From contig CAXWPL010000004.1 in the NCBI GenBank assembly GCA_963666215.2, forward strand, positions 416,001-480,000: DNA of 64,000 nt. The letters run 5' to 3'. The stretch comes from Acidobacteriota bacterium (GTDB lineage Bacteria > Acidobacteriota > UBA890 > WLXD01). Both the position numbers and the translations under genes were made by a program. Positions 1 to 64,000 of the stretch are shown piece after piece. The notes beneath the pieces are model-generated. The model was not told the DNA's origin, ran no database searches, and saw only the letters and a list, made by a program, of their open reading frames with translations. The first letter of the stretch is position 1. The number at the start of each line of letters is the position of its first letter.

Positions 1-425
1 CGCAGCAACATCGTTGCCCGCACGACCTCCGCCGAGAAGTAGTTGCTCGGGGCCCTGAAGTCGGAAGTCTGTCCCACTCCAACGGCGTGACTGAGAAGGA
101 TCTTGCGCTGCAGCTCCTCGAGCTCGTCGGGATCGATCGGGATGTTCTTGAACTCGCCGAACCCGGTGGTGACCCCGTAGTCGGTAGCCGGCGGCCGCTC
201 TGCCCCGGCTTCATAATCGGATTTGCTCTTCTTGTAGGCCTCGACGCGCTTGACGAGCTCGGCGCGGACCGCTTCTACGCGCTCGCGCGCGGCAGGTGAG
301 ATGCGGATCCGGCGCCCGCCTCGAGCTACCTCGACGAGCCGGTCGAGGTTGAGGTTCTCGCCCGTCAGCTCGAGCGAGTCATCCTTGGAGTGAGCGTGAT
401 CGGGATTCGCCGGACCGTCGTTCAC
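1..425 (-). CDS. hutH: Histidine ammonia-lyase / aromatic amino-acid lyase (MIO family), N-terminal part; runs off the window edge
   Basis: Not in the ORF track. Hand translation from GTG at 425 (GTGA overlap with the hisS stop) gives LELTGENLNLDRLVEVARG...YGVTTGFGEFKNIPI...LQRKILLSHAVGVG...EVVRATMLLR, the HAL/PAL/TAL N-terminal signatures. Substrate specificity cannot be seen because the ASG motif lies outside the window. Confidence 0.85.
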   Translation of the reverse strand, partial: MNDGPANPDHAHSKDDSLELTGENLNLDRLVEVARGGRRIRISPAARERVEAVRAELVKRVEAYKKSKSDYEAGAERPPATDYGVTTGFGEFKNIPIDPDELEELQRKILLSHAVGVGQTSDFRAPSNYFSAEVVRATMLL

Positions 426-1864
426 AGCCCGCTCTCGATGCGCCCCAGCAGTGCACCGAGGCGGCTCACGAGCTCGGCCCGCGGCGCCTCGAACTGGCCT
501 GGGCGCTCTTTGATCCAGTCGGCGCGGTCCTTGAGCTCTTCCGCGCTCCTACGGCCGACGTCCATGTCCTTGATCTGGACCTGTCCCGACTCCTTCTCGC
601 GCGTCCCGTAAATCACGGCAACCGGGATGTCGCAACGGTCGGCGTACTTGAGCTGCTTGCCGATACCCCGCTCGGTGCCGAGGTAGAGCTCGGTTCGGAT
701 GCCGGCGCGGCGCAGCTCGTACGTCATCTCGAGGTAGTCGCTCGTGAGGCTCTCGTCCATGTTGATGACAAGCACCTGCGCGGTGGACCACTTGAGCTTC
801 ACGGCGCCAATGTCGACCAGCGCGGCCAACAACCGATCGACGCCCATAGAGGCACCGGTTGCCGGAATCGCTTCGCCGGTGAAGCGCTGCACAAGCTCGT
901 CGTAGCGGCCGCCGCCGAATACCGATCCGAAGCGTGGGGCGTCACGCAGGTACGCTTCGAAGACCGGGCCTGTGTAGTAGGCCAGGCCGCGAGCAATACT
1001 CAGATCGACAACCACGCGATCGTTGCCATACCCGAGAGCGGCCAGGTGGCCGGAGATGCGGTCGATGACGTCGATCTCGGCGCCGGCCTGAGCCAGGCCG
1101 GAAAACAGATCGCGTAGCTGGGCGATGACCTCGCCGCGCTCATCGGAACGAATCGCCAGAAAGAGCTCGATACGATCGACCTGTTCGCTCGTGAGGCCGA
1201 GCCCGGGGATCTGATCGCCCGATTCGTCTTTGTAGCCGGTCGTGAGCTCCAGGCGGACCTTGGCCGGCCCGATTTTCTCGAGCTTGTCGAGCACACGGAA
1301 AACGTCGGTGGACCTGTCGCGCGAGATTCCGGCGAAGTCGAGCAGCAGGTTGAGCACGCTCCGGCTCGAGAAACGAACGACGTAGTTGTCGACATCGAGC
1401 GCCGATAGCGTGTCGCACATGCCGGCGATGATCTCGGTGTCGGCAACCTCCGACGGAGCCCCCACCGAGTCAAGATCGAACTGGGTGAACTCGCGGTAGC
1501 GACCGGGGCCCGGCTTGTCGGCGCGCCAGACCGGCGAGACTTGGTAGCGGCGGAACGGCCGAGGCAAATCGACGTACTGGGAAACCACCCGCGCCAACGG
1601 CACCGTGAGGTCGAACCGCAATCCGAGCCCGCGCTCCTCTGGCTCGCGAGGATTGTCGACATGGAAGATCGACTGCTGCGCCTCATCGCCGCCGGTCCCC
1701 GAGAGCACATCGAGAAACTCGAACGCCGGCGTCTGTAACGGCACGAATCCGTAGAGCTCGTACACGCCACGAACCTTGGAGAGCATCCACTGCCGAGCCT
1801 GCATGTGATCGGGCAGTTGATCGCGAAGCCCGCGCGACAAGCCGGGAGTAACGAGATCTGACAT
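422..1864 (-). CDS. hisS: Histidine--tRNA ligase, alphaproteobacterial/eukaryote-like subtype
   Basis: LRFDLTVPLAR (HisA-type motif), motif 2 VWRADKPGPGRYREFTQFDLD, RGLAYYTG, GGGRYD, anticodon-binding domain KQLKYAD. Start taken at ATG 1864 (MSDLVTPG), because the longer track ORF runs through the tRNA gene. Confidence 0.96.
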   Translation of the reverse strand: MSDLVTPGLSRGLRDQLPDHMQARQWMLSKVRGVYELYGFVPLQTPAFEFLDVLSGTGGDEAQQSIFHVDNPREPEERGLGLRFDLTVPLARVVSQYVDLPRPFRRYQVSPVWRADKPGPGRYREFTQFDLDSVGAPSEVADTEIIAGMCDTLSALDVDNYVVRFSSRSVLNLLLDFAGISRDRSTDVFRVLDKLEKIGPAKVRLELTTGYKDESGDQIPGLGLTSEQVDRIELFLAIRSDERGEVIAQLRDLFSGLAQAGAEIDVIDRISGHLAALGYGNDRVVVDLSIARGLAYYTGPVFEAYLRDAPRFGSVFGGGRYDELVQRFTGEAIPATGASMGVDRLLAALVDIGAVKLKWSTAQVLVINMDESLTSDYLEMTYELRRAGIRTELYLGTERGIGKQLKYADRCDIPVAVIYGTREKESGQVQIKDMDVGRRSAEELKDRADWIKERPGQFEAPRAELVSRLGALLGRIESGL

Positions 1865-2054
1865 AGGTGGTTTGCCTGACTGAATGGCGGTCGTCAGGAC
1901 CGCGGCGCTCCGTGCGGCAGTGCAGTACCGCGCAGGACTGGAGCCGCTCGCGTCGGGGTACCGAGAGCGACGCGGCGGCGGTTGAAGCTCGAACAGAGTC
2001 AAGAATCGGTCACGCGTGCCCCGAGCATGAGCGGGACGCGGACCGAAGTTGGAG

Positions 2055-2127
2055 TACCGGCGACGGGACTTGAACCCATGACCTCCTGATCCACAATCAG
2101 GCGCTCTACCAGCTGAGCTACGCCGGC
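2055..2127 (-). tRNA. tRNA-His (anticodon GTG), G1:U72 and A73, CCA not encoded
   Basis: Minus strand folds as GCCGGCG TA GCTC AGCTGGTA GAGC G CCTGA TTGTGGA TCAGG AGGTC ATGGG TTCAAGT CCCGT CGCCGGT A: a full 73-nt cloverleaf, followed by CTCCA. Confidence 0.95.
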
Positions 2128-2250
2128 CCCAGGGCCAAACTACGGGCGCTAGTGTAGCGGTAAAACAAAGTCTCCGACGCGCCAATCACCCGGCGGATTG
2201 GCAGCGAGCATCGAGGCCTCGGGAAGTTGAACCACGTACAATGCGCAGCC

Positions 2251-2844
2251 ATGAAAATCATCCCGAACGCTCGTGCGTGCGCCCTCGTGGCGCTTCTGGT
2301 TTCGATCGGCTGCCAGCCGCAGCAGCAACCCGAGCCCGCTGCCGCGGCGGACCCGGTGACCACGGTGATCTACTTGATGCGTCACGCCGAGACGCTATTG
2401 CCGCCACCCGAGGACGCGCCGCGTGACCCGCCGCTCAACATCATGGGACAAGAACGCGCCGACGCGTTGGCGCGACTGCTGTCGAGCGAGCCCATCACGC
2501 AGATCTTCAGCACCGAGTTGCGGCGCACGCAGGAAACTGCGGCACCGCTCGCCGCCCGGCTCGGGATCGCGGTAGCCCCGTACGATCCGTCCGACCTGGA
2601 AACGTTCGCCGGGGTGCTCAAGGCAGCATCAGGCCGCGTTGTGGTATCCGGGCATAGCAACACCACGCCGGTGCTCGTCGGATTTCTCGGGGGAGAGCCC
2701 GGAGAGCCGATCGACGAGAGTGTGGAGTACGACCGGCTGTACACGGTGATCGTCCGCAACGGCGAGGTGGTGACGACGCTGCTTCAGCGCTACGGAGATC
2801 CGCTACCCGACAACTGGCAGGAGCTGGCTTCGACGCGACGTTGA
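2251..2844 (+). CDS. Histidine phosphatase (SixA/phosphoglycerate mutase-like) family lipoprotein
   Basis: Lipobox-like VSIGC after a hydrophobic stretch; IYLMRHAE catalytic motif, RTQETA, SGHSNT. Confidence 0.85.
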   Translation: MKIIPNARACALVALLVSIGCQPQQQPEPAAAADPVTTVIYLMRHAETLLPPPEDAPRDPPLNIMGQERADALARLLSSEPITQIFSTELRRTQETAAPLAARLGIAVAPYDPSDLETFAGVLKAASGRVVVSGHSNTTPVLVGFLGGEPGEPIDESVEYDRLYTVIVRNGEVVTTLLQRYGDPLPDNWQELASTRR

Positions 2845-2853
2845 GTCAGGCAA

Positions 2854-3468
2854 TCACTCGGGGCGGGGCCGCTGCAGGATGCACACGATCTCGTCGCCAC
2901 CGAACGCCGTGTCGCCGACCGTCATGCCGAGCAACTCGAATCCCTCCGCGCCGGCCTCGGAGAGCTCTTTCTCCATCGTTGACGTTCGATTCGTGGCGAG
3001 CAGCAGGTACTCGTGCGGCACGGGCTCCGAGAACAGATCGAGCTCGACGATCACGGCGACCTCGTTGCCGCCCCAGAGGCTGTCGAAAACCGTCTGGCCT
3101 CGATAGCGGAAACCTTCGGCACCGACCTCATTGAGCTCCTTTTGCATGGTCGAGGTGCGCTGTGTGGCCTGGAGCTTGTACTCGTAGCGCCGCTCGTGGG
3201 GGGTGTCGGGCGATCGAACAACGGTTGCCACAACCTCATCCCCGCCGTGGGCAGTGTTGCCGCCCATCACGTTGGCGAGCCGAAACCCCTCGCCGGCCGC
3301 TTCGTTGAGCTCCTTCTCCAGAGTCGACGTCTTCGTTGTTGCGAGCAGGCGATACTCGTAGGCGGTCTCGACAGCCGCGACCGTCGGCGCGAGCGCTAGG
3401 GTGGATGCGGCACCGAACGAGCCGAGGGCCGAAACGAGCAAAACAGGAACCAGCAGCGCTACAGGCAT
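2854..3468 (-). CDS. Secreted protein with three tandem DUF4177-like repeats
   Basis: Signal peptide, then three copies of (Y/H)EY.L(L/Q)AT..TST(L/M).KEL.E...EGF; GGGAGA RBS before ATG 3468. Confidence 0.7.
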   Translation of the reverse strand: MPVALLVPVLLVSALGSFGAASTLALAPTVAAVETAYEYRLLATTKTSTLEKELNEAAGEGFRLANVMGGNTAHGGDEVVATVVRSPDTPHERRYEYKLQATQRTSTMQKELNEVGAEGFRYRGQTVFDSLWGGNEVAVIVELDLFSEPVPHEYLLLATNRTSTMEKELSEAGAEGFELLGMTVGDTAFGGDEIVCILQRPRPE

Positions 3469-3513
3469 GGAGTTCTCCCGGCGAAGCAAGGTCGGCGGAG
3501 CGGAGCAGAGGAC

Positions 3514-4287
3514 GTGAAAGAACAGTCTACCGGGGGAGCTGAGTCTCCCGCAGGTCCCCGAGCGCTCGGGACGCCGCCGGCGACCTCACGGACTTCGAAC
3601 GGCAACCGACTCGTCGGCATCTTGGCGCTGGCGGCCGTCGCTGCGGCAGTGGCGATAGCAGCGCAATCATGGGCTGCCGGCGGCCTGCTGGCGAACCTGT
3701 TGCGAGGCGATCTCGGCGCCTCGGCCAAGGTCAACCTGCTGCGCGCCGGTTTCCTGGAGTTCGGCCTCCTGGCTCCGCTCGTGTACGTCGCGTTCAGGAC
3801 CGTCGAGGTCGTCGTCGCGCCCATTCCCGGCACGCTTCTCTACGCGCCCGGCTGAGCGCTCTTCGGCGGCTTCTGGGGAGGGCTGCTATCGCTCGTGGGC
3901 AACGTGATCGGCGCCGGAGTGGCGTTTCTGGCCACGCGTCACCTGCTGGCGCCGCGTCTCATCGGCAACGAGGGCAAGCTCGCGAGCACCGCCGAACGCC
4001 TGTCGCGTCACGGTTTCTGGGTGGTGCTCTTGCTGCGCGTCAACCCGCTGACCTCATCGGACTTCGTCTCGTACGCCGCCGGCCTGACGTCGATGTCGCT
4101 GCCGAGGCTGCTCACAGCGACAGGTCTCGGGATGGCGCCGCTCTGCTTCGCCCAGGCATATCTCGCGGAGAGCTTGCTCGAATCGATGCCCTGGCTGCTG
4201 TACCCGCTGATCGTCGCCGGTGTCGCCTACGTGGTGTGGGCGGTCGTTGTGGTGAAGGCTCTCGTACGGCAGTCGCCGGACGACTGA
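3514..4287 (+). pseudogene. TVP38/TMEM64 (VTT/DedA-like) membrane protein interrupted by an in-frame TGA at 3853-3855
   Basis: VVVAPIPGTLLYAPG*ALFGGFWGGLLSLVGNVIGA continues in frame to LLRVNPLTSSDFVSYAAGLT; the TGA sits where GGA (Gly) is expected. Confidence 0.75.
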
Positions 4288-4289
4288 GG

Positions 4290-6185
4290 CTATTCCTCCG
4301 GTATGACTGGCAGGATCAGATGCGAGGGGTGCTCGGCCGAATGATGCACCGCGTTCCGGGCCACAACCCACTCGGTCTCATCAAAGTTGTTGCCGCCCGT
4401 GTTGAGGTTGCGCTCGTAGAGCGGGAAGTCGCTGCTCGACACCTGCAGCCGAATCCTGTGTCCCGCCGCGAAGTAGTTGCTGCTGGCGTCCAGATCGATC
4501 TGAATCTTGTAGACGCCGCCCTCTTCCATCCAGACCTTTCGATCAAAGCCGTCGCGATAACGCGCGCGGAGGACGCTGGTCTGGATGTTGTAGGCCGTGC
4601 CGTCGGGGTACACGTCAACGAGCTTGCTGGTGAAGTCGGTGTCCTTGGCCGACGACGAGACGTAGAGAACAGCCGTGATCGGGCCGGTCACCTCGATCCC
4701 TTCCTCGAGCGGCGGCGTTGTGTACACCAGCACGTCGTTGCGAATGTCGACGGTCGCCTGGTCGACCGCCCCCGACGACGTACCCCATGAGGTGCCCCTC
4801 TGACCTCCCACCGAGGGCACGGGACGCGCTGGGTCGTAGATGAAGGTGTCCGGCGGCCGGTCCCCCGGCGGATCAATAGAGAGACTGCCATCGCCATAGC
4901 GGCTGTTGGCGCTGCCGTCGCTGTGGAGGTAGAAGTTCGTGTACCGCGTCTCGGGCAACGGCCACGCATCCGCCGAGCCCCACTCGTTACGACCCATCGT
5001 GTAGTACTGGACCTTCGGCATGTCGGTAATACCGTTGTCCTTGCCCTTCAGCCAGTGCTCGAACCAGTCGATGTAGATGCGGTAGTACTCGAGCCGGGCA
5101 TCACCAACATCGCGATCGCCGACCATCGTGTGCGCCGTTGCCTGCTCATAGCTGCAATGTGTCGTCGGCGCGACGATCAGAAACTGGTTCTCGGCGGCCG
5201 TCTGCGACACCGCGTTCTCCCTGAACAGATTGAACTCGTAGATCGTCTCGGCGACGCTGATGTCGTACCAGGAGCTCACGTGCAGCGCCGGCACACTGAT
5301 CTTCTCGGTGCCGTCGTAGTAACCCATCACGTCGTGCCACCACGGATCGTCGAATCCGCGCTCAACCAGGTGGAGCCAATCGTTGGGCGGCGCTCCCGCC
5401 TTGTCCATGATGTCAACCAACGGCAGCGTCCAGACGAGCTTCTCCCAGTCTGGCTCCGGCGCCTCGGTAGCCTCGGGATCGTAGAGCTCGCGAATTCTGC
5501 GAACCTCGGCGTCGGACAGACCGGGCGGCGGCTTGAACGAGTACTTGTTGCCGGTTCGGAAGTACCACGGCAGCGTGACGGCGAAGTCGAGCACCCCACC
5601 CTTGAAGCCCGACCAGTAGCGGTAGCGACCGTTGGCGGCACCGATCATCGGACCGTTCCTCGGAATCATGGTCGTCAGGTTGGGGTGACGCAGAGGCGCG
5701 GTGGCGGCTTGTACCTCGGCGGGATACGAGCAGCCGTGCATCCCCACCCTGCCGTTCGACCACGGCTGCTTGGCGATCCAATCGACGGCGTCGTAGCCAT
5801 CGACGGCCTCGCTCCCGGCCGGCGGTGAGTAGATCCCCTCCGACTCGAACTTGCCGCGGCTGTCCTGGACGGCAACCACGAAGCCGTGCGACGCGAACAT
5901 GTACGCGTCGTCGTTCTTCGCGTCCCTGAAGGTGTTCTTGTTGTACGGCGTTCGGATGAGAACTACCGGGAGCTTGTCGTCCGGAATCTCGGGAAAGTAG
6001 GGATCGGTGGCCAAGCGCACACCGTCGCGCATCGGCACCATGTGGCTCTTCTCGAGCCGGACGTCGTTCATCGAACCGGGTCTTTGGATCGGTCCGGAGG
6101 AGTCCTGTGGCGCTGCCTGCTGGCGCGGCAGAAGGACGAGTAGAGGAACGACTGTCAGTAGCCACCAGCGCTTGCGCATGATCAT
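4290..6185 (-). CDS. CocE/NonD family (peptidase S15) alpha/beta hydrolase, secreted
   Basis: VPMRDGVRLATD, RTPY, QDSRGKFESEG, GCSY nucleophile elbow, FAAGHRIRLQVSSSDFP C-terminal motif, signal peptide. Confidence 0.92.
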   Translation of the reverse strand: MIMRKRWWLLTVVPLLVLLPRQQAAPQDSSGPIQRPGSMNDVRLEKSHMVPMRDGVRLATDPYFPEIPDDKLPVVLIRTPYNKNTFRDAKNDDAYMFASHGFVVAVQDSRGKFESEGIYSPPAGSEAVDGYDAVDWIAKQPWSNGRVGMHGCSYPAEVQAATAPLRHPNLTTMIPRNGPMIGAANGRYRYWSGFKGGVLDFAVTLPWYFRTGNKYSFKPPPGLSDAEVRRIRELYDPEATEAPEPDWEKLVWTLPLVDIMDKAGAPPNDWLHLVERGFDDPWWHDVMGYYDGTEKISVPALHVSSWYDISVAETIYEFNLFRENAVSQTAAENQFLIVAPTTHCSYEQATAHTMVGDRDVGDARLEYYRIYIDWFEHWLKGKDNGITDMPKVQYYTMGRNEWGSADAWPLPETRYTNFYLHSDGSANSRYGDGSLSIDPPGDRPPDTFIYDPARPVPSVGGQRGTSWGTSSGAVDQATVDIRNDVLVYTTPPLEEGIEVTGPITAVLYVSSSAKDTDFTSKLVDVYPDGTAYNIQTSVLRARYRDGFDRKVWMEEGGVYKIQIDLDASSNYFAAGHRIRLQVSSSDFPLYERNLNTGGNNFDETEWVVARNAVHHSAEHPSHLILPVIPEE

Positions 6186-6380
6186 CCTCCTGCGATGCGG
6201 GGGTCCGTTGCTGGCTGCGGAATCTAGCTCTTGCCCGCCACGGATACAACGGATGCAACGAGCTCGGTCACGACGAGCGGAATGAGCCGAGCGGCTGGTG
6301 CGCGCAGCGCGCGGTCGATCGACGGCGTCACTCCTGCCGCAAGGCGTCGACCGGGTCGGTGCGCAGCGCGCGCAGAGCGG

Positions 6381-6764
6381 GTCGTGGGTGCCGGCGTGGC
6401 GTTTCTAGCCACGCGTCAGCTGTTGGCGTCGCGCCTCATCGGCGATGAGAGCAAGCTTTCGAGCACCGCCGAGCGTCTTTCACGGCATGGTTTCTGGGTG
6501 GTGCTGTTGCTGCGCGTGAACCCGCTGACTTCGTCCGACCTCGTGTCGTACGCCGCCGGCCTGACATCGATGTCGCTGCGAACGTTGCTCACCGCCACCG
6601 GCCTCGGAATGGCACCGCTCTGCTTTGCCCAGGCGTATCTCGCCGAGAGCCTGCTCGAGTCGATGCTGTGGTTGCTGTACCCGCTAATCGTTGCGGGTAT
6701 CGGCTACGTGGTCTGGGCCGTCGTCGCTGTGAGGACCTTGGTAGGGAATTCGCAAGCTGACTGA
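6381..6764 (+). pseudogene. Second, 5'-truncated copy of the TVP38/TMEM64 3' half
   Basis: Collinear, gap-free paralog of 3904-4287 (GAGVAFLATR.LLA.RLIG.E.KL.STAERLSRHGFWVVLLLRVNPLTSSD); no homologous 5' half upstream. Confidence 0.75.
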
Positions 6765-6808
6765 CTTTCGTGCACCCGGACTTGCCGCCGCGGGCTCTCA
6801 GATATTAT

Positions 6809-6823
6809 TTTCCAATCTGGAAA
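6809..6823. promoter_or_regulatory. Putative PadR operator palindrome TTTCCA-ATC-TGGAAA
   Basis: Perfect 6-3-6 inverted repeat in an AT-rich island just upstream of PadR-1. Confidence 0.5.
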
Positions 6824-6880
6824 TAAATTCCTGATTCCCACTGCCTACCTGGCAACTCCCGCCTGCACGAGAGTTCGCGC

Positions 6881-7230
6881 ATGAACATCACCGTCTTCAG
6901 GATTCTCGCCGCACTGACGCCGGCGGAGCTCGACGCGCCGGCGATTCTGACTGCCATCGGCCGGCTCGATCCTGGCGGCCGGCCCTCACATCGTTCTATC
7001 GGTCGCTCAACGCGGCTGTGGAAGCGGGCTGGATCGAGATCGTCCGCGCCGATCCCGACACGGAAACCCAAACCGCGAACGAGCCCAGCGGTCGAGGTCG
7101 ACCCAAGCAGGCATATCGCCTCACAGAGACCGGCCAGCACGCCACGCGAGCGGAAGCGGAACGGTTGGCGGCGCTGGCGGCAGCCGCCATCGACGCCCTA
7201 CCGGCCGGACGCTCGAGAGACTCGCGTTGA
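6881..7230 (+). pseudogene. PadR family transcriptional regulator (PadR-1), frameshifted near 6990
   Basis: MNITVFRILAAL... in one frame; FYRSLNAAVEAGWIE...GRGRPKQAYRLTETG...AEAERL in another. Confidence 0.7.
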
Positions 7231-9290
7231 CGACGTCGCCAGATCGACTCGCGCTGGGCGAACACATCTTTCGTGCGATCTGTGGCCTGTATCCGGCGAC
7301 CTTCCGCGAGCGTTTCGCCGACGACATGTTGGCGACGTTCCGCGAGCAAGCCACCCGTGCCGCCGCGAGCTCGCGAACGGCCGGCATGGCGGGTCGCGCG
7401 CAATTCGCCACGTTCGTAGTGGCGACGTGTTTTCGGGGATGCGTCGCTGCCGTTAGTGAGCACGCCAAGCGCTGGTCGCTGATCGCGTCGCCGGTCGCGG
7501 CCGTCCACGGTCTGCTGGCCGACCTGGGATTCGCTGCGCGCTCGCTGCGCAGCGACCCCGGATTCGTAGCGGTAGCGGTGCTCACGCTGGCGCTCGGTAT
7601 CGGCGCCAACACGACGATCTTCAGCGTGGTGCACGGAGTGCTGCTGAGGCCGCTTCCCTACCGCGACGCCGACACGCTCGTGCTCGTCGGACAAGAACGC
7701 GGAGAAGGCTCGGGCGCGCGAGGCCCTGTGTCGGACATCGAGTATCTCGCCTGGAACGATACCGATGCGTTCGAACAGTTGGCCTCGTACTTCGAACAGT
7801 TGGCCTCGTACATGGTCGACACCGCGCGAGTGAAGGTCGCGCAAGACGGCAGTGGTGTTCAAGTGCTGTCGTCACGCGGCACCTGGAACCTGCTCGAGCT
7901 TCTTGGGGCACCGCCAGTCGAGGGACGACTTCCCGCAGCAAGCGACGTCGCTACCGATGCGAACGCGGTGGTCATAGGGTTCGGGCTTTGGCAACGCCTA
8001 TTCAACGGTGACGTCGCGGCTGTCGGCCGAACGCTCCACGTCGACGGCGACGCACACCGCATCGTCGGTGTCATGGCGGAGGGCTTCGAGTTCCCGCTCG
8101 GCGTCGAGCTCTGGCGTGTACGGCGGCCGCTTGCCTCGGGCCCCGGCGCCGGCTGGAGCGCCAGCGAAGTCGTTGGTCGTTTGCCTGACAACGCCAACGT
8201 CCAGGCACTTCGAAGCCGGCTCGAAGCGATCGACGTGCGCGAAGTCAACGGTCCACGCTCCAAGGTTCTCGTCGAGCCGGTAACCAACGCGTTCGTTGGC
8301 GCAGCCAAGCCGATCCTGGTGTCGCTGGCCGGCGCCGTGAGCTTCGTCCTGCTCATCGCCTGCGCCAACGTCACCAACCTCTTGCTCGCGCGAAACGCCA
8401 GCCGCCGCCGCGAGGTGGCCACACGCGCCGCGCTCGGTGCCGGCCCGTCGGCGCTTATTGCAGCAGCTGTTCGGTGAGACCCTCATCTTGTCGCTGCTTG
8501 GCTGCGCGGCCGGACTCGGCCTCGCCAACGTCGGCGTGAGGCTCTTGCTCGCCTACGAGCCCGGCAGCATCCCGCGAACCGACGGCGTCAACCTGAATGT
8601 CTCGGTGCTACTCGCCACTCTGGCGGTCTCGGTGGCTACCGGGGTTCTCGTAGCAATCCCGGCGGCAGCGAAGGCCTTGTCCACCGACATTGCGGCAACC
8701 CTCAACAGTGGCGGTAACCCCGGCGCGCCATCCGGGGGCGAGAGGCCGCTTGCCCGGGCGCTCCGCAGAATCGGGCTGCCCGTCGCCATCAACGTGGGGC
8801 CGAACGGCCTTCTCGTGGTCGCCGAGATCGCGCTCGCCATGGTGCTGCTCGTGGGCGCCGGGCTGTTGCTGAACAGCTTTCTGCGCCTCGCCTGGCTCGA
8901 CCCGGGCTACGACGCTTCCCGCGTTGTCGCCATCACGCTGAGAGCCGACCCCGACGCCGCGCAGCCGCTGCACGAGGCCGCTCTCGACTAGTTCTGAGCT
9001 ATCGCGTGCGCCTGGCGCGACACGAGATCGGCGTACGCATGGCCCTGGGCGCTGGCCGCCGCCGCATTGTTGGCCACGTTGTGCGGCAAGGCATGACTCT
9101 CTCGGCAATCGGCGTAGCGCTGGGGCTGGGCGCTGCACTCGCGATTTCGCGCCTGCTACGCAGCCGTCTCTATGACATCTCGGCGACGGACCTGTCGACG
9201 TATGTCGCGGTCTCCGTCGTCCTCCTGCCTGGTCGCGTTGATCGCCTGCCACGTGCCGGCGCGCCGAGCCGCCGGTGCAGATCCGCGTGA
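7227..9290 (+). pseudogene. ADOP/MacB-FtsX family ABC transporter permease, fragmented
   Basis: LYPATFRERFADDM prefix, PGFVAVAVLTLALGIGANTTIFSVV, LLIACANVTNLLLAR; frameshift near 8450, stop at 8991, missing second periplasmic domain, C-terminal fragment HEIGVRMALGA at 9006-9290. Confidence 0.85.
7770..7811 (+). repeat. Perfect 21-bp tandem duplication (FEQLASY x2)
   Basis: ttcgaacagttggcctcgtac repeated at 7770-7790 and 7791-7811. Confidence 0.95.
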
Positions 9291-9385
9291 CGTGATGTAG
9301 GCGGCCGCGTCGACAGACTGTTCAACCAGGAGCGCGTTCCACCGACGACGCTTTGAAACTCATCCCTCGAGAAAGAAGATTCACG

Positions 9386-10093
9386 ATGCAAACCTCGCGC
9401 AACTCTCATCCACGCGGCGCCTGGGCCGCCAGCCTCGCTCTGCTGACGCTCGTAAGCCTCGTCCCGGCGGACTCGGTGGCTGCTCTTTCCACACAACAGC
9501 CGGAAACGCAGCAAGCTGGCTACGTTCTGGCTTTCGAGAATGGCGTCCTCATCCTGTCGAACCAGCCAGTAGCCGCGCCCGAGGGCCAAACCATCGAGCT
9601 CGAAGGGGGAGGCAGCTGGAGCTTCGACAACGCGGCAGACGCTGAAGCGTTCAAGAAGGCCAAGGCCGGAGCCGCAGAGCACGGCGCAGCTGGCAGCGCC
9701 GAGAACACGTCGACGGACGCGACGAAGAAGGCTGCCGAAGCGCCGAAGGTCGATGCCGGCGAGAAAATGGTCATGGTCAAACCGCGAGACGCGGGCGAAT
9801 CCAACGACGCCGCCGAGGGCGGCCCGAAGAAGTTCGCTTTCTCGACAGATGCCGGAGAGACATTCGTCGGCGATGTTGGCGACGACGGCTCGCTGAAGCC
9901 AACGATGAAGCTCGAAGGCATGGCCGGCGCCACGATCCTCGAGCTGTCGGAGTACGCGGTGTCCGACGCGACGGACGTCGACGGCCAGATCGTGGTCGGC
10001 GTAGCTGTCATCGTGGAGTTCGAGATCGACGGCGATCAACGACGCGCTGTCAGCATCAAGGTAGTGCCGGCGCTCGACTCCGAGACCCGGTAG
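9386..10093 (+). CDS. Secreted hypothetical protein, possibly with a C-terminal DUF5666-like OB-fold
   Basis: Signal peptide, Ala/Glu/Lys-rich linker, C-terminal VSDATDVDGQIVVGVAVIVEFEIDGDQRRAVSIKV. Confidence 0.6.
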   Translation: MQTSRNSHPRGAWAASLALLTLVSLVPADSVAALSTQQPETQQAGYVLAFENGVLILSNQPVAAPEGQTIELEGGGSWSFDNAADAEAFKKAKAGAAEHGAAGSAENTSTDATKKAAEAPKVDAGEKMVMVKPRDAGESNDAAEGGPKKFAFSTDAGETFVGDVGDDGSLKPTMKLEGMAGATILELSEYAVSDATDVDGQIVVGVAVIVEFEIDGDQRRAVSIKVVPALDSETR

Positions 10094-10157
10094 GGCCGCG
10101 GCAGGCCCCCGGACCGCGGCGGAGGCGGGCGAATAACAGCTGCTCTCGCTTGCGTTT

Positions 10158-10187
10158 TATCGAATTTGGATATATCTAAGTTGGATA
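10158..10187. promoter_or_regulatory. Tandem imperfect palindromes, putative PadR-2 operator
   Basis: TATCGA-ATT-TGGATA immediately followed by TATCTA-AGT-TGGATA (15-bp period), about 40 bp before the PadR-2 ATG. Confidence 0.55.
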
Positions 10188-10228
10188 TTAGCAATCGCCC
10201 CACGCGACGCCGAGCACTGGAGAGTTCT

Positions 10229-10576
10229 ATGACCTACGGCAAACCGCTCACCGAGACGCCGCTCAAGCCGGCCGTGTTTCACATCATGCTGGCGCTCAGC
10301 GCGGGCAAGAAGCACGGCTTGGGGATTGCCGACGCCGTGGCCCAAGAGACAGGCCACGAGATCAATCTGGGCCCTGGAACGCTTTACCGCGCGCTGCGCG
10401 ACATGACGGCGGCCTCGCTGGTGACCCCGGCAGCCGACCCCGGCGGCGACGATCCACGCCGCAAGTACTACGAGTTGACCGACGAGGGTTCCAACCTGCT
10501 GAAGGCCGAGGCAACACGGTTGGCCCGCCTCGTAAGCATCGCGCGCGATCGCGACGTGATCGCGGACGAGGTCTGA
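10229..10576 (+). CDS. PadR family transcriptional regulator (PadR-2)
   Basis: FHIMLALSAGKKHGLGI, LGPGTLYRAL, DPRRKYYELT. Confidence 0.92.
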   Translation: MTYGKPLTETPLKPAVFHIMLALSAGKKHGLGIADAVAQETGHEINLGPGTLYRALRDMTAASLVTPAADPGGDDPRRKYYELTDEGSNLLKAEATRLARLVSIARDRDVIADEV

Positions 10577-13317
10577 TGCGTCTCCTGTATCGCGTTTTGC
10601 TGCTGGCGTATCCGCGCCGCTTTCGAGCCGAATACGGCGGCCTGATGTGGGAGATGTTCCGCATCCAATATCACCGCGCCAGCGCGGACCCCGGAGCGCT
10701 CGGCCGATTTCGTTTCTGGCTGTTCGCTATCGACGACTTGGCGCGCAACGCGCTCTCCGAGCGAGCCGGTCGGTGGTCACAAGGCCATCGCCCGCTCATT
10801 GCACCGCTGGCCAAGAGTCAGCGCTCCCGAACCCCACTCCCCTCTCCCTCTCTCTCTATTGGACTCGAAATGATTCAGGACCTGCTGACCGAAGCACGCC
10901 ACGCCGTTCGCCGCCTGGCGCAGTCACCGTCGTTTTCGCTGCTGGCGATTCTCATCACCGCGCTCGGCATCGGAGCCAACTCGGCGATGTTCAGCTTCGT
11001 CAACGCAATCCTGTTACGACCACCGGCATACGAGCGCGCCGATGAGGTAGTGGCGGTGTACCAGGACTCCGACGACGGCGAGCCGAACTCGAGCTCGTTC
11101 CCGGCTTTCCGCGACATCCAGTCGTACGACGAGATCTTCTCGGAGACGATTGCGCTTCTTCCGTTCGGCGCCAGCCTGGTGACCGACGACGGCGTCGAGC
11201 CGCTCGCCACCGAATGGGTGACGGCTGGCTACTTCTCGTTCCTCGGCCTGGCCCCGACAATGGGCCGCGACTTCGGCCCGCAAGACGACGTCGACGGAGG
11301 CGAGCCCGTGGCCGTCCTGAGCTACGCGATGTGGCAGGAGCGCTACGGCAGCGACCCCGACATTCTCGGGGAGCGGCTCAACGTGAACGGAGCCCCCGTC
11401 ACGATCGTTGGCGTTGGGCCGCAGGGCTACGGCGGCATTCTGCCCGGCTTCCAGCTCGACACATGGCTATCGATCTCGGCCATGCGCCCGGCGATGGGCG
11501 CTGGCGCGGCCGCCACCCTGGAACGACGCGCCGATCACTGGTTCCAGCTGCGGGCGCGGCTGGCCGACGGTGTGACGACGGCTCGCGCCCAGTCGGCCAT
11601 GGATCAACTCGCTGAGCGCCTCGCTGCCGACTATCCCGAATACAACGCGGGGCGTGAGATCACGGTGTTCGAGCCCGGCGGGATCCGCATCCATCCCGAC
11701 ATCGACGGTCAGCTCATGCCGCTCTCCGTCGGGCTGATGGTGGTTGTCGCGCTCGTTCTGTTCATTGCGTGCAGCAACCTCGCAAGCCTACTGCTGCTCC
11801 GTGGCTACGGGCGAGCGCAGGACGTGGCGATCCGACTGGCACTGGGTGCCTCGCGGATGCGGGTTGTTTGCCACGTGGTTACCGAAAGCGTGCTTCTTTC
11901 GGTGGCGGGAGGCGCGGTGGGCTTGGCACTCGCGATGTGGGCAACGCGTGCCTTCGCGTCGATCGACCTGTCGCTACCGCTTCCGGGGGCCGTCGATCTG
12001 CGCCTCGACTGGCGTGGCGTGGCGTTCACCATGGCTCTCTCGCTGCTGACCGGCGTGCTGTTCGGGCTTTTACCCGGCCTGCGAATCGCGCGATCCAACG
12101 CCATGGAACGGCTTCGCGACGACGCGGCCAGTATGTCTCTGCGTGGCAATCGATTCAACTTGCGCAACCTTCTGGTTGTGGGTCAGGTGGCGGTGTCGTT
12201 CGTCATCCTGGTGGCGGCGGGACTATTTCTACGGAGCCTGGGCAACGCGCAGCAAGCGCCTCTGGGCTTCGACTCGGGCCGGCTAGCGCTCATTTCGACG
12301 AACGCCGCGTTCTCTGAATACTCCGCCGAGGAAGGAGCCCCGTTGCTCGAGCAACTACGCGACCGTATTGCCGCGTTGCCGGGTGTGGAGGAAGCTGCGC
12401 TCACGGCGCAGCCCCCAGTGCGCGGCACCGGCGGATCCAGCACGCTCGTGGTCGAGGGCTACACGCCGCCCACCGGTACCGATGCGGTGGAGGTGATGCG
12501 TTCGTCAGTAGGACCACGCTACTTCAGCACCATCGGTGCACCGATTCTCCACGGACGTGCGTTCACCGGGGAGGACATCGAAGCGGACGCGCCGGTCGCG
12601 GTCGTGTCGGAGACCTTCGGCCTCACCTTCTTCGGCACCGCCGACGCCGTGGGCCGACGCTTCCGCGGCCAGGGCTCCGACGAGTGGGTCGACATCGTCG
12701 GTGTGGCTGCCGACGTGAAGATCCGCGACATGACGGAGGAGCCCGCGCCACTCTTCTACGGCGCCTTCAGGCCGGGGACGAGCGCCTACGTAATCGCCCG
12801 CACCAACGGCAACCCGCGTAGCTTGCTGCAGCCCATGCGGGCGGCCCTTGATGAGGTTGATCCGCTGTTGTCGGTATCGCGACTGCAGACGTTCGATCAG
12901 CATCTCGACGACCAGCTCGCGTCGTCGCGGCTCGGAGTGGTGCTGCTGTCGGGTTTCGGGCTCCTGGGATTGGGGCTCGCCGGGCTCGGGTTGTTCGCGG
13001 TGGTGGCGTTTACCGTGGAGCGACGCACCACGGAACTGGGTATCCGGATGGCCATCGGCGCCCAGCGGGGCAGTGTCGTGCAGCTCGTGCTGCGCGAGGT
13101 CATGACGATCGTCGGCGTAGCCGTGGCGCTGGGGTTGGCGCTGAGCTTGATCGCAGGACCCGTCGTTGCGGCGAGCCTGTATGGCGTATCGGGCAACGAC
13201 CCGATCACGTTGCTCGGCACGGCAGCGTTGCTGGCGCTGGCCGCAGCGTTGGCGGCATGGTTGCCTGCCCGCCGCGCAGCGAGCGTCGACCCGGTGCTGG
13301 CACTCCGGCACGACTGA
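10576..13317 (+). CDS. ADOP/MacB-FtsX family ABC transporter permease (intact, 913 aa)
   Basis: LYRVLLLAYPRRFRAEYG prefix, ALGIGANSAMFS, IACSNLASLLL, ELGIRMAIGA, PARRAASVDPVLALR; TGATG coupling to PadR-2. Confidence 0.93.
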   Translation: MRLLYRVLLLAYPRRFRAEYGGLMWEMFRIQYHRASADPGALGRFRFWLFAIDDLARNALSERAGRWSQGHRPLIAPLAKSQRSRTPLPSPSLSIGLEMIQDLLTEARHAVRRLAQSPSFSLLAILITALGIGANSAMFSFVNAILLRPPAYERADEVVAVYQDSDDGEPNSSSFPAFRDIQSYDEIFSETIALLPFGASLVTDDGVEPLATEWVTAGYFSFLGLAPTMGRDFGPQDDVDGGEPVAVLSYAMWQERYGSDPDILGERLNVNGAPVTIVGVGPQGYGGILPGFQLDTWLSISAMRPAMGAGAAATLERRADHWFQLRARLADGVTTARAQSAMDQLAERLAADYPEYNAGREITVFEPGGIRIHPDIDGQLMPLSVGLMVVVALVLFIACSNLASLLLLRGYGRAQDVAIRLALGASRMRVVCHVVTESVLLSVAGGAVGLALAMWATRAFASIDLSLPLPGAVDLRLDWRGVAFTMALSLLTGVLFGLLPGLRIARSNAMERLRDDAASMSLRGNRFNLRNLLVVGQVAVSFVILVAAGLFLRSLGNAQQAPLGFDSGRLALISTNAAFSEYSAEEGAPLLEQLRDRIAALPGVEEAALTAQPPVRGTGGSSTLVVEGYTPPTGTDAVEVMRSSVGPRYFSTIGAPILHGRAFTGEDIEADAPVAVVSETFGLTFFGTADAVGRRFRGQGSDEWVDIVGVAADVKIRDMTEEPAPLFYGAFRPGTSAYVIARTNGNPRSLLQPMRAALDEVDPLLSVSRLQTFDQHLDDQLASSRLGVVLLSGFGLLGLGLAGLGLFAVVAFTVERRTTELGIRMAIGAQRGSVVQLVLREVMTIVGVAVALGLALSLIAGPVVAASLYGVSGNDPITLLGTAALLALAAALAAWLPARRAASVDPVLALRHD

Positions 13318-13523
13318 GCTCGAACAAACGGAGGGCGATCGGAGAAGAATCAGCGTGGCGGGCACGCGGGCAAAACGCCGGCCGTCATGGCGGCCCAACT
13401 CTGCAGACGTGTCGATGCGAAGGGTCGCAGTAGAGTCGGGGCGACCGCAATCGATACCGTGCGCCGGAGGCCCTCGCGACAGGCTCTAGAAACCTCGCCG
13501 TTCTCCTCGCCGCATCCGCGATC

Positions 13524-13748
13524 ATGGCCACCGCTCGAGTGGCCGCCCAGGAACAAGAGCCCAATCTCGCACCCGCGGTGGCGGCCAGTGCGGCCGATCA
13601 GGCGTTGCGCGGCGCCGAGCGGCTACGCGTGTACATCCAAAGCGGCATCACCTCGATACGCGACACCGGCTCACACGGCGACGTGCCGTTCCGTCTGAAG
13701 GAATGGGTGGCGCAGCACCGCATTCCCGGCCCGCGCGTGCCCTCGTAG
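13524..13748 (+). pseudogene. Internal fragment of an amidohydrolase family protein
   Basis: ALRGAERLRVYIQSGITSIRDTGSHGDVPFRLKEWVAQHRIPGPRV matches the G(I/V)T(S/T)(I/V)RD.G...IPGPR segment; no N- or C-terminal parts. Confidence 0.65.
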
Positions 13749-13968
13749 CTCATTCCTCGTACTGCCGACTGACCGACTTTTGGACGATCTTTTCGCAGGC
13801 CGGGTACAAGCCGAAGGACCTCGGCGTCATCGACTGACCTGGCAGCTTCGGCTAGCCCGACCTCCAACGGCCCGTCACGCGTCCACCGCAGCTCCGCCGC
13901 GGCCTGTTAGACTCGCCGCCGGTAGCCCATCAGGGCGACCCAGAGGCGCAAGCCAGGATGAGGCTCGC

Positions 13969-15132
13969 ATGATCGTCAGCGTACCGACGGAGGACTATCC
14001 AGGGGAACAACGGGTCGCGCTCATTCCGTCGGAGGCGGGTACGCTGCGCTCGGCCGGCTTCGAGGTGCACCTCCAGGCCGGCGCCGGAGCTGCGGCCGGC
14101 TTCAGCGACACCGATTACAAGACCAAGGGAGCGGTGATCGTCGTCGACCTGCCGGCGTTGCTGGCTGAGGCCGAGCTCCTCCTGTCGGTACGAGGGCCTC
14201 GCGACGCCGGGGCCCTGCGCTCGGGGCAGGTGCTTGTCGGCCTACTGGACCCGCTGGGACAGCCTGGGCGAGTGCGCTCGTTCGCCGACGCCGGGGTCAC
14301 CGCGTTCGCCCTCGAGCTCTTGCCCCGCATCAGCCGCGCGCAATCGATGGACGTGCTCAGCTCGATGGCCACAATCGCGGGCTACAAGGCCGTGCTGCTG
14401 GCGGCGGGAACGCTCGGGAAGCTCTACCCGATGATGATCACGGCGGCGGGCACCATTACCCCGGCGCGCACTCTCGTCGTGGGCGCCGGCGTAGCCGGGC
14501 TGCAGGCAATCGCGACCTCCCGGCGGCTCGGCTCGGTGGTTCGCGCCTACGACATTCGTCCCGACGTCAAGGAACAGGTCGAAAGCCTAGGCGCGACGTT
14601 CCTCGAGGTCGGACTCGAGGACGAAGGTGGCGAGGATGCCGGCGGCTACGCCCGCGCCATGGACGATGAGTTCTATCGCCGGCAGCGCGAGGCCATGACC
14701 GAAGCCGTGCGCGACAGCGATGTCGTCATCACGACAGCCGCGGTCCCCGGCAAGCCATCACCGGTTCTGGTCACGGCGGCCATGGTCGAGGCGATGCGCT
14801 CCGGCTCTGTAATCGTCGATCTGGCCGCCGCAGGTGGAGGCAACTGCGAGCTCACCGCACCCGGCGCTACGACCGAGCATCACGGTGTAACCATCCTCGC
14901 GCCCCTGAACCTGCCGTCGACGGTTCCGTACCACGCCTCTCAGATGTTCTCGCGCAACGCCGCCACCTTCTTGAAGAACCTCGTGGTTGATGGCCAGCTA
15001 CGGCCGGTCGACGAGGACGAGATCGTGCGCGAAACGCTCGTGGCACGTGACGGCGATGTGGCCAGCGCGCGCGTTCGCGAGCTACTCGATAGCCCCGCCG
15101 CTACCGCCAGTGGCGAAAGGAGCAGAGCCTGA
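13969..15132 (+). CDS. pntAA: NAD(P) transhydrogenase alpha subunit part 1 (domain I)
   Basis: GEQRVALIP, PRISRAQSMDVLSSMATIAGYKAV, GAGVAGLQAIAT, GGYA, GGNCELT. Confidence 0.95.
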   Translation: MIVSVPTEDYPGEQRVALIPSEAGTLRSAGFEVHLQAGAGAAAGFSDTDYKTKGAVIVVDLPALLAEAELLLSVRGPRDAGALRSGQVLVGLLDPLGQPGRVRSFADAGVTAFALELLPRISRAQSMDVLSSMATIAGYKAVLLAAGTLGKLYPMMITAAGTITPARTLVVGAGVAGLQAIATSRRLGSVVRAYDIRPDVKEQVESLGATFLEVGLEDEGGEDAGGYARAMDDEFYRRQREAMTEAVRDSDVVITTAAVPGKPSPVLVTAAMVEAMRSGSVIVDLAAAGGGNCELTAPGATTEHHGVTILAPLNLPSTVPYHASQMFSRNAATFLKNLVVDGQLRPVDEDEIVRETLVARDGDVASARVRELLDSPAATASGERSRA

Positions 15133-15413
15133 TGGAGGTGTTCGTCGCGGCGCTGAGTATCTTCGTGCTGGCGCTGTTCGTTGGCGTCGAGATCATCAAC
15201 AAGGTTCCGCCGCTGCTCCACACGCCGCTGATGTCGGGCGCCAACGCGATCTCCGGCATCACGCTGGTGGGAACGCTGGTCACGTCGGGCGCGCAGCTCA
15301 CGACCTTCACGACGATCCTGGGCTTCGTCGCCGTCGCGCTGGCCACGGCCAACGTGGTCGGTGGCTTCCTGGTGACCCACCGGATGCTCGCGATGTTCCG
15401 AAAGGAAAGGTAG
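15132..15413 (+). CDS. pntAB: NAD(P) transhydrogenase alpha subunit part 2
   Basis: KVPPLLHTPLMSGANAISGI, NVVGGFLVTHRMLAMF. Confidence 0.95.
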   Translation: MEVFVAALSIFVLALFVGVEIINKVPPLLHTPLMSGANAISGITLVGTLVTSGAQLTTFTTILGFVAVALATANVVGGFLVTHRMLAMFRKER

Positions 15414-15420
15414 CGCCCCG

Positions 15421-16818
15421 TTGTCGAAGGCACTCATCGATCTCTTCTACCTGTTGGCGGCCGTCCTCTTCATCTTCGGCCTGAAGGGGCTCACTCACCC
15501 CAAGACCGCGGTGCGCGGCAACCTGCTGGGCTCGCTGGCGATGCTGATCGCCGTTGTGGTAACTCTGCTCGATCGGCGCATCGTCAGCTTCGAGATCATC
15601 GTGGCGGGCATGGTTGTCGGGGCGCTCGTCGGCGGGATCATGGCCTACAGGGTCGCCATGACGGACATGCCCCAGATCGTCGCGATCTTCAACGGCTTTG
15701 GCGGCGGTGCTTCGGCGCTGGCGGTAGGTGCGGCGCTCGAAGAGGCCCTCAAGGGAGGCTTCGTCGAGGAGATCTCGCTCCAGTTCACGACCGCGGCCGC
15801 GGGGTCGGCGCTGATCGGAGGCGTGGCCTTCACCGGCAGCGTGATCGCCTTCCTCAAGCTCCAACGGCTGATCACCGACAAGCCGGTTCTCCTGCCCGGT
15901 CGGCATGCGATGAACGCCCTGCTAGCGGCCATCTGCCTGGCGCTCGGCATCTGGCTGGTGCTGCAGCCCGACTCGTCGCTGCCTTTCTGGACGCTGATGG
16001 GATTCGCCTGCCTGCTTGGCGTCACGCTGGTCCTTCCGATCGGCGGCGCCGACATGCCCGTCGTGATCGCGTTGCTGAACTCCTACTCGGGCATCGCGGC
16101 AGCAGGTCACGGCTGGGTGCTGAACAACACCGTCCTGATCATCGCTGGCTCGCTGGTCGGTGCGGCAGGCTTCATTCTGACGGCGCTCATGTCGAAGGCG
16201 ATGAACCGCTCGCTGCCGAACATCATCTTCGCAGGCGTCGGCGCCGAGGTGGCGAGCGTCGAGGAGTCTGCCGACGTGTACGTGGGCGTCAAGGCCGCAT
16301 CCGCCGAGGAGGTGGCGATGCTCCTAGAGGCGGCGCGCAACGTTGTCGTGGTGCCCGGCTACGGAATGGCGGTGGCGCAGGCGCAGTACGCCGTCCAAGA
16401 CTTGACCGACGAGCTCGAATCGCGCGGCGTACAGGTGACGTTCGGCGTCCATCCAGTGGCCGGTCGAATGCCCGGACACATGAACGTGCTGCTCGCCGAG
16501 GCCAACGTCCCCTACGACAAGCTCAAGGACATGGACGAGGTCAACCCCACATTTCGCGAGGCGGACGTTGTGCTCGTGATCGGGGCCAACGACGTCGTCA
16601 ACCCGATGGCGCGCCAGAAGGACCCGTCGATCCCGATCGCCGGGATGCCGATTCTCGACGTCGACCAGGCGCGCGCCGTGGTGATCATCAAGCGCAGCCT
16701 CAGCGCGGGCTTCGCCGGCATCGCCAATCCACTATTTGCCGCCGACAACGCGCTCATGCTCTTCGCGGACGCCAAACAGGCCGCCGTGGACCTTTTGGCC
16801 GCGCTGAAGGAGACCTAG
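15421..16818 (+). CDS. pntB: NAD(P) transhydrogenase beta subunit
   Basis: IGGADMPVVIALLNSYSG, VPGYGMAVAQAQ, HPVAGRMPGHMNVLLAEA, GANDVVNP. Confidence 0.97.
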   Translation: MSKALIDLFYLLAAVLFIFGLKGLTHPKTAVRGNLLGSLAMLIAVVVTLLDRRIVSFEIIVAGMVVGALVGGIMAYRVAMTDMPQIVAIFNGFGGGASALAVGAALEEALKGGFVEEISLQFTTAAAGSALIGGVAFTGSVIAFLKLQRLITDKPVLLPGRHAMNALLAAICLALGIWLVLQPDSSLPFWTLMGFACLLGVTLVLPIGGADMPVVIALLNSYSGIAAAGHGWVLNNTVLIIAGSLVGAAGFILTALMSKAMNRSLPNIIFAGVGAEVASVEESADVYVGVKAASAEEVAMLLEAARNVVVVPGYGMAVAQAQYAVQDLTDELESRGVQVTFGVHPVAGRMPGHMNVLLAEANVPYDKLKDMDEVNPTFREADVVLVIGANDVVNPMARQKDPSIPIAGMPILDVDQARAVVIIKRSLSAGFAGIANPLFAADNALMLFADAKQAAVDLLAALKET

Positions 16819-16959
16819 GCAGACAGATCCCCGCCCCTGGGCGGGCCAAACCGCCGCCGCTGTTTCTCAGTTGCCGCATCGGGCACGAGAAGCTGCGGCA
16901 CGGCTTGCGGGGAACGAGGCGGCGAAAACCCTACCAACTGTGCGATTCACTGACGCTGA

Positions 16960-16983
16960 CATATAGGCTCTTGAGCTTATATG
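16960..16983. promoter_or_regulatory. Inverted repeat over the putative vapBC promoter (autorepression operator)
   Basis: CATATAGGCTC-TT-GAGCTTATATG (10/11 match), overlapping CTGACA...TATGCT -35/-10-like hexamers. Confidence 0.55.
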
Positions 16984-16992
16984 CTATGACAT

Positions 16993-17235
16993 ATGGCAAG
17001 AACGAGTCTGCGCCTCCGAGATGAGCTGCTCGAGCGTGCCAAGCGACAGGCCGCCGCCGATGGGCGCACGCTCACATCGCTGGTCGAGGAGGGACTGACC
17101 CTCGTACTGGCCGAGAGCGCTCGCGTCGCGCGGACTCCGGTGCGCCTTCCAATCTCGAAGGCGACGGGCGGAACGGTGCCGGGAGTCGACCTGAACGACT
17201 CACGCTCGCTCGAGGAGCGGATGGACGAGTCGTGA
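16993..17235 (+). CDS. vapB: VapB/CopG-like ribbon-helix-helix antitoxin
   Basis: MARTSLRLRDELLERAK..AA..GRTLTSLVEEGL; overlaps a PIN toxin gene. Confidence 0.85.
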   Translation: MARTSLRLRDELLERAKRQAAADGRTLTSLVEEGLTLVLAESARVARTPVRLPISKATGGTVPGVDLNDSRSLEERMDES

Positions 17236-17660
17236 TCCTGGCAGACGTCAATGTGCTGGTCCACGCCTTCCGATCGGACTCGAGCGATCACCAGCTCAGC
17301 CGCGAGTGGCTCGAGAGTGTGCTCGAAGGGAGGGCGCGCTATGGCATGTCGCCGCAGGTGCTGAGCGGGGTGATGCGCGTTGTCACCCATCCCAAGGTGT
17401 TTCGCGAGCCCAGTGATGTGCTCGAGACCAGTGAGTACTGCGAGATCCTTCTGTCACAGCCCCACTGCGTCGTGATCCAACCCGGCGGACTTCACTGGTC
17501 GATCTTCGTCGACCTCTGTCGGGACGCCAACGCTCGCGGCAACCTGGTGCCGGACGCATGGTTCGCGGCGCTCGCCATCGAGTCGGGCTCGCGCTGGATC
17601 ACCCTCGACCGAGACTACGCGCGCTTCCCAGGTCTTGACTGGGAGATCCTCGGCGCCTGA
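17232..17660 (+). CDS. vapC: VapC PIN-domain toxin
   Basis: MILADVNVLVHA, GNLVPDAWFAALAIE, TLDRDYARFPGL. Confidence 0.92.
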   Translation: MILADVNVLVHAFRSDSSDHQLSREWLESVLEGRARYGMSPQVLSGVMRVVTHPKVFREPSDVLETSEYCEILLSQPHCVVIQPGGLHWSIFVDLCRDANARGNLVPDAWFAALAIESGSRWITLDRDYARFPGLDWEILGA

Positions 17661-17679
17661 ATGGCCGTGTCACTAGCAG

Positions 17680-20538
17680 ATGCCCGACATGCCCCGATTC
17701 GTCGTCGACAACTCCCCGATCGAGTTCGAGGAGGGACAGACCGTGCTCGAGGCGATGCTGCGCGCCGGGCGTCGGCCCACCGGCGGCGGCTGCCTGTGTG
17801 CCGCGGGCGACTGCCCACATTGCCTGGCCACGGTCGACGGGGTGGCCTACGTGCGTACCTGCCAAACCCCGGCGCGCGCCGGCATGGTGGTCGCGAGCGA
17901 GCACGCGGACGGTGCTCCTCCGCCGCTACCCCTTGGCGAGCCGGCCAGCGAGCCTGACCCCGGGGGCGTGCCCGTGCGATACGTGCACTGCGACGTTGTT
18001 GTGGTGGGCCAGGGTGAGTCCGGCCGCGCGGCGGCGGCCGAAGTCGACGCGGAGCCGGGCGACAAGACTCTCCTGGCTTTCGACGCGCGCCGGGGAGAAG
18101 AAGTCATCGGCATCTATCCGGGTCCGCTGGTTGTCGTGCGGACACCGGGCGGCATGGTGCACGTGCATCCTGCCGATCCCGCGACACGGATGGAGATTGT
18201 CGTCGCCACCGGCGCTGCCGAGATCCAGCCAGTGGCGCCAGGCAACGAGCTCAACGGAATCGTCACCGCGCGCGCCGCCGAGCGCCTCGCTGCTGCCGGA
18301 GTCGACCTCGGCAGAATCGTCGCCATCGGGACGCCCCCCTCCGGCGTCGGCGCGACGGCCGTCACGGGAGAGCTCGTCCGGTTCGAGGGAAACGGCGGCA
18401 ACGGAAACAGTCGAGTCGACGCGGTTGTTGTCGCGAGCTCCAACGGCGTGGAGCGCCGCGTCGAGTGCGACACGGTGAGCGTCGGACTCGGACTCTACCC
18501 ACGCGACGCGCTGGCACGCATGGCGAACGGCATTGGCGGTCTCGAGGTGCGCGTGGTCGGCGACGCGGCGTTGCCGGCCTACGTTCCACCGTGCCCCAGG
18601 GAAGGCGTCGTATGCCCGTGCTCGGCGATCACCGTCGAGCACCTCGACCAGGTTTGGAGCCGCGGCTTCCGCGAGATGGAGCTGCTCAAGCGGGCGACGC
18701 TCGCCGGCACGGGCACGTGCCAGGGCTCGGTCTGCATCCCCTACCTGCGCAGCTTCCTCGCCGACCGGGGTGAGGAGCTACAGCCACCGTTTACCGCCAG
18801 ACCGCTCACCAAGCAGCGGACCATCGGCGAGATCGCCGCCGGGGCCTATCACCACGCCACGCCGCGCACCGCCCTGGACGGCGAACATCGTCGCCTTGGG
18901 GCGCAGATGGAACGCGCCGGCGGTTGGTACCGGCCGTGGAGCTACGGTTCGTTCGACGAGGAATATCAGGCGGTACGCCAGGCGGTGTCGATTGGTGACG
19001 TCAGCACGCTCGGCAAGATGCTGGTTTCGGGCCCCGACGCTCTGGAGTTCCTGGAACGCCTGTATCCAACGAAAGTAGCGACGCTGAAACCGGGGCGCTC
19101 GCGGTACGCACTGCTGCTCGACGAGCGCGGATACGTGTTCGACGACGGACTCGTGTGCCGCGACGAGTGCGCGCAGGGCGAGCTGCGCTTCCGTCTCACC
19201 TTCACCAGCGCCGGCGCCACGATGGCCGAGCTGTGGATGCGCTACTGGGCCGACCTGTGGGAGCTCGACGTGCGGCTCATGAACCAGACGATGTCGCTGG
19301 GCGCCATCAACGTCACCGGACCACGTGCCGCGGAGTTGCTGGAGAGAGCCCGGGCCACCACGCTGCCGGCCTTCGGGGCACACGAACGGGTGAGCGTTGC
19401 CGGGGTGGACTGCCGCGTCTATCGCCTGAGCTTCACCGGCGAGCTATCGTACGAGCTGCACCACGCGGCTGCCGACTCGGTGCGCCTGTGGCGGGCTCTG
19501 CTCGAGCTCGGTCGGGACCTCGGCTGCAAACCGCACGGGCTCGATGCGTTGTTCCGTTTGCGCCTGGAGAAGGGCCACATCATTGTCGGGCAAGACACCG
19601 ACTACGACTCGACGGCGCGGCGCCTGCACCATGACTGGGCTGTGAAGCTCGACAAGGACGACTTCGTCGGCAAGCTCTCGGTGCAGCGCACGAATCGCTT
19701 CGAGCTCGACCGCCAGCTCGTCGGCCTCGAGATGGAGAGCCCAGCGCCAATCGAGGGCGCGGTGATCTACGGCGGCACCGGATACGTCGGCAACGTGACG
19801 TCGAGCACATACTCGTTGGTGCTCGGCAAGGCCGTCATGTTGGGCTGGGTCAACACCCTCGATGAGGACGGCACGCTGCCAAAGGAGGTAACGATCGGCG
19901 GCCGACCCGCTCGCCTCGCGACGCTGCCCTTCTACGATCCTGAGGGCATGCGTGCACGCACCGACGTGCCGCCGATTCGGCGCTCCCCGTCGAGCACCGA
20001 GCGCAGTGGGGCCGCCGAGGGCGATGGGATCACAGAATCCGTCCCACCGCACGCCCCAACCACCCCTACGTCCATCGGCCAACGCACGTTCGAATCCGTC
20101 GTCTTCACGCGCGTGGTCGCCACCGAAACAGCGATCGATCAAGCGCTGGCAGCACTGGACCCCGAAATTCTGAGCCTACGAACTGCACCCGATGAAGCCC
20201 TCGTCGCCGCGGAGCTTCCTCCAGGACAGCTCGCCGACCGACACGCCATCGTCGAGCCCGAGACGAGCTTCGCCGCGGCCTGGTTCCCAGCCGACGAAGC
20301 GGCGGCGATTCTCGAGGCGACCTGCGAATGGTTGCGGCCAACCCAGCGTCCAGCGTTCGCTCAAGGGGCGGTAGCGGGACTTCCGGTGAGGCTGTGGCTC
20401 GAGGCGGACCGTGTGCTGTTCGTCGTTCCGACGGCGTACGTGCGCGATCTGGAGCAACGAATTGGCTTGCTGCCCGCGACGGGCTCGAGGCCACCCGCGA
20501 CGAGGTCCACCCCGGGAGAGGCGGGAGCGACCTCATGA
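17680..20538 (+). CDS. soxA: Sarcosine oxidase alpha-like subunit (2Fe-2S, Rossmann, BFD-like Cys cluster, GcvT/THF domain) with a C-terminal gamma-like extension
   Basis: CLCAAGDCPHCLATVDG, VATGA, CPC...LKRATLAGTGTCQGSVC, FTARP, DVSTLGK, SFTGELSYEL, LRLEKGH. Confidence 0.85.
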   Translation: MPDMPRFVVDNSPIEFEEGQTVLEAMLRAGRRPTGGGCLCAAGDCPHCLATVDGVAYVRTCQTPARAGMVVASEHADGAPPPLPLGEPASEPDPGGVPVRYVHCDVVVVGQGESGRAAAAEVDAEPGDKTLLAFDARRGEEVIGIYPGPLVVVRTPGGMVHVHPADPATRMEIVVATGAAEIQPVAPGNELNGIVTARAAERLAAAGVDLGRIVAIGTPPSGVGATAVTGELVRFEGNGGNGNSRVDAVVVASSNGVERRVECDTVSVGLGLYPRDALARMANGIGGLEVRVVGDAALPAYVPPCPREGVVCPCSAITVEHLDQVWSRGFREMELLKRATLAGTGTCQGSVCIPYLRSFLADRGEELQPPFTARPLTKQRTIGEIAAGAYHHATPRTALDGEHRRLGAQMERAGGWYRPWSYGSFDEEYQAVRQAVSIGDVSTLGKMLVSGPDALEFLERLYPTKVATLKPGRSRYALLLDERGYVFDDGLVCRDECAQGELRFRLTFTSAGATMAELWMRYWADLWELDVRLMNQTMSLGAINVTGPRAAELLERARATTLPAFGAHERVSVAGVDCRVYRLSFTGELSYELHHAAADSVRLWRALLELGRDLGCKPHGLDALFRLRLEKGHIIVGQDTDYDSTARRLHHDWAVKLDKDDFVGKLSVQRTNRFELDRQLVGLEMESPAPIEGAVIYGGTGYVGNVTSSTYSLVLGKAVMLGWVNTLDEDGTLPKEVTIGGRPARLATLPFYDPEGMRARTDVPPIRRSPSSTERSGAAEGDGITESVPPHAPTTPTSIGQRTFESVVFTRVVATETAIDQALAALDPEILSLRTAPDEALVAAELPPGQLADRHAIVEPETSFAAAWFPADEAAAILEATCEWLRPTQRPAFAQGAVAGLPVRLWLEADRVLFVVPTAYVRDLEQRIGLLPATGSRPPATRSTPGEAGATS

Positions 20539-21743
20539 ACGAATACATGGAGCAGAAGGTCGAGCTTCGCTGGCACTCGCCGAAGAAGCGCTACGACGTC
20601 GTGATCATCGGCGGCGGCGGGCACGGCTTGGCCACCGCCTACTACCTCGCCACACGACACGGCATCACCAATGTTGCGGTTCTCGAGCGCAAGTACATTG
20701 GCGGCGGCAACTCGGGGCGCAACACGACGATCATCCGCGCCAACTACGGCATCCCCGAGGCCGTGCGGTTTTATCAGCGCAGCGTCGATCTCTATGCCGC
20801 GCTCAGCAGCGAGACCGACCGCCACCTGATGCACAAGCAGAAGGGCAACGTCTGGATCACACACAGCGAGCCTGGCGTGAGAGCCGAAAGAGCTCGCGCC
20901 GAGATCAACAACGCTTTCGGCGCCAAGACGGAGTACGTCACGCCCGAGGAGATCCAGAAGATTTGCCCGCAAATCGACCTCAGCGGCGGTGGCCACTGGC
21001 CGGTGATGGGCGGCAGCTACCATCCGGCTGCGGCGACTGCCCGCCACGATCGTGTGGTGTGGGCGCTGGCCGAGGGCGCCAACCGGCTGGGCGCTCACAT
21101 TCACCAGAGAACCGAGGTCACGGGCCTCACCGTCGAAGCGGGCCGCATCACCGGCGTCGAAACCAACACCGGCCCGATTGCCGCGGGCGCCGTGCTCTCG
21201 GCCGTGGGCGGCCACGTGACGAACATCGCCTCGATGGCCGGGTTGAGGATTCCAATCCACACGCATCCTCTGCAGGCGTTTGTCACCAACCACTACGCGC
21301 AGGGCTTCGATCCGATCGTCACTTCCACCGACCTGCTGTTCTACGTGTCTCAGACAGCGCGTGGCGAGATGCTGCTGGGCGCCGAGATCGATCGGCAGCC
21401 GAGCTACTCCTACCAGTCGGGGCACGCCTTCCTGCGCGATTGTGCGTTTCGGGCTCTCACCCTCTTGCCCTTCCTGCGCAATCTGAGAGTTCTCCGCCAG
21501 TGGACCGGCGTTTGCGACATGTCGCCCGACTACTCGCCGATCCTCGGAAAGACCGACGTCGAGGGTTTCTACCTGAGCACCGGCTGGGGAACCTGGGGCT
21601 TCAAGGCCATCCCGGCCAGCGGCGAGCAACTGGCCAAGCTGATCGCCGATGGGACGACACCTGAGCTCATCGCCCCCTTTGCCCTCGACCGCTTCGCTCG
21701 CGACCGCCTCATGGCCGATCGCGGCTCCGCCGGGACCCACTGA
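20535..21743 (+). CDS. soxB: Sarcosine oxidase beta-like subunit (FAD-dependent oxidoreductase)
   Basis: DVVIIGGGGHGLATAYYLA, GGGNSGRNTTIIRANY, ARHD, GWGTWGFKA; ATG 20535 overlaps the soxA stop. Confidence 0.92.
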   Translation: MNEYMEQKVELRWHSPKKRYDVVIIGGGGHGLATAYYLATRHGITNVAVLERKYIGGGNSGRNTTIIRANYGIPEAVRFYQRSVDLYAALSSETDRHLMHKQKGNVWITHSEPGVRAERARAEINNAFGAKTEYVTPEEIQKICPQIDLSGGGHWPVMGGSYHPAAATARHDRVVWALAEGANRLGAHIHQRTEVTGLTVEAGRITGVETNTGPIAAGAVLSAVGGHVTNIASMAGLRIPIHTHPLQAFVTNHYAQGFDPIVTSTDLLFYVSQTARGEMLLGAEIDRQPSYSYQSGHAFLRDCAFRALTLLPFLRNLRVLRQWTGVCDMSPDYSPILGKTDVEGFYLSTGWGTWGFKAIPASGEQLAKLIADGTTPELIAPFALDRFARDRLMADRGSAGTH

Positions 21744-21795
21744 GAATGGGCCTTTCGAAGAACGCTCGCGAAAACACGGAAGTGCTGGCGCCTAG

Positions 21796-22032
21796 GTGAG
21801 CATCCAGATCCCCTGTCCGCATTGCGGCGTCCGTCCGCTCGAAGAGTTCCTGTACAAGGAGCTCCCCAACGTGCCCGAAACCATCACCAATCCGGAGGCC
21901 CGCGATTTCGACCGCGCCTTCATGCAGGCCAACCCGGAGGGACCGGTCCGCGAACGCTGGTTCCACGCCCACGGTTGCCGCCGCTGGGTCACGATCGGTC
22001 GCGACACGAGAGACGAGACGATCCTCGAGTGA
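21796..22032 (+). CDS. soxD: Sarcosine oxidase delta subunit
   Basis: IPCPHCGVRPLEEF...NPEG...ERWFHAHGCRRW...RDT zinc-binding signature. Confidence 0.92.
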   Translation: MSIQIPCPHCGVRPLEEFLYKELPNVPETITNPEARDFDRAFMQANPEGPVRERWFHAHGCRRWVTIGRDTRDETILE

Positions 22033-22658
22033 TCGAGATTGAGGCGCCGTGCACAAACGGGTGCTCGCGCTTCGGCCGTTGATCTCGGCGGCGGTCGGCA
22101 AGGACCCCGGCTTCTGATCTCGAGTGCATCGGCGCCGCGGTACCACACTTCGGCCGGCCCGGAGGCGTCTTGCCCGGAATCTTGGGAATCGCGACGTCGG
22201 CGGACAAATAGTAACGCCGCAACATCTCCCAGCCTCTGGCAACGGCTTGGTCGCGGAAGGAGCTCGGCGATCGTCGAGCACCCCAATGTGGTCGTGGCGA
22301 CGCGACCCGCCGGGCCCGCGCATCCGCTACGGCGGACGTCCGCGCGAGCGTCGACCGCGGCCATGGCCGGCCTGGCGCGAGCGCAGCCCGCCATGAGTGG
22401 CCAGGCGCGCCCCACGGAGGTGACTCGCGGGGCCGCGAGGGGGGACAACGGCGGCCTCACAGAACCCCGAGAGCACGTCCCTGGTAGGCGGCGGACAGGT
22501 TGTCTGTTCTTGGGTAAGAGAGAACTAGTTTAACTGTGTTTATGTGCTTGCTCATATCCATCGAGATGTCGTCAAATGGGCTCAACCGTTCATTTCACAC
22601 AGCGCCAGGGTGGCTGGCTCGACGCTGATTTGTCGAAGCGGATGTCTAGGAGGCACCC

Positions 22659-24094
22659 ATGAAGAACTTCATCGATGGATCGGGAGAGCGCGGTACCGGG
22701 CTCTTGTTCGCTCTCATCGCCTCGGCCGTTGTTGCGGCCGTTGCTTTCAGCATGTCGACCTCGGGACTGCTCGACATGACGATTTCCGACAACTATCGGT
22801 CGCATACGGCGGCGTTCTACGTCGCCGACGCGGGCGTTGAGCAGACGCTCATCGACTTCAAGGTCGACACCGACTGGATCGGCGATCTGATCGACCTGGA
22901 GACGATGGAGTTGCAGGTGCCGGGGCCGACGACGATCAACGTCAACGGGAATGCGATTCAGATCCAGCTCGATACCGACGGGAACGTTGTGCCCATGTTC
23001 TACCCGATGGGTTCCGCTACAGCGCTAGGAGACGGGACCTACTCTCGTGAGGTCTACCTGCCTCCGGCCATCACTTTCCCGTGTGAAGGCCCGGACGAGG
23101 GATCGGGCTCCGGCTCAGGCTCCGGATCCGGCTCAGGTTCAGGCTCCGGCTCCGGATCGGCCGATGCGGCCGATGCCTCCGTTGCGGCCGTTGCCGACAA
23201 CGGGTCCTCCAGCGACAGCGGGTCCTCCAGCGGCAGCGGGTCATCCAGCGACAGCGGCAGTGGGTCGGGCTCGGGTAGTGGGAGCCCCTTCAATCCGTGT
23301 GTGGATCCTGGCAGTGGTTCGAGCTCCGGTAGTGGCGGTTCGAGCTCCGGCAGTGGCGGTTCGAGCTCCGGTAGTGGCGGTTCGAGCTCCGGCAGTGGCG
23401 GTTCGAGCTCCAGCAGTTGCGGTTCGAGCTCCAGCATGGCGGGAGCTCCAGACTACGTTCCGAGGAGCTCGTCGCTCGCGAGTCGCTCTCCCGGTTCCTC
23501 ATGGCCACGCCTCCCGAGAAGGCAAAGGTTTGCCACCTACCCGGTGGGGGCGCCAACGGCAAGACCATGAGCTTGAGCTCCGGCGCGGCCGCGATTCACC
23601 TCGTTAGGCACGCGAATGACCACGGCGGATCCTGCGGTTCGAGCTCCAGCAGTTGCGGTTCGAGCTCGGGTTCGAGCGAGGAGCTCGCCTTCCTGGAAGA
23701 CTACGCCGAGTCGCTCGCGTTCTCCCGGTTCCTCATGGCCACGCCTCCCGAGAAGGCAAAGGTTTGCCACCTACCCGGTGGGGGCGCCAACGGCAAGACC
23801 ATGAGCTTGAGCTCCGGCGCGGCCGCGATTCACCTCGTTAGGCACGCGAATGACCACGGCGGATCCTGCACCCACGTCGAGCTCGGCAGGAGCAGGTCTG
23901 GGCGTAGCAGCAGCGAGCCTGTGGATGGGAGCTGGGAAATGACTGTCCCTGCCCACGTCCAGCTTCTCGTGCGCAGCAGCGGCACGATCGGCGAATCCTC
24001 GACGCGAATCGAGGCCAACTTGATCTACGTGCTGAGCCCGATCGACCAGCAGGTCGAGGACATCATGGTTTCGAACTGGCGGCAAAGCCACTAG
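22659..24094 (+). CDS. PilX-like minor pilin/pilus assembly protein with a large Ser/Gly repeat insert; frame switch near 23435-23486
   Basis: ERGTGLLFALI prepilin-like start, AFYVADAGVEQ (PilX_N motif); C-terminal VQLLVRSSGTIGESSTRIEANL lies in the 23417-24094 frame. Confidence 0.7.
23100..23435 (+). repeat. Gly/Ser low-complexity coding repeats: (GS)n hexamers, 18-bp units, and about 5.7 copies of a 21-bp unit
   Basis: ggttcgagctccgg(t/c)agtggc-like units from 23316 to about 23435; ggctcc/ggctca/ggttca hexamers at 23100-23160. Confidence 0.9.
23487..23869 (+). repeat. 149-bp direct repeat (23487-23635 and 23721-23869; period 234 bp)
   Basis: Both copies encode SRFLMATPPEKAKVCHLPGGGANGKTMSLSSGAAAIHLVRHANDHGGSC and look identical by eye. 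Confidence 0.9.
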
Positions 24095-24119
24095 GCCAGA
24101 CCGTACCGGAGTAAAGCAC

Positions 24120-24524
24120 ATGCCCTCGCATCGGAGTCGACGCCCAACTCGAGTATCGACGTCCGGGGTGGCTATCGCCGCCCCGGCCGGTCGACTCGGC
24201 CCGACCGCGCGAGCCAGCGATGGCTTCAGCCTGATCGAGGCGATGGTGGCGATGACGGTGTTGACGATCGTGGTGCTGGGGCTGGCACAGGTGGTCGGCG
24301 TGGGCATCGTCTCCGACAAGGCGTCCTACGACGTCACGGTCGCGACCGCCGAGGCCGCAGCGAAGCTCGAGGAGCTGCGCTCGAGCGAGTTCTGGGCGTT
24401 GATGCCGGGCGGCTCCCTCGACTCTGACGTGGCGGGTTACTCCGACAATATCGACACGAACGCCGACGGCGCCTCTGGCAGATCGCCAACATACTGGGAG
24501 GTAAACAACTGGAGGTCCGCGTGA
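24120..24524 (+). CDS. PilV-like prepilin (type IV N-terminal methylation site)
   Basis: G|FSLIEAMVAMTVLTIVVLGL, AAAKLEELR; the C-terminus looks short and may be frameshifted. Confidence 0.8.
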   Translation: MPSHRSRRPTRVSTSGVAIAAPAGRLGPTARASDGFSLIEAMVAMTVLTIVVLGLAQVVGVGIVSDKASYDVTVATAEAAAKLEELRSSEFWALMPGGSLDSDVAGYSDNIDTNADGASGRSPTYWEVNNWRSA

Positions 24525-24588
24525 CCTCTTACCTGACAAGTGTCGGGCCACCCAAGAGCGCCTCGATGTCAACGGTGGTGGCCGAGCG

Positions 24589-25251
24589 ATGAGAGACGAA
24601 CGTGGCTTCTCGCTGATGGAGATGTTGGTTGCCTCGCTGGTCATGGCCCTGACAACGGCCGGGTTCCTGGCCTGGTTCGGCCAGAGCCTCGGGTTCTATG
24701 AGCGGCACACCGACAATTCCGCCCTGCGGCAAGAGGCTCGGATCGTGCTGTCCAGAATGGCAACAGAGTTCCGCGCCGCGGGCTACGAGATCGGCAATTT
24801 GACCGACGGCGTCACGATCGCGAGCTCGACCCAACTCCAGATCGTCGGCGACATCGACGACAGCGACCCGACGGGGCCCTGCGACGCCGCCGCGGAAGGC
24901 GCAACCAACGGTGGTGCCGAGCGCGTGACCTATGCGCTCGAGGGCACGATGTTGCGCCGCACCGTCGACTGCTGGACCGGGGCGGGTTGGCTGGTCGGCA
25001 TGCAGGACAACATCATGCTCACGAAGCTCGTTGCCGGAGAGAGGTTGTTCGACTACTACGACGCCTCCGGGACTTCTCTGCCCACCGACGCGGGCCCGCT
25101 AACCGGCATGATCGGCGACGTACGGTTGATCGAGACCACGCTCCATCTGATCGATACCGAAGCCACCGTCGTCGTCGGCGAGGGACCGCCTGAGTTCAAT
25201 CTGAGCCGTTTCGTGCGCCTCAATAATCTCGAAACGATTGACGACACATGA
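24589..25251 (+). CDS. PilW-like prepilin
   Basis: ERG|FSLMEMLVASLV, RQEAR..L.RM..E.R.AGY, FDYYDASG. Confidence 0.85.
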   Translation: MRDERGFSLMEMLVASLVMALTTAGFLAWFGQSLGFYERHTDNSALRQEARIVLSRMATEFRAAGYEIGNLTDGVTIASSTQLQIVGDIDDSDPTGPCDAAAEGATNGGAERVTYALEGTMLRRTVDCWTGAGWLVGMQDNIMLTKLVAGERLFDYYDASGTSLPTDAGPLTGMIGDVRLIETTLHLIDTEATVVVGEGPPEFNLSRFVRLNNLETIDDT

Positions 25252-26183
25252 AATCTCCGCGGCTTCTTCGATGCGACTGTGGACTCGTCGCCAAGATCAT
25301 CTTGATGATCTGCGTGAGCCTGGAGCTCCTGTTCTTCACACTCGACTACCACGTCAACTACGCGGGAGGCGCCGAGAGCTCCGCGATCCGTCGCCTCTTC
25401 GACACGGCACTGGAGAGCAGCCTGCCGGCGTGGTTCTCGATCATGCAGACGGCAATGGTGGCGTTGACCTTGTGGCTGGTCTACGTCGTCGTACGAGCGA
25501 CGCAGTCACGCGGCAAGCGCGCCGGATGGCTCGCTCGCGCCCTCTTCTTCAGCTACCTGGCCTTCGACGACGGCGCACACATCCACGAGAGAGTCGGTAC
25601 CGCCTACCACGAGATCTACTCGGCGAGTGCGGTGGCAGGCGGCTTCGGGGCGTGGACGCTCGATCTGTTTCCGAGCTACCGCTGGCAGATTGTCTTCATG
25701 CCGATCTTCGCCGCCATGGGGCTGTTCATGCTGGTATTCCTGCTGCGCGAGCTGCGCGGCCGCGGACCGAAGGTGGGATTGCTGGTCGCGCTCGGATGCC
25801 TCTCGACAGCCGTAGGACTGGATTTCTTGAAGGGACTCCAGCCGCAACATGCCCTCAACCCCTACACCGCGATCATGAACACATGGCACCTCGACTACTG
25901 GGTGGCGCGGACCTTCGAAAGCTCCACCTATTCGACTTTGCTTCACTTTTCGAGGTCGATCGAAGAGTGCATCGAGATGTTCGCCATGACCCTGCTGTGG
26001 TTCATCTTCGTGGGCCATTTGGGTCGAGTGTCGAAAGGCGTGTCGTTCGAGTTTGTCGAGGGAGGGCATGGCGAGCTCCACGCGGACGCGGTGCCAGCGC
26101 CCGAGACGGCCGAGTCCGTCAGGCAAGCTGTGGCACGCTCACTCAACAATGGACCGTCCGGGGTCGTCGTCAGCCCAGTCTGA
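25248..26183 (+). CDS. Multi-pass membrane protein of unknown function
   Basis: About 6-7 hydrophobic segments, ESSLPAWFS and DDGAHIHE motifs; ATGA overlap with the pilW-like gene. Confidence 0.7.
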   Translation: MKSPRLLRCDCGLVAKIILMICVSLELLFFTLDYHVNYAGGAESSAIRRLFDTALESSLPAWFSIMQTAMVALTLWLVYVVVRATQSRGKRAGWLARALFFSYLAFDDGAHIHERVGTAYHEIYSASAVAGGFGAWTLDLFPSYRWQIVFMPIFAAMGLFMLVFLLRELRGRGPKVGLLVALGCLSTAVGLDFLKGLQPQHALNPYTAIMNTWHLDYWVARTFESSTYSTLLHFSRSIEECIEMFAMTLLWFIFVGHLGRVSKGVSFEFVEGGHGELHADAVPAPETAESVRQAVARSLNNGPSGVVVSPV

Positions 26184-26269
26184 CAAAGGCGTTTCGACGC
26201 GCGTGGCACCGCAGCTCCAGGGCCAGAGCATTCGTTGCTGTCTCTCCGAGCACAGTTCCACAAGAGCTC

Positions 26270-26298
26270 TTGACATAACGTACGTTAATACGTACGCT
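26270..26298 (+). promoter_or_regulatory. sigma70 promoter with two CGTACG palindromic operator cores (yefM-yoeB type)
   Basis: TTGACA 26270-26275, 17-bp spacer, TACGCT 26293-26298; TAACGTACGTTA palindrome 26276-26287 and a second CGTACG core 12 bp further on; ATG 6 nt after the -10. Confidence 0.75.
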
Positions 26299-26304
26299 TA
26301 TGCA

Positions 26305-26547
26305 ATGAAGAACATCAACGCTACGGAAGCTCGCAAGCAGCTCTATCGCCTTCTCGATGAGGTCACCGTGAGCAGCGAGCCTGTGCAGATCACCGGCAAA
26401 CGCAGCAATGCGGTGCTCCTTTCCGAAGACGATTGGCTGGCCCTGCAGGAAACCGTCTATCTCCTGTCGATTCCAGGGATGCGCGAATCGATCAGGGAGA
26501 GTCTCGCAACCCAGCTCGAGGACTGTGCCGAAGAGCTCGATTGGTGA
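26305..26547 (+). CDS. yefM: Phd/YefM family antitoxin
   Basis: MKNINATEARKQLYRLLDEV...PVQITGKRSNAVLLSEDDW..LQETVYLLSIPGMRESI. Confidence 0.93.
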   Translation: MKNINATEARKQLYRLLDEVTVSSEPVQITGKRSNAVLLSEDDWLALQETVYLLSIPGMRESIRESLATQLEDCAEELDW

Positions 26548-26810
26548 GGCCCTGGCGCCTGGTGTTCACCCATCAGGCGCAGAAAGACGCCCGGAAGTTG
26601 GCGCACTCCGGTCTGAAGCCGAAGGCGGAGTTCCTGCTTTCGATTCTGCGAGTCGATCCCCTCAGGACGCCGCCTCGGTTCGAGAAGCTGGTAGGCGATC
26701 TCGAAGGGGCCTATTCCAGAAGAATCAACGTGCAGCACAGGCTCGTCTACCAAGTGTTGGATGGAGAACGGACCGTCAAGATCTTGCGGCTGTGGACCCA
26801 CTACGAGTGA
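26544..26810 (+). CDS. yoeB: Txe/YoeB family mRNA interferase toxin
   Basis: WRLVFTHQAQKDA..., PPRFEKLVGDLEGAYSRRINVQHRLVYQV, LRLWTHYE; GTGA overlap. Confidence 0.93.
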   Translation: MRPWRLVFTHQAQKDARKLAHSGLKPKAEFLLSILRVDPLRTPPRFEKLVGDLEGAYSRRINVQHRLVYQVLDGERTVKILRLWTHYE

Positions 26811-27743
26811 TTCGCGGGCGAGTTCGCCGACACGTTCGGTCCGGGCAAGCACACGCTCATCACCGACAACATCCCGGTCCTGACCCGGCTCAAGTCGTGG
26901 AAGTACGGCCTCGTCTCGCCGTTCAAGGCCGACGTCTTTTTCGTGAACACGCGGCTCTTCACGGGCAACAAGTGGGGCACCTCCAACCCGATCATGATGC
27001 GCGACGAGGACTTCGGCATCGTGCTGGCGCGGGCGTTCGGCACCTACGATTTCCGTATCACCGACGTGAAGGCGTTCATCCGCGAGGTAGCGGGCGCCGA
27101 CCGCGACTTCCGGCTCGAAGAATTCAGCGACACGATGCGCTCCCGCGTTGTGAGTGTGTTCAGCGACGCGCTGGCCACGTCCGAGATCCCCGTTCTCGAC
27201 GCGTCGATGAAGTACACCGAGCTTGGCGACGCTCTGTTGCCGCTGATCAATCCGGTGGTGTCGTCGAAGTACGGACTCGAGCTCACGAGCTTTGTGGTGG
27301 AGAACGTCTCGCTGCCTCCGGAAGTGGAAGAGGCCATCGACAAGCGCTCCAGCATGGCCGCCGTCGGCAACCTCAACGACTACGTCAAGTTCCAGCTCGG
27401 CAAGGGCATGGAGGCTGGCGGCAGCTCGGGCGGCATGGCCACCGAAATGGCCGTTGGTTTCGCCATGGCGCAGCAGATCGTGCAGCAGCAGGGCGCGGGG
27501 CTTCTTGGTGGCGCGGCGCCTGCGACAGCAGCAAGCCCGGCGGCAGCAGCGAGTGGGACGGCTGTGGCGGCGGCCGTCACCATGCTTCCCGACCTGATGA
27601 AGCCGGACGACGTTGCGGCCGCTCTGGGAGTGAGCTTGGACGATGTCATGGCGATCCTGGGGTCGGGCGAGCTCAAGGCCAAGAAAATCGGCTCGACGTT
27701 CCGCATTCGTCGATCCGATCTCGACGCCTTTCTGGGGAGCTAG
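26811..27743 (+). CDS. SPFH-domain (YdjI-like) protein with a C-terminal HTH_17/excisionase-like domain; 5' end missing
   Basis: In-frame family sequence starts immediately after the yoeB stop (FAGEFADTFGPGKHTLITDNIPVLT..SWKYG..SPFKADVFFVNT...KWGTSNPI), with no start codon or N-terminal segment; C-terminal LMKPDDVAAALGV...GELKAKKIGSTFRIRRSDL. Confidence 0.8.
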   Translation, partial: FAGEFADTFGPGKHTLITDNIPVLTRLKSWKYGLVSPFKADVFFVNTRLFTGNKWGTSNPIMMRDEDFGIVLARAFGTYDFRITDVKAFIREVAGADRDFRLEEFSDTMRSRVVSVFSDALATSEIPVLDASMKYTELGDALLPLINPVVSSKYGLELTSFVVENVSLPPEVEEAIDKRSSMAAVGNLNDYVKFQLGKGMEAGGSSGGMATEMAVGFAMAQQIVQQQGAGLLGGAAPATAASPAAAASGTAVAAAVTMLPDLMKPDDVAAALGVSLDDVMAILGSGELKAKKIGSTFRIRRSDLDAFLGS

Positions 27744-27758
27744 CAGGCCGAGCTCTCG

Positions 27759-28916
27759 ATGAGCGATCTGAGCCCATCATCACCGCCACCAGGAGCGGCG
27801 GGCCCTGGCGCGCCTCCGCAGCCCGACGATCGCCAGATCGCCGCGCTCGAGCGACACGGCTGCGCTGCGTGCGGCGCGCGAGCTGTTTGGAACCCTGGTA
27901 GGCAGGGCCTGATCTGCGAGTACTGCGGCACCGAGTCACCATACGAGATCGACATGGCCGGCGAGATCCACGAGCTCGATCTCGTCCGTGCGCTGCGCGA
28001 GATTCCCGAATCGCTGCGCGGCTGGCAAACGGAAACGCAGACGGTCAAGTGTCGAAGTTGTCACGCGGTGTCGGTATTCGCAGCCGGCCGAGTGGGCCAG
28101 AACTGCGAGTTCTGCGGCTCGCCCGAGCTTGTGGACTACGAGGAGCTCAAATCGCCTCTTCGCCCGCAAAGTCTGATGCCGTTCCAAGTGGACAAGGCCA
28201 AGGTCCGCCGCCTCATCAAGGGCTTCTACGCATCGAAGTGGCTGGCTCCCGGAGCCCTTCGAAAGAGCGCGGCGATCGAGAATGTTCGAGGAGTCTATAT
28301 CCCGTACTGGACGTTCGACGCTCGGGTCGATTGTCCCTGGACCGCAGACTCGGGCACCTACTACTACACCACCGAGACCTACCGCGACTCGGACGGTACG
28401 ACCAAGCAGCGGCAGGTTCGACACACACGGTGGCGACCCGCATCTGGGCGGGTCAGGGAGTTCTTCGACGACGAGCCTGTGCCCGGTACCCAGGGAGTCG
28501 ACCCGAAGCTCCTGCGACAAATCGAACCCTTTCCCAACCAGGAGCTCGTGGCCTACGACACGGCCTATCTTTCGGGCTTCATCGTCGAGCACTACCAAGT
28601 CGTCCTGCTCGACGCAGCCCGTCAGGCGCGCTCGTCGATCGAATCCAAGCTCCGACGACTGTGTGGCTCGGAAGTCCCCGGCGACACGCATCGGAATCTG
28701 GTGATCAATCCGACCTACCGAGATCAGACGTTCAAGCACATCCTCGTACCCGTCTGGTTGCTGAGCTACAACTTCAAGGGCACCAGCTACCAGGTGCTCG
28801 CCAACGGCTTCACCGGCGCCTTGGCAGGCCGCTACCCCAAGAGTCGCTGGAAGATCTTCTTCCTCGTGCTCTTCGCGGCCCTGGCACTTGGGGCGTTCGC
28901 GCTATTCGCCGGGTAA
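27759..28916 (+). CDS. Zinc-ribbon membrane-anchored protein (usual partner of YdjI-like SPFH proteins)
   Basis: Four CxxC pairs (CAACG, CEYCG, CRSCH, CEFCG), GVYIPYWTFD, FKHILVPVWL, C-terminal TM helix. Confidence 0.85.
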   Translation: MSDLSPSSPPPGAAGPGAPPQPDDRQIAALERHGCAACGARAVWNPGRQGLICEYCGTESPYEIDMAGEIHELDLVRALREIPESLRGWQTETQTVKCRSCHAVSVFAAGRVGQNCEFCGSPELVDYEELKSPLRPQSLMPFQVDKAKVRRLIKGFYASKWLAPGALRKSAAIENVRGVYIPYWTFDARVDCPWTADSGTYYYTTETYRDSDGTTKQRQVRHTRWRPASGRVREFFDDEPVPGTQGVDPKLLRQIEPFPNQELVAYDTAYLSGFIVEHYQVVLLDAARQARSSIESKLRRLCGSEVPGDTHRNLVINPTYRDQTFKHILVPVWLLSYNFKGTSYQVLANGFTGALAGRYPKSRWKIFFLVLFAALALGAFALFAG

Positions 28917-29056
28917 CCCTCTCGGCAACGGCGGCGGCTCGCTCGGTATCCGTGGGCTCAGTGCGATCTCCGCGTGAATTGAAACAGCAGACGTCTCGCG
29001 TGGCGCACGCTACTCGGCCGCGGTAGCTCCGGCTAGCTGACGCTCACCGGTGCGCC

Positions 29057-29437
29057 CTAGGCGGAACGATAAAGGCGCAGCTCCTCAATGTCATCGAAGT
29101 CGCGAGTATTGAGCGTCCACAGCGCCGCATCGGCCAGTAGGGTGGTGGCTGCAATGCCGAGATCGATCTCTCGCCTTCTCGGGGTGGGCACGCTGCGGTA
29201 GAGGTCGGCAGCCAAGGCCGCGGTCGCGTCATCGAAAGCAAGCGTTTCGCTGCGCGGAAAGAGCGTCTCTTGGGCGAGCAACTCCTCGCGTAGCCGGGGG
29301 CCTCGCAGCCACTCGTAAAGAACCAGGGATGGGAGAAGCAGCCTCTGCCCGTCTTCCAGGGCGCTCCGCAACTGCGGCGCAGAGCGACGCGGGCCGGTAA
29401 GCGCGTCGACCAGGAGCGATGTATCCAGAACGATCAC
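29057..29437 (-). CDS. vapC: VapC PIN-domain toxin
   Basis: MIVLDTSLLVD, YEWLRG, DLGIAAT, LWTLNTRDFDDI. Confidence 0.9.
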   Translation of the reverse strand: MIVLDTSLLVDALTGPRRSAPQLRSALEDGQRLLLPSLVLYEWLRGPRLREELLAQETLFPRSETLAFDDATAALAADLYRSVPTPRRREIDLGIAATTLLADAALWTLNTRDFDDIEELRLYRSA

Positions 29438-29778
29438 GCTGGGTTTTCTTGGCGCTTGGCCGCGGTCACGCCCTTCGTCGTCTCGACAGTTGGCGACTCT
29501 GCCGAGCGTCGACCACCCGCCCGCCGCGCTTCACGAATCTCGCTGAGCTCGCGATCGACTTCGGCCACCGGCCGCTGCGGAATCCGCGGCACAAGCTCGT
29601 CGAAGGCCGCCAATCGGCGCAACCGCTCAGCCTCGCTCAGTCACCCGACGCGGGCGGCGTAATCGACGATCGCCTCACGCACCACCATGCTCTTGGGCTT
29701 GCCGAGCCGTGCGGCCGCAAGGGTGAGCTTCTGGACCGTTGACTCATCGAGCGTGAACGTAACTTTGCGTTTTACCAT
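29434..29778 (-). pseudogene. vapB: RHH/CopG antitoxin interrupted by an in-frame TGA at codon 46 (29641-29643)
   Basis: MVKRKVTFTLDESTVQKLTLAAARLGKPKSMVVREAIVDYAARVG*LSEAERLRRLAAFDELVPRIP; continues in frame to 29434. Confidence 0.8.
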
Positions 29779-29978
29779 ATCGTTACCATACTGCCATGTA
29801 CACCATGAGATCTATCCCCGCGTCAACGATCCGCCGGTGTCGTGCGCGCGATCGAACCTGAGTCATCGGTGTTGTCATGCCGTCAGTCGGCGAGATGCCC
29901 CCCGGCTCGCCTCCGCGCGTCTGAAACGCACCCCACCCCCACCGCACCCATTCCGAGCCTAGGAGGCGGCGTCTGAAG

Positions 29979-32900
29979 CTAGCCGGCCGCCTCGGGATAC
30001 GTCCCCGCAAGATCGGGTGTCTCGGACTCGACGCGGCGACTTGCACGGGACTCGCCGCGTTTGAACGACCACTCCTCGATCATCGTCCAGATCGTGGGGA
30101 TGAAGATGAGGGTGATTAGCGTCGACGTCAGCAGGCCAGCGATCACGACGCGCGCCATCGGGGCCTGCATCTCGCCGCCCTCGCCGAGGCCGAGCGCCAT
30201 CGGCACCATCGCCAGCACGGTGGTGAGGGTGGTCATCAGAATCGGGCGCAGCCTACGGCGACCGGCCGTTTCGACCGCCTCGCGCAGGGGCATGCGATCG
30301 CGACGACGCAACAGGTTGATGTAGTCACCGAGCACGATGGCGTTATTGACCACAATGCCCGCCAGCATGATGACGCCAATGAACGCCTGAATATTGAAGG
30401 TCGTGCCCGTCAAGAACAGCATGAGCACGATACCGATGGCGGCCAGCGGAATCGAGAACAGGATAATGAACGGATCGCGGAGCGACTCGAACTGAGACGC
30501 CATGACCGCGTAGACGAGGATAATCGCCAGCGCCAGCACCAGCATCAGATCGTTGAAGGCACGCTGTTGCTCGAGGTACTCGTCGCCGAGAAGAATCGCG
30601 AACTGCGGCGGGATATCCATCCTGCGAACGCCGTCCTGGATATCGGCCATCACGCTCCCCATGTCGCGACCTTCGACATCGGCCGACACGGTGATGATGC
30701 GCTCCTGGTCCTTGCGGGTAATGCTCACCGGGCCCTCTCGACGCTCGAGTGTCACGATGCTCGAGGCGGCGATGCGGCGCCCCGTCGGCGTGATGATGGG
30801 CACGCGGTCGAGCTGACTGAGGTTCTGCCGATCGGCTTCTCGTAGTCGTACGAGGACATCGAACTCACGGCCGGAATCACGGAAACGCGTCGCCACGCGC
30901 CCGCCGATCGCGGTCCGCAGCGTGCTCGCGGTATCGGAAAGATTGAGACCGAGCGTCGCCGCTTTTTCGCGATCGAGAACGACACGTAGCTCGGGTACTC
31001 CGGGCTGCCGACTGACACGCGGGTCAACAATGCCGTCGATCGCGCTCATGGTGTCTTGCAGCTCCTCGGCGAGACGCTCGGCGGTCGCCAAGTCATAGCC
31101 GCGGATCTCGACGCTGAGACGCTCGCCTTCGCCGCCCGCGCCGCGGAACAGCCAGTTGTTGCTGCCCGGACGCGCGAACGCGATCATTCCGGGCCGTCGT
31201 ACCAGGTGCGGACGCAAGGCCGCGGCCACCTCGGCACTGGAGCGCGTCCGCTGGTTCAGGTCGACGAGCGACACCCGGAGGTTGCCTTTGTGTGTGGCCG
31301 ACTCACGCCAACCCCCGCCGCCAACCTCGGCGAGCACGTGCAGCGCCTCGGGCACCTGCTCGGCGATCACCTGCTCGAGCTCAGCGATGACCTTGTCGGT
31401 AACACCAACGCGTGTTCCGGCGGGCAGCTCGATGTTGATCCGCACCTCACCTTCGTCGGTTTCGGGCATCAGCTCGAAACCGATGAACGGCACCAGCATC
31501 ATGGTGCCGACGAACAGCGCAGTCGTGCCCCAGACGACAGTCCAGCGATGCCCTAGCGCCCAATGGATGGCGCCCTCGTAGGCCTCGTCGAGCGAACGCA
31601 GCATGCTGCCCGAGCGCATCACCAGCTGATTGATGATCGGATGATGCTCGGCGTCAGGGGGACGCACCTGCAGAAATCGGTGGCAAAGCACGGGAATGAT
31701 GGTCAACGCCACAAGCAGCGAGCAGGTGAGCGCGAAAGCGACCACCAAAGAGAGCTGCTGGAACATGATTCCGGCCATGCCGGTGAGGAAAACGAGCGGC
31801 ACGAAAACGGCGAGCGTCGTAAGCGTCGAGGCGATGATGGCCGTCGAGACCTCGGCGCTCCCCTCGATCGCGGCGTACTCCTTGGTTTGACCCGCCTCGC
31901 GATGCCGGAAGATGTTCTCGAGCACCACGATGGCGTTGTCGACCAGCATGCCCACACCCAGCGCCAGGCCACCAAACGACATCGTGTTGAGCGTGAAGTC
32001 GTAGTAGTACATGAGTGCGAAGGTGGCGATGACCGCGATCGGAATCGAAACGCCAATGATCAGCGTGCTGCGTAGGTTGCGCAGGAACAGAAACAACACC
32101 AGCACGGCAAGCACGGCCCCGAAGACGGCCGAGTTGCGCACGTTGGAGATCGATTCTTCGATGTACTTCGACTGGTCGAAGATCGGTGTGATCGTGAGCC
32201 CGGCGAAGTCGCGGCGGATACGATCGAGCTCTTCCTTCACGGAGTTGGCGACGGTGACCGTGTTGGAGCCCGACTGCTTGCTGATCGACATGCGCAACGC
32301 TGGCTGGTCGTCGACGCGGATCAACTGGCGGACTTCCTCGTAGCCATCGTTGATCTCCGCGATGTCGCGTAGATAAACGGGAACACCGTTGCGCGTCGAA
32401 ACCACGATGCTCCGCATGGGTTCGATTTCGGTGAACTCACCCTGGCTGCGGAGCAGGATCTCGAAATCGCCCTCCGGAACCGGCCCGATGGGCTCGTTGC
32501 GATTCTCGCGATTGAGCACCGCGACCACCTGGCTCACCGAGATGTCGTAGGCGAGCAGCTGCCCGAGGTTGAGCAGAACCTGGATCTGCCTGCGAAGCCC
32601 ACCACGGATGTCGGCCGAAGCAACGCCGGGCACACGCTCGAGGCGGTACTGCAGCTGATCCTCGGCGAACTGGCGCAGCTCGCGCGCGTCCATGTCGCCA
32701 CCGACCGCAATGTAGAGGATGGGGAACTGCGAGACGTCGAACTTGAACAGCGTCGGCGGATCGGCCTGTTCGGGGAGAACGCCGCGGATACGATCGAGGC
32801 GCGAACGCACCTCCGCCGAGGCTTCGTCGAGGTTGGTGCCCCATTCGAAGCTGATCCGGACCGTGCTACTGCCCTCCGACGACGTGGAGTTGATGCGCTC

Positions 32901-33131
32901 GACGTTCGGCACCGCCGCCATCGACTGCTCAACCGGCCGCGTAATCAGATTCTCGATTTCCTCGGGACCCACGCCGGCGTAGTCGGTGCGCACCGTGAGC
33001 GTGGGGAACTCGACGTCGGGCATCAAGTCGACCGGCAAGCGCGCGAAGGAGACGAGGCCCAGCAGCACGACGACCACACCCAGCATGAGCATCGTCACGG
33101 GGCGATGAATTGCGATTCGCGGAAGGTTCAT
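29979..33131 (-). CDS. RND efflux transporter permease (AcrB/AcrD/AcrF family)
   Basis: 1050 aa; GMLVDNAIVVLENI, GIVVNNAIVL, RLRPILMTTLTT. Confidence 0.96.
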   Translation of the reverse strand: MNLPRIAIHRPVTMLMLGVVVVLLGLVSFARLPVDLMPDVEFPTLTVRTDYAGVGPEEIENLITRPVEQSMAAVPNVERINSTSSEGSSTVRISFEWGTNLDEASAEVRSRLDRIRGVLPEQADPPTLFKFDVSQFPILYIAVGGDMDARELRQFAEDQLQYRLERVPGVASADIRGGLRRQIQVLLNLGQLLAYDISVSQVVAVLNRENRNEPIGPVPEGDFEILLRSQGEFTEIEPMRSIVVSTRNGVPVYLRDIAEINDGYEEVRQLIRVDDQPALRMSISKQSGSNTVTVANSVKEELDRIRRDFAGLTITPIFDQSKYIEESISNVRNSAVFGAVLAVLVLFLFLRNLRSTLIIGVSIPIAVIATFALMYYYDFTLNTMSFGGLALGVGMLVDNAIVVLENIFRHREAGQTKEYAAIEGSAEVSTAIIASTLTTLAVFVPLVFLTGMAGIMFQQLSLVVAFALTCSLLVALTIIPVLCHRFLQVRPPDAEHHPIINQLVMRSGSMLRSLDEAYEGAIHWALGHRWTVVWGTTALFVGTMMLVPFIGFELMPETDEGEVRINIELPAGTRVGVTDKVIAELEQVIAEQVPEALHVLAEVGGGGWRESATHKGNLRVSLVDLNQRTRSSAEVAAALRPHLVRRPGMIAFARPGSNNWLFRGAGGEGERLSVEIRGYDLATAERLAEELQDTMSAIDGIVDPRVSRQPGVPELRVVLDREKAATLGLNLSDTASTLRTAIGGRVATRFRDSGREFDVLVRLREADRQNLSQLDRVPIITPTGRRIAASSIVTLERREGPVSITRKDQERIITVSADVEGRDMGSVMADIQDGVRRMDIPPQFAILLGDEYLEQQRAFNDLMLVLALAIILVYAVMASQFESLRDPFIILFSIPLAAIGIVLMLFLTGTTFNIQAFIGVIMLAGIVVNNAIVLGDYINLLRRRDRMPLREAVETAGRRRLRPILMTTLTTVLAMVPMALGLGEGGEMQAPMARVVIAGLLTSTLITLIFIPTIWTMIEEWSFKRGESRASRRVESETPDLAGTYPEAAG

Positions 33132-34300
33132 GCGGAAGTCTCCTCCTCGGAGCGCGATGCACCGGCACCACTCACGCGCACGCTGTCACCGTCGCGCAGC
33201 AGATTCGAGCCCATGGTGGCGACGGTCTCACCAGGCTGCAGCCCGGTGGCGATCTCGATCCAGTCCTCGCCGGTCAGTCCGACTCGTATCTCGCGGAACG
33301 TGGCGATGTCGTCGCTAATGACAAAGACGCCCTGCTGCTCGCCGCGCACCACGAGCGCTTGCCGCGGGATTCGCAGCACATTGCCCTGATCGCCGAGATC
33401 GAGATCGATGCGCGCGAACATCTCGGCACGAAGCCGCCGGTTGGTGTTGGGGACCACGATCTCGACGCGGGCCGTTCGAGTTTGAGGATCGAGCAGTGGA
33501 GCGATCCGCGCCACCGTACCGATAAACGTCTCGCCGGGCATCGCGTCGACCGTAACCCTGCCCTGGGTACCCATTTGCAGCTTCACCAGATCGCGTTCGG
33601 CGACGTTCGCGATCAACTCCACGGTGTCGAGCTTGATCAGCGTAACCACCGGCGTCGCGGCGTTGACGAGTGTTCCAACGTCGACAAACCGACGGCCAAC
33701 CACACCGCTCATCGGCGCGATGACGCGTGTTTGGTCGAGGCGAATCTGCAGCTCTCGCAACCCCGCCTCGGATTGCAGCAGCTGCGCCCGCGCCAGATTG
33801 AGCTGTGCCTCGCCCACCTCGAAGCGCGTCTGCGACTGCTCGCGGTCCTGATCGGAAATCAGCCCCTGCTCACGCAGGCCGTTGTTGCGATCGCGCATGA
33901 CCTGCAGGTTCTGCAGCTCGAGCTCACGTTGATTGATCACGGCGCGCGCAACTTCGAGCGCGGCTTCCGACTGCTGCTCTTGCTGCCGCAGCTCATCGTC
34001 CTCGAGCTTGGCCAGCATCTGGCCGTTCTGCACCGCATCGCCGAGGTCGACATGCATGGCCACCACGCGTCCGTTGATGCGCGGCGTCACTTCGACCACC
34101 TCCTGAGCGCGCAGCGAGCCCACGAGAGTGAGTGACTGGCTCACGGGTCCGAGCTCGGCGATGGCAGCGTTGACGGAACGCGACAAGCCCGCAGACGGAA
34201 ACCCAGCTGCCGCTTCCGCAGCGGGCCACTGCTGGTAAAGGCGTAGACCTATGAGGCCTACGAATCCCAGCAGGGCAACAAGAAAGAGCGTGCGCTTCAT
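33128..34300 (-). CDS. RND efflux periplasmic adaptor (MFP) subunit
   Basis: N-terminal anchor, lipoyl halves GRVVAMHVDLGDAV and APMSGVV, coiled-coil hairpin, DPQTRT, GLQPGETV. Confidence 0.95.
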   Translation of the reverse strand: MKRTLFLVALLGFVGLIGLRLYQQWPAAEAAAGFPSAGLSRSVNAAIAELGPVSQSLTLVGSLRAQEVVEVTPRINGRVVAMHVDLGDAVQNGQMLAKLEDDELRQQEQQSEAALEVARAVINQRELELQNLQVMRDRNNGLREQGLISDQDREQSQTRFEVGEAQLNLARAQLLQSEAGLRELQIRLDQTRVIAPMSGVVGRRFVDVGTLVNAATPVVTLIKLDTVELIANVAERDLVKLQMGTQGRVTVDAMPGETFIGTVARIAPLLDPQTRTARVEIVVPNTNRRLRAEMFARIDLDLGDQGNVLRIPRQALVVRGEQQGVFVISDDIATFREIRVGLTGEDWIEIATGLQPGETVATMGSNLLRDGDSVRVSGAGASRSEEETSA

Positions 34301-34557
34301 GAGCTACGTTGGGCGCGCGGGGTGGGCGCAGTAAGGGACTCGCCCTCAGGGAACGCCATTTTCACACACCACCCACCCGGCAACGCACCGTCGGCGCGCT
34401 TTTTTGTGCGCTCGCCCTCTACTGCCACTTTTGCCTTCCTTGTTGTCGCTCGGGTGCTACGCGAGTTACGCTCCGCTACCGGCGCGCGTCCCCAAGCGCC
34501 GGCTCTCGGACGTCAATCGTCTGAGAGGAGACCACGGGCCCTGCCTGAGGTGAGCGC

Positions 34558-35703
34558 TTGAGTGATCTGGAGACACGGGACGGCGAAGCCAACACGGCGA
34601 TGTCGAACCCGATCCACAGCGCCGACCTCGCCCGCCTGTTCGACCTGTCACTCGACCTGCTCTGCGTGGCCGGCACCGACGGGTTCTTCAAGAGCGTGAA
34701 CCCGGCTTTCGAGCGGATTCTCGGACACTCTCCTGGCGAGCTGTTGAGCCGCTCCTTTGTCGAGTTCGTTCACCCGGACGACCGCGAGAGTACGCTGCGC
34801 GAGGTTGGACACCTCGCCGAGGGCAAGGTGGTTGTCGACTTCCGTAACCGCTACCTCGCCAAAGATGGCAGCTGGCGCTGGATCGCGTGGCGCGCCACAC
34901 CGGTGGCCGAAAGAGGATTGATCTACGCCGTCGGCCGCGACATCACCGAGCAGATCATCATCGACGAGGATCTGGCAGCCCAAGGGCGCGAGCTGGCGCG
35001 CTCCAACGCCGACCTCGCGGATTTCGCCGCGATCGCGTCACACGACCTGCGGGCACCACTGCGCGGCATGTCCAACCTGGCGCGCTGGATCGAAGAAGAC
35101 TCCGGCGAGTCGCTCACCGAAAAGGTCAGGGCGCATCTCGCCATGCTGCGCCGTCGTATCACCAAGATGGAACGATTGATCGACGATCTTCTGGCGTACG
35201 CGCGGGCGGGAAGCGGCACGAACCGCACCACCACCGAGAAAGCCGACCCGCTGGGAACCAGCAACTGCGAGGTCGTCGACACGAAGTTGCTTGTCGCTGA
35301 GGTGGTGGAATTGCTCGCGCCGCCGGCGGGAATGGAAATTGTCGTCGAGGATAACCTCCCAGCGCTGGAGACCCCGCGTGCTCCGCTGGAGCATGTCTTC
35401 CGCAACCTCATCGACAACGCCGTCGTGCATCACGACCGCGACACCGGTCGCATTGTCGTGGCGGCACGCGAGACTGGCGAAATGTGGGAGTTCGAGGTCG
35501 CCGACGACGGGCCCGGCATTACCGACGGGGAGCGTGAGCGAATCTTCGAACGCTTTCACACGAGTGGCGGCAAGCGCCGAACAGGTCTCGGCCTGGCGCT
35601 CGTCGCCAGGTTCGTTTCACAAGTCGGGGGGACGGTCGAGGTAAGCTCTGGGTCGGGACGTGGAGCGTGTTTCCGCTTCACATGGCCCACAACCACCCGC
35701 TGA
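34558..35703 (+). CDS. PAS-domain sensor histidine kinase
   Basis: PAS (FDLSLDLLCVAGTDG...VHPDD...DGSWRW), H-box ASHDLRAPL, N-box NLIDNA, DDGPGI, GLGLAL. Confidence 0.93.
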   Translation: MSDLETRDGEANTAMSNPIHSADLARLFDLSLDLLCVAGTDGFFKSVNPAFERILGHSPGELLSRSFVEFVHPDDRESTLREVGHLAEGKVVVDFRNRYLAKDGSWRWIAWRATPVAERGLIYAVGRDITEQIIIDEDLAAQGRELARSNADLADFAAIASHDLRAPLRGMSNLARWIEEDSGESLTEKVRAHLAMLRRRITKMERLIDDLLAYARAGSGTNRTTTEKADPLGTSNCEVVDTKLLVAEVVELLAPPAGMEIVVEDNLPALETPRAPLEHVFRNLIDNAVVHHDRDTGRIVVAARETGEMWEFEVADDGPGITDGERERIFERFHTSGGKRRTGLGLALVARFVSQVGGTVEVSSGSGRGACFRFTWPTTTR

Positions 35704-35768
35704 CGGGTAAGCACCGTCCGCAAGGGCGGCGCCGACAGCGGTCCCTCCACGAACATTCCGGCCAGCGC

Positions 35769-36730
35769 GTGAGCGAATCGACACTGAGGATCCTGGTAGT
35801 CGACGACGACGAGGTCGACCTGGAAGCGGTTCGGCGTTGCCTGGAGGACTTCGACGACGTGGAGTTGACGTTCGCGTCGGACGGCGCCACGGCGATGGCG
35901 CATGTCGAGAACGCGGCGCCGGACCTTGTCTTGACCGACCTGCGCATGCCTCGTGTTGACGGCCTCGAGCTGGTCGAACAGTTGCACGAGGAGTACCCGC
36001 TCATCCCCGTTGTACTGATGACCGCTCGTGGCAGCGAGCAGATCGCCGTAGCAGCGCTCGAGGCCGGCGCGTCGAGCTACGTCCCGAAACATCTCCTCGC
36101 AGAGGAGCTCGAAGAAACCATCGAGCAGGTTCTCGAGGTAGCCGAGTCGCGCCAAGCGCAACGGGAGCTCATGCAATTTCTCGGAAGTAGGGAGACGCGG
36201 TTCGAGTTGGACGGTGATATTACGCTCATCATGCCGCTCGTGACCTATTTTCAGGAGAGTCTCGAACGCCTGGATTTCGGCGACGAGTCCACCCGCACCC
36301 AAATCGGAATGGCATTGAGCGAGGGAATCTCGAACGCCATCCTGCGCGGCAATCTGGAGGTAGGCTCGGAGCTGCGCGCCAACGATCGCGACGCGTACGA
36401 CGCGCTGATTCGCGAGCGCGCGGCGCAGGAGCCGTACTCACTGCGCCGCGTCACGGTGACCGCGACGGAGTCGACCGAGGTGGTCCGCTACGTCATACGT
36501 GACGAGGGGCCGGGGTTCGATCCAGCCGTGCTGCCCGACCCCACGTCGGCAAAAACCTCCTCGCCGTCAGCGGCCGCGGCGTCATGCTGATGCGCACGTT
36601 CATGGACTCGGTTGAGTACAACGAGGTCGGCAACCAGGTCACACTGACGAAGTCGAACCCGGAGGTTGCGAGGAACGAGGCCGACGACACCAACGCGGAC
36701 GGCGACGCCAGCGCCGACGACGCCTCCTAG
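35769..36730 (+). CDS. Response regulator receiver fused to an RsbW-like HATPase_c domain; frameshift near 36551
   Basis: ILVVDDD, TDLRMP, YVPK receiver; [10 protein letters not shown]; after the A-run at 36551 a shifted frame gives [33 protein letters not shown] to TAG 36730. Confidence 0.85.
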
Positions 36731-38406
36731 ATTTCGCCCTCGAGCCCGAGCTCGCCAACGGCGATCTCGCGCATGCGAAATTTCTGGATCTTGCCGGTGA
36801 CGGTCATCGGGAACTCATCGACGAACTTCCAGTAGCGCGGGATCTTGAACGTTGCGATCGTGCCGCGGCAGTACTCGGCGAGGCTATCGCCGTCGATCGT
36901 GTTCTCGATCTCGTGCTGGGCCCGCGCACGGAGCTTGACCCACGCCATCACCTCCTCGCCATAGCGCTCCGAGGGCACTCCAATGACCTGGGCGTCTTCG
37001 ACGTCGGGGTGGGTGTATAGAAACTCTTCGATCTCGCGCGGATAGATGTTCTCGCCGCCGCGAATGATCATGTCTTTGATGCGGCCGACGATGCTGATGT
37101 AGCCCTCCTCGTCGAGCGTCGCCAGATCGCCGGTGTGCATCCAACGCGCCGCGTCGATCGCCGCCGTCGTGGCCTCGTGATCTTTCCAGTAACCCAGCAT
37201 GACGTTGTAGCCGCGCGTGCACAGCTCGCCGCGCTCGCCGAGCGGCACCACCCGACCACTCTCGGGGTCGACGATCTTGATCTCTACGTGCGGGTGCACG
37301 CGGCCCACGGTGGCAACACGCTTCTCCACCGGATCGTCGACGGCCGTGTGGGTGGATGCGGGCGACGTCTCTGTCATTCCGTAGGCAATCGTCACTTCGC
37401 GCATGTTCATGCGCTCGAAGACCTCTTTCATCACCTCGATCGGACACGGCGATCCAGCCATGATCCCCGTGCGTAGCGACGACAGATCGGTGCTCTCGAA
37501 GCTGTCGTGCTTGAGCTGCGCGATGTACATGGTGGGCACGCCGTACAACGAGGTGCAGCGCTCGGCCTCGATCGTGGCAAGCGTTTCACCCGGCTCGAAC
37601 GCCTCACCCGGAACCACCACGCAGGCGCCGTGGCTGGTGCAAGCCAGGTTGCCGATCACCATGCCGAAGCAGTGGTAGAAGGGCACCGGTACACAAACGC
37701 GATCGGCCTCGGTGTACCGTAGGATCTCGCCGCAGAAGAAGCCGTTGTTGAGGATGTTGTGGTGCGACAGCGTCGCCCCCTTGGGCATCCCTGTAGTCCC
37801 CGAGGTGTACTGGATGTTGATCGGATCGTCGAAGGTGAGGCTAGCCTCGCGCGCGGCGAGGGCGTCGTTCTCCACGAGCTGATGTTGCTGGCCCAACTCG
37901 GAGTCGTGCGCCGCGGCGCTCGCCCCCTCGAGCGCTTCCCAGTCGTTCTCGAATACCAGCGCTTCCTCCAGCTCAGGGCACTCGCCGCGGACAGCGTCGA
38001 GGATGGCAACGTAGTCGGTAGCTCGAAAGCCTCGCGACATCAACAACAGCCGTACGCCCGACTGGTTGAGGACATGCTCCAGCTCGCGCGCCTTGTAGGC
38101 CGGGTTGACGTTGACCAGAATCGCGCCGATACGTGCCGTGGCGTACTGGATCACCACCCACTCGTAGCGGTTGGGCGACCAAACACCCACGCGATCACCC
38201 TTCTGGATGCCGCGCGCCAGTAGCGCCCCCGCCACACGAGTCGTCGCCTCCCAGAGCTGCTGGTAGCTGGCTCGGTAGCCTTGTGAGCGCACAACCAGGG
38301 CGTCGCGATCGCCGAACCGTTCCACAGTGCGGCGCAGGTTGTCGCCAATCGTCTCGCCGAGCAGCGGCATCTCGCTGCTGCCGTGGGTGTACGAGGTTCG
38401 CGTCAT
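36727..38406 (-). CDS. AMP-binding acyl-CoA synthetase (fatty-acid--CoA ligase)
   Basis: [52 protein letters not shown]. Confidence 0.95.
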
Positions 38407-38504
38407 TCAGCGGCTCCTGGGATCGTGGCGCCGACAGTGTAGCGGTCGGCGGCGACGGAACGACGAAACCCGAGGCGAGCGACTCGCGTACTAGCTGACA
38501 TGTA

Positions 38505-38522
38505 TTCCTCACTTTTGAAGAA
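38505..38522. promoter_or_regulatory. Putative PadR-3 operator, imperfect palindrome TTCCTCA-CTTT-TGAAGAA
   Basis: 6/7 inverted repeat in the AT-rich stretch about 30 bp upstream of PadR-3. Confidence 0.4.
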
Positions 38523-38549
38523 AAAACAGCCGCGATCGGACCGCATCTG

Positions 38550-38891
38550 ATGGGAAAAGGCCGATTTCTAGGAGAATTCGAGCAGGTGGTGCTTCTCGCA
38601 CTTGCCCGTCTCGGCGATCGCGCATACGGCATGGCGATCCGCCAGGAGATCGAGCGCAGGACCGCGCGAGAGCCGGCGATTGGCGCCGTTTATTCCGCCC
38701 TCGATCGTATGGAGCGCAAGGGCTACGTCGTGCCTCGAGCCGGCGAGCCCACGGCGGAGCGCGGCGGCAAGGCCAAGCGCTTCTACCGGCTCAGCACCGC
38801 CGGAGTCGAGGCTCTCGAGCGCTCGCGCCGGATGTTGAATCGGCTCTGGGAAGACGTGGAGCTCGATCCTGAGAGCCGCGGCGCGCGATGA
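38550..38891 (+). CDS. PadR family transcriptional regulator (PadR-3)
   Basis: LGEFEQVVLLAL, AYGMAIRQEI, GAVYSALDRMERKG, RGGKAKRFYRL. Confidence 0.93.
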   Translation: MGKGRFLGEFEQVVLLALARLGDRAYGMAIRQEIERRTAREPAIGAVYSALDRMERKGYVVPRAGEPTAERGGKAKRFYRLSTAGVEALERSRRMLNRLWEDVELDPESRGAR

Positions 38892-41755
38892 TCTTCCGCC
38901 AGAGGCCAACGGCACCGCCGCCGCTGCCACCGACGAAGTCGAACCCGTGTGACAGCGAGTCGAATCCGCCAGCCTTGAGCCGCTTCTTGCTGGCGATCTG
39001 CGCACCGGCCTCGCTGCGCGCTTCGTTGGTTGCCGACCTCGACGAAGAATTCCTCGCCCGCACCCAGGCTGCCGCGGGCTCGCGCAGGAAGACCGCCCGA
39101 CGCTGGTACCGCCGTCAGGTGCGCCGATCGCTGGCGCCCGCTCTGGCGTGCCGGCTACGGCAGCTCCGCGGCGAAACGGCTGACGGCGATCTTTCCGAGT
39201 CACTCGACTCGGGCCATTCACGCAACTCTCGAAAAATGAACCTATCGCCGAATTTGCGGCGCCAGAGGAACACGATGGACGACTTGATCCAAGACCTGCG
39301 CTACGGCATCCGCACTCTCAGCAGAAGCAAAGGCTACGCCGGCGCCGCAATCCTCACGCTGGCGCTCGGGATTGGCGCGAATGCCGCGATCTTCAGCGTG
39401 TTCAACGCGCTGATGTTCCGGCCCCTGCCCGTGCGCGACGCGCACGAGCTCGTGGTCGTCGCCTCGGTGGATCAGCACGCGCCCGACGGCTTCCCGCACG
39501 GACTGTCGTATCTCGACAGTCTCGACTACGCGGCCTTCGACGAGGTGCTGCAAGACCTCGCGACCTACACACCTTTCATCGTCAGCCTGAGTGTTGATGA
39601 TGTCGCCGAACGTTCTTTCGTCGAGCTCGTCTCGGCCAACTACTTCGAGATGCTGGGCGTCAAGCCTCACCTCGGGCGCCTGATCGGCCGCGACGAGGGC
39701 CCCAGTGGGGGCGCCGGCGGCGGGCACGCCGTGATCGTGCTCACCGAGTCGTATTGGCAACGCCGCTTCGCCGCCGACCCTGACGTTGTTGGCCGCGCGG
39801 TACGCATCAACGGCAACCCCTACACGGTGATTGGCGTTGTTGGCGAGTCGTTCCCGGGCACCGAGTTCATCATGGAAATGGACGCCTACGTGCCGCTTCT
39901 GCAGGTCGCCGAGCTGTCGCAGTCGAACGGGACCATGCTGGAGAATCGCGAGGGCCACTCGCTGAGGGCGATGGGGCGACTCCAACCCGGCGTCGACGTC
40001 GACACAGCGCGGACCGCGCTTCAGGTCCGAGCCGCGCAGCTCGCCGAAGCCTACCCCGACACCAACAAAGGCGTGAGCCTGTACGTCGTCCCGGAGACCA
40101 AAGCGCGCCCGGAGCCCGGCACATCCGACTTCATGCCGTACATCGCGATGGTGTTCATGGGACTGGTCGGCCTGATCTTGGCGATTGCGTGTGCCAACGT
40201 CGCCAACATGATGCTGGCGCGCGCGACCACACGGCAGCGCGAGATTGCGGTGCGCGCGGCGCTCGGCGCCAGCCGCTTCCGCATTCTGCGGCAGCTGCTA
40301 ACGGAAAGCGTGGCGCTGTCGGCTGCCAGCGCGGCGGTAGCTCTGGCCCTGGCCTATTGGGCCACGACCGCACTCGGCTCTGTGAGCTTCTCGGGTGACT
40401 TTCCCGTGCGCATCGACGTGAGCCTCGATCTCCGCGTGTTCGGTTTCGCGCTTGCGCTGAGCCTGCTGACCGGCGTGCTCGCCGGCTTGTTCCCAGGACT
40501 GCGCGCGTCACGCGCCAACCTGCACGACAACCTCAAAGAAGGCGGACGATCGAGCGCGGTGGATCCCGCCCAGCACTGGATGCGTAGCGCGCTGGTCGTT
40601 TCGCAGGTGGCGATCTCGCTGGTTGTGTTGATTGCCGCCGGCCTCTTTCTGCGTAGCGTCCGCAACGTGCAGAACATCGATCTGGGGTTCCGCTCCGACA
40701 ACCTGCTCCTGATGTCGATGGACGCGACGCTTGGCGGCTACGACGAGGAGTTCGCCCGCCCAATGTTCGAAGAGCTCATCGAGAGCACGCGCCAGATGCC
40801 CGGCGTCGAAACGGCGGCGCACGCCACCTTCGTTCCGTTCGGCCTCATCTCCACAACGAGACCCGTGTTCGTGCCGGAACGCGAGTTGAAGGAGGGCGAG
40901 CCCGAGTCGGTGGGTGTGATGACCGACTGGGTGGGGCTCGACTTCTTCAACACCATCGGCATTCCGATCCGCCAGGGTCGGCCGTTCGCCCGCGAAGACT
41001 CCGCCGGCGTAGCGCCCGTTGCAGTGGTCAACCAGGCGTTCGTCGATGAGTTCTGGCCGGGGCGGACGGCGCTGGGCAGGCAGATCAGCCTCAACGGCGC
41101 GGCCGGCCCCTTCGTCGAGGTCGTGGGCGTGGCCGGCAACAGCTACCAGCGGCTCGTCGGCGAGGAGTTTCGGCCATTCTTGTACCTGCCGTGGTCGCAG
41201 ACATACCAGGGAGCTCGCGTGCTCCACATCTATGCGCAAGGCGACCCCACCGCGCTCGCAGCCGCCATCCGCGATCGAGCGCGTGCGTTGGCTCCAGGGA
41301 TGCCGGTCTACGACGTGCTCACAATGGCCGACCATCTGAGTGGCGGCAACGCGTTCATGGCACAGCGCCTGGCGGCCCTGGTGGCAACCATGTTCGGCGC
41401 GGTAGGACTGATCCTGGCGACGATCGGAATCTACGGTGTGGTGTCGTATTCCGTGAGCCAGCGGACCCGCGAGATCGGGGTGCGCATGGCGCTCGGAGCC
41501 GCGGCCGGCGACGTACAGCGGCTGATCGTGCTGCAGGCATCGAAGGTTACGCTCGCCGGGGTTGTGCTTGGCCTGCTGGCCTCCGTGGCAATTACGCGCC
41601 TGATGGGCCAGTTGTTGCTCGACGTCAGCCCTACCGATCCGGTCACTTTCCTGGCGGTCACGAGCGCGCTCACGACGATCGCATTTGCAGCCAGCTACAT
41701 CCCAGCGCGTCGGGCCACGCGGGTCGACCCGATAATTGCGATGCGCGACGAGTAG
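38888..41755 (+). CDS. ADOP/MacB-FtsX family ABC transporter permease (intact, 955 aa)
   Basis: DL.EEF...RRWYRRQ prefix, QDLRYGIR, TLALGIGANAAIFS, IACANVANMMLAR, REIGVRMALGA, PARRATRVDP. Confidence 0.94.
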   Translation: MIFRQRPTAPPPLPPTKSNPCDSESNPPALSRFLLAICAPASLRASLVADLDEEFLARTQAAAGSRRKTARRWYRRQVRRSLAPALACRLRQLRGETADGDLSESLDSGHSRNSRKMNLSPNLRRQRNTMDDLIQDLRYGIRTLSRSKGYAGAAILTLALGIGANAAIFSVFNALMFRPLPVRDAHELVVVASVDQHAPDGFPHGLSYLDSLDYAAFDEVLQDLATYTPFIVSLSVDDVAERSFVELVSANYFEMLGVKPHLGRLIGRDEGPSGGAGGGHAVIVLTESYWQRRFAADPDVVGRAVRINGNPYTVIGVVGESFPGTEFIMEMDAYVPLLQVAELSQSNGTMLENREGHSLRAMGRLQPGVDVDTARTALQVRAAQLAEAYPDTNKGVSLYVVPETKARPEPGTSDFMPYIAMVFMGLVGLILAIACANVANMMLARATTRQREIAVRAALGASRFRILRQLLTESVALSAASAAVALALAYWATTALGSVSFSGDFPVRIDVSLDLRVFGFALALSLLTGVLAGLFPGLRASRANLHDNLKEGGRSSAVDPAQHWMRSALVVSQVAISLVVLIAAGLFLRSVRNVQNIDLGFRSDNLLLMSMDATLGGYDEEFARPMFEELIESTRQMPGVETAAHATFVPFGLISTTRPVFVPERELKEGEPESVGVMTDWVGLDFFNTIGIPIRQGRPFAREDSAGVAPVAVVNQAFVDEFWPGRTALGRQISLNGAAGPFVEVVGVAGNSYQRLVGEEFRPFLYLPWSQTYQGARVLHIYAQGDPTALAAAIRDRARALAPGMPVYDVLTMADHLSGGNAFMAQRLAALVATMFGAVGLILATIGIYGVVSYSVSQRTREIGVRMALGAAAGDVQRLIVLQASKVTLAGVVLGLLASVAITRLMGQLLLDVSPTDPVTFLAVTSALTTIAFAASYIPARRATRVDPIIAMRDE

Positions 41756-41856
41756 GATCAACGGCTGCGCTCCGGTATCCTCTCGCTGGATGTCCCATGT
41801 GGGATGTCGACCGCACGCCAGACGCGGCGTGCACAGAGCGGGAGTAGCGGCACCGG

Positions 41857-43233
41857 ATGGAGGGCTCGGAAGTAGCAGCCAGTAGTTGGACGTACGTCCT
41901 TCGGCTGGGAGTCACGCTCCTCTTCGTCGCGCTCAACGGCTTCTTCGTTGCGGCTGAGTTCGCCCTCGTCAAGGTTCGGGTGTCGCGCATCGAGGGCCTC
42001 GCGGATACCGGGAATCGACGAGCCGGGGTGGCGCAATACCTCGTCGAGAACCTCGACTTCTATTTGTCGGCCTGCCAGCTCGGCATCACGCTGGCGAGCC
42101 TGATTCTCGGATGGCTCGCCGAGCCGGCTGTGGCGCAGATCCTGCTCCTGGGCGTCGCGGCGCTGGGCTGGGAGCACGTATTCAGTCCAGCCGTGACACA
42201 CGCGATTGCGCTCATGCTCGCGCTGACGGTCGTCACGATCCTCCACATGACGATCGGCGAGCAGGCGCCGAAGATCTGGGCGATCCGGCGCGCCGACAGC
42301 ACCGTGCTCAACATCGCCTATCCACTGCGCGTCTTTGCAGCCCTCCTGGCGCCGTTCATTTGGGTCATCAACGAGATCTCGATGTGGCTTCTCCGCCTGG
42401 CCGGCATGACGAGCGAGGAGCACGGCGAAGGGACTCACAACGTCGCCGAGATCTGCACGATCCTGGTCACCTCCGCCGAGGCCGGACACCTGTCGAACCG
42501 CCAGCTGCAGCTCGCCGAGAACGTGCTTCATCTGGTCGATCTCGAAGTCCGGCACATCTTCGTCCCGCGAGTGGATGTGGTGAGCCTGTCGCTGGCCCGG
42601 CCGCTGGAAGAGAACCTCGAAGTGGTGCGCGACACCAGCCACACACGTTTCCCGGTTTGTGAGACCGACCTCGACTCAGTCGTCGGTATCGTTCACGTGA
42701 AGGACGTCGCCACCGCCACGCTCTCCGGCCAAGACATCGATCTGCGGGTACTGGCGCGCAAGCCCGTCTTCGTGTCGGATACGCAGCCTCTCGCCGGGCT
42801 CATCGCCGAGATGCAGGTCAAGCGCGCACACAGCGCGGTGGTGCTCGACGAGCACGGCTCGGTGCTCGGACTGGTTTTTCTCGAGGACGCAATCGAGCAC
42901 GTCGTTGGCACAATCCGTGATGAGTTCGACGAAGTCGCACCGGCGCCGCACCAGGAAACGGACGGCTCGCTCCACGTCCCGGGCGGCTACCCGCGGCCGC
43001 AGGCGATCGAGCAACTGGGGCTTCCCGAGCTCGACGACGCGGCCGACACGATTGGTGGCTACGTGACATCGCGGCTGGGGCGTCTACCCACCGAAGGCGA
43101 CGAGCTGGACATCGGATCGTATCGGGTAACGGTAGCCAAGGTCGCACGACGACGAGTCGCCTGGCTCAGCTTCCGCAACGCCGAGGCGGTCGAGGCGGCC
43201 GAAGCCGGGGAAGCGACCCCGAGCGACGCGTAG
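41857..43233 (+). CDS. CNNM/DUF21-CBS-CorC (hemolysin family/TlyC-like) transporter
   Basis: NGFFVAAEFALV, CQLGITLASL, GEQAPK, HTRFPV, DEHG..G, EDAIE..VG.IRDEFD. Confidence 0.93.
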   Translation: MEGSEVAASSWTYVLRLGVTLLFVALNGFFVAAEFALVKVRVSRIEGLADTGNRRAGVAQYLVENLDFYLSACQLGITLASLILGWLAEPAVAQILLLGVAALGWEHVFSPAVTHAIALMLALTVVTILHMTIGEQAPKIWAIRRADSTVLNIAYPLRVFAALLAPFIWVINEISMWLLRLAGMTSEEHGEGTHNVAEICTILVTSAEAGHLSNRQLQLAENVLHLVDLEVRHIFVPRVDVVSLSLARPLEENLEVVRDTSHTRFPVCETDLDSVVGIVHVKDVATATLSGQDIDLRVLARKPVFVSDTQPLAGLIAEMQVKRAHSAVVLDEHGSVLGLVFLEDAIEHVVGTIRDEFDEVAPAPHQETDGSLHVPGGYPRPQAIEQLGLPELDDAADTIGGYVTSRLGRLPTEGDELDIGSYRVTVAKVARRRVAWLSFRNAEAVEAAEAGEATPSDA

Positions 43234-43368
43234 TCGGCCGGGCTCCGAGGACTCTTGATGGGCCTCTATCGGTCGCATAGATTTGCCGACGCCCTTTCCC
43301 GTCCCACTTCAAACGGCGTGTGGTGTTTTGAGCGCGCCGACAACTCGATCAAGCGAGGATTTCTCCAT

Positions 43369-43790
43369 ATGCGCTACCGCCGATCCGCTGCTCTGCTGGC
43401 CGTCAGTCTTCTGCTGTCGGCGGCCGTTGCCGAAGGTAACTTCACGCCACCAGTCAGCAATCGGACCGGTCTCACGAAGCTCAAGCGGGCCAAGGTCAAT
43501 CCCGGCGTCGTGGTTTTCGCGGGGCTCGACGGCGTGATTCAGATCGTCAACATCAATGGCAAGATCGTGCGCCGCCTGCGACCGCCGGCGGGCAGCTCCT
43601 ATTTCTACCCGCGGCCGCTCGACAACGGCAACATCCTGGTACGTCTCAACACCGGAGACGAGCCTCGCACGATTCTCGAGCTCGACCAGCAGGGCAACAC
43701 CGTGTGGAGCTACGTCGCTCCCGAGGGTGTGTTCTTCCACCACGACCATTCGCGGCTCAACAACGGAAATACGCTGATCTTGTGCTCGCT
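43369..43790 (+). pseudogene. N-terminal fragment of an aryl-sulfate sulfotransferase (ASST)-like secreted protein
   Basis: Signal peptide, PLDNGNILV, ELDQQGNTVWSY, HHDHSRLNNGNTLIL; homology ends abruptly. Confidence 0.7.
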
Positions 43791-44180
43791 GCGCAGGCTG
43801 CCGATCATCAGACCGGCGCCAACCAGCAGCACGAACACCAGAGCCGCCTCGGCGGCCACCAGCGCAACACGAATCGAGCGCGCGCGGGCACTACCTCCGG
43901 TTCGGCCCGACGTCTGGCGAAGCATCACTTCAACGTCACGATCGCCCAGGCGCAGCGCGGGCACCAGCCCGAGCACAGCACCGGTGAGAAGCGCCAGCCC
44001 GAGGACCACGGCCCCGACAACGGGATCGAGCCCGATCGACTCGGTTCGGGGTAGGTTCCCGGGCTCCACGGCGAGCAGCGCCCGGGTCATGACTCCCGAA
44101 AGCGCCAGCCCCATCGCTCCGCCCGCCAGCGACAGCAACATCGCCTCCGCAACGAGCTGGCGGCGAACTCGAGCACGGCA
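43790..44180 (-). pseudogene. Internal fragment of an ADOP-type ABC permease (opposite strand)
   Basis: RARVRRQLVAEAMLLSLAGGAMGL...LPRTESIGLD...LVAAEAALVFVLLVGAGLMIGS. Confidence 0.8.
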
Positions 44181-44498
44181 ATGAACGCGCTCGGGTGGTC
44201 ATTGGAAGAAACCCGCACGTATATGCGCAACACGATCTTCGAATCAGACGCGCAGATCGCCACCGAGTCGTTGCGCTACTCAACCGACATGCCGGGCCAG
44301 GCGCTCGGCTACATGATGGGCAAGCGCGAGATCGTGCGGCTACGAGAGCACGCGCGCGAGGCACTCGGCGACCGATTCGACATCCGTCGCTTCCACGAGG
44401 CTCTGCTGGGGCCAGGGTCGCTACCGATGACGGTGCTCGCGAGCCACATCGACTGGTTTATCGAGCAGGAGCTGCAGCGGTCAGGCGACGGCGACTAG
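44181..44498 (+). pseudogene. C-terminal fragment of a DUF885 family protein
   Basis: MNALGWSLEE...ESLRYSTDMPGQALGYMMG...LRE.A...LGDRFDIRRFHEALL..GSLP. Confidence 0.8.
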
Positions 44499-44514
44499 CC
44501 GAGCGTCGCAGGAT

Positions 44515-44542
44515 CGCGGCTCGAGCTAGATCTCGAGCTGCG
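44515..44542. terminator. GC-rich hairpin between convergent genes
   Basis: CGCGGCTCGAG-CTAGAT-CTCGAGCTGCG (10/11 arms); no U-tract. Confidence 0.4.
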
Positions 44543-44543
44543 G

Positions 44544-46753
44544 CTACGGCTGAGGCTTCAACTTCGGCTCCGACGGCGGCGCCTCCCATGGCTCCCACTC
44601 AACACCATCGATGTAGCGCTTCAGCCAGCGGATCTCTTCTATTAGATGCACCCGCTCCAAGCGCGGCTCCTCGATGCCGTGGCCCTGGCGCGGGAACTTG
44701 ATGTAGCGCACCGGCGCCTTGCCGATGTCGCGCAGCGCGGTGAAGAACATCAGGCTCTGGCCGACGCTGCTGGTTTGGTCGCGGCCACCGTGGAAGAGGT
44801 CGGCGTCGTGACGTTCCTCACGTGGGTAATCGACGAGCGCTTGGCCCATTCCTCGGGGTCATCCCACGGCGAGCTGCCGATGTACCAAAGGGACACGTCG
44901 AAGTTGAAGCCCGGACCGGTCTCCGCGGCCCAGTTGCCAACCATCGCACCCACCGATGCCGCCTTGAAGCGTTCGGTTTGGGTGATGACGTAGCTGCTGC
45001 TGACACCACCCCAGCTCCAGCCACGCACGCCGAGCCGGTCGGGATCGATCTCGAGGTCGGGATTCGCGAGAACGTGATCGACGCCGGTCATCAGGTCCTG
45101 GTACTCGCCGTCCCCCACCTCGCCCATGAGGCCACGGAGCACCTCGTCGCCGTAGCCGCTCGAGCCGCGAAAGTTGGGCGCCAGCACGGCGTAGCCCAGA
45201 CCGGCGAGCATCTGGTACTCGGGGTCGAACCGGTTCGCCACCACACCGGCGGGGCCGCCATGGATGTCGAGGATCATCGGGGTCTTCGGATCTCGATCTG
45301 AGGCCCCACCGCCGGCGGCGGCGCCGCCGTTTGGCGCCGCATCGAGCGCGGGCAAAAATACACCTTCGATCTCCATACCACCCTTGCTGGTCCACTGGAG
45401 AAGAGCTCCCTCCGAGAAGCTCAGCTCCGCCGCGTTGGGATTGGCATCGGTGAGCTGAACCAGCTCGCAGTTGCCGGCGCCGCCGGCACAGGCGAGATCG
45501 TCACCGAGCTCGAGCGCGTAGAGGTTGCTCGGTGTGGTGAAGTCCTCGAAGGCGACCACCACGCGACGCCGATCGCGCGAGTAGGCGCGGGCGCGCAACG
45601 TGCCACGACGGTCGGTGACGGCCACCGCCTCGTCGCGCGCGACATCGAGCCTGTAGAGGTTGGTGTCGGTGCGCAGGTTCTCGTTGAACAGCACGTAGCG
45701 GCCGTCGGCCGACCACACAACGCCGTCAACCCGTCCGTGTCGCTGGGCTTCGAGCCTCCGGGTCTCGCCGCTGGCGGCGTCGTAGGTCCAAAAGTAGCCG
45801 CTGCGCAGGTCGAAGTCCTGATCCGAGGCAGCGCGATACAGCAGTGTTCGCCCGTCGGGCGACCACAGCGGGTCCTCCTCGGGGGCCAGGTTGTTGGTGA
45901 TGCGTTGGATGCCGCCACTGTTTGAATGATCCGGATCATTGGGATCATAGAGATACAACTCGGCGTGGAACGGATAGTTGGTGCGCCGGTCAGGCCTCGC
46001 CACAATCGCTACGCGACCATCCGCAGCCGGGTCGAAGCCCACAACAACGTGCTCCGCACGAGTGAGTCGCCGCTCCTCGCTGTTCGCCAGATCGAGCAGC
46101 CAGAGGTTGCTGTAGCGCGCCTCGTCCTTGCCGTTGGGCCCCTCGTCGACGAATACCGGATCGCGCCCGAGCTCGTGCTCGCGCGCCGCCGCCTCGTCGA
46201 GCTGTTCGTCGGCAACGAAGTACAGCGCCGAGCTGTCGGCGGCCCATTTGTAGGACCGCACACCGCCCGCGTGTCGCGACGCCTGCACGGCCTCTCCGCC
46301 AGCGGTGTTCAACAGAAAGATCTGAGACTCGTCGTCGACCTCGCGCAGCATCGCGACACGAGAGCCGTCGGGAGCAAACCGCAGTGCTTCCCCACCGGCG
46401 TCGCCGAGATAACGACGCGGCAATCCGCCAGCAAAATCCACCCGGTCGTGGTCGGAGCGACGCTTGTTCTCATCCCAGACGAGCTCGCTCTGGGCGAACA
46501 CCACCTGTGTTCCATCGGGCGAGATCACCGGGGCTTCGATACGGACCACGGCGAGCACGTCGTCTACGGTCATCGAACGCCCCGCGGCCTGTGAGTGGGC
46601 GACCGCCGTGGTCGGCAGCAGCGGCGTGCTCGAAAGAGCCGCCAGTGCCACGACTGCCGTGAGCAGCGTTGGCATCTTCAAGCTCGTCGGCTTCGGTTGT
46701 TGGGTCGGCTTCGTCAACTTCAATGGGGCCGCGCCTCGTCGTCTCATGATCAC
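44544..46753 (-). CDS. S9 family (prolyl oligopeptidase/acylaminoacyl peptidase) with PD40-like beta-propeller; frameshift near 44790
   Basis: IHGGP, PNFRGSSGYG, GWSWGG nucleophile; the catalytic Asp/His segment (FHGGRDQ...FPRQGHG) is in the 44544-44849 frame. Confidence 0.88.
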
Positions 46754-46991
46754 CTTCCATCTCGCTTTTGGGACAGGACTCGCAACAGCCTACAAGCAAC
46801 GCAGGCCCATCCGAACGGGTCGCAGGTCTCGCCTCGGGGCAAGGTGCCGGCGGCGCGGCTTTCGCGACGCCTCCCCCGCGTTACGATGGCGGCCAGTACA
46901 GCCGCTACAGGCTGACGCTCCGTGACCCACCCCGCCCTGTCGATCTCCGAGCCTTCGGCGCCTCGACAGAGCTCGCAGCGCGAGGAGTCGA

Positions 46992-47909
46992 GTGGACCCG
47001 CAACGCCGCGGCTTGCTGCTCGTGCTGTTCACCAGCGTCTGCCTGAGCACCGTGCCCACCGCCATCAAGCTCGGCCTCGGCGACGCCGAACCGACGCAGT
47101 TGCTGGCGCCGCGCATGATCATCGGCGCAGCACTTCTGTGGCTCTACCTCGCAATCCGCCGCCCCGAGCGACTGCGAATCGAGCGCGCCGGCAAGTGGAC
47201 CAGCGCCCTGGCCGGCGGTCTCAACGCGATCAGCCTGCTGCTGTTCTACATGGCGCTGGGGCGCATCGGCGTTGGCCTGGTCATGCTCGTGTTCTCGGCG
47301 TACCCGGTGCTGTTGCTCGGACTTCTGGCGCTACGCGGCCACACCATCACCCGACTCGATTGGATGCGACTGGCAATGGCCTTGGCCGGCATCGCGCTCG
47401 TGTCGGGCGCCGGCGCGTACTCGGGGGGATCCGGAGCTGGAATCGAGATCGAGATCGACTCAGTGGGCTTCGCTCTCGCCGTGACCTGTGCGCTTCTGTA
47501 CGCGATTTACATGGTGATCCTGCAGGAACGCCTCACCCGCTACCCCGCCTCCACGACTACGGTGTGGATCATCTCGTGGATGGCCCTGGCCGCCCTGCTG
47601 ATGAGCATCGCCTCGCCCGCTCCCGCCCCGCTCGGATCCACCGGCTGGGCGGTGGTGCTGTGGTCCGCCATCATCGGAACCGCGGTGTCGCGCGTCGCCG
47701 CCGTCGAAGGCGTACGCCTCATCGGCAGTGGCAAGGTGGCTCTGCTGATGCCCGCCGAGACCGTCCTCAGTGTGAGCTGGGCTGCTCTCTTCCTGGGGGA
47801 ACGACTCACGGCGATCCAGCTTCTCGGCGCGGCGCTCATCATCGGCAGCGTCGCACTGGCGGCCGTGGGGCGCCTGGCCGCTCGACCCCGACTTACGGCA
47901 AGAGTCTGA
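46992..47909 (+). CDS. DMT/EamA family transporter
   Basis: About 10 TM helices in two repeats, FLGERLT..QLLGAALII. Confidence 0.9.
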   Translation: MDPQRRGLLLVLFTSVCLSTVPTAIKLGLGDAEPTQLLAPRMIIGAALLWLYLAIRRPERLRIERAGKWTSALAGGLNAISLLLFYMALGRIGVGLVMLVFSAYPVLLLGLLALRGHTITRLDWMRLAMALAGIALVSGAGAYSGGSGAGIEIEIDSVGFALAVTCALLYAIYMVILQERLTRYPASTTTVWIISWMALAALLMSIASPAPAPLGSTGWAVVLWSAIIGTAVSRVAAVEGVRLIGSGKVALLMPAETVLSVSWAALFLGERLTAIQLLGAALIIGSVALAAVGRLAARPRLTARV

Positions 47910-48301
47910 ACACCCGCCGGTGGCAAGCGGGCAGCGATAGCACAGGTGTCGGCCGGTTGCGGGACGTCAAGCGCAAGCGCCGGGCGCGCCTCGCCGGTAA
48001 AGAACATCTCGTGGGAACTTCAGGGTTGTGAGCTCGCTGTTTTCCAGACTACTGTATGGAGTGATGCGTCGGCAGTGCCAGCCGCACAGCCCACCCCCCC
48101 CCCCCTACCCGTGCATGCAGTAGATCCAGCAAGGGGGGCGTGGGGCCATGGTTGAAAACGATTCCGTCGATAGGTCGCAGGCGAGTGTGGGCCCCGTTCG
48201 CCGCGCTTGGCACGCGCCGAGGCTGATCCGCCTCGACGGCCCCGCACGTAACACGGAGGGTACCGGAGCACTAATGCCCATCGAGATCGACAAGGGCGGC
48301 T

Positions 48302-49710
48302 GGGGATGTCACAGGCTCCGTTGAAAAAGGGTGACGGTGATCCGACCTCGATAGTGTGTCGGGGTCAATCCACTGGCATGGAGGATCACCGTCATGAGCA
48401 AGAGTCGCAGAACAGAGACAAGTAGGAAAGCGGAGCGCCAAGAGAACCCGCTCCTGGAGGCAGTGGTAGCGGCGCGATCGGATCTACGAGCGCTGGTCAT
48501 GGACGCGGGCTTCGGGGTGTTGGGTTCGCTGCTGGAAGAAGACCGGGCGGAGCTCTGCGGAGAGCGCTACGCGCGGTCACAGCAGCGGCGGGCGTACCGA
48601 CACGGCTACGACGAGGGCTCGCTGGTGATGGGCGGCCGGCGGGTCAAGGTACGCAAGCCGCGGGCTCGGAGCGTCGATGGCCAAGAGCTGCCGCTGCCGC
48701 ACTGGGAGAGGTTCAAGGCAACAGATCCGCTCGAAGAGCGCGCCGTAGAGCAGATCCTGTGCGGCGTCACGACGCGCAAGTACGAGCGCTCGTTAGAGCG
48801 GCTCGACGACGGGCGAGCTTCGTCGGGAACGAGTCGCTCGAGTGTGTCGCGGCGGTTCGTAGCGCGTACAGCCAAGCAGGTGCAGCAGTACCTGGCCCAA
48901 CCGCTCAATGAAGTGGACCTGCCGGTGCTGGTGATCGACGGCACGCACATGGGCAAGCACTTGTTGGTGATCGCCATGGGCATCGACGCGGACGGCGTCA
49001 AGCATGTGCTGGGTGTCGTAGAGGGCACCACGGAGAGCTCCCACGTGTGCCGGTCGCTGCTGCGGCAGTTGATCGAGCGCGGCATGCCCGTCGAACGGGC
49101 GCGGTTGGTGGTAATCGATGGCTCCAAGGGCCTCCGTAAAGCAGTGCGCGACACGTTCGGCGAGTGGGCCCTGATCCAGCGCTGCCGTGTCCACAAGATC
49201 AAGAATGTATTGGAGCATCTGCCAGGGCATATCCGGCCCTGGTTCGCAGCCAAGATCCGCAAGGCGTGGAAGGCGGAGACGGCCACGGCAGCGACCAAGC
49301 AGCTCGACGCCGTGGTCAAGGAGCTGGAGACCGATCACCCCGGTGCAGCGGCCTCGCTCAGAGAAGGAATGCAAGAGACGCTCACCGTCACTCGGCTCCG
49401 AGTTCAGGGGCCGCTGCTTCGAACGTTACGTTCAACGAATACGATCGAGAACCTGAACGGGACGATCAAACACGTCAGCCGCAACGTAAAGCGGTGGCGC
49501 TCCGGGAGCATGATCGTTCGATGGGCGGTTACTGCACTCATCGAGGCCGAGAGCAAGTTCCGGAGGGTTCGTGGCTACCGCGACATCGCCAAGCTCGATG
49601 CCGCACTCAACACCGCCGTCGACGTTCCCCTTGAGCAGGAGCGCCGTACTGCGTAACAATCCCCAACCACTTCACCGTCGCCTTAGTTCAACGGACGGTG
49701 GGACATCCCC
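48302..49710 (+). mobile_element. IS256-family insertion sequence
   Basis: Terminal inverted repeats GGGGATGTCACAGGCTCCGTTGAA / GGGGATGTCCCACCGTCCGTTGAA (20/24, with further GACGGTGA match); no clear target duplication. Confidence 0.9.
48394..49656 (+). CDS. IS256 (Mutator-family) transposase
   Basis: GVTTRKY, VIDG, VIDGSKGL, IQRCRVHK, STNTIENLN DDE motifs, FRRVRGY. Confidence 0.95.
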   Translation: MSKSRRTETSRKAERQENPLLEAVVAARSDLRALVMDAGFGVLGSLLEEDRAELCGERYARSQQRRAYRHGYDEGSLVMGGRRVKVRKPRARSVDGQELPLPHWERFKATDPLEERAVEQILCGVTTRKYERSLERLDDGRASSGTSRSSVSRRFVARTAKQVQQYLAQPLNEVDLPVLVIDGTHMGKHLLVIAMGIDADGVKHVLGVVEGTTESSHVCRSLLRQLIERGMPVERARLVVIDGSKGLRKAVRDTFGEWALIQRCRVHKIKNVLEHLPGHIRPWFAAKIRKAWKAETATAATKQLDAVVKELETDHPGAAASLREGMQETLTVTRLRVQGPLLRTLRSTNTIENLNGTIKHVSRNVKRWRSGSMIVRWAVTALIEAESKFRRVRGYRDIAKLDAALNTAVDVPLEQERRTA

Positions 49711-50267
49711 GCGCAGCTGGACGACCGGCGAGGCCACGTACTGGGATAACTATGGGGCCCCGTCAGCGGGCCCAGCTAGACCGGCACGAGACACTGAAGA
49801 GCCTCGGCCCCCGCAACCTAGAGGCACCGCCCGACTCGCCGCCGGCAAAGCTTTCGGCCCGCTGATCGACAGCACTTCCGAGCACAGCGCGCTCGCGCTG
49901 CCCTTCCTGCGGGACCAAAACTTTCTCCAGTTCCTCCGAGGGCACTCATTCCATTTATTTCTTGTTAGGCGGGACCCCCCGTACGGTTCGGCGGTCGTCG
50001 GACCTAGCTAGCTGGCCAGCCAAGCGATCGTTGGCGCCCAGCCAAGCCAACGCACGCAGTGTCTCCCAAGCCTGACCAAGTCAGGCTCTCGCTCGTAGAG
50101 CGGGTCGCGCGCTGTACGAATCTCTCAATGGCCTCGTCGGGCAACCCTAGTCCCCTCCGAGCTGAAGTGCACCCCGAGGAATTCGAAACCTTTCTCGATG
50201 CGGCCGATAATATATCTTGCTCGGATGCCTGTTCATGCCCACGCCTCAGGATTGAGCTAAGACACAG

Positions 50268-53200
50268 ATGCCAAGCTCTCGCCGCCGGCGCCTTGTTCTC
50301 GGAGCCCTCGCGCTCCTGGCCGCGCTGGCGATCAACAAGTGGTCGCTCGAGATCCTGTTCTCGCGGGATCTCCGCATCACCGACCTAGTCACGCTCGGGA
50401 CCATCTGGGGGTTCCAGCTCGTTGCGACGGTTTTCGGCGCGTGGCTCATTATCGGTAGACCCCAGCTGCCACGACCGCTGCGCGTGGCAGTCGATCACAA
50501 AGTGCTCGGCCCAGCCCTGATGGTGGCACTTGTGGGCGCGACGGCTTTCGGCGCGTACGTCGATGTCACTGCCTACGGGCTCTTGCGAAACGACCGCGAG
50601 ATGCTGCGCCCGACCGCCGAGATGGTGATGGCCGAGGAGGTCATCGCCGAGCTGCGGCCGCACATGCGCGGCGTTGCCCGAGCCCTGCGCAACCTGAGCC
50701 TGCCGGATCGAAGCTCACCGGGACTCTGGAGCGACGAGGTGGAGGTCATCGATCTCGAGGCCGGACACACGCAGCTCATCGACAAGCGCCTCGCGCTGCA
50801 GCAGACGGCCATGCACGCCGCCGATCGCACGGCGGGTTCGCCGCAGGAGCTCGAGCTGTGGAGCCAACTGTTCGCGGACGTGGCGTGGATCGACAGCGCC
50901 GAAACCCATGTGGCGAGCGGTGAGTTCCTCGACGAGGCGCGCCTGCGGTTCCGGACCCTCGTCGACTTCGAGGCCTTGGCGCAACTGTTGGACGGCAGGT
51001 CGGCGACGTTGCGCGGCGAGATCCGGATCGGCTGGCAACGTGATGCCCCTGGAGCGGCCTGGCGCATCGAGCTCTTCGAGACGATCGAGCTGGAGCAGCT
51101 CGCCGCGGCATCGAGCCTGTTCCGCGACGTGATCCCCGAGGTGCTCCCCGACCCTGCCACTCTGCAAGCGGCAACCCGCTCGCTGCATGATGAGCTCACG
51201 GCGGACAGTATTCGCAGCAACGTGGCGGGAGAAAGGAACCGCTTTTCGATCGCGCCGACGCTCGTGCATCCGTCGGTTGCGGTCGTCGACATCGACGCCG
51301 ACGGCTGGGACGACCTCTACTTCATGCCGGCTTGGGGCAAGAATCTACTGCTCCGGAATCGCGGTGATGGCACGTTCGAAGACGTCGCGCCCGCACTGGG
51401 TCTCGACCTCGAAGGCACGGTGGCAGCCCTGTTCGCCGACTACGACAACGACGGCGACGCCGACGTCTTCATCTCGGCAGGACGGGACTCGGCTCGCTAC
51501 CTCCGCAACGATGCGGGTCGTTTCGTCGACCGTTCGGTGCTGGCCGACGGTGCGCCTCTGCCACGACAGGTCACATCGATGTCGGTGGCCGACTTCGACG
51601 GAGACGGCCTGCTCGACGTTTACATGGCTACCTACGCCGCCGGGCCGGTGGATCTGTCGGTTGGCGCGCGGCTTCTGACCTCGGCGCTGGAGGGCGCCGA
51701 ACGGCCCGGCGCCCTCAATCGTGGCGGGCCACCGAACGTGCTGCTGCGCAATGTGGACGGATCCAACTTCGAGCGTGTAGGCGAGGAGACGATTCCTACC
51801 GTACGGCGCTGGAGCTTCCAGGGAACCTGGGGCGATTTCGATGCCGACGGCGACGCGGATCTGTACGTTGCCAACGACTACGCGCCCGACAACTTGTTGG
51901 AGAACCGAGCCGGCCGGCTGGTCGACATCAGTGAGGCCGCGGGCATCGACCGGCGCGGCTTCGGTATGGGCGCGAGCTGGGGAGACTTCGATCAGGACGG
52001 CTGGCTCGATCTGTACATCACCAACATGTCGAGCCACTCGGGGGCCCGCATCACCGCCCGCTTCCCACAGCTCCCCGAGGCCTACAAGGAAGCGGCGCGC
52101 GGCAACTGGCTGCTGCGCAGCGTTACGAATCCAGAAACCGCTCCTTCGTCGCCGGTGAGGCGATTCGAGAAGGTCTCGTCGATCGACGGCACCGGCTACC
52201 CCGTACAAGAAGCGGGCTGGGGGTGGGGTTCGCAGTTCGTCGACCTCGACAACGACGGCGACCTCGACATCTACGCCCCGGCCGGGTACTACACGGCGCC
52301 GCCGTCGGTGGCGACCGATGTCGACACGTGACCCACGCTCTGGCGCTCGGTCGTGCGCGGGGCAGCGAATCACTCGAGGCGAGAGCCAGAAGAGAGACGC
52401 GGGATCGCCGTCCAGCTTCGCGAGGGCGCCTCGTATAGCGGCCGCGAGCGCAACCGCGTGTTCCTCAATCAGCTCGACGAGCCCGGTCGCGACTTCTGCG
52501 AGCTTGGCGGGGTGTCGGGAGCCGACGACATCGGCGACACGCGCTCGTTCTCCAGGCTCGACTACAACCGCGACGGTGCCCCCGACCTCGCGCTCGCCAA
52601 CCTCAATCGCCCGGTTACACGACTGCTGCGCAACGAGATCGCGCCCGACAAGCTCGGCGGCTACGTCGCCATTCGGCTCGAGGGAGGCAATCGGCAGGCG
52701 GCAACGAGCTCGGAATGGAGCACGCGCGACGCTTGTGGAGCACGAATCGAGATCGAGCGCAGCGACGACGTGCTACTGGTGCGCGAGCACCGCTGCGGCG
52801 AGGGTTTTGCCGGGCAGAATTCAAGCACCGTGATCGTCGGCCTTGGAGAGCACGACGCACACTCGCTGACCGTGACCTGGCCCTCCGGCAAGCAGCAGCG
52901 TTCGACCTCCGTGTCGGCCGGCGACCTGGTGACGGTCTACGAGAACCCGGAGCACGCCCCGACCGGCGATGCATTCGTTCACACGCGCTACGCCGTGCCG
53001 CTGCCAGCGTCGCCGCGCCGGGCGAAAGCGAACGATCTCGGCTCGCCTCCGCTGCCTGGGGCCGTTGTGCAAGAATTGACGCGAGGCGCGCGCCTGACGT
53101 TGCTGACCACCATGGCAACCTGGTGCATCGCCTGCCAGCACGACGTGCCACAGCTCGAGCTGCTGCTGGAGCGTTTCTCCGACAGCGAGCTCAACATTGT

Positions 53201-53439
53201 CGGCCTTCCCATCGAACCCACCGACGATGACGCCAAGCTCGCCGCCTGGGTGGAGCAGTTCCAACCACCCTACGAGCTCGTTACCGAGCTGACGGCCGAC
53301 GAGCGCACCGCGGTGATGGCGAGCGTTGCCGAGCTCACCGGCTACGTTTCTTGTTGACGAGCACGGCACGCTGATCGCCGTGCAGCTCGGTGTGCCAACC
53401 GTGTCCGACATCCGCCGACATCTGGGAATCAAACCGTGA
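50268..53439 (+). CDS. Membrane-anchored FG-GAP/VCBS (CRTAC1-like) - ASPIC/UnbV - TlpA-like thioredoxin protein with in-frame UGA at 52329-52331 (candidate Sec) and a small frameshift near 53340
   Basis: Six D(I/Y/F/L)DxDGxxD repeats before the UGA; after it LWRSVV...SYSGRERNRVF, a further DYNRDGAPDL repeat, DACGARIEI...GEGFAGQNS...VTWPSG (UnbV) and MATWCIAC; shifted tail PATFLVDEHG...GVPTVSDIRR ends at TGA 53439. Confidence 0.8.
52337..52363 (+). promoter_or_regulatory. Putative bacterial SECIS element
   Basis: GCUCU-g-GCGC-u-C[GGUC]G-u-GCGC-GGGGC hairpin; upper stem starts 11 nt after the UGA, loop GGUC at +18..+21. Confidence 0.55.
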
Positions 53440-54398
53440 TCGAGCTTTCTCGCGACGACTTCGCCCAGGCCTACGAGCGCGTTTCGCCGCACGTCTATCG
53501 CACACCGATGCTGACGTCGCGGCTGCTGAGCGAGCACACCGGCTTCGATATTCGGCTCAAGGCCGAGCTGTTCCAGCGCGGCGGCTCGTACAAGGTGCGC
53601 GGGCCGATGAACAAGTTCAGCTACCTGAGCGACGAGCAGAAGGCGCGCGGAGTGGTTTGCTCGTCGGCCGGCAACCACGCGCAGGGGGTGGCGCTGGCCG
53701 CCAAGCTGCACGGCATCCGAGCCGTGGTCTGCATGGCCGAGAACGCCACCCAGTCGAAGATCGACGCCACCGAAGGCTACGGTGCCGAGGTCGTGCTGCA
53801 CGGCCAGATTTGGGACGAGGCCAACGAAAAGGCGCTCGAGATTGTCGAGAAGGAAGGGCTGACCTACATCCATCCATTCGACGATCCGCAGCTCATCGCC
53901 GGTCAGGGCACCGTGGGCTGGGAGATCTACCACGACTGGCCGGAAGTCGAAGTGGCGATCGTGCCGATTGGCGGCGGCGGGCTGATTTCCGGCACCTCGA
54001 TGGCACTCAAGTCGCTCAACCCGGATATCCGCGTGATCGGCGTCGAGTCGTCGGGCGCGCCGGCGATGCAGCGCAGCGTCGAGGCCGGCGAGCTGGTGAC
54101 GCTCGAAGAGGTCGACTGTGTGATCGACGGCCTGCGCGTGAAGCGAGTGGGGCAGCACACCTTCTCGGTGGTACAGCGCTTCGTCGACGAGATCGTTACC
54201 CTCCCCGACGAGCAGATTTTCGAGGCCCTGATCTGGACGATGGCGCACTGCAAGGTAACGCCCGAGGGCGCGGCCGCGGCCCCAGTGGGCGCGTTGCTCC
54301 AAGGACTGATCGACGCGCCCGCCGGCTCGAAGGTGGTCTGCGTCCTGAGCGGCGGCAATCTGGGCCTGGACCAACTGCGCGGACTGAGCTGGAACTGA
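53436..54398 (+). CDS. PLP-dependent threonine/serine dehydratase (short form, no ACT domain)
   Basis: LKAELFQRGGSYKVRG, SAGNHAQG, HPFDD, GQGT, PIGGGGLISG, SGGN. Confidence 0.92.
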   Translation: MIELSRDDFAQAYERVSPHVYRTPMLTSRLLSEHTGFDIRLKAELFQRGGSYKVRGPMNKFSYLSDEQKARGVVCSSAGNHAQGVALAAKLHGIRAVVCMAENATQSKIDATEGYGAEVVLHGQIWDEANEKALEIVEKEGLTYIHPFDDPQLIAGQGTVGWEIYHDWPEVEVAIVPIGGGGLISGTSMALKSLNPDIRVIGVESSGAPAMQRSVEAGELVTLEEVDCVIDGLRVKRVGQHTFSVVQRFVDEIVTLPDEQIFEALIWTMAHCKVTPEGAAAAPVGALLQGLIDAPAGSKVVCVLSGGNLGLDQLRGLSWN

Positions 54399-54580
54399 GC
54401 TCGGCCAGCTCGGGCACCTCGGTCCGGCTCCCCACCCGGAAACCGGATCGCCGCGCCCGTCTCTTTCTAAGAGAGGCCCCGTTCGCAGGCATTTGCACGC
54501 CGACCGGGCGAACGACGCAAGATCCCGAGAGCGCACAAAAGGCGCGGGGAAAACTTGTGATGACGTTATATGATGTCGGC

Positions 54581-54808
54581 ATGAGAACGATCGTGGAACT
54601 GCCCAACCGTCAGCTGGATGCGCTCGCGGCGATCTGTCGCGCGGAGAAAATCTCTCGTGCGGAGGCCATCCGCCGCGCTATCGATTCCTGGATCGAGACT
54701 GTCCCATCCGAAGCGGTCGAAGCCTTCGGACTATGGCGCGAACGCGGTATCGATGCGCTGCAGTACGAGGCCTCACTCCGGGCCGAGTGGGACCGGCCGG
54801 AGTCGTGA
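54581..54808 (+). CDS. vapB: RHH/CopG antitoxin
   Basis: MRTIVELP..QLDALAAIC....ISRAEAIRRAI...AFGLW...LRAEW. Confidence 0.85.
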   Translation: MRTIVELPNRQLDALAAICRAEKISRAEAIRRAIDSWIETVPSEAVEAFGLWRERGIDALQYEASLRAEWDRPES

Positions 54809-55170
54809 GAGTCGTCTTCGACACGAACGTGCTCATCGACTACCTCAACGGCGTTCCACAAGCGAAAGAGGAAATCGCACGCTACAAGAAACGGTATGTC
54901 AGCATCGCGACCTGGATGGAGGTGCTGGCCGGTGCCCGCGATGGCGCAGAGATGGACCTGCTGCGTGTCTTCCTTGCAGGTTTCGAGATTGTGGAGCTCG
55001 ACCGGCCGATCGCCGAAGCGGCGATTGAGCTACGGAGGACGCACCGTGTTCGACTTCCCGATGTCATCATTTGGGCGACGGCTCGAACGCTGGACGGGCT
55101 CCTCGTTACACGCAACACGCGCGACTTCCCGGAACGTGACCCCGACGTCCGCGTCCCCTATCGCCTGTAA
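54805..55170 (+). CDS. vapC: VapC PIN-domain toxin
   Basis: VVFDTNVLIDYL, WMEVLAG, LPDVIIWATA, LVTRNTRDF. Confidence 0.92.
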   Translation: MRVVFDTNVLIDYLNGVPQAKEEIARYKKRYVSIATWMEVLAGARDGAEMDLLRVFLAGFEIVELDRPIAEAAIELRRTHRVRLPDVIIWATARTLDGLLVTRNTRDFPERDPDVRVPYRL

Positions 55171-55191
55171 GTCGGTCCCTCGACTACGCGA

Positions 55192-57375
55192 ATGAACACG
55201 ACGCTTCCGTTCGATACTGGGCAGTCCCACGCCGACGTCATCGAGGTTGTGCGTCGGTACTGGGGCTTCGAGATGCTGCGGCCGCTGCAGGCCGAGGCGG
55301 TGCGTGCCGGACTCGATCGCCGCGACTCGCTGGTAGTGCTGCCGACCGGCGGTGGCAAGTCGCTGTGTTATCAGGTGCCGCCGTTGTTGGCCGGGCGAAC
55401 CGACATTGTGGTGTCGCCGCTGATCTCTCTGATGAAGGACCAGGTTGACGGCCTGCGCGCCAACGGATATCCGGCGGCCGCCGTGCACAGCGGGCTCGAC
55501 CGGCAAGAGCGCGCCGAGGCCGAGCGCTTTATTGCGTCGGGCGACTGTCGACTGGCGTTCGTGTCGCCGGAGCGCCTGGTGACATCGTGGTTTCTGCAGA
55601 CCGTCGAGCGACTGGGCATTCGCTCGTTCGCGGTGGACGAGGCGCATTGCATTAGCCACTGGGGTCACGATTTCCGGCCCGAGTACCGGCAGCTGGCGGT
55701 GCTCAAGGAACGCATCCCCGGCGCCAGCGTGCACGCCTACACCGCCACCGCGACGCCGCGCGTTCGCGACGACATCGTGGCGCAGCTCGGGCTCGAGGAC
55801 GCCCAGGTGCTGGTGGGACGCTTCGACCGGCCGAATCTCACCTACCGACTGGTGCCGCGGCTCGACCTGCGAGCCCAGGTGGAAGAGATTCTGGCTCGGC
55901 ATACGAACCAGGCGGCCATCATCTACTGCATCAGCCGCAAGGACACCGAGAAGCTCGCCGAGCATCTCATCAAGCGCGGTCACCGCGCCGCCTGCTACCA
56001 CGCCGGTCTCGAGCCAGCCGTTCGCCGCCGCACGCAGGAGGCGTTCACCAACGAACAGATGGACGTGGTCGCCGCGACGGTGGCGTTCGGCATGGGCATC
56101 GATCGCAGCGATGTGCGGTGCGTCATCCATGCCGCGATGCCCAAGTCGATCGAGCACTACCAACAGGAGACGGGCCGCGCGGGTCGTGATGGCCTCGAGG
56201 CCGAGTGCGTGCTGCTCAACTCTCCGGCCGACGCGGTGCGCTGGCGACAGTTGCTGGAGCGCAACGCGCAGGAAAACGTGCCGGCTGCGTCTGGCGTCTC
56301 GGGCATTTCCGATAGCGAGCCGCCGCCGCCCGACCTCTACGACGCCGACGACCCCGGAATCGCGCAGGAAGAGCCTCCGTATCCTTATGAAGAGCCTCAT
56401 GAAGAGCCTCTCGATGGAGGGCCTGTGGATGAAGGGCCTCTCGACCACGACGCGGCGATCCCGCGAGTTGTGGTGGCACGCGAGAGCAAGCTCAGGGCCG
56501 TGACGCCGCCAGCCACGGGGGTCGACCCACAGAAGGCCGCGCTGGAGCTGCTCGACCAGATGCGGCGCTTCTGCACCCCCGGCACCTGCCGCCACCAGGC
56601 GCTGTCGGAGTACTTCGGCCAGACGTACGAGCCCCCGTGCAGCTCCGAGGCTATCGACACCCACGCCGACGGCGATGACGACGACGCTGGCGTCCAGATC
56701 GCCGAAGGCTGTGGCGCCTGCGACGTTTGCCTCGGGGAAACCGACGGCTGGGTGGACGGCACTCGCGACGCCCAGATGGTGCTGTCTTGCGTGGCTCGTC
56801 TCGGCCAGATGGGCACCGCGTACGGCATGAACCACGTGGTCGATGTGCTGCGCGGCGCCGACACCCAGTCGATCCGTTCGCGCGGCCACAACACACTCTC
56901 GACCTGGGGCGTGATGTCGGCAAAGGGACGCAAGGAGTTGCTGCATCTGACCTTCCAGCTCATCGACCAGGCGGTGCTCGAGCGCAGCGACGGCGAGTAC
57001 CCGGTGCTGACGCTCAACGACCGCTCGCTCGAGGTACTGCGCGGCGAGCGCACCGTGCGGCTCGCCCCGGTGCGCGTCCGAGCCGCCAAGACCTCTGCGC
57101 GTGACGCGGCGTCGTGGCACGGCGTCGATGTCGATCTGTTCGAGCGCCTGCGCGGACTTCGCACCGAGATCGCGCGCGCCCGCGACGTGCCGCCCTACCT
57201 CATCTTCAACGACGCCAGCCTGCGCGACATGGCCAGCAGCCGTCCCGAGACTCCACAAGAATTCCTCGCCATCCACGGCGTGGGCGACAAGAAGCTTGCC
57301 GACTTCGGTGAGACTTTCCTCGCCTGCATTGCCGGAGCGCCCGAGTCGATCGAGACCGCCAGCGACACCGCCTAG
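55192..57375 (+). CDS. recQ: ATP-dependent DNA helicase RecQ
   Basis: PTGGGKSLCYQ, DEAHCISHWGHDFRPEY, TAT, QETGRAGRDG, Zn (CRH...YFG...CGACDVC), RQC and HRDC domains. Confidence 0.96.
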   Translation: MNTTLPFDTGQSHADVIEVVRRYWGFEMLRPLQAEAVRAGLDRRDSLVVLPTGGGKSLCYQVPPLLAGRTDIVVSPLISLMKDQVDGLRANGYPAAAVHSGLDRQERAEAERFIASGDCRLAFVSPERLVTSWFLQTVERLGIRSFAVDEAHCISHWGHDFRPEYRQLAVLKERIPGASVHAYTATATPRVRDDIVAQLGLEDAQVLVGRFDRPNLTYRLVPRLDLRAQVEEILARHTNQAAIIYCISRKDTEKLAEHLIKRGHRAACYHAGLEPAVRRRTQEAFTNEQMDVVAATVAFGMGIDRSDVRCVIHAAMPKSIEHYQQETGRAGRDGLEAECVLLNSPADAVRWRQLLERNAQENVPAASGVSGISDSEPPPPDLYDADDPGIAQEEPPYPYEEPHEEPLDGGPVDEGPLDHDAAIPRVVVARESKLRAVTPPATGVDPQKAALELLDQMRRFCTPGTCRHQALSEYFGQTYEPPCSSEAIDTHADGDDDDAGVQIAEGCGACDVCLGETDGWVDGTRDAQMVLSCVARLGQMGTAYGMNHVVDVLRGADTQSIRSRGHNTLSTWGVMSAKGRKELLHLTFQLIDQAVLERSDGEYPVLTLNDRSLEVLRGERTVRLAPVRVRAAKTSARDAASWHGVDVDLFERLRGLRTEIARARDVPPYLIFNDASLRDMASSRPETPQEFLAIHGVGDKKLADFGETFLACIAGAPESIETASDTA

Positions 57376-57387
57376 CGTCGACTCTGG

Positions 57388-57707
57388 CTAGCGCCGGCCG
57401 ATCGCGAACAGGTGCCGGTCGCCGCGCACGTACATGCGGCCGTTGGCGATCGCGGGCGACGCCCAGAGCGACTCGCCCATCGAGTTGGTCGCCAGCACCT
57501 CGTGCTCGGGCCCGGCGCGGACCACGAACATGTCGCCGTCTTGCCCCGACAGCACGATGTTGCTGCCGAACGCAACGGGTGACGCTACAAAGCGCGTCGG
57601 CAGTGGCACGCGGCCGCCGTGCCGCTGATCGCGATCGCCGGAATGGCAACAAGCACCGCCGCCACAGCAGCAACGAGCGCGGCGCCGTTGGAACGGCTGA
57701 AACTCAT
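57388..57707 (-). pseudogene. PQQ-binding-like beta-propeller protein with a large internal deletion
   Basis: Signal-peptide start MSFSRSNGAALVAAVAAVLVAIPAIA (ATG 57707) joined out of frame to the family C-terminus ASPVAFG...GDMFVVRAGPEHEVLATNSMGE..ASPAIANGRMYVRGDRHLFAIG. Confidence 0.7.
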
Positions 57708-57879
57708 GCCCCTCTGTTCGTATCGGATCACACGCTTCCTCCCGAGCCGCTGAGCTCCCGTTTCGACCTCTTTCGATCAATCTCGATCGACTGCTATTGT
57801 CGAGTCTCGACGCGACCGCGGAACAGTACTTGATTCGAACCTACCCGTCGTCGGATCCGATTCGGACGGCCTCGCTCGA

Positions 57880-59052
57880 TCAGCGCCCGCCTGCGCTTCG
57901 TGTTCTGACGCGCTCCAGCAGCTCCTCAACCAGCTCGGTTTGGCGATCCCCGCTGAACCGCGTGGTCGCCAGGCGGCGGGCCTCTTGGCCCATCGTGCGA
58001 ACCGTCGCCCGGTCGGCGGCGAGAGACGCGATGGATCTTGCTAGTTTCTCGATGTCGCCCGACGGGTAGAAGCGCGCGGCACCGGTGAGATGCTCGCGCA
58101 TGTACTCGATATCAACGGTGACAATGGGCAGACCCGCGGCGAGAAACTCGAACAGCTTCAACGGCGACCAGTACCAGCCCAGTTGTAGCGCCGGGTGCGC
58201 GGCCAGATTGAATGGCGCCAAGCCCACGTCGGCCGCCGCCAAGCGCGCCGGCACCTCGAGATGAGGAACGGCGCCGGGAAACTCGACACGATCCTCCACA
58301 CCCGCCGAACGAGCGACGGCTCGGGCGGCGTCCCAGCGTGGGCCGTGGCCGAGGAACGAAACCTGGATGTCGACGCCGAGCTCCACACACCTGGCCACAG
58401 CCCGCACCAGATCTTCGGCGCCGTGCCAGGCGCGAAAACTGCTCAGGTACACGCAACGCAACGGTCCGTCGTTACTGGTCGGCGGCCCGGGCTGGAATCG
58501 CTCGGTGTCGGCGCCATTGACAACGTCGACGTAGCCCTCCCGATACTCCTCCGGCATCACCAGCGCCGCCTGTCCGTAGAACGCCGAGGCCATCTCCATC
58601 TGCGCACGACGCCATCGCGCGATGGGCCGTATGAGAGAAAGCGCGTCGAGGCGATCGCGCCACGAGCCCGGGTACGGTCGCGCCGGCGTATGCACTTCGG
58701 CCACGGCCGGAACGCCCAGCGCGCGCGCAGCCAGCAACCCCGTACCACCGAAAGCATGGAAACGCTCGATGACGATCTCGGGCCCGACCCGCTCGGCAAT
58801 GCGCCGGACCTGTTTTCGTGCGGTCCACTGCAGCTGGTCCATCGCCAGCCACGGTCGTACCGGATAAAGGCGAATGCCCTGCAACCAGTCCGCGGTCTCG
58901 GCGGTCGTGCCAGGCTCGCCTGCTTGGGCAACGAGATGCAGCTCGTGCCCGCGCCGAACCAATCCGCGCGCCAGCTCGATGGTGTGAACGCTGCCGCCGT
59001 GCGAGCCCGGAATCGGAATCCCGGTGGTCACGTAGAGAATGCGCAAGTTCAG
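57880..59052 (-). CDS. Glycosyltransferase family 4
   Basis: RILYV...GGSVH..ELARGL..RGHE, NGADTERF, WHG, SPLKLFEFLAAGLPIV; exact start uncertain (59046-59052). Confidence 0.9.
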   Translation of the reverse strand: MNLRILYVTTGIPIPGSHGGSVHTIELARGLVRRGHELHLVAQAGEPGTTAETADWLQGIRLYPVRPWLAMDQLQWTARKQVRRIAERVGPEIVIERFHAFGGTGLLAARALGVPAVAEVHTPARPYPGSWRDRLDALSLIRPIARWRRAQMEMASAFYGQAALVMPEEYREGYVDVVNGADTERFQPGPPTSNDGPLRCVYLSSFRAWHGAEDLVRAVARCVELGVDIQVSFLGHGPRWDAARAVARSAGVEDRVEFPGAVPHLEVPARLAAADVGLAPFNLAAHPALQLGWYWSPLKLFEFLAAGLPIVTVDIEYMREHLTGAARFYPSGDIEKLARSIASLAADRATVRTMGQEARRLATTRFSGDRQTELVEELLERVRTRSAGGR

Positions 59053-60395
59053 CGGTGCTGCGGATTCGGGCGATCCGGGCGGCTCAGGGGACCGCCGTCC
59101 CAGTTCTGCGCACTCGAGATGTTCGGCATGCCGTGGTCGGCGCCGTTCCATCCCTGGAAGCCCTCCATGCGGAACGCCCAGAAGCCGCTGGTGGAGTCGG
59201 AAACCACAATCAACCCGTCGGCGTTGCGCACGTCGACGCCGAAGGCGCCGTTGAAGACGTCGGTGAAATCGGTATTCAACGACCCGAGGTAGGTGTCGTA
59301 GTAGGCGACGGTCTGCGGATTCTTCGGGTCGGCGAGCGTGAAGACTTGCAGCCCGTCGACGTAGCCCGAGACGAACACGTAGGGCCAGCGCACCTCGTGG
59401 TTATGAACCAGATGGCGCCAGTCGGCGGTCCAGGCCGAGATCGGCGTTCTGATGTTGCTGGTCTCGCCATCGAGCGCCGGCTTGAGGTCGAAAATCCGCA
59501 GCGGCGCGTATCGGTATTCGGTTTCGCCAATGGCATAGCGACCATCGGGCGACGGCGTGAAAGTGTGACCCCATTGCACGCCGCTGATCCCGGTGAGCGA
59601 GATCCGCAACGCCGGGTTCTCGAGGTCGGTCACGTCGTAGATGAAGTAGCCGCCCGTGCCGCCGCCGTAGAAGCGATCTTCGCCGCTGTCGGGGTGATGG
59701 CCGACGTAGAGGTCGTGGTAGCCCTGGAACGGGCCGTCGGTGCTACCCACGGGAACCTTGGCGACGAGCGCATCGTCCATGTCGCCGGCGATCACATGCC
59801 CCAGATCGTAGACGTAGGCGTACGGCCCGCCGACGGTAGTGAACAGCAGCACACGATCGTTGGTGTGCTTGTAGATGAAGATATTGTGGAAGCCGCCTGG
59901 GTACTCGGGGGCGCGCAGGCGAGCCACCTCTGTGACGCTGTCGGGGTCGGGCAACCCCGTGACGTCGAGCACCACCGCTCCCATGTCGGCGTCGGGACCG
60001 CCCTGCCCGAACTGGGTCGACTGCACCACGTAGTAACGCCCCTGCCATTTGAAATGCTTGACGTCCATGCCGCCCGCGCCGACGTGCAGGTCCTGATCCT
60101 CGATGCGCCAGCTGTAAATGACGCGCGGCTGGGCGGGGTCGTGGAGATCGATGATGTCCATGCCTCGCTCGCCGCCGCCGAGAATGTTGGCGCGACCGAT
60201 ATAGGCGTAGGGCCGCGACAGCTCCTGCTCGACGTCAATGTCGGTGACGCTGATGCGCGCGCCGAGCGGCAGGTGGGCGACAACCTCGAGATTGTCGCTG
60301 CCGCGCTTCTCGGCAGTCCACTGGGCGTGGGCAACCCAGCCACCGCTGAGGCTGGAAACAATCAGGAGCACGAACACACGCAACGGGATTCTCAC
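59049..60395 (-). CDS. Secreted LVIVD-repeat / choice-of-anchor-B-like beta-propeller protein
   Basis: Signal peptide; repeats GMDIIDLHDPAQP, VLDVTGLPDP, IYDVTDLENP, GLQVFTLADPKNP; HN/HD/HT motifs; GAFGVD. Confidence 0.8.
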   Translation of the reverse strand: MRIPLRVFVLLIVSSLSGGWVAHAQWTAEKRGSDNLEVVAHLPLGARISVTDIDVEQELSRPYAYIGRANILGGGERGMDIIDLHDPAQPRVIYSWRIEDQDLHVGAGGMDVKHFKWQGRYYVVQSTQFGQGGPDADMGAVVLDVTGLPDPDSVTEVARLRAPEYPGGFHNIFIYKHTNDRVLLFTTVGGPYAYVYDLGHVIAGDMDDALVAKVPVGSTDGPFQGYHDLYVGHHPDSGEDRFYGGGTGGYFIYDVTDLENPALRISLTGISGVQWGHTFTPSPDGRYAIGETEYRYAPLRIFDLKPALDGETSNIRTPISAWTADWRHLVHNHEVRWPYVFVSGYVDGLQVFTLADPKNPQTVAYYDTYLGSLNTDFTDVFNGAFGVDVRNADGLIVVSDSTSGFWAFRMEGFQGWNGADHGMPNISSAQNWDGGPLSRPDRPNPQHR

Positions 60396-60552
60396 CGGAC
60401 CCTCCAGAAAAGCTTCGTCAGCACGCCCGGGCTCGGGTCGGGATCGAGATCGCTCTTGCGGCTCTGCATGACAGCCGGAAACATTCCACACATCAAAGTT
60501 GCGGGCAACCGGAGCCCGCCCGACGGCCCTTCCACGAGATATCGCTACGGCG

Positions 60553-60978
60553 CTAGCTGGCGGATCCGCGCCTGGCCACGCGCTCGCCAACGATCAACAG
60601 TGCTGGAATCAGCGTCACGAACTGGGTCAGCGTGAACCAGACAGGCTCGGTGACCACCCCGAGAACGATGTTGCCGACGGCCACGAAAACGGTCATCGCT
60701 GCCGCGGCACGGACGGCGGTTTTGCCCCTCACGGCGCCGCCCACGAAGGCGGCAACAACGCCGGCCAGTGAGCCGGTAGCGAGCATGGCCAGCACCACGT
60801 ACACAACACCCACCATACCGGCTGGCAACTCGCCGTGCACGAACCACATCAGTACCGCCACGGAAAGACCGGTGGAAACAACCACGTATCCGGCAAGCGC
60901 TCCCGCGGCGACGCGGGCCCGGCCGCACCACAGGTCCCACGATGCTTTCTTGGCGTTCGCGTTCAACTGCACCTCCAC
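60553..60978 (-). CDS. Small hypothetical membrane protein (4 TM)
   Basis: Four hydrophobic segments, ending EPVWF..TQFVTLIPA; start uncertain. Confidence 0.55.
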   Translation of the reverse strand: MEVQLNANAKKASWDLWCGRARVAAGALAGYVVVSTGLSVAVLMWFVHGELPAGMVGVVYVVLAMLATGSLAGVVAAFVGGAVRGKTAVRAAAAMTVFVAVGNIVLGVVTEPVWFTLTQFVTLIPALLIVGERVARRGSAS

Positions 60979-61220
60979 GCACGCCCGAGCCGCGAGCGCG
61001 CTCCATGAAAGAGCGGGAATGGATCAGCAACGCCTGAGCGAGTGCAACGGCGACGATAACAGCAGCGGATCGCGGTCGGTCCGCCGAGACGGCTGCGAAG
61101 AGCGATGGGAGGACGGCACAACAACCTCGCCCTGCTAGAATGCGGCGCGCTTCGGGCGATGTCGGCCTGACGCCCGACGCTGAAGACCGCCATACACGTG
61201 GAGCATACGGAACCTGTCGC

Positions 61221-62258
61221 ATGGCACTCGCCCCAAACACCGCCCAAGACACCGCCTCCGCTGAGCCCCCAGGCTCTTCCCAACGAGCCGGCTGGGCGCT
61301 CGGTTGTGGGCTCGCCCTGCTGCTCGCAGGCCTGGCGGGCTGGCAGATCATCGAACGTGGTCACAGTGGGACGCCCCTGGTTTTTTCGCTGCTGGCGACC
61401 ACGCTGCTATTTCTGCCGTACACGCTGTTCGGCCTCACGAACCTGCCGCAGCGACTGCGACCCCGTCTCTCGCGACACGCCGCGGCTCTCCCACTGGCTG
61501 CGGCAGGGCTACTCGTCCCTTATCTGATTTACGGGCTCGGCACCGGCACCCTGTCGCTCACCAACCTCGCCATCATCGCGGCGTTCGTGATGGTTCCTAC
61601 GGCGATCGTCCTTGCTACTCGTAAGGCGGCGCCGGCTGCCGGAGCCATCATCGCGGTGCTGGCGATCTGGCTGCCTTTCGATTTTCGCTGGGTCCAAGGC
61701 TTGTGGACATGGCCCGAGGGACTCGGCGCCTACGGCCTGAGCACTGTGCTCGCGGTCGACGTCGCGCTGCTGCTTTTCGTTGCCTATCTGGGAACAGAGA
61801 ACGTCGGCTACCGCTTGCGGTGGACGCGTCTGGATGCCCGCGTGATTGTCGAGAACGCGGGGATTTTCGCGCTGATCGCGATCCCTCTCGGGCTGGCGAT
61901 CGGCTTCATCGCTTTCGAGCCGCGCAACTCCGGAGCTTTGTCGGCAATCGGGGCGTTTCTGGCGATCTTCATGTTCATCGCGCTGCCCGAGGAGTTCCTC
62001 TTCCGCGGCCTCATCCAGAACTTTTTCGAGCAGCGCTGGGGCAAGAACGCGGCGACGTTGGGCGCCGCGGCGCTGATCTTCGGCGCCTCGCACCTTAACA
62101 ACGGTGGTTTCCCCAACGTGAAGTACTTCATCCTGGCGACCATCGCCGGGGTGGTCTACGGCCGCGCGTTCCGCCAGTCGGGCGGCCTGATGGCGGGCGC
62201 CACCGTGCACGCACTCGTTGACGCCGTATGGCGCGAGCTCTTCCGCCCACCGGGTTGA
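61221..62258 (+). CDS. CPBP (CAAX protease/Abi) family intramembrane glutamic endopeptidase
   Basis: EEFLFRG, FGASH, H..VD motifs with multiple TM helices. Confidence 0.92.
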   Translation: MALAPNTAQDTASAEPPGSSQRAGWALGCGLALLLAGLAGWQIIERGHSGTPLVFSLLATTLLFLPYTLFGLTNLPQRLRPRLSRHAAALPLAAAGLLVPYLIYGLGTGTLSLTNLAIIAAFVMVPTAIVLATRKAAPAAGAIIAVLAIWLPFDFRWVQGLWTWPEGLGAYGLSTVLAVDVALLLFVAYLGTENVGYRLRWTRLDARVIVENAGIFALIAIPLGLAIGFIAFEPRNSGALSAIGAFLAIFMFIALPEEFLFRGLIQNFFEQRWGKNAATLGAAALIFGASHLNNGGFPNVKYFILATIAGVVYGRAFRQSGGLMAGATVHALVDAVWRELFRPPG

Positions 62259-62302
62259 GCTCGGTCAAGGAGCGGGGACCGCGCCGTAGGCCACCTGCGC
62301 CG

Positions 62303-62930
62303 CTAGGGACAGTTCATGATGACCGGGTTGTTCAACGGGGCGAACGGCGACGGCGTCTTGGCCCGGCTTTGAACCCTTCGCCTGTCTCCGGTGGCCGTAT
62401 CGGTGTAGTTGATGACCATCTGGGTCGTGACATCCGCGGCGAAGATCGAGAGATAGAAGCCGGGATTGTTGGTATCGCGACAGCGGTTCTTCGCCTCGAT
62501 GCGAACGTCCCCGGCCGTCCCTAGGCCCGGGCGCGCGAACGTCCCCGCGGCGAAGCCATTTCGCTTGACAACGCCTGTTTGGTCGGTCGCGTCGAACGGA
62601 TCGGTCCAGTCCATCGCGACTTCGAAGCGGTCCCCAAAGAGGCAGATCGTCTCGGAGTCAGGTGTGCAAGTCTCGGCTTGCCCTGCCGTGCATCCCACCC
62701 AGGCCTTGTCGAGCGTCGCGTTCCCGGACACTTCGAAGTCGGCGTGAAGCGTGCCTCCAGTACCCTCGACAAGAAACTCGCGGCCAAGGGCCTCCCTGCC
62801 AATGACTTCCCTGGGGAGATCCAGATCCCAGGACGCGTAGCCGCCGCGGTTGACGCGCGTTCGCCTAGAAAGGGGAACCGGCAGCGCGAAGATCACGTTG
62901 CCGTCATCGTCGAGAAGCTCGCCGACTAGT
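62303..62930 (-). pseudogene. 3' part of a secreted protein gene interrupted by IS481
   Basis: Removing the IS and one ACTAGT restores an open frame KGNIRFTLVGELLDDDGNVIFALP...; C-terminal CTPDSETICLFGDRFEVAMDW domain. Confidence 0.75.
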
Positions 62931-63973
62931 TGTGTTTTCTAAGTAGGTTGTTCACATCGGGGCTCACTTCTGAGATCAATGGGGTTGTTCAAAAGACTCC
63001 ACGACCTCAGAAGGAGCGCCCGATGCAGCTGCATGGTAACGCCCGCACGACGCCGTATATACGCCGAGAGATGGTCCGCCGAGTCCGGGAGCGGGCGGAG
63101 CCCGTGACGGAAACGGCGGCGGCGCTCGGCGTGTCGGCTCGAACGGTTTACAAGTGGCTGGATAGATACGAGCGAGAAGGTGAGGCCGGGCTGCTCGATC
63201 GATCAAGCCGGCCGACGTGCTGTCCGCACGCAACAAGCGCTGGAGTTGTGAGGCAGATCGACAAGCTACGTCGGCGGCGACTGACGGCCTGGCAGATCAG
63301 CCGAAGGTTGGCTGTGCCGCGCTCGACCGTCTCGGCGTGGCTGAAGCGGCTCGGACTCGCCAAGCTTGATGCGCTCGAGCCCAAGCCCGAGATCGTTCGC
63401 TACGAGTACGAGCACCCCGGTGACCTACTGCACCTGGATACGAAGAAACTGGCCCGTATCCGGCGACCTGGACACCGCATCCACGGCGACCGCTCCAAGC
63501 GGGCCTACGGCGTCGGCTGGGAGAACGCCCACGTCGCTATCGACGATCACTCTCGGGTGGCGTACGTCGAAGTGCTGCCCGCCGAAGACCAACACACCTG
63601 CACAGCGTTCCTGCAGCGAGCCGTCGAGCACTTCGCTTCGATGGGAGTAGCGGTGCGCCGAGTGATGACAGACAACGGGCCTGGCTACGTCTCGAAGCGC
63701 TTCAATCGCCTATGCCATCAACTCGAGATCCGGCACATTTACACCCGGCCCTACACCCCCAGAACCAACGGCAAAGCCGAACGCTTCATCCGCACACTCA
63801 AGGAGCAGTGGGCCTACGGCACCTGCTACCAGACCTCAGCTCGACGTACTCGAGCTCTACGGCCCTGGCTCAACCACTACAATCGTCACCGCCCCCACGC
63901 CGGCATCGGCATGACACCGCCGATCGCTCGGCTCTCAGGGGTGAGTTCGTGAACAACCTACCTAGAACTCACA
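62931..63973 (+). mobile_element. IS481-family insertion sequence with 6-bp target site duplication ACTAGT
   Basis: TGT...ACA ends; TIRs TGTGTTTTCTAAGTAGGTTGTTCAC / TGTGAGTTCTAGGTAGGTTGTTCAC; ACTAGT at 62925-62930 and 63974-63979. Confidence 0.95.
63023..63952 (+). CDS. IS481 family transposase
   Basis: HGNARTT (LZ_Tnp_IS481-like), RYEYEHPGDLLHLDTKKL, VAIDDHSR, TDNG, PRTNGKAERF, YNRHRPH. Confidence 0.96.
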   Translation: MQLHGNARTTPYIRREMVRRVRERAEPVTETAAALGVSARTVYKWLDRYEREGEAGLLDRSSRPTCCPHATSAGVVRQIDKLRRRRLTAWQISRRLAVPRSTVSAWLKRLGLAKLDALEPKPEIVRYEYEHPGDLLHLDTKKLARIRRPGHRIHGDRSKRAYGVGWENAHVAIDDHSRVAYVEVLPAEDQHTCTAFLQRAVEHFASMGVAVRRVMTDNGPGYVSKRFNRLCHQLEIRHIYTRPYTPRTNGKAERFIRTLKEQWAYGTCYQTSARRTRALRPWLNHYNRHRPHAGIGMTPPIARLSGVSS

Positions 63974-64000
63974 ACTAGTGTGAAACGAATGTTCCCTTTC

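What the first reader, a model, noticed from the sequence alone, without database searches (positions are those of the whole stretch)
422..2127. Co-located non-canonical tRNA-His (G1:U72, A73) and alphaproteobacterial-type HisRS in an apparently non-alphaproteobacterial host
Seen: acceptor stem GCCGGCG/CGCCGGT with discriminator A73, not the near-universal bacterial G-1:C73. The gene lies about 190 bp upstream of hisS on the same strand. The HisRS has KPGPGR in motif 2, the LELTTGYKDESGD..PGLGL insertion and a C-terminal DW...RPGQF tail, which I recognise from Rhizobiales/Caulobacter HisRS. Known: a subgroup of Alphaproteobacteria (including Rhizobiales, Rhodobacterales, Caulobacterales) lost G-1 and uses U72/A73 plus the anticodon with a divergent HisRS that is orthogonal to E. 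coli. Inference: the identity-switched tRNA/synthetase pair occurs here as a linked cassette in an Acidobacteria-like genome, which suggests co-transfer or a donor lineage for the switch. The genomic -1 base is G, opposite A73, so the mature 5' end could be G-1-less or eukaryote-like (G-1/A73).
Basis: partly seen in the sequence, partly recalled or inferred. Interest (0 to 1): 0.85.

Follow-up and report, generated by a model that had tools for sequence, protein, structure and literature searches.

The report
Transferred histidine tRNA–synthetase gene pair
An acidobacterium has swapped its normal histidine tRNA and charging enzyme for a linked foreign pair that uses recognition rules previously reported only from one group of alphaproteobacteria, which suggests this rule change spreads between bacteria as a gene cassette.

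Summary
Window 2055-2127 (-) is the genome's only tRNA-His (G1:U72, A73, genomic -1 G). It lies 190 nt upstream of the only hisS (422-1864, -), whose product has no Gln in the motif-2 loop (KPGPGR), a ~15-aa insertion and a C-terminal tail.

The host is Acidobacteriota. All 10 same-family and 14 of 15 same-order genomes carry canonical hisS. The three same-family tRNA-His genes I read are G-1:C73. In this genome both native slots are empty.

The pair belongs to a conserved block, tRNA-His, hisS and an ammonia-lyase gene, found in several other Acidobacteriota families labelled Thermoanaerobaculia.

The HisRS shares a clade with the alphaproteobacterial (RRCH) enzyme but is not derived from it. 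RRCH nests among Planctomycetota and Lernaella sequences. In all 31 genomes with this HisRS type where I read a tRNA-His, it has U72 and A73 (G73 in two).

Best reading: a mutually orthogonal tRNA/synthetase pair arrived by horizontal transfer and displaced the native pair.

Not shown: the mature 5' end, charging specificity and the donor.

I found no report of this pair outside Alphaproteobacteria, but the two founding papers were not held.

The parts
2055..2127 (-). tRNA-His(GUG) of the G-1-less type: G1:U72, C2:G71, C3:G70, A73. The D-loop is 8 nt, CCA is not encoded, and the genomic -1 base (2128) is G.
   Evidence: It is the only tRNA-His among 50 tRNAs in the genome.
1865..2054 (-). 190-nt spacer between the tRNA and hisS, probably part of one transcript. 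No sigma-70-like promoter or terminator-like site was found in it.
   Evidence: no promoter-like site in 300-2500 and no terminator-like site between 1865 and 2054; fold z-score -2.39 (4 of 200 shuffles fold as well); a 221-nt contig from an RNA library covers 1813-2033, which is weak because DNA carry-over is possible. In 17 related loci the first long-ORF start lies 3-141 nt after the tRNA.
422..1864 (-). hisS, 480 aa. It is a G-1-independent-type HisRS: motif-2 loop KPGPGR without Gln, a ~15-aa catalytic-domain insertion (GYKDESGDQIPGLGL) and a C-terminal tail (DWIKERPGQF).
1..425 (-). 5' part of an aromatic-amino-acid/histidine ammonia-lyase-like gene. Its GTG start overlaps the hisS stop (GTGA). 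It continues beyond the window to G000 C4:414167 and forms the third member of the conserved block.
   Evidence: ORF. NF006871 histidine ammonia-lyase, 354.5 bits, below cut-off on a truncated query; the same gene lies directly downstream of hisS in 15 distinct related loci; 0 of 5 same-family genomes have a homologue at E<=1e-30.

Best explanation
The window carries a self-contained histidine-decoding module: tRNA-His, then hisS, then an ammonia-lyase-like gene, all on one strand and probably transcribed together. The tRNA has no G-1:C73 pair. By analogy with the Caulobacter enzyme, the HisRS should recognise the GUG anticodon plus U72 and A73 rather than G-1. This step is inferred. The tRNA and enzyme types are mutually orthogonal to the canonical bacterial pair. 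That was shown for Caulobacter versus E. coli and is inferred here. The two genes can therefore only establish in a new host together, and their adjacency makes that possible. The module entered an ancestor of this genus by horizontal transfer from another Acidobacteriota lineage whose closest sampled relatives are labelled Thermoanaerobaculia. It coexisted for a time with the native G-1/C73 tRNA-His and canonical HisRS. Both native genes were then deleted. The gene content, the empty native sites and the phylogeny are shown. The order of events, the transient two-pair stage and the biochemical specificity are inferred.
For: (1) Xenology. 0 of 25 other genomes of the host's class have a P0001-like HisRS (E<=1e-20; E<=1e-60). 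24 of those 25 have a canonical hisS at 330-479 bits against TIGR00442. The canonical enzymes of two same-family and one same-order genome are only 26-28% identical to P0001.
(2) Same-family genomes G001, G003 and G007 have G-1:C73 tRNA-His. In G001 and G003 it lies just 5' of tRNA-Arg(ccg), and G001 continues with Lys(ctt) and Leu(tag). The window's genome has the same Arg-Lys-Leu cluster at C4:643508-643823, behind a conserved TTGAC/TACGAT promoter-like motif, but without the tRNA-His.
(3) In G001, G003 and G006 the canonical hisS lies between two genes whose orthologues in the window's genome (C5:161398-162849 and C5:162902-163567) are about 50-75 bp apart by their tblastn ends. This is a clean loss.
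(4) In a sample of 401 genomes of the phylum, 15 including this one have a P0001-like HisRS at E<=1e-100. 11 of the other 14 have tRNA-His directly upstream on the same strand. All of those have G1:U72 and A73, with G73 in one.
(5) The ammonia-lyase-like gene follows hisS in 15 distinct related loci. No homologue was found in 5 of 5 same-family genomes. A gene 2.2 kb away is 79-80% identical to its counterpart in same-family genomes, so the contig itself is native.
(6) In the careful tree the window sits in a 13-row Acidobacteriota-dominated clade (97/99).
(7) 10 of 10 tested genomes with this HisRS type have only one full HisRS.
(8) Published biochemistry for Caulobacter (PMC3064791, whole text except reference-list tail): U72C costs 91-fold, A73C 3-fold, added G-1 5-fold, anticodon changes 91-1000-fold, and E. 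coli tRNA-His is 250-fold worse. The enzyme does not charge total E. coli tRNA.
Against: The closest sampled HisRS is only 68-71% identical, so the donor is unsampled or the transfer is old. GC3 of hisS (0.78) is like that of neighbouring genes, so composition gives no signal of foreignness. I did not look for integrase or transposase genes or for repeat boundaries around the block. The insertion site could not be defined, because the ammonia-lyase gene has no family counterpart and the next native gene belongs to a multi-copy family. No genome with both pairs was seen. The genome is 91.7% complete, so a second hisS or tRNA-His in the missing part cannot be strictly excluded. The window's tRNA departs from its relatives in having an 8-nt D-loop, no encoded CCA and G at -1. 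No charging or 5'-end data exist for any non-alphaproteobacterial member.
Confidence: 0.8

Rival explanations
1. Vertical inheritance: the G-1-less pair is ancestral in this part of Acidobacteriota. This genome simply kept it, while its class relatives reverted to, or acquired, the canonical pair.
For: The type occurs in at least 8 other GTDB families of the phylum. Composition of the genes is host-like.
Against: 24 of 25 class relatives carry canonical hisS. In the three same-family genomes examined it lies in one conserved neighbourhood whose flanking genes are adjacent in this genome. The native tRNA operon is conserved minus tRNA-His. The window's HisRS nests inside a clade of other families rather than branching outside them. 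The block's third gene was not found in 5 of 5 same-family genomes.
Confidence: 0.07
2. Artefact: the cassette lies on a mis-binned or chimeric piece of assembly and belongs to another organism in the sample.
For: Contamination of the genome is estimated at 2.97%. Many related records are metagenome bins with doubtful labels.
Against: The block is 416 kb into a 1.06-Mb contig. That contig also carries the family-typical Arg-Lys-Leu tRNA cluster and, 2.2 kb from the tRNA, a gene 79-80% identical to same-family genomes. It holds the only hisS and the only tRNA-His in the genome. Both native sites are empty. Contigs from other studies span the tRNA and its flanks without differences.
Confidence: 0.03
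3. Eukaryote-like mode: the mature tRNA keeps or receives G-1 opposite A73, and the HisRS still uses it.
For: The genomic -1 base is G here and in one close relative, L086. Caulobacter HisRS tolerates added G-1 with only a 5-fold loss (PMC3064791).
Against: No Thg1 match in the genome, whereas the control genome Methanosarcina acetivorans did match. Counting genomes, with one entry for the two whose twin copies agree, -1 is T in 26 of 31, C in 3 and G in 2. The motif-2 loop lacks the Gln, which the literature (PMC3937112, passages) says contacts G-1:C73. According to PMC3064791 and PMC3245924, RNase P retains G-1 only when it pairs with C73.
Confidence: 0.07
4. Convergence: Acidobacteriota and RRCH alphaproteobacteria evolved the same identity switch independently.
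For: The backbone of the clade is unresolved, and its separation from Gln-type relatives has only 87/88 support.
Against: Three independent HisRS features co-occur across the clade: loss of the loop Gln, the same insertion with the G-[YR]-x-D-x-S-G motif, and the same C-terminal tail. All three are absent from the nearest Gln-type enzymes. The tRNAs share G1:U72, C2:G71, A73 and A38, and most share the 9-nt D-loop.
Confidence: 0.03

Closest known systems
G-1-less tRNA-His / divergent HisRS pair of RRCH Alphaproteobacteria (Caulobacter crescentus; Yuan et al. 2011, PMC3064791. Ardell & Andersson 2006 and Wang et al. 2007 are recalled and known through citing papers; neither was held).
   Same: The tRNA has G1:U72, A73 and C3:G70 and no templated G-1:C73 pair. 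The HisRS lacks the motif-2 loop Gln (Gly here), and has the same insertion and C-terminal tail. It shares a HisRS clade with RRCH and is 39-46% identical to them. There is a single pair per genome and no Thg1.
   Different: The host is Acidobacteriota. The tRNA is physically linked to hisS and an ammonia-lyase gene, whereas none of the 59 loci titled as alphaproteobacterial has a tRNA-His within 1.5 kb. The pair was acquired recently enough that class relatives are still canonical. The D-loop is 8 nt rather than 9. The HisRS is in a different subclade from RRCH.
Canonical bacterial histidine identity: genome-encoded G-1 paired to C73, retained by RNase P, read by a HisRS with a Gln-containing motif-2 loop (E. 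coli type).
   Same: It has the same function and the same enzyme family (TIGR00442). This is the system used by 24 of 25 genomes of the host's class.
   Different: The window's tRNA has A73/U72 and cannot form G-1:C73. Its HisRS is 26-28% identical to the canonical enzymes of two same-family and one same-order genome and has KPGPGR where they have RPQKGR.
Eukaryotic systems: Thg1-added G-1 opposite A73, and the G-1-independent HisRS of Trypanosoma and Acanthamoeba (PMC4338351, search listing and abstract only; PMC9976931, passages).
   Same: The discriminator is A73. The HisRS belongs to the eukaryote/archaea-like sequence class: after 3net and 6nhi, the best solved-structure matches are human cytoplasmic HisRS at E 1e-48, against about 1e-19 for E. 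coli-type chains.
   Different: There is no Thg1. U72 is a feature of the bacterial G-1-less group. The enzyme is bacterial and part of a gene cassette.
pylT-pylS cassette, a tRNA/synthetase pair that moves between genomes as a unit (recalled; not examined here).
   Same: Both have an orthogonal tRNA and its synthetase encoded side by side, which allows joint horizontal transfer.
   Different: The pyl cassette adds a new amino acid at a stop codon. This cassette replaces the existing decoding system for a standard amino acid.

Membership tests
G-1-less (RRCH-type) HisRS/tRNA-His pair | tRNA-His gene without a templated G-1:C73 pair; discriminator A73 | tested here: met
   Position 73 is A. The -1 base is G but cannot pair with A73. 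The same holds in three RRCH control genomes.
G-1-less (RRCH-type) HisRS/tRNA-His pair | G1:U72 first base pair. U72 is a major determinant in Caulobacter, where U72C costs 91-fold. | tested here: met
   G1 pairs with T72 in the gene. U72 is present in all 31 genomes of this type that I read.
G-1-less (RRCH-type) HisRS/tRNA-His pair | 9-nt D-loop with U20a | tested here: not met
   The window's D-loop is 8 nt. In the 17-sequence alignment, 7 of the 10 other G-1-less tRNAs have 9 nt. Removing 20a cost only 2-fold in Caulobacter (PMC3064791).
G-1-less (RRCH-type) HisRS/tRNA-His pair | HisRS motif-2 loop lacks the Gln that reads G-1:C73 (Gly in RRCH) | tested here: met
   The window has KPGPGR. 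Canonical relatives have RPQKGR, and RRCH controls have KPGPGR.
G-1-less (RRCH-type) HisRS/tRNA-His pair | Characteristic peptide insertions, including a C-terminal element | tested here: met
   The insertion GYKDESGDQIPGLGL and the tail DWIKERPGQF align with the RRCH sequences. Both are absent from Gln-type enzymes.
G-1-less (RRCH-type) HisRS/tRNA-His pair | HisRS groups phylogenetically with RRCH enzymes rather than with Gln-type enzymes | tested here: met
   The 61-row clade separates from 13 Gln-type rows at 87/88, which is moderate. The window is in a different subclade from RRCH.
G-1-less (RRCH-type) HisRS/tRNA-His pair | Mature tRNA starts at +1; charging depends on the anticodon and U72/A73; orthogonal to the canonical pair | not testable with these tools
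   This needs tRNA 5'-end mapping and aminoacylation assays.
Histidine--tRNA ligase (TIGR00442 / PF13393 + PF03129) | Score above the curated cut-off, with a catalytic core and an anticodon-binding domain | tested here: met
   TIGR00442 scores 346.6 bits against a cut-off of 286.75. PF13393 has E 2.6e-47 and PF03129 has E 9.8e-15.
Thg1-dependent (eukaryote-like) G-1/A73 system | A Thg1/TLP gene in the genome | tested here: not met
   PF04446 gives no match at E<=0.001 in the 91.7%-complete genome. The control genome Methanosarcina acetivorans matched.
Canonical bacterial G-1:C73 system | Templated G-1 opposite C73 and a Gln-bearing motif-2 loop | tested here: not met
   The window has A73 and KPGPGR. 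There is no second tRNA-His or hisS.

The most novel reading that the evidence does not exclude
The G-1-less histidine identity system is not an in-situ invention and unique synapomorphy of RRCH Alphaproteobacteria. It is a mobile tRNA-His/hisS module, often with an ammonia-lyase gene. It has displaced the near-universal G-1 system repeatedly, in Acidobacteriota, Planctomycetota, Lernaella, Zixiibacteriota, Hydrogenedentota and others. The alphaproteobacterial system is itself one such acquisition, tRNA included, from a Planctomycetota- or Lernaella-like donor. The genome in this window captures a recent swap, with both native genes cleanly deleted.
Probability: 0.45. Interest if true: 0.85.

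Novelty: new variant of a known kind. Interest (0 to 1): 0.72.

Why it matters
G-1 of tRNA-His is one of the most conserved tRNA identity elements. Its loss has been described as confined to one alphaproteobacterial clade:
[quoted passage not shown] If the present reading holds, three things follow.
1. The system is spread over several phyla.
2. It travels as a linked tRNA-synthetase cassette. This gives a concrete mechanism for how a change of identity rules can cross species boundaries without a lethal intermediate, because the incoming pair is orthogonal to the resident one.
3. This genome and its canonical family relatives form a natural before-and-after comparison. It allows study of how a translation system absorbs such a swap, including knock-on changes in other tRNAs and in RNase P.

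It also questions using this trait as a phylogenetic marker within Alphaproteobacteria. In addition, it offers many new natural orthogonal HisRS/tRNA-His pairs for genetic-code engineering.

Tried and rejected
- Remnant of the native tRNA-His. The 78 nt between the conserved promoter-like motif and tRNA-Arg at G000 C4:643430-643507 shows no similarity to the relatives' tRNA-His. Alignment score was 6 against a shuffle mean of 5.4, with 212 of 500 shuffles as good; the second comparison scored 2 against 3.9. I make no pseudogene claim.
- Regulatory RNA in the spacer. Rfam at E<=1 found only the tRNA in 1-4000. The spacer fold has a z-score of -2.39 and its length is not conserved in relatives. 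I make no claim.
- BLAST of the tRNA against relatives mostly returned other tRNAs. I replaced it with a tRNA-His covariance model, R1.
- Insertion boundaries. The ammonia-lyase gene has no family counterpart, and the next gene belongs to a family with 9-14 copies per genome. Exact boundaries were therefore not defined.
- Genomes with both pairs. None was seen among 41 relatives or 10 carriers. The second, weaker hits (87-106 bits, no anticodon domain) are taken as HisZ-like paralogues, which I did not verify.
- G408, the Vicinamibacteria-labelled bin. No tRNA-His was found; its best model hits were other tRNAs.
- RNA evidence. One contig of an RNA library covers 1813-2033. It cannot show a transcript start or exclude DNA carry-over. 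The parts of the stretch without cover in that run mean nothing.
- Literature. Searches returned no report of this pair outside Alphaproteobacteria, apart from alphaproteobacterial phage tRNAs in PMC5389517. One search was swamped by ecology papers. One search looked for Ardell & Andersson 2006 and found only four citing papers. Ardell & Andersson 2006 and Wang et al. 2007 were not held, so their content is recalled or taken from citing papers. Supplements were not consulted. Figure S1 of PMC3937112 is known only from its legend.
- Not used: structure prediction, complex prediction and the protein atlas.
Full report
**What is there.** On the minus strand of window 1-2127 lie, in order, a tRNA-His(GTG) gene (2055-2127), a 190-nt spacer, hisS (1864-422, 480 aa), and the start of an ammonia-lyase-like gene. 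The lyase gene's GTG start overlaps the hisS stop.

The tRNA scores 71.6 bits against Rfam tRNA. Its acceptor stem is GCCGGCG/CGCCGGT, giving G1:U72. The discriminator is A73, the genomic -1 base is G, the D-loop is 8 nt, and CCA is not encoded.

The protein is a HisRS: 346.6 bits against TIGR00442, cut-off 286.75.

The assembly has 5 contigs, 4.65 Mb, and is 91.7% complete with 2.97% contamination. It holds 50 tRNA genes with one tRNA-His, one hisS and no Thg1 match. Contigs from other public runs reproduce the tRNA and its flanks with no differences.

**Host.** The closest proteins, 66-71% identical, are named Thermoanaerobaculia or Acidobacteriota. G102 is in the same GTDB phylum as the window's genome. 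It is the record titled 'Acidobacteria bacterium', with 1200 nt identical. The phylum is therefore Acidobacteriota. The host's own class is small: 26 species genomes in two families.

**The pair is foreign to its own lineage.**
- None of the 25 other genomes of the class has a P0001-like HisRS (E<=1e-20; E<=1e-60).
- 24 of the 25 have a canonical hisS at 330-479 bits against TIGR00442. The exception, G022, is 83% complete.
- The canonical enzymes of two same-family and one same-order genome are 26-28% identical to the window's enzyme. Their motif-2 loop reads RPQKGR.
- In G001, G003 and G006 the canonical hisS sits between two genes. Their orthologues in the window's genome are C5:161398-162849 (64-69% identical) and C5:162902-163567. 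These lie about 50-75 bp apart by their tblastn ends, with no hisS between them.
- In G001 and G003 a G-1:C73 tRNA-His lies just 5' of tRNA-Arg(ccg), and G001 continues with Lys(ctt) and Leu(tag). G007's tRNA-His, at the end of its locus, is also G-1:C73.
- The window's genome has the same Arg-Lys-Leu cluster and the same TTGAC/TACGAT promoter-like motif. In place of the tRNA-His there are 78 nt with no detectable similarity to it.
- Both native genes are thus missing from their expected sites, and the only replacements are the linked pair in the window.
- The contig is native around the block: a gene 2.2 kb away is 79-80% identical to same-family genomes.

**The pair is a conserved cassette elsewhere in the phylum.**
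- Among 401 sampled genomes of the phylum, 15 including this one have a P0001-like HisRS at E<=1e-100. They fall in families f32, f81, f65, f88, f96, f54, f4 and f21.
- 11 of the other 14 have tRNA-His directly upstream on the same strand. The other three have it elsewhere in the genome.
- Four named Acidobacteriota records, one of them the same record as G102, show the same arrangement, two of them with tandem tRNA copies. So do a 'Bacteroidetes' bin and an unlabelled bin.
- The first long-ORF start lies 3-141 nt after the tRNA.
- An aromatic-amino-acid/histidine ammonia-lyase-like gene follows hisS in 15 distinct loci at 35-57% identity. No homologue was found in 5 of 5 same-family genomes at E<=1e-30.
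- The transferred unit is therefore at least tRNA-His, hisS and the lyase gene, about 4 kb.
- The closest relative is the Thermoanaerobaculia-labelled L086. It gives the best match for the lyase gene (54%) and stands just behind L073 for HisRS (67.6% against 68.0%). By eye its tRNA body is the most similar, and it also has G at -1.

**Relation to the alphaproteobacterial system.**
- A search of 1.84 billion cluster representatives shows three features that co-occur: loss of the motif-2 loop Gln, an insertion with G-[YR]-x-D-x-S-G, and a C-terminal tail. They are absent from the nearest Gln-type enzymes.
- Named members include Planctomycetota (among them Candidatus Uabimicrobium and a bin with a 7-Mb contig), Phycisphaerales, Candidatus Lernaella, Zixiibacteriota, Hydrogenedentota, bins labelled Nitrospiraceae and Bacteroidetes, and many RRCH alphaproteobacteria. 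Labels on short bin contigs may be wrong.
- The careful tree has 74 rows and 491 columns. I chose the rows from 80 named loci, 20 phylum loci and 150 representatives.
  - The feature-bearing clade has 61 rows and separates from 13 Gln-type rows at 87/88.
  - The window lies in a 13-row clade (97/99), whose sister is G027 plus P0124 (98/98).
  - The 19 RRCH rows form a clade (100/98) that is sister to Lernaella (100/97). Both sit inside a 28-row Planctomycetota-rich clade (100/98).
- An AU test rejects an exclusive group of the window's clade plus RRCH. The log-likelihood difference is 201 and p is 4.6e-56, but the group was named after the tree was seen.
- The window's enzyme is therefore of the same type as the alphaproteobacterial one without being derived from it.

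**Covariation of tRNA and enzyme.** I used a tRNA-His covariance model on genomes reached through the loci, together with the linked genes.
- I read tRNA-His in 31 genomes that carry this HisRS type: 28 non-alphaproteobacterial, including this one, and 3 RRCH controls.
- All 31 have U72.
- Position 73 is A in 29 and G in 2, both in family f81.
- One bin has T at position 1.
- Counting genomes, with one entry for the two whose twin copies agree, -1 is T in 26, C in 3 and G in 2.
- Five genomes with Gln-type enzymes (G001, G003, G007, G037, G039) have G-1:C73.
- 10 of 10 carriers tested have a single full HisRS.
- None of the 59 loci titled as alphaproteobacterial has a tRNA-His within 1.5 kb. 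Linkage is therefore a feature of the non-alphaproteobacterial branches, and it occurs on both sides of the tree (for example G276, L115 and L093).

**Mechanism, with shown and inferred steps kept apart.**
- Shown: the gene content, the linkage, the empty native sites, the phylogeny and the covariation.
- Taken from published work on Caulobacter (PMC3064791, whole text except reference-list tail): this enzyme type reads the anticodon and U72, with A73 as a minor element. It is indifferent or mildly averse to G-1. It does not charge E. coli tRNA-His, and canonical HisRS does not accept G-1-less tRNA.
- Inferred: the same holds here. Only a joint transfer can then work, and adjacency permits it. 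Both pairs coexisted for a time, after which the native pair was lost. RNase P cuts at +1 because G at -1 cannot pair with A73.

**Novelty.** The papers I could read restrict the system to Alphaproteobacteria: passages of PMC3245924, PMC3937112 and PMC9976931, and most of the text of PMC3064791. My searches found no wider report. The two founding papers were not held, so an earlier mention cannot be excluded.

Noticed in passing
G000 C4:414167-416425 (-); window 1-425 is its 5' end: The ammonia-lyase-like gene downstream of hisS has a single in-frame TGA at C4:414779-414781, inside the conserved ...EDHV.M....A[stop]RK... region. The frame stays open for 204 more codons. The homologue in G090 has Ala at that position. 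It may be a recent nonsense mutation in a passenger gene, a sequencing error or recoding; the genome has a tRNA-Sec.
   Followed up: partly
L076 (G062) 2969-3045 and 3193-3269; L088 1064-1140 and 1314-1390: Two tandem copies of the G-1-less tRNA-His lie upstream of hisS in these two Acidobacteriota loci.
   Followed up: no
L079 (G268) 1355-1429; L179 (G364) 1498-1572: Both genomes of family f81 have G73 instead of A73, with U72 kept. This fits position 73 being a minor determinant.
   Followed up: no
L176 (G406, bin labelled Planctomycetaceae) 652-727: The tRNA-His reads T at position 1, opposite T72. It could be a real U1-U72 mismatch or a sequencing error. The bin's HisRS (65% identical to the window's) and its lyase gene are of the Acidobacteriota type, so the phylum label may be wrong.
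   Followed up: no
L103 (contig labelled Luminiphilus, a gammaproteobacterium): Its HisRS groups inside Rhodobacterales. The 8.6-kb contig is probably mis-binned.
   Followed up: no
L036 (G035) 2-1177; L037 (G036) 212-982: In two Acidobacteriota genomes with Gln-type HisRS, a homologous lyase gene lies upstream of hisS. G-1:C73 tRNA-His was checked only in a third genome of that HisRS group, G037. The hisS-lyase association may therefore be older than the identity switch.
   Followed up: no
window 4293-6404 (-): This roughly 700-aa protein belongs to a family with 9-14 copies per genome in three same-family genomes, and was not found in two others. I did not identify the family.
   Followed up: no
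window 1700-2300: The stretch is held near-identically by 18 coded public runs across 9 of the 10 coded studies that hold any part of it, among them a run labelled seawater metagenome. The organism is recurrent. I looked no further into the samples.
   Followed up: no
G000, all 50 tRNA genes: By eye from the printed 3' ends, most tRNA genes of this genome do not encode CCA directly after the discriminator. The relatives' cassette tRNA-His genes mostly do. Here the 3' end reads A-C-T-C-C-A.
   Followed up: partly

What the first reader, a model, noticed from the sequence alone, without database searches (positions are those of the whole stretch)
50268..53439. Candidate selenoprotein: CRTAC1/FG-GAP - UGA+SECIS - ASPIC/UnbV - thioredoxin fusion
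Seen: ORFs 50268-52331 and 52353-53357 are in the same frame, separated only by TGA (…ATDVDT*PTLWRSVVRG…). The FG-GAP propeller continues past the stop (DYNRDGAPDL), so the stop splits one fold. Directly 3' is a hairpin: G6:C32 C7:G31 U8:G30 C9:G29 U10:G28, G11 bulge, G12:C27 C13:G26 G14:C25 C15:G24, UxU, C17:G22, loop GGUC. Known: the E. coli fdhF SECIS has an 11-nt spacer, then an upper stem with a GGUC-containing loop, almost the same geometry. The C-terminal TlpA-like WCIAC domain would supply a built-in redox partner. Inference: this is a roughly 1050-aa membrane-anchored extracytoplasmic selenoprotein of a family I do not know as Sec-containing, which pipelines would split into two genes. 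Caveat: other genes here carry nonsense lesions, and no sel genes lie in the window.
Basis: partly seen in the sequence, partly recalled or inferred. Interest (0 to 1): 0.9.

Follow-up and report, generated by a model that had tools for sequence, protein, structure and literature searches.

The report
New selenoprotein: propeller fused to thioredoxin
An apparent stop codon in the middle of a large secreted bacterial protein is almost certainly a conserved selenocysteine codon, which reveals a widespread selenium-containing protein family that gene finders cut into two genes.

Summary
TGA 52329-52331 joins two same-frame ORFs into one 1029-codon CRTAC1-like protein: FG-GAP propeller, UnbV/ASPIC domain and a TlpA-like WCIAC domain.

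- **Conservation.** The TGA sits at the same alignment column in 51 of the 75 distinct related loci I aligned. These come from 43 genomes of the same phylum. It is also there in 12 named MAG loci from several other phyla.
- **Machinery.** The genome has selA, selB, tRNA-Sec and a selD that carries its own in-frame TGA.
- **Hairpin.** A hairpin whose apical loop starts 21 nt from the UGA, as in E. coli fdhF, is kept in TGA forms and mostly lost in non-TGA forms. One stem pair shows compensatory changes.
- **Redox partner.** All 41 TGA forms with a thioredoxin-like domain keep its CxxC. Only 8 of 46 forms with another residue at the column do. Six of 7 TGA forms without that domain have Cys two residues after the Sec.
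- **Cys forms** exist but are rare (4).

Public annotation splits the gene into a "VCBS repeat" protein and a "redoxin/peroxiredoxin". I found no report of this family as a selenoprotein, but supplementary lists were not visible.

Caveat: this window's allele has a frameshifting deletion, inferred to be 17 nt, that cuts off the end of the thioredoxin-like domain. A 99% identical relative is intact.

The parts
50268..52328 (+). Upstream 687 codons. N-terminal hydrophobic helices (a membrane anchor or signal), a beta-rich N-domain with no Pfam match, and most FG-GAP blades of the propeller.
   Evidence: FG-GAP_3 at 116.3 bits; model helices 3-30 and 37-61, blades from about residue 336; no Pfam hit for residues 1-331.
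52329..52331 (+). In-frame UGA read as selenocysteine (residue 688, motif D-T-U). In the model it is the first residue of helix 688-699.
   Evidence: Same-column TGA in 51 of 75 distinct loci and 12 of 80 named loci. Sec machinery. Helix position.
52337..52363 (+). SECIS-like hairpin inside the coding sequence. Upper stem 52343-52358 with a U-U mismatch, apical loop GGUC at 52349-52352.
   Evidence: for this sequence. for conservation and covariation in homologs. for the fdhF geometry.
52332..53354 (+). Downstream 341 codons. Last propeller blades (DYNRDG at 52560), UnbV/ASPIC domain (about 52731-52928), a linker, and a TlpA-like thioredoxin-fold domain with WCIAC at 53121-53135.
   Evidence: UnbV_ASPIC at 55.2 bits, AhpC-TSA at 21.9; weak TlpA, DsbE and ResA hits.
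53338..53346 (+). Deletion junction. A single copy of the 9-nt word CCGGCTACG sits where the 99% identical relative P0296 has five more residues (…TGYDAVPATF…). The inferred loss is 17 nt between two copies of the word, which shifts the frame.
   Evidence: The shifted form is present without difference in contigs of 4 runs from 4 studies. The DNA of P0296 was not seen, so the length of the deletion is inferred.
53355..53357 (+). TGA that ends frame 0 prematurely because of the frameshift.
53338..53439 (+). Frame +1 remnant of the thioredoxin-like domain (PATFLVDEHG…IKP, stop 53437-53439). It carries the cis-Pro loop and the last strands and helix.
   Evidence: It aligns with in-frame tails of P0296, P0269 and L111. 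The matching proline is invariant in alignment A4.

Best explanation
TGA 52329-52331 is a selenocysteine codon, not a gene boundary. It belongs to a large, widely distributed family of secreted or membrane-anchored CRTAC1-like proteins. These have an FG-GAP beta-propeller and an UnbV/ASPIC domain, usually fused to a TlpA-like thioredoxin-fold domain.

Decoding follows the ordinary bacterial route. SelB with Sec-tRNA(Sec) is recruited by a hairpin inside the coding sequence. Its apical loop begins 21 nt from the U of UGA and carries G-U.

Proposed chemistry (inferred, about 0.6). The Sec sits at the N-terminal end of a helix inserted in the propeller and is the redox-active nucleophile. After reacting with an extracytoplasmic oxidant or substrate it forms a selenenylsulfide. 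That bond is resolved by the CxxC of the tethered thioredoxin-like domain, or in family members without the domain by a Cys two residues after the Sec. The CxxC would then be re-reduced from the membrane, as for other TlpA-like proteins. The substrate is unknown.

The allele in this window carries a frameshifting deletion, inferred to be 17 nt. It removes the last 36 or so residues of the thioredoxin-like domain, so this copy is probably impaired. A 99% identical relative is intact.
For: **1. Column conservation.**
- TGA is at the same column in 19 of 20 homolog loci from relatives at 34-39% identity.
- It is there in 51 of 75 distinct loci after a phylum-wide scan, covering 43 genomes.
- The 48 best-scoring rows all carry exactly one TGA.
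- 12 of 80 loci from named MAGs have it: Gemmatimonadetes, Mariniblastus, Akkermansiaceae, Verrucomicrobiales, Pirellulaceae, Planctomycetaceae, Planctomycetota, Acidobacteria, Pyrinomonadaceae and Dehalococcoidia.

**2. Machinery in this genome.**
- selB 340.2 bits (366.8 with its C-terminal piece), selA 518.2 bits, selD 341.2 bits with one in-frame TGA, tRNA-Sec 67.8 bits.
- Of the 43 genomes with a verified TGA, 41 have selA. The other two have a tRNA-Sec above the Rfam cut-off. The background is 301 of 401 genomes.

**3. Cys forms at the column.** P0203 and P0257, both with an intact CxxC, and L137 and L181.

**4. Hairpin.**
- Best contiguous-stem hairpin: mean -9.35 kcal/mol in 50 TGA forms against -3.95 in 24 other forms.
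- Among sequences encoding the same W-R-Q-V-V, 13 of 13 TGA forms reach -7.3 or better, against 2 of 13 others.
- Stem pair 18:28 occurs as CG 25, GC 4, GU 4, AU 2 and UA 2. It pairs a synonymous Arg third base with the first base of an Ala, Ser, Pro or Thr codon.
- The covariation score is 0.154 against 0.096 in shuffles (0 of 500 reach it) and is higher than all six slid registers.
- Divergent members such as L039, L040, L095 and L105-L107 have different sequences but still form a hairpin at that place.
- The geometry matches fdhF.

**5. Coupling to thiols (121 distinct sequences).**
- U with a thioredoxin-like domain: CxxC in 41 of 41.
- Another residue at the column with the domain: CxxC in 8 of 46.
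- U without the domain: Cys at +2 in 6 of 7.
- U with the domain: Cys at +2 in 0 of 41.
- All 120 listed downstream-half fragments carry CxxC and start after the column.

**6. Continuous fold.** The Sec is the first residue of helix 688-699 in a confident model, and CRTAC1 is the top structural match.

**7. The DNA is real.** Contigs of 4 runs from 4 studies are identical over 52242-53450.
Against: - There is no direct evidence of selenium in the protein, and no RNA data.
- Unlike most selenoprotein families, non-Sec relatives rarely have Cys. In one search there are 4 Cys forms against 69 with E, D, S, N, A, G, Q, L, V or Y.
- The window's own hairpin is weak: -5.8 kcal/mol for the contiguous stem, with a U-U mismatch. 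It is not distinguishable from shuffles on its own.
- The stem lies in codons of a conserved peptide. Two of 13 matched non-Sec sequences (L079, L074) also form it, so part of it follows from codon usage.
- Only one of seven stem pairs shows clear compensatory change.
- Rfam gave no SECIS match.
- selA was not found in G023 (69% complete) or G236 (95% complete), nor in two unverified one-TGA genomes, G101 and G317.
- I chose the loci by their TGA or no-stop flag and they are related, so ratios and P-values are not prevalence figures or independent tests.
- The Sec-to-CxxC relay rests on co-occurrence only. I had no coordinates of the model to measure distances.
- In this allele the thioredoxin-like domain is truncated.
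Confidence: 0.85

Rival explanations
1. The family is a genuine selenoprotein family, but the copy in this window is a decaying, non-functional allele. The 3' deletion destroys the thioredoxin-like domain, the SECIS stem carries a mismatch, and the gene sits beside a transposase. This overlaps the best explanation rather than excluding it.
For: - The frameshift is present in contigs of 4 runs from 4 studies.
- The intact tail in the 99% identical P0296 and in L111 shows that the shift is derived.
- The lost part includes the proline that is invariant in A4.
- The hairpin is the weakest but one of the 50 TGA forms.
- A Mutator-family transposase lies at 48394-49653.
- A second, near-identical copy exists in the assembly.
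Against: - 1029 codons are otherwise open, and the CxxC and all propeller motifs are intact.
- The allele is found in several studies, so it persists.
- Members of the family without any thioredoxin-like domain exist, so the propeller part may work alone.
- The same genome has an intact paralog on contig 5 (L055), which could relax or complement it.
Confidence: 0.4
2. The TGA is an ordinary stop. Two separate genes, a propeller protein and an ASPIC-redoxin protein, are translated independently.
For: Gene callers and public records annotate it that way: "VCBS repeat-containing protein" for one half, "redoxin domain-containing protein" or "peroxiredoxin" for the other. A GTG lies 7 codons after the TGA.
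Against: - The stop falls inside one fold, and blades continue after it.
- The frame and the zero spacing are kept in every one of the 51 TGA loci across about 35% identity.
- Uninterrupted homologs have a sense codon there.
- The residues just after the TGA (S-x-F-W-R-x-V-V) are among the best conserved of the protein, yet they lie upstream of the start codons that gene callers use.
Confidence: 0.03
3. The TGA is recoded, but not as selenocysteine. It could be near-cognate read-through (Trp, Cys or Arg) or a variant genetic code.
For: Selenium incorporation is not shown. Non-Sec relatives tolerate many residues at the column.
Against: - There is only one in-frame TGA per gene, and many of these genes, this one included, also end in TGA, so it is not a code change.
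- The carriers have the Sec machinery.
- The hairpin has the spacing of a bacterial SECIS.
- The Cys forms and the strict link to CxxC or a +2 Cys point to a chalcogen redox residue.
Confidence: 0.04
4. The TGA is a sequencing or assembly error, or a private nonsense mutation.
For: This gene does carry a real frameshift.
Against: Identical contigs come from 4 studies, and the same column carries TGA in 43 genomes and in named MAGs of several phyla.
Confidence: 0.01

Closest known systems
E. coli formate dehydrogenase H (fdhF): UGA-140 and its SECIS
   Same: An in-frame UGA is followed inside the coding sequence by a hairpin whose apical loop starts at nt 21 from the U of UGA and holds GGUC. 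GGUC is at nt 22-25 in fdhF and at nt 21-24 here and in the W-R-Q-V-V members. The genome has the same selA, selB, selC and selD machinery.
   Different: The protein family is unrelated, and there is no molybdopterin domain. Many members have a 3-nt loop (G-U-N) closed by C:G instead of a 6-nt loop. The role of fdhF's bulged U and loop G/U in SelB binding is recalled, not tested here.
CRTAC1 / ASPIC-UnbV family (murine CRTAC1, PDB 9etn)
   Same: An FG-GAP calcium-loop propeller plus an UnbV_ASPIC domain. 9etn_A is the best structural match, at E 1.4e-29 and TM 0.74 on the target, and the only PDB sequence hit. Sense-codon homologs of this protein carry the NCBI name "CRTAC1 family protein".
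   Different: None of the papers I searched describes a selenocysteine or a redox function for CRTAC1 proteins. Here a Sec sits in a helix inserted in the propeller, and a TlpA-like domain is fused at the C-terminus. I did not determine the residue of animal CRTAC1 at this column.
TlpA/ResA/DsbE-type periplasmic thiol-disulfide reductases, including fusions in which such a domain recycles a catalytic domain (Neisseria PilB with MsrA/MsrB; recalled)
   Same: A C-terminal thioredoxin fold with W-C-x-x-C and a cis-Pro loop. There are weak TlpA, DsbE and ResA hits and Redoxin or AhpC-TSA hits in relatives. The domain is tethered to a putative catalytic domain outside the cytoplasm.
   Different: The scores are far below the family cut-offs (21.5 bits against 230 for TlpA). 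The partner domain is a propeller. The PilB analogy is from memory and concerns how it may work, not membership.
ResA-like WAxxUGC selenoproteins (NCBIfam NF041054) and other thioredoxin-fold selenoproteins
   Same: They are extracytoplasmic redox proteins that combine Sec and Cys.
   Different: In those families the Sec lies inside the thioredoxin motif. Here the motif is CxxC and the Sec is about 260 residues upstream, in another domain. The hit was 15.7 bits against a cut-off of 300, so this protein is not a member.

Membership tests
Bacterial selenoprotein (SelB/SECIS-decoded UGA) | In-frame UGA conserved at one alignment column among homologs | tested here: met
   19 of 20 loci, 51 of 75 distinct loci, 12 of 80 named loci.
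Bacterial selenoprotein (SelB/SECIS-decoded UGA) | Homologs with Cys at the same column | tested here: met
   P0203 and P0257, L137 and L181. They are rare: 4 Cys against 48 U and 69 other residues among 121 distinct sequences.
Bacterial selenoprotein (SelB/SECIS-decoded UGA) | Stem-loop directly 3' of the UGA with the apical loop about 16-37 nt away and G/U in the loop (spacing rule recalled from the bSECISearch model) | tested here: met
   The loop starts at nt 21. Hairpins are more stable in TGA forms than in others. Pair 18:28 covaries. The geometry equals fdhF. The window's own copy is weak. I did not run bSECISearch itself.
Bacterial selenoprotein (SelB/SECIS-decoded UGA) | selA, selB, selD and tRNA-Sec in the genome | tested here: met
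   all above the curated cut-offs. selD itself has an in-frame TGA.
Bacterial selenoprotein (SelB/SECIS-decoded UGA) | Selenium actually incorporated at the UGA | not testable with these tools
   This needs 75Se labelling or mass spectrometry. No RNA holder was listed among the runs.
CRTAC1 / ASPIC-UnbV family | FG-GAP repeats that form a propeller | tested here: met
   FG-GAP_3 at 116.3 bits in 5 stretches and FG-GAP at 67.3 bits. Model. 9etn_A match.
CRTAC1 / ASPIC-UnbV family | UnbV_ASPIC domain after the propeller | tested here: met
   PF07593 at 55.2 bits against a cut-off of 23.4.
TlpA/ResA/DsbE-like thioredoxin-fold reductases | CxxC at the start of helix 1 | tested here: met
   WCIAC at residues 952-956, with a helix at 954-969 in the model. 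C870 and C873 are invariant in A4.
TlpA/ResA/DsbE-like thioredoxin-fold reductases | Score above a curated family cut-off | tested here: not met
   AhpC-TSA 21.9 against 26. TlpA 21.5 against 230, DsbE 20.9 against 123. Relatives with a full domain carry precomputed PF00578 or PF08534 hits. So this is a thioredoxin-fold domain of that general type, not a member of a named equivalog.
TlpA/ResA/DsbE-like thioredoxin-fold reductases | Complete fold with the cis-Pro loop and last strands | tested here: not met
   In this window frame 0 ends before the cis-Pro loop, and the rest is in frame +1. The feature is met in P0296 and in all 17 rows of A4.
Peroxiredoxin or glutathione peroxidase (considered only as an analogy for how it may work) | Sequence or fold homology of the Sec or Cys site | not tested
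   The Sec lies in a propeller insertion, not in a thioredoxin fold. The label "peroxiredoxin" in public records refers to the C-terminal domain only.

The most novel reading that the evidence does not exclude
This is a hitherto unlisted, environmentally widespread selenoprotein family. It has hundreds of 90%-identity clusters in at least six phyla. Selenocysteine sits in a CRTAC1-type beta-propeller outside the cytoplasm and is recycled by a tethered TlpA-like CxxC domain, or by a Cys at +2. Sec forms outnumber Cys forms about ten to one, and loss of Sec goes together with decay of the CxxC. This would mean the propeller is a redox enzyme whose chemistry Cys serves poorly. It would also give the first catalytic lead for the CRTAC1/ASPIC superfamily, whose bacterial function I recall as undescribed.
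Probability: 0.5. Interest if true: 0.8.

Novelty: new member of a known kind. Interest (0 to 1): 0.7.

Why it matters
- **Annotation.** Every member with the TGA that I could trace in public records is cut into two genes ("VCBS repeat" or "FG-GAP" protein, and "redoxin", "peroxiredoxin" or "ASPIC/UnbV" protein). Hundreds of records are therefore wrong in the same way and could be fixed by one rule.
- **Selenium biology.** It adds a large extracytoplasmic propeller protein to a list dominated by small thioredoxin-fold proteins and formate dehydrogenases. It occurs in soil and marine phyla (Acidobacteriota, Gemmatimonadota, Planctomycetota, Verrucomicrobiota and others) where selenium use is little studied. 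Its Sec-to-Cys ratio is unusually high.
- **Function.** The three-way pattern is a ready-made hypothesis that these CRTAC1-like proteins are redox enzymes. The pattern is Sec with CxxC, Sec with a Cys at +2 when the domain is absent, and neither in forms that have lost Sec. It can be tested with point mutants.
- **Method.** Conserved-column TGA together with covariation of a distant motif can confirm a selenoprotein where Cys homologs are scarce. Methods that depend on Cys homologs may miss such families.

Tried and rejected
- **Rfam.** A scan of 52200-52500 at E up to 10 gave only a chance miRNA hit and no SECIS family.
- **Single-sequence folding** of the window's hairpin is not better than shuffles, so it is not evidence by itself.
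- **NCBIfam** has no model for the protein beyond weak thioredoxin-type hits.
- **Profile search of 1.84 billion representatives**. The top of the list was swamped by long multi-repeat FG-GAP proteins. Only the full-length single-unit hits I picked out were useful (24 fetched).
- **Conserved neighbours.** All-against-all comparison of ORFs within about 1.5 kb of 41 loci found only the gene itself and high-GC shadow frames. No partner such as CcdA or DsbD appeared. The flanks were short, so this does not show absence. The window's neighbours are a Mutator transposase, an unassigned ORF and RecQ.
- **Sequencing runs.** No RNA holder was listed, so nothing can be said on expression.
- **A metal ligand at the column.** I considered this because E and D are common there, and rejected it. 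The position is variable (E, D, N, S, A, G, Q, Y) in non-Sec forms.
- **Programmed frameshifting at the 3' end.** I considered and rejected this. The homology changes frame upstream of the stop, at a 9-nt word that is duplicated in the intact relative, which is the signature of a deletion.


Full report
**What is in the window.**
ORF 50268-52331 and ORF 52353-53357 share a frame, and only TGA 52329-52331 separates them. Reading the TGA through gives 1029 residues with the TGA at residue 688.

- The upstream part has FG-GAP repeats: FG-GAP_3 at 116.3 bits and FG-GAP at 67.3 bits.
- The downstream part has UnbV_ASPIC at 55.2 bits (cut-off 23.4) and a weak AhpC-TSA match at 21.9 bits (cut-off 26).
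- NCBIfam adds only weak TlpA, DsbE and ResA hits around WCIAC, residues 952-956.

An AlphaFold model built on a 30-row alignment has mean pLDDT 81.9 and pTM 0.78. It shows propeller strands on both sides of the TGA. Residue 688 is the first residue of helix 688-699. The best PDB match of the model is murine CRTAC1 (9etn_A, E 1.4e-29, TM 0.74 on the target). That is also the only PDB sequence hit.

**Is the TGA conserved?**
A six-frame search of 41 genomes (the window's own and 40 relatives) found homologs at 34-39% identity that each carry one TGA. After alignment, 19 of 20 locus segments have the TGA at exactly the column of residue 688, in the motif D-T-U-S-x-F-W-R-H-V-V.

A profile search of 401 genomes of the phylum gave a match in 175. 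The 48 best rows all have exactly one TGA.

I fetched 40 more regions. Twenty were flagged without a stop and twenty carried one TGA. I aligned all 89 loci held to the profile. Of 75 distinct sequences, 51 have TGA at the column and 24 have another codon. The 51 come from 43 genomes. Because I chose the loci by flag, this is not a prevalence figure.

Among 80 loci from named public genomes, 12 have TGA at the column. Their records are titled:
- Gemmatimonadetes
- Mariniblastus, Pirellulaceae (two loci), Planctomycetaceae and Planctomycetota
- Akkermansiaceae (two loci) and Verrucomicrobiales
- Acidobacteria and Pyrinomonadaceae
- Dehalococcoidia

In four runs from four studies, a contig of 1448-1455 nt matches 52242-53450 (52249-53450 in run X8) without any difference or gap. 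The TGA is therefore neither an assembly error nor private to this record.

**Can the organism read it?**
The genome holds selB (340.2 bits, 366.8 with its C-terminal piece), selA (518.2 bits), selD (341.2 bits, itself with one in-frame TGA) and a tRNA-Sec (67.8 bits). All are above the curated cut-offs.

selA is found in 301 of 401 genomes of the phylum. Of the 43 genomes with a verified TGA form, 41 have it. The other two, G023 (69% complete) and G236, have a tRNA-Sec above the Rfam cut-off.

**The hairpin.**
By itself it is no better than shuffled sequence. The comparison with homologs is what counts.

- In an ungapped alignment of 48 TGA forms, a stem pairs nt 14-20 with nt 26-32 around a loop at nt 21-25.
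- Pair 18:28 occurs as CG 25, GC 4, GU 4, AU 2 and UA 2. It joins the synonymous third base of the Arg codon to the first base of a codon that changes between Ala, Ser, Pro and Thr.
- The covariation score of 0.154 exceeds all 500 shuffles (mean 0.096) and all six slid registers. The other six pairs vary little or on one side only.
- Divergent members with other peptides (L039, L040, L095, L105-L107) still form a hairpin at the same place. The window's own subfamily (L111, L113-L115) has a 6-7 bp stem, with loop GGUC in three of the four members and AGUU in L111.
- As a control I compared the same stretch in forms without the TGA. The best contiguous-stem hairpin averages -9.35 kcal/mol in 50 TGA forms and -3.95 in 24 others.
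- Among sequences that encode the identical W-R-Q-V-V, 13 of 13 TGA forms reach -7.3 or better, against 2 of 13 others. The two exceptions show that codon usage alone can produce the stem. The sequences are related, so the P-values (2.8e-8 and 1.8e-4) overstate the case.
- In E. coli K-12 fdhF, GGUC lies at nt 22-25 from the U of UGA and the loop starts at nt 21. Here GGUC lies at nt 21-24.
- Rfam has no match.

**What replaces Sec, and what goes with it.**
Uninterrupted homologs mostly do not have Cys. In the first set the column holds E 12, L 5, D 3, and V, A, S and Q once each. Six database proteins simply end one residue before it.

Cys forms exist but are rare: P0203 and P0257, L137 and L181.

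I tabulated 121 distinct sequences that align at the column and have Trp four residues later:

| Residue at the column | Total | With thioredoxin-like domain, CxxC intact | With domain, motif degenerate | No domain in the sequence held |
|---|---|---|---|---|
| U (TGA) | 48 | 41 | 0 | 7 |
| C | 4 | 2 | 0 | 2 |
| Other | 69 | 8 | 38 | 23 |

- Of the 7 U forms without the domain, 6 have Cys two residues after the Sec (U-x-C). The seventh is cut by a contig end.
- None of the 41 U forms with the domain has that Cys.
- No U form has a degenerate motif.

This three-way pattern fits a redox-active Sec that needs a resolving thiol, supplied either locally or by the tethered domain. Losing Sec then makes the CxxC dispensable. 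It rests on co-occurrence among related sequences and is not proof of a relay.

**Public annotation and literature.**
Upstream halves appear as 571-707 residue proteins that end at the column. One of their clusters holds a member named "VCBS repeat-containing protein [Gemmatimonadota bacterium]". Downstream halves appear as proteins of about 330-420 residues. Where a source names them, the name is "redoxin domain-containing protein", "peroxiredoxin", "thiol-disulfide isomerase/thioredoxin", "ASPIC/UnbV domain-containing protein" or "hypothetical protein". The records are titled Handelsmanbacteria, Latescibacterota, Vicinamibacteria, Myxococcota and Planctomycetes.

A search with the downstream part found 286 clusters at E up to 1e-10 among 8000 scored candidates. 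All 120 listed carry CxxC and begin after the column.

Full-text searches that combined selenoprotein or selenocysteine with CRTAC1, FG-GAP, ASPIC, UnbV, VCBS or beta-propeller gave nothing relevant (search listings and abstracts seen). None of those words occurs in the main text of:
- the 2026 review PMC13188914
- deep-Sep, PMC12013277 (its passages describe nine new families and name some of them, none like this one)
- BSepDB, PMC13326102 (111 families, listed only in a supplement)
- the 2022 review PMC9312934
- the GOS study PMC2398784
- the preprint 10.1101/2022.07.06.499078

These checks were word searches with passages only. Supplements were closed, so the family could still be listed there under another name.

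**This allele is damaged.**
Frame 0 ends at TGA 53355-53357, before the cis-Pro loop of the thioredoxin fold. The missing end (PATFLVDEHG…IKP) continues in frame +1 from 53338 to the stop at 53437-53439.

P0296, the downstream half of a 99% identical relative, reads …ELTGYDAVPATFLVDEHG… in one frame. L111 and P0269 also have in-frame tails. The window has one copy of the 9-nt word CCGGCTACG at 53338-53346, where the intact form would have two. A 17-nt deletion between direct repeats is therefore the likely cause. This is inferred, because I did not see the DNA of P0296.

The deleted form is the one present in the contigs of the four runs. The intact protein would have about 1062 residues. The same genome has an intact paralog with the TGA and WCVPC on contig 5 (L055).

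**How it most likely works.**
- **Shown by comparison:** the UGA is a conserved sense position, the Sec machinery is present, a hairpin with SECIS geometry is under selection, and the Sec is tied to CxxC or to a Cys at +2.
- **Inferred:** the protein is exported or anchored. This rests on the N-terminal hydrophobic helices in the model and the signal-like N-termini of homologs, and on the fact, recalled, that TlpA-like domains work outside the cytoplasm. The Sec at a helix N-terminus is the nucleophile. It cycles through a selenenylsulfide with the CxxC or the +2 Cys. The CxxC is reduced from the membrane.
- **Unknown:** the substrate (a peroxide, an oxidised protein residue or an extracellular oxidant).

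I put the Sec reading at about 0.9 for the family and 0.85 for this allele, the redox-relay mechanism at about 0.6, and full function of this particular allele at about 0.5.

**Verdict.**
This is a new member of a known kind: a selenoprotein family decoded in the ordinary bacterial way. The scaffold (a CRTAC1-type propeller), the size, the spread across phyla, the excess of Sec over Cys forms and the coupling to a fused thioredoxin-like domain make it well worth follow-up.

Noticed in passing
window 48768-54854 and L022 (G000 contig 1, 763499-769585): The assembly holds a second copy of this gene and its flanks on another contig. It differs at 3 of 6087 bases, all upstream of the gene. This is either a recent duplication next to a transposase or redundancy in the assembly.
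   Followed up: partly
window 48394-49653 (+): An ORF of 420 residues directly upstream is a Mutator-family (IS256-like) transposase, at 157.8 bits.
   Followed up: no
G000 contig 5, 919859-922084 (L055): The same genome has a second, divergent paralog (38% identity). It has the TGA at the same column, motif D-T-U-S-T-F-W-R-H-V-V, and an intact WCVPC domain.
   Followed up: partly
G000 contig 2, 219892-220839 (L009): selD of this genome has one in-frame TGA, so it is itself probably a selenoprotein. selB lies about 6 kb away on the same contig.
   Followed up: no
G001 contig 1, 1155177-1158321; G007 contig 9, 32307-38751: In two relatives selA lies just downstream of the TGA-containing homolog. 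The gap is about 460 nt in G001 and about 3.8 kb in G007.
   Followed up: no
genomes G101, G236 and G317: These genomes are 95-99% complete. They carry a one-TGA homolog and a tRNA-Sec above the cut-off (71-76 bits), but selA was not found even at E 0.001. This could be an assembly gap or another route to Sec-tRNA.
   Followed up: partly
L040, L105-L107, L115, L118, L119: Family members without the thioredoxin-like domain share the motif D-G/L-U-x-C-x-W. They also have a different hairpin: a 7 bp stem starting at nt 17 with a 6-nt loop (clear in L040, L105-L107 and L119). They form a distinct subfamily that includes Dehalococcoidia and Planctomycetota MAGs.
   Followed up: partly
L091-L098 (open frames of 1332-1535 residues): Some TGA forms are much longer. 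Non-Sec relatives of similar length (P0103, P0115, P0209, P0226) carry C-terminal TPR repeats. I did not annotate the extra C-terminal part of the TGA forms.
   Followed up: no
window 53390-54805 and 55192-57372 (+): Downstream lie an ORF with only a weak RHH_1 hit, whose overlapping frame starting at 53436 looks to me like a PLP-dependent dehydratase (a by-eye reading, not tested), and a RecQ helicase. Neither has an evident link to the selenoprotein.
   Followed up: no
window 50268-51260 (residues 1-331): The N-terminal third has no Pfam match. In the model it forms long helices followed by a curved beta sheet at residues 154-287. Parts of it are conserved in homologs, such as the F-K-V and G-R-x-x-x-G-x-R-E-W motifs. 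Its role is unknown.
   Followed up: no
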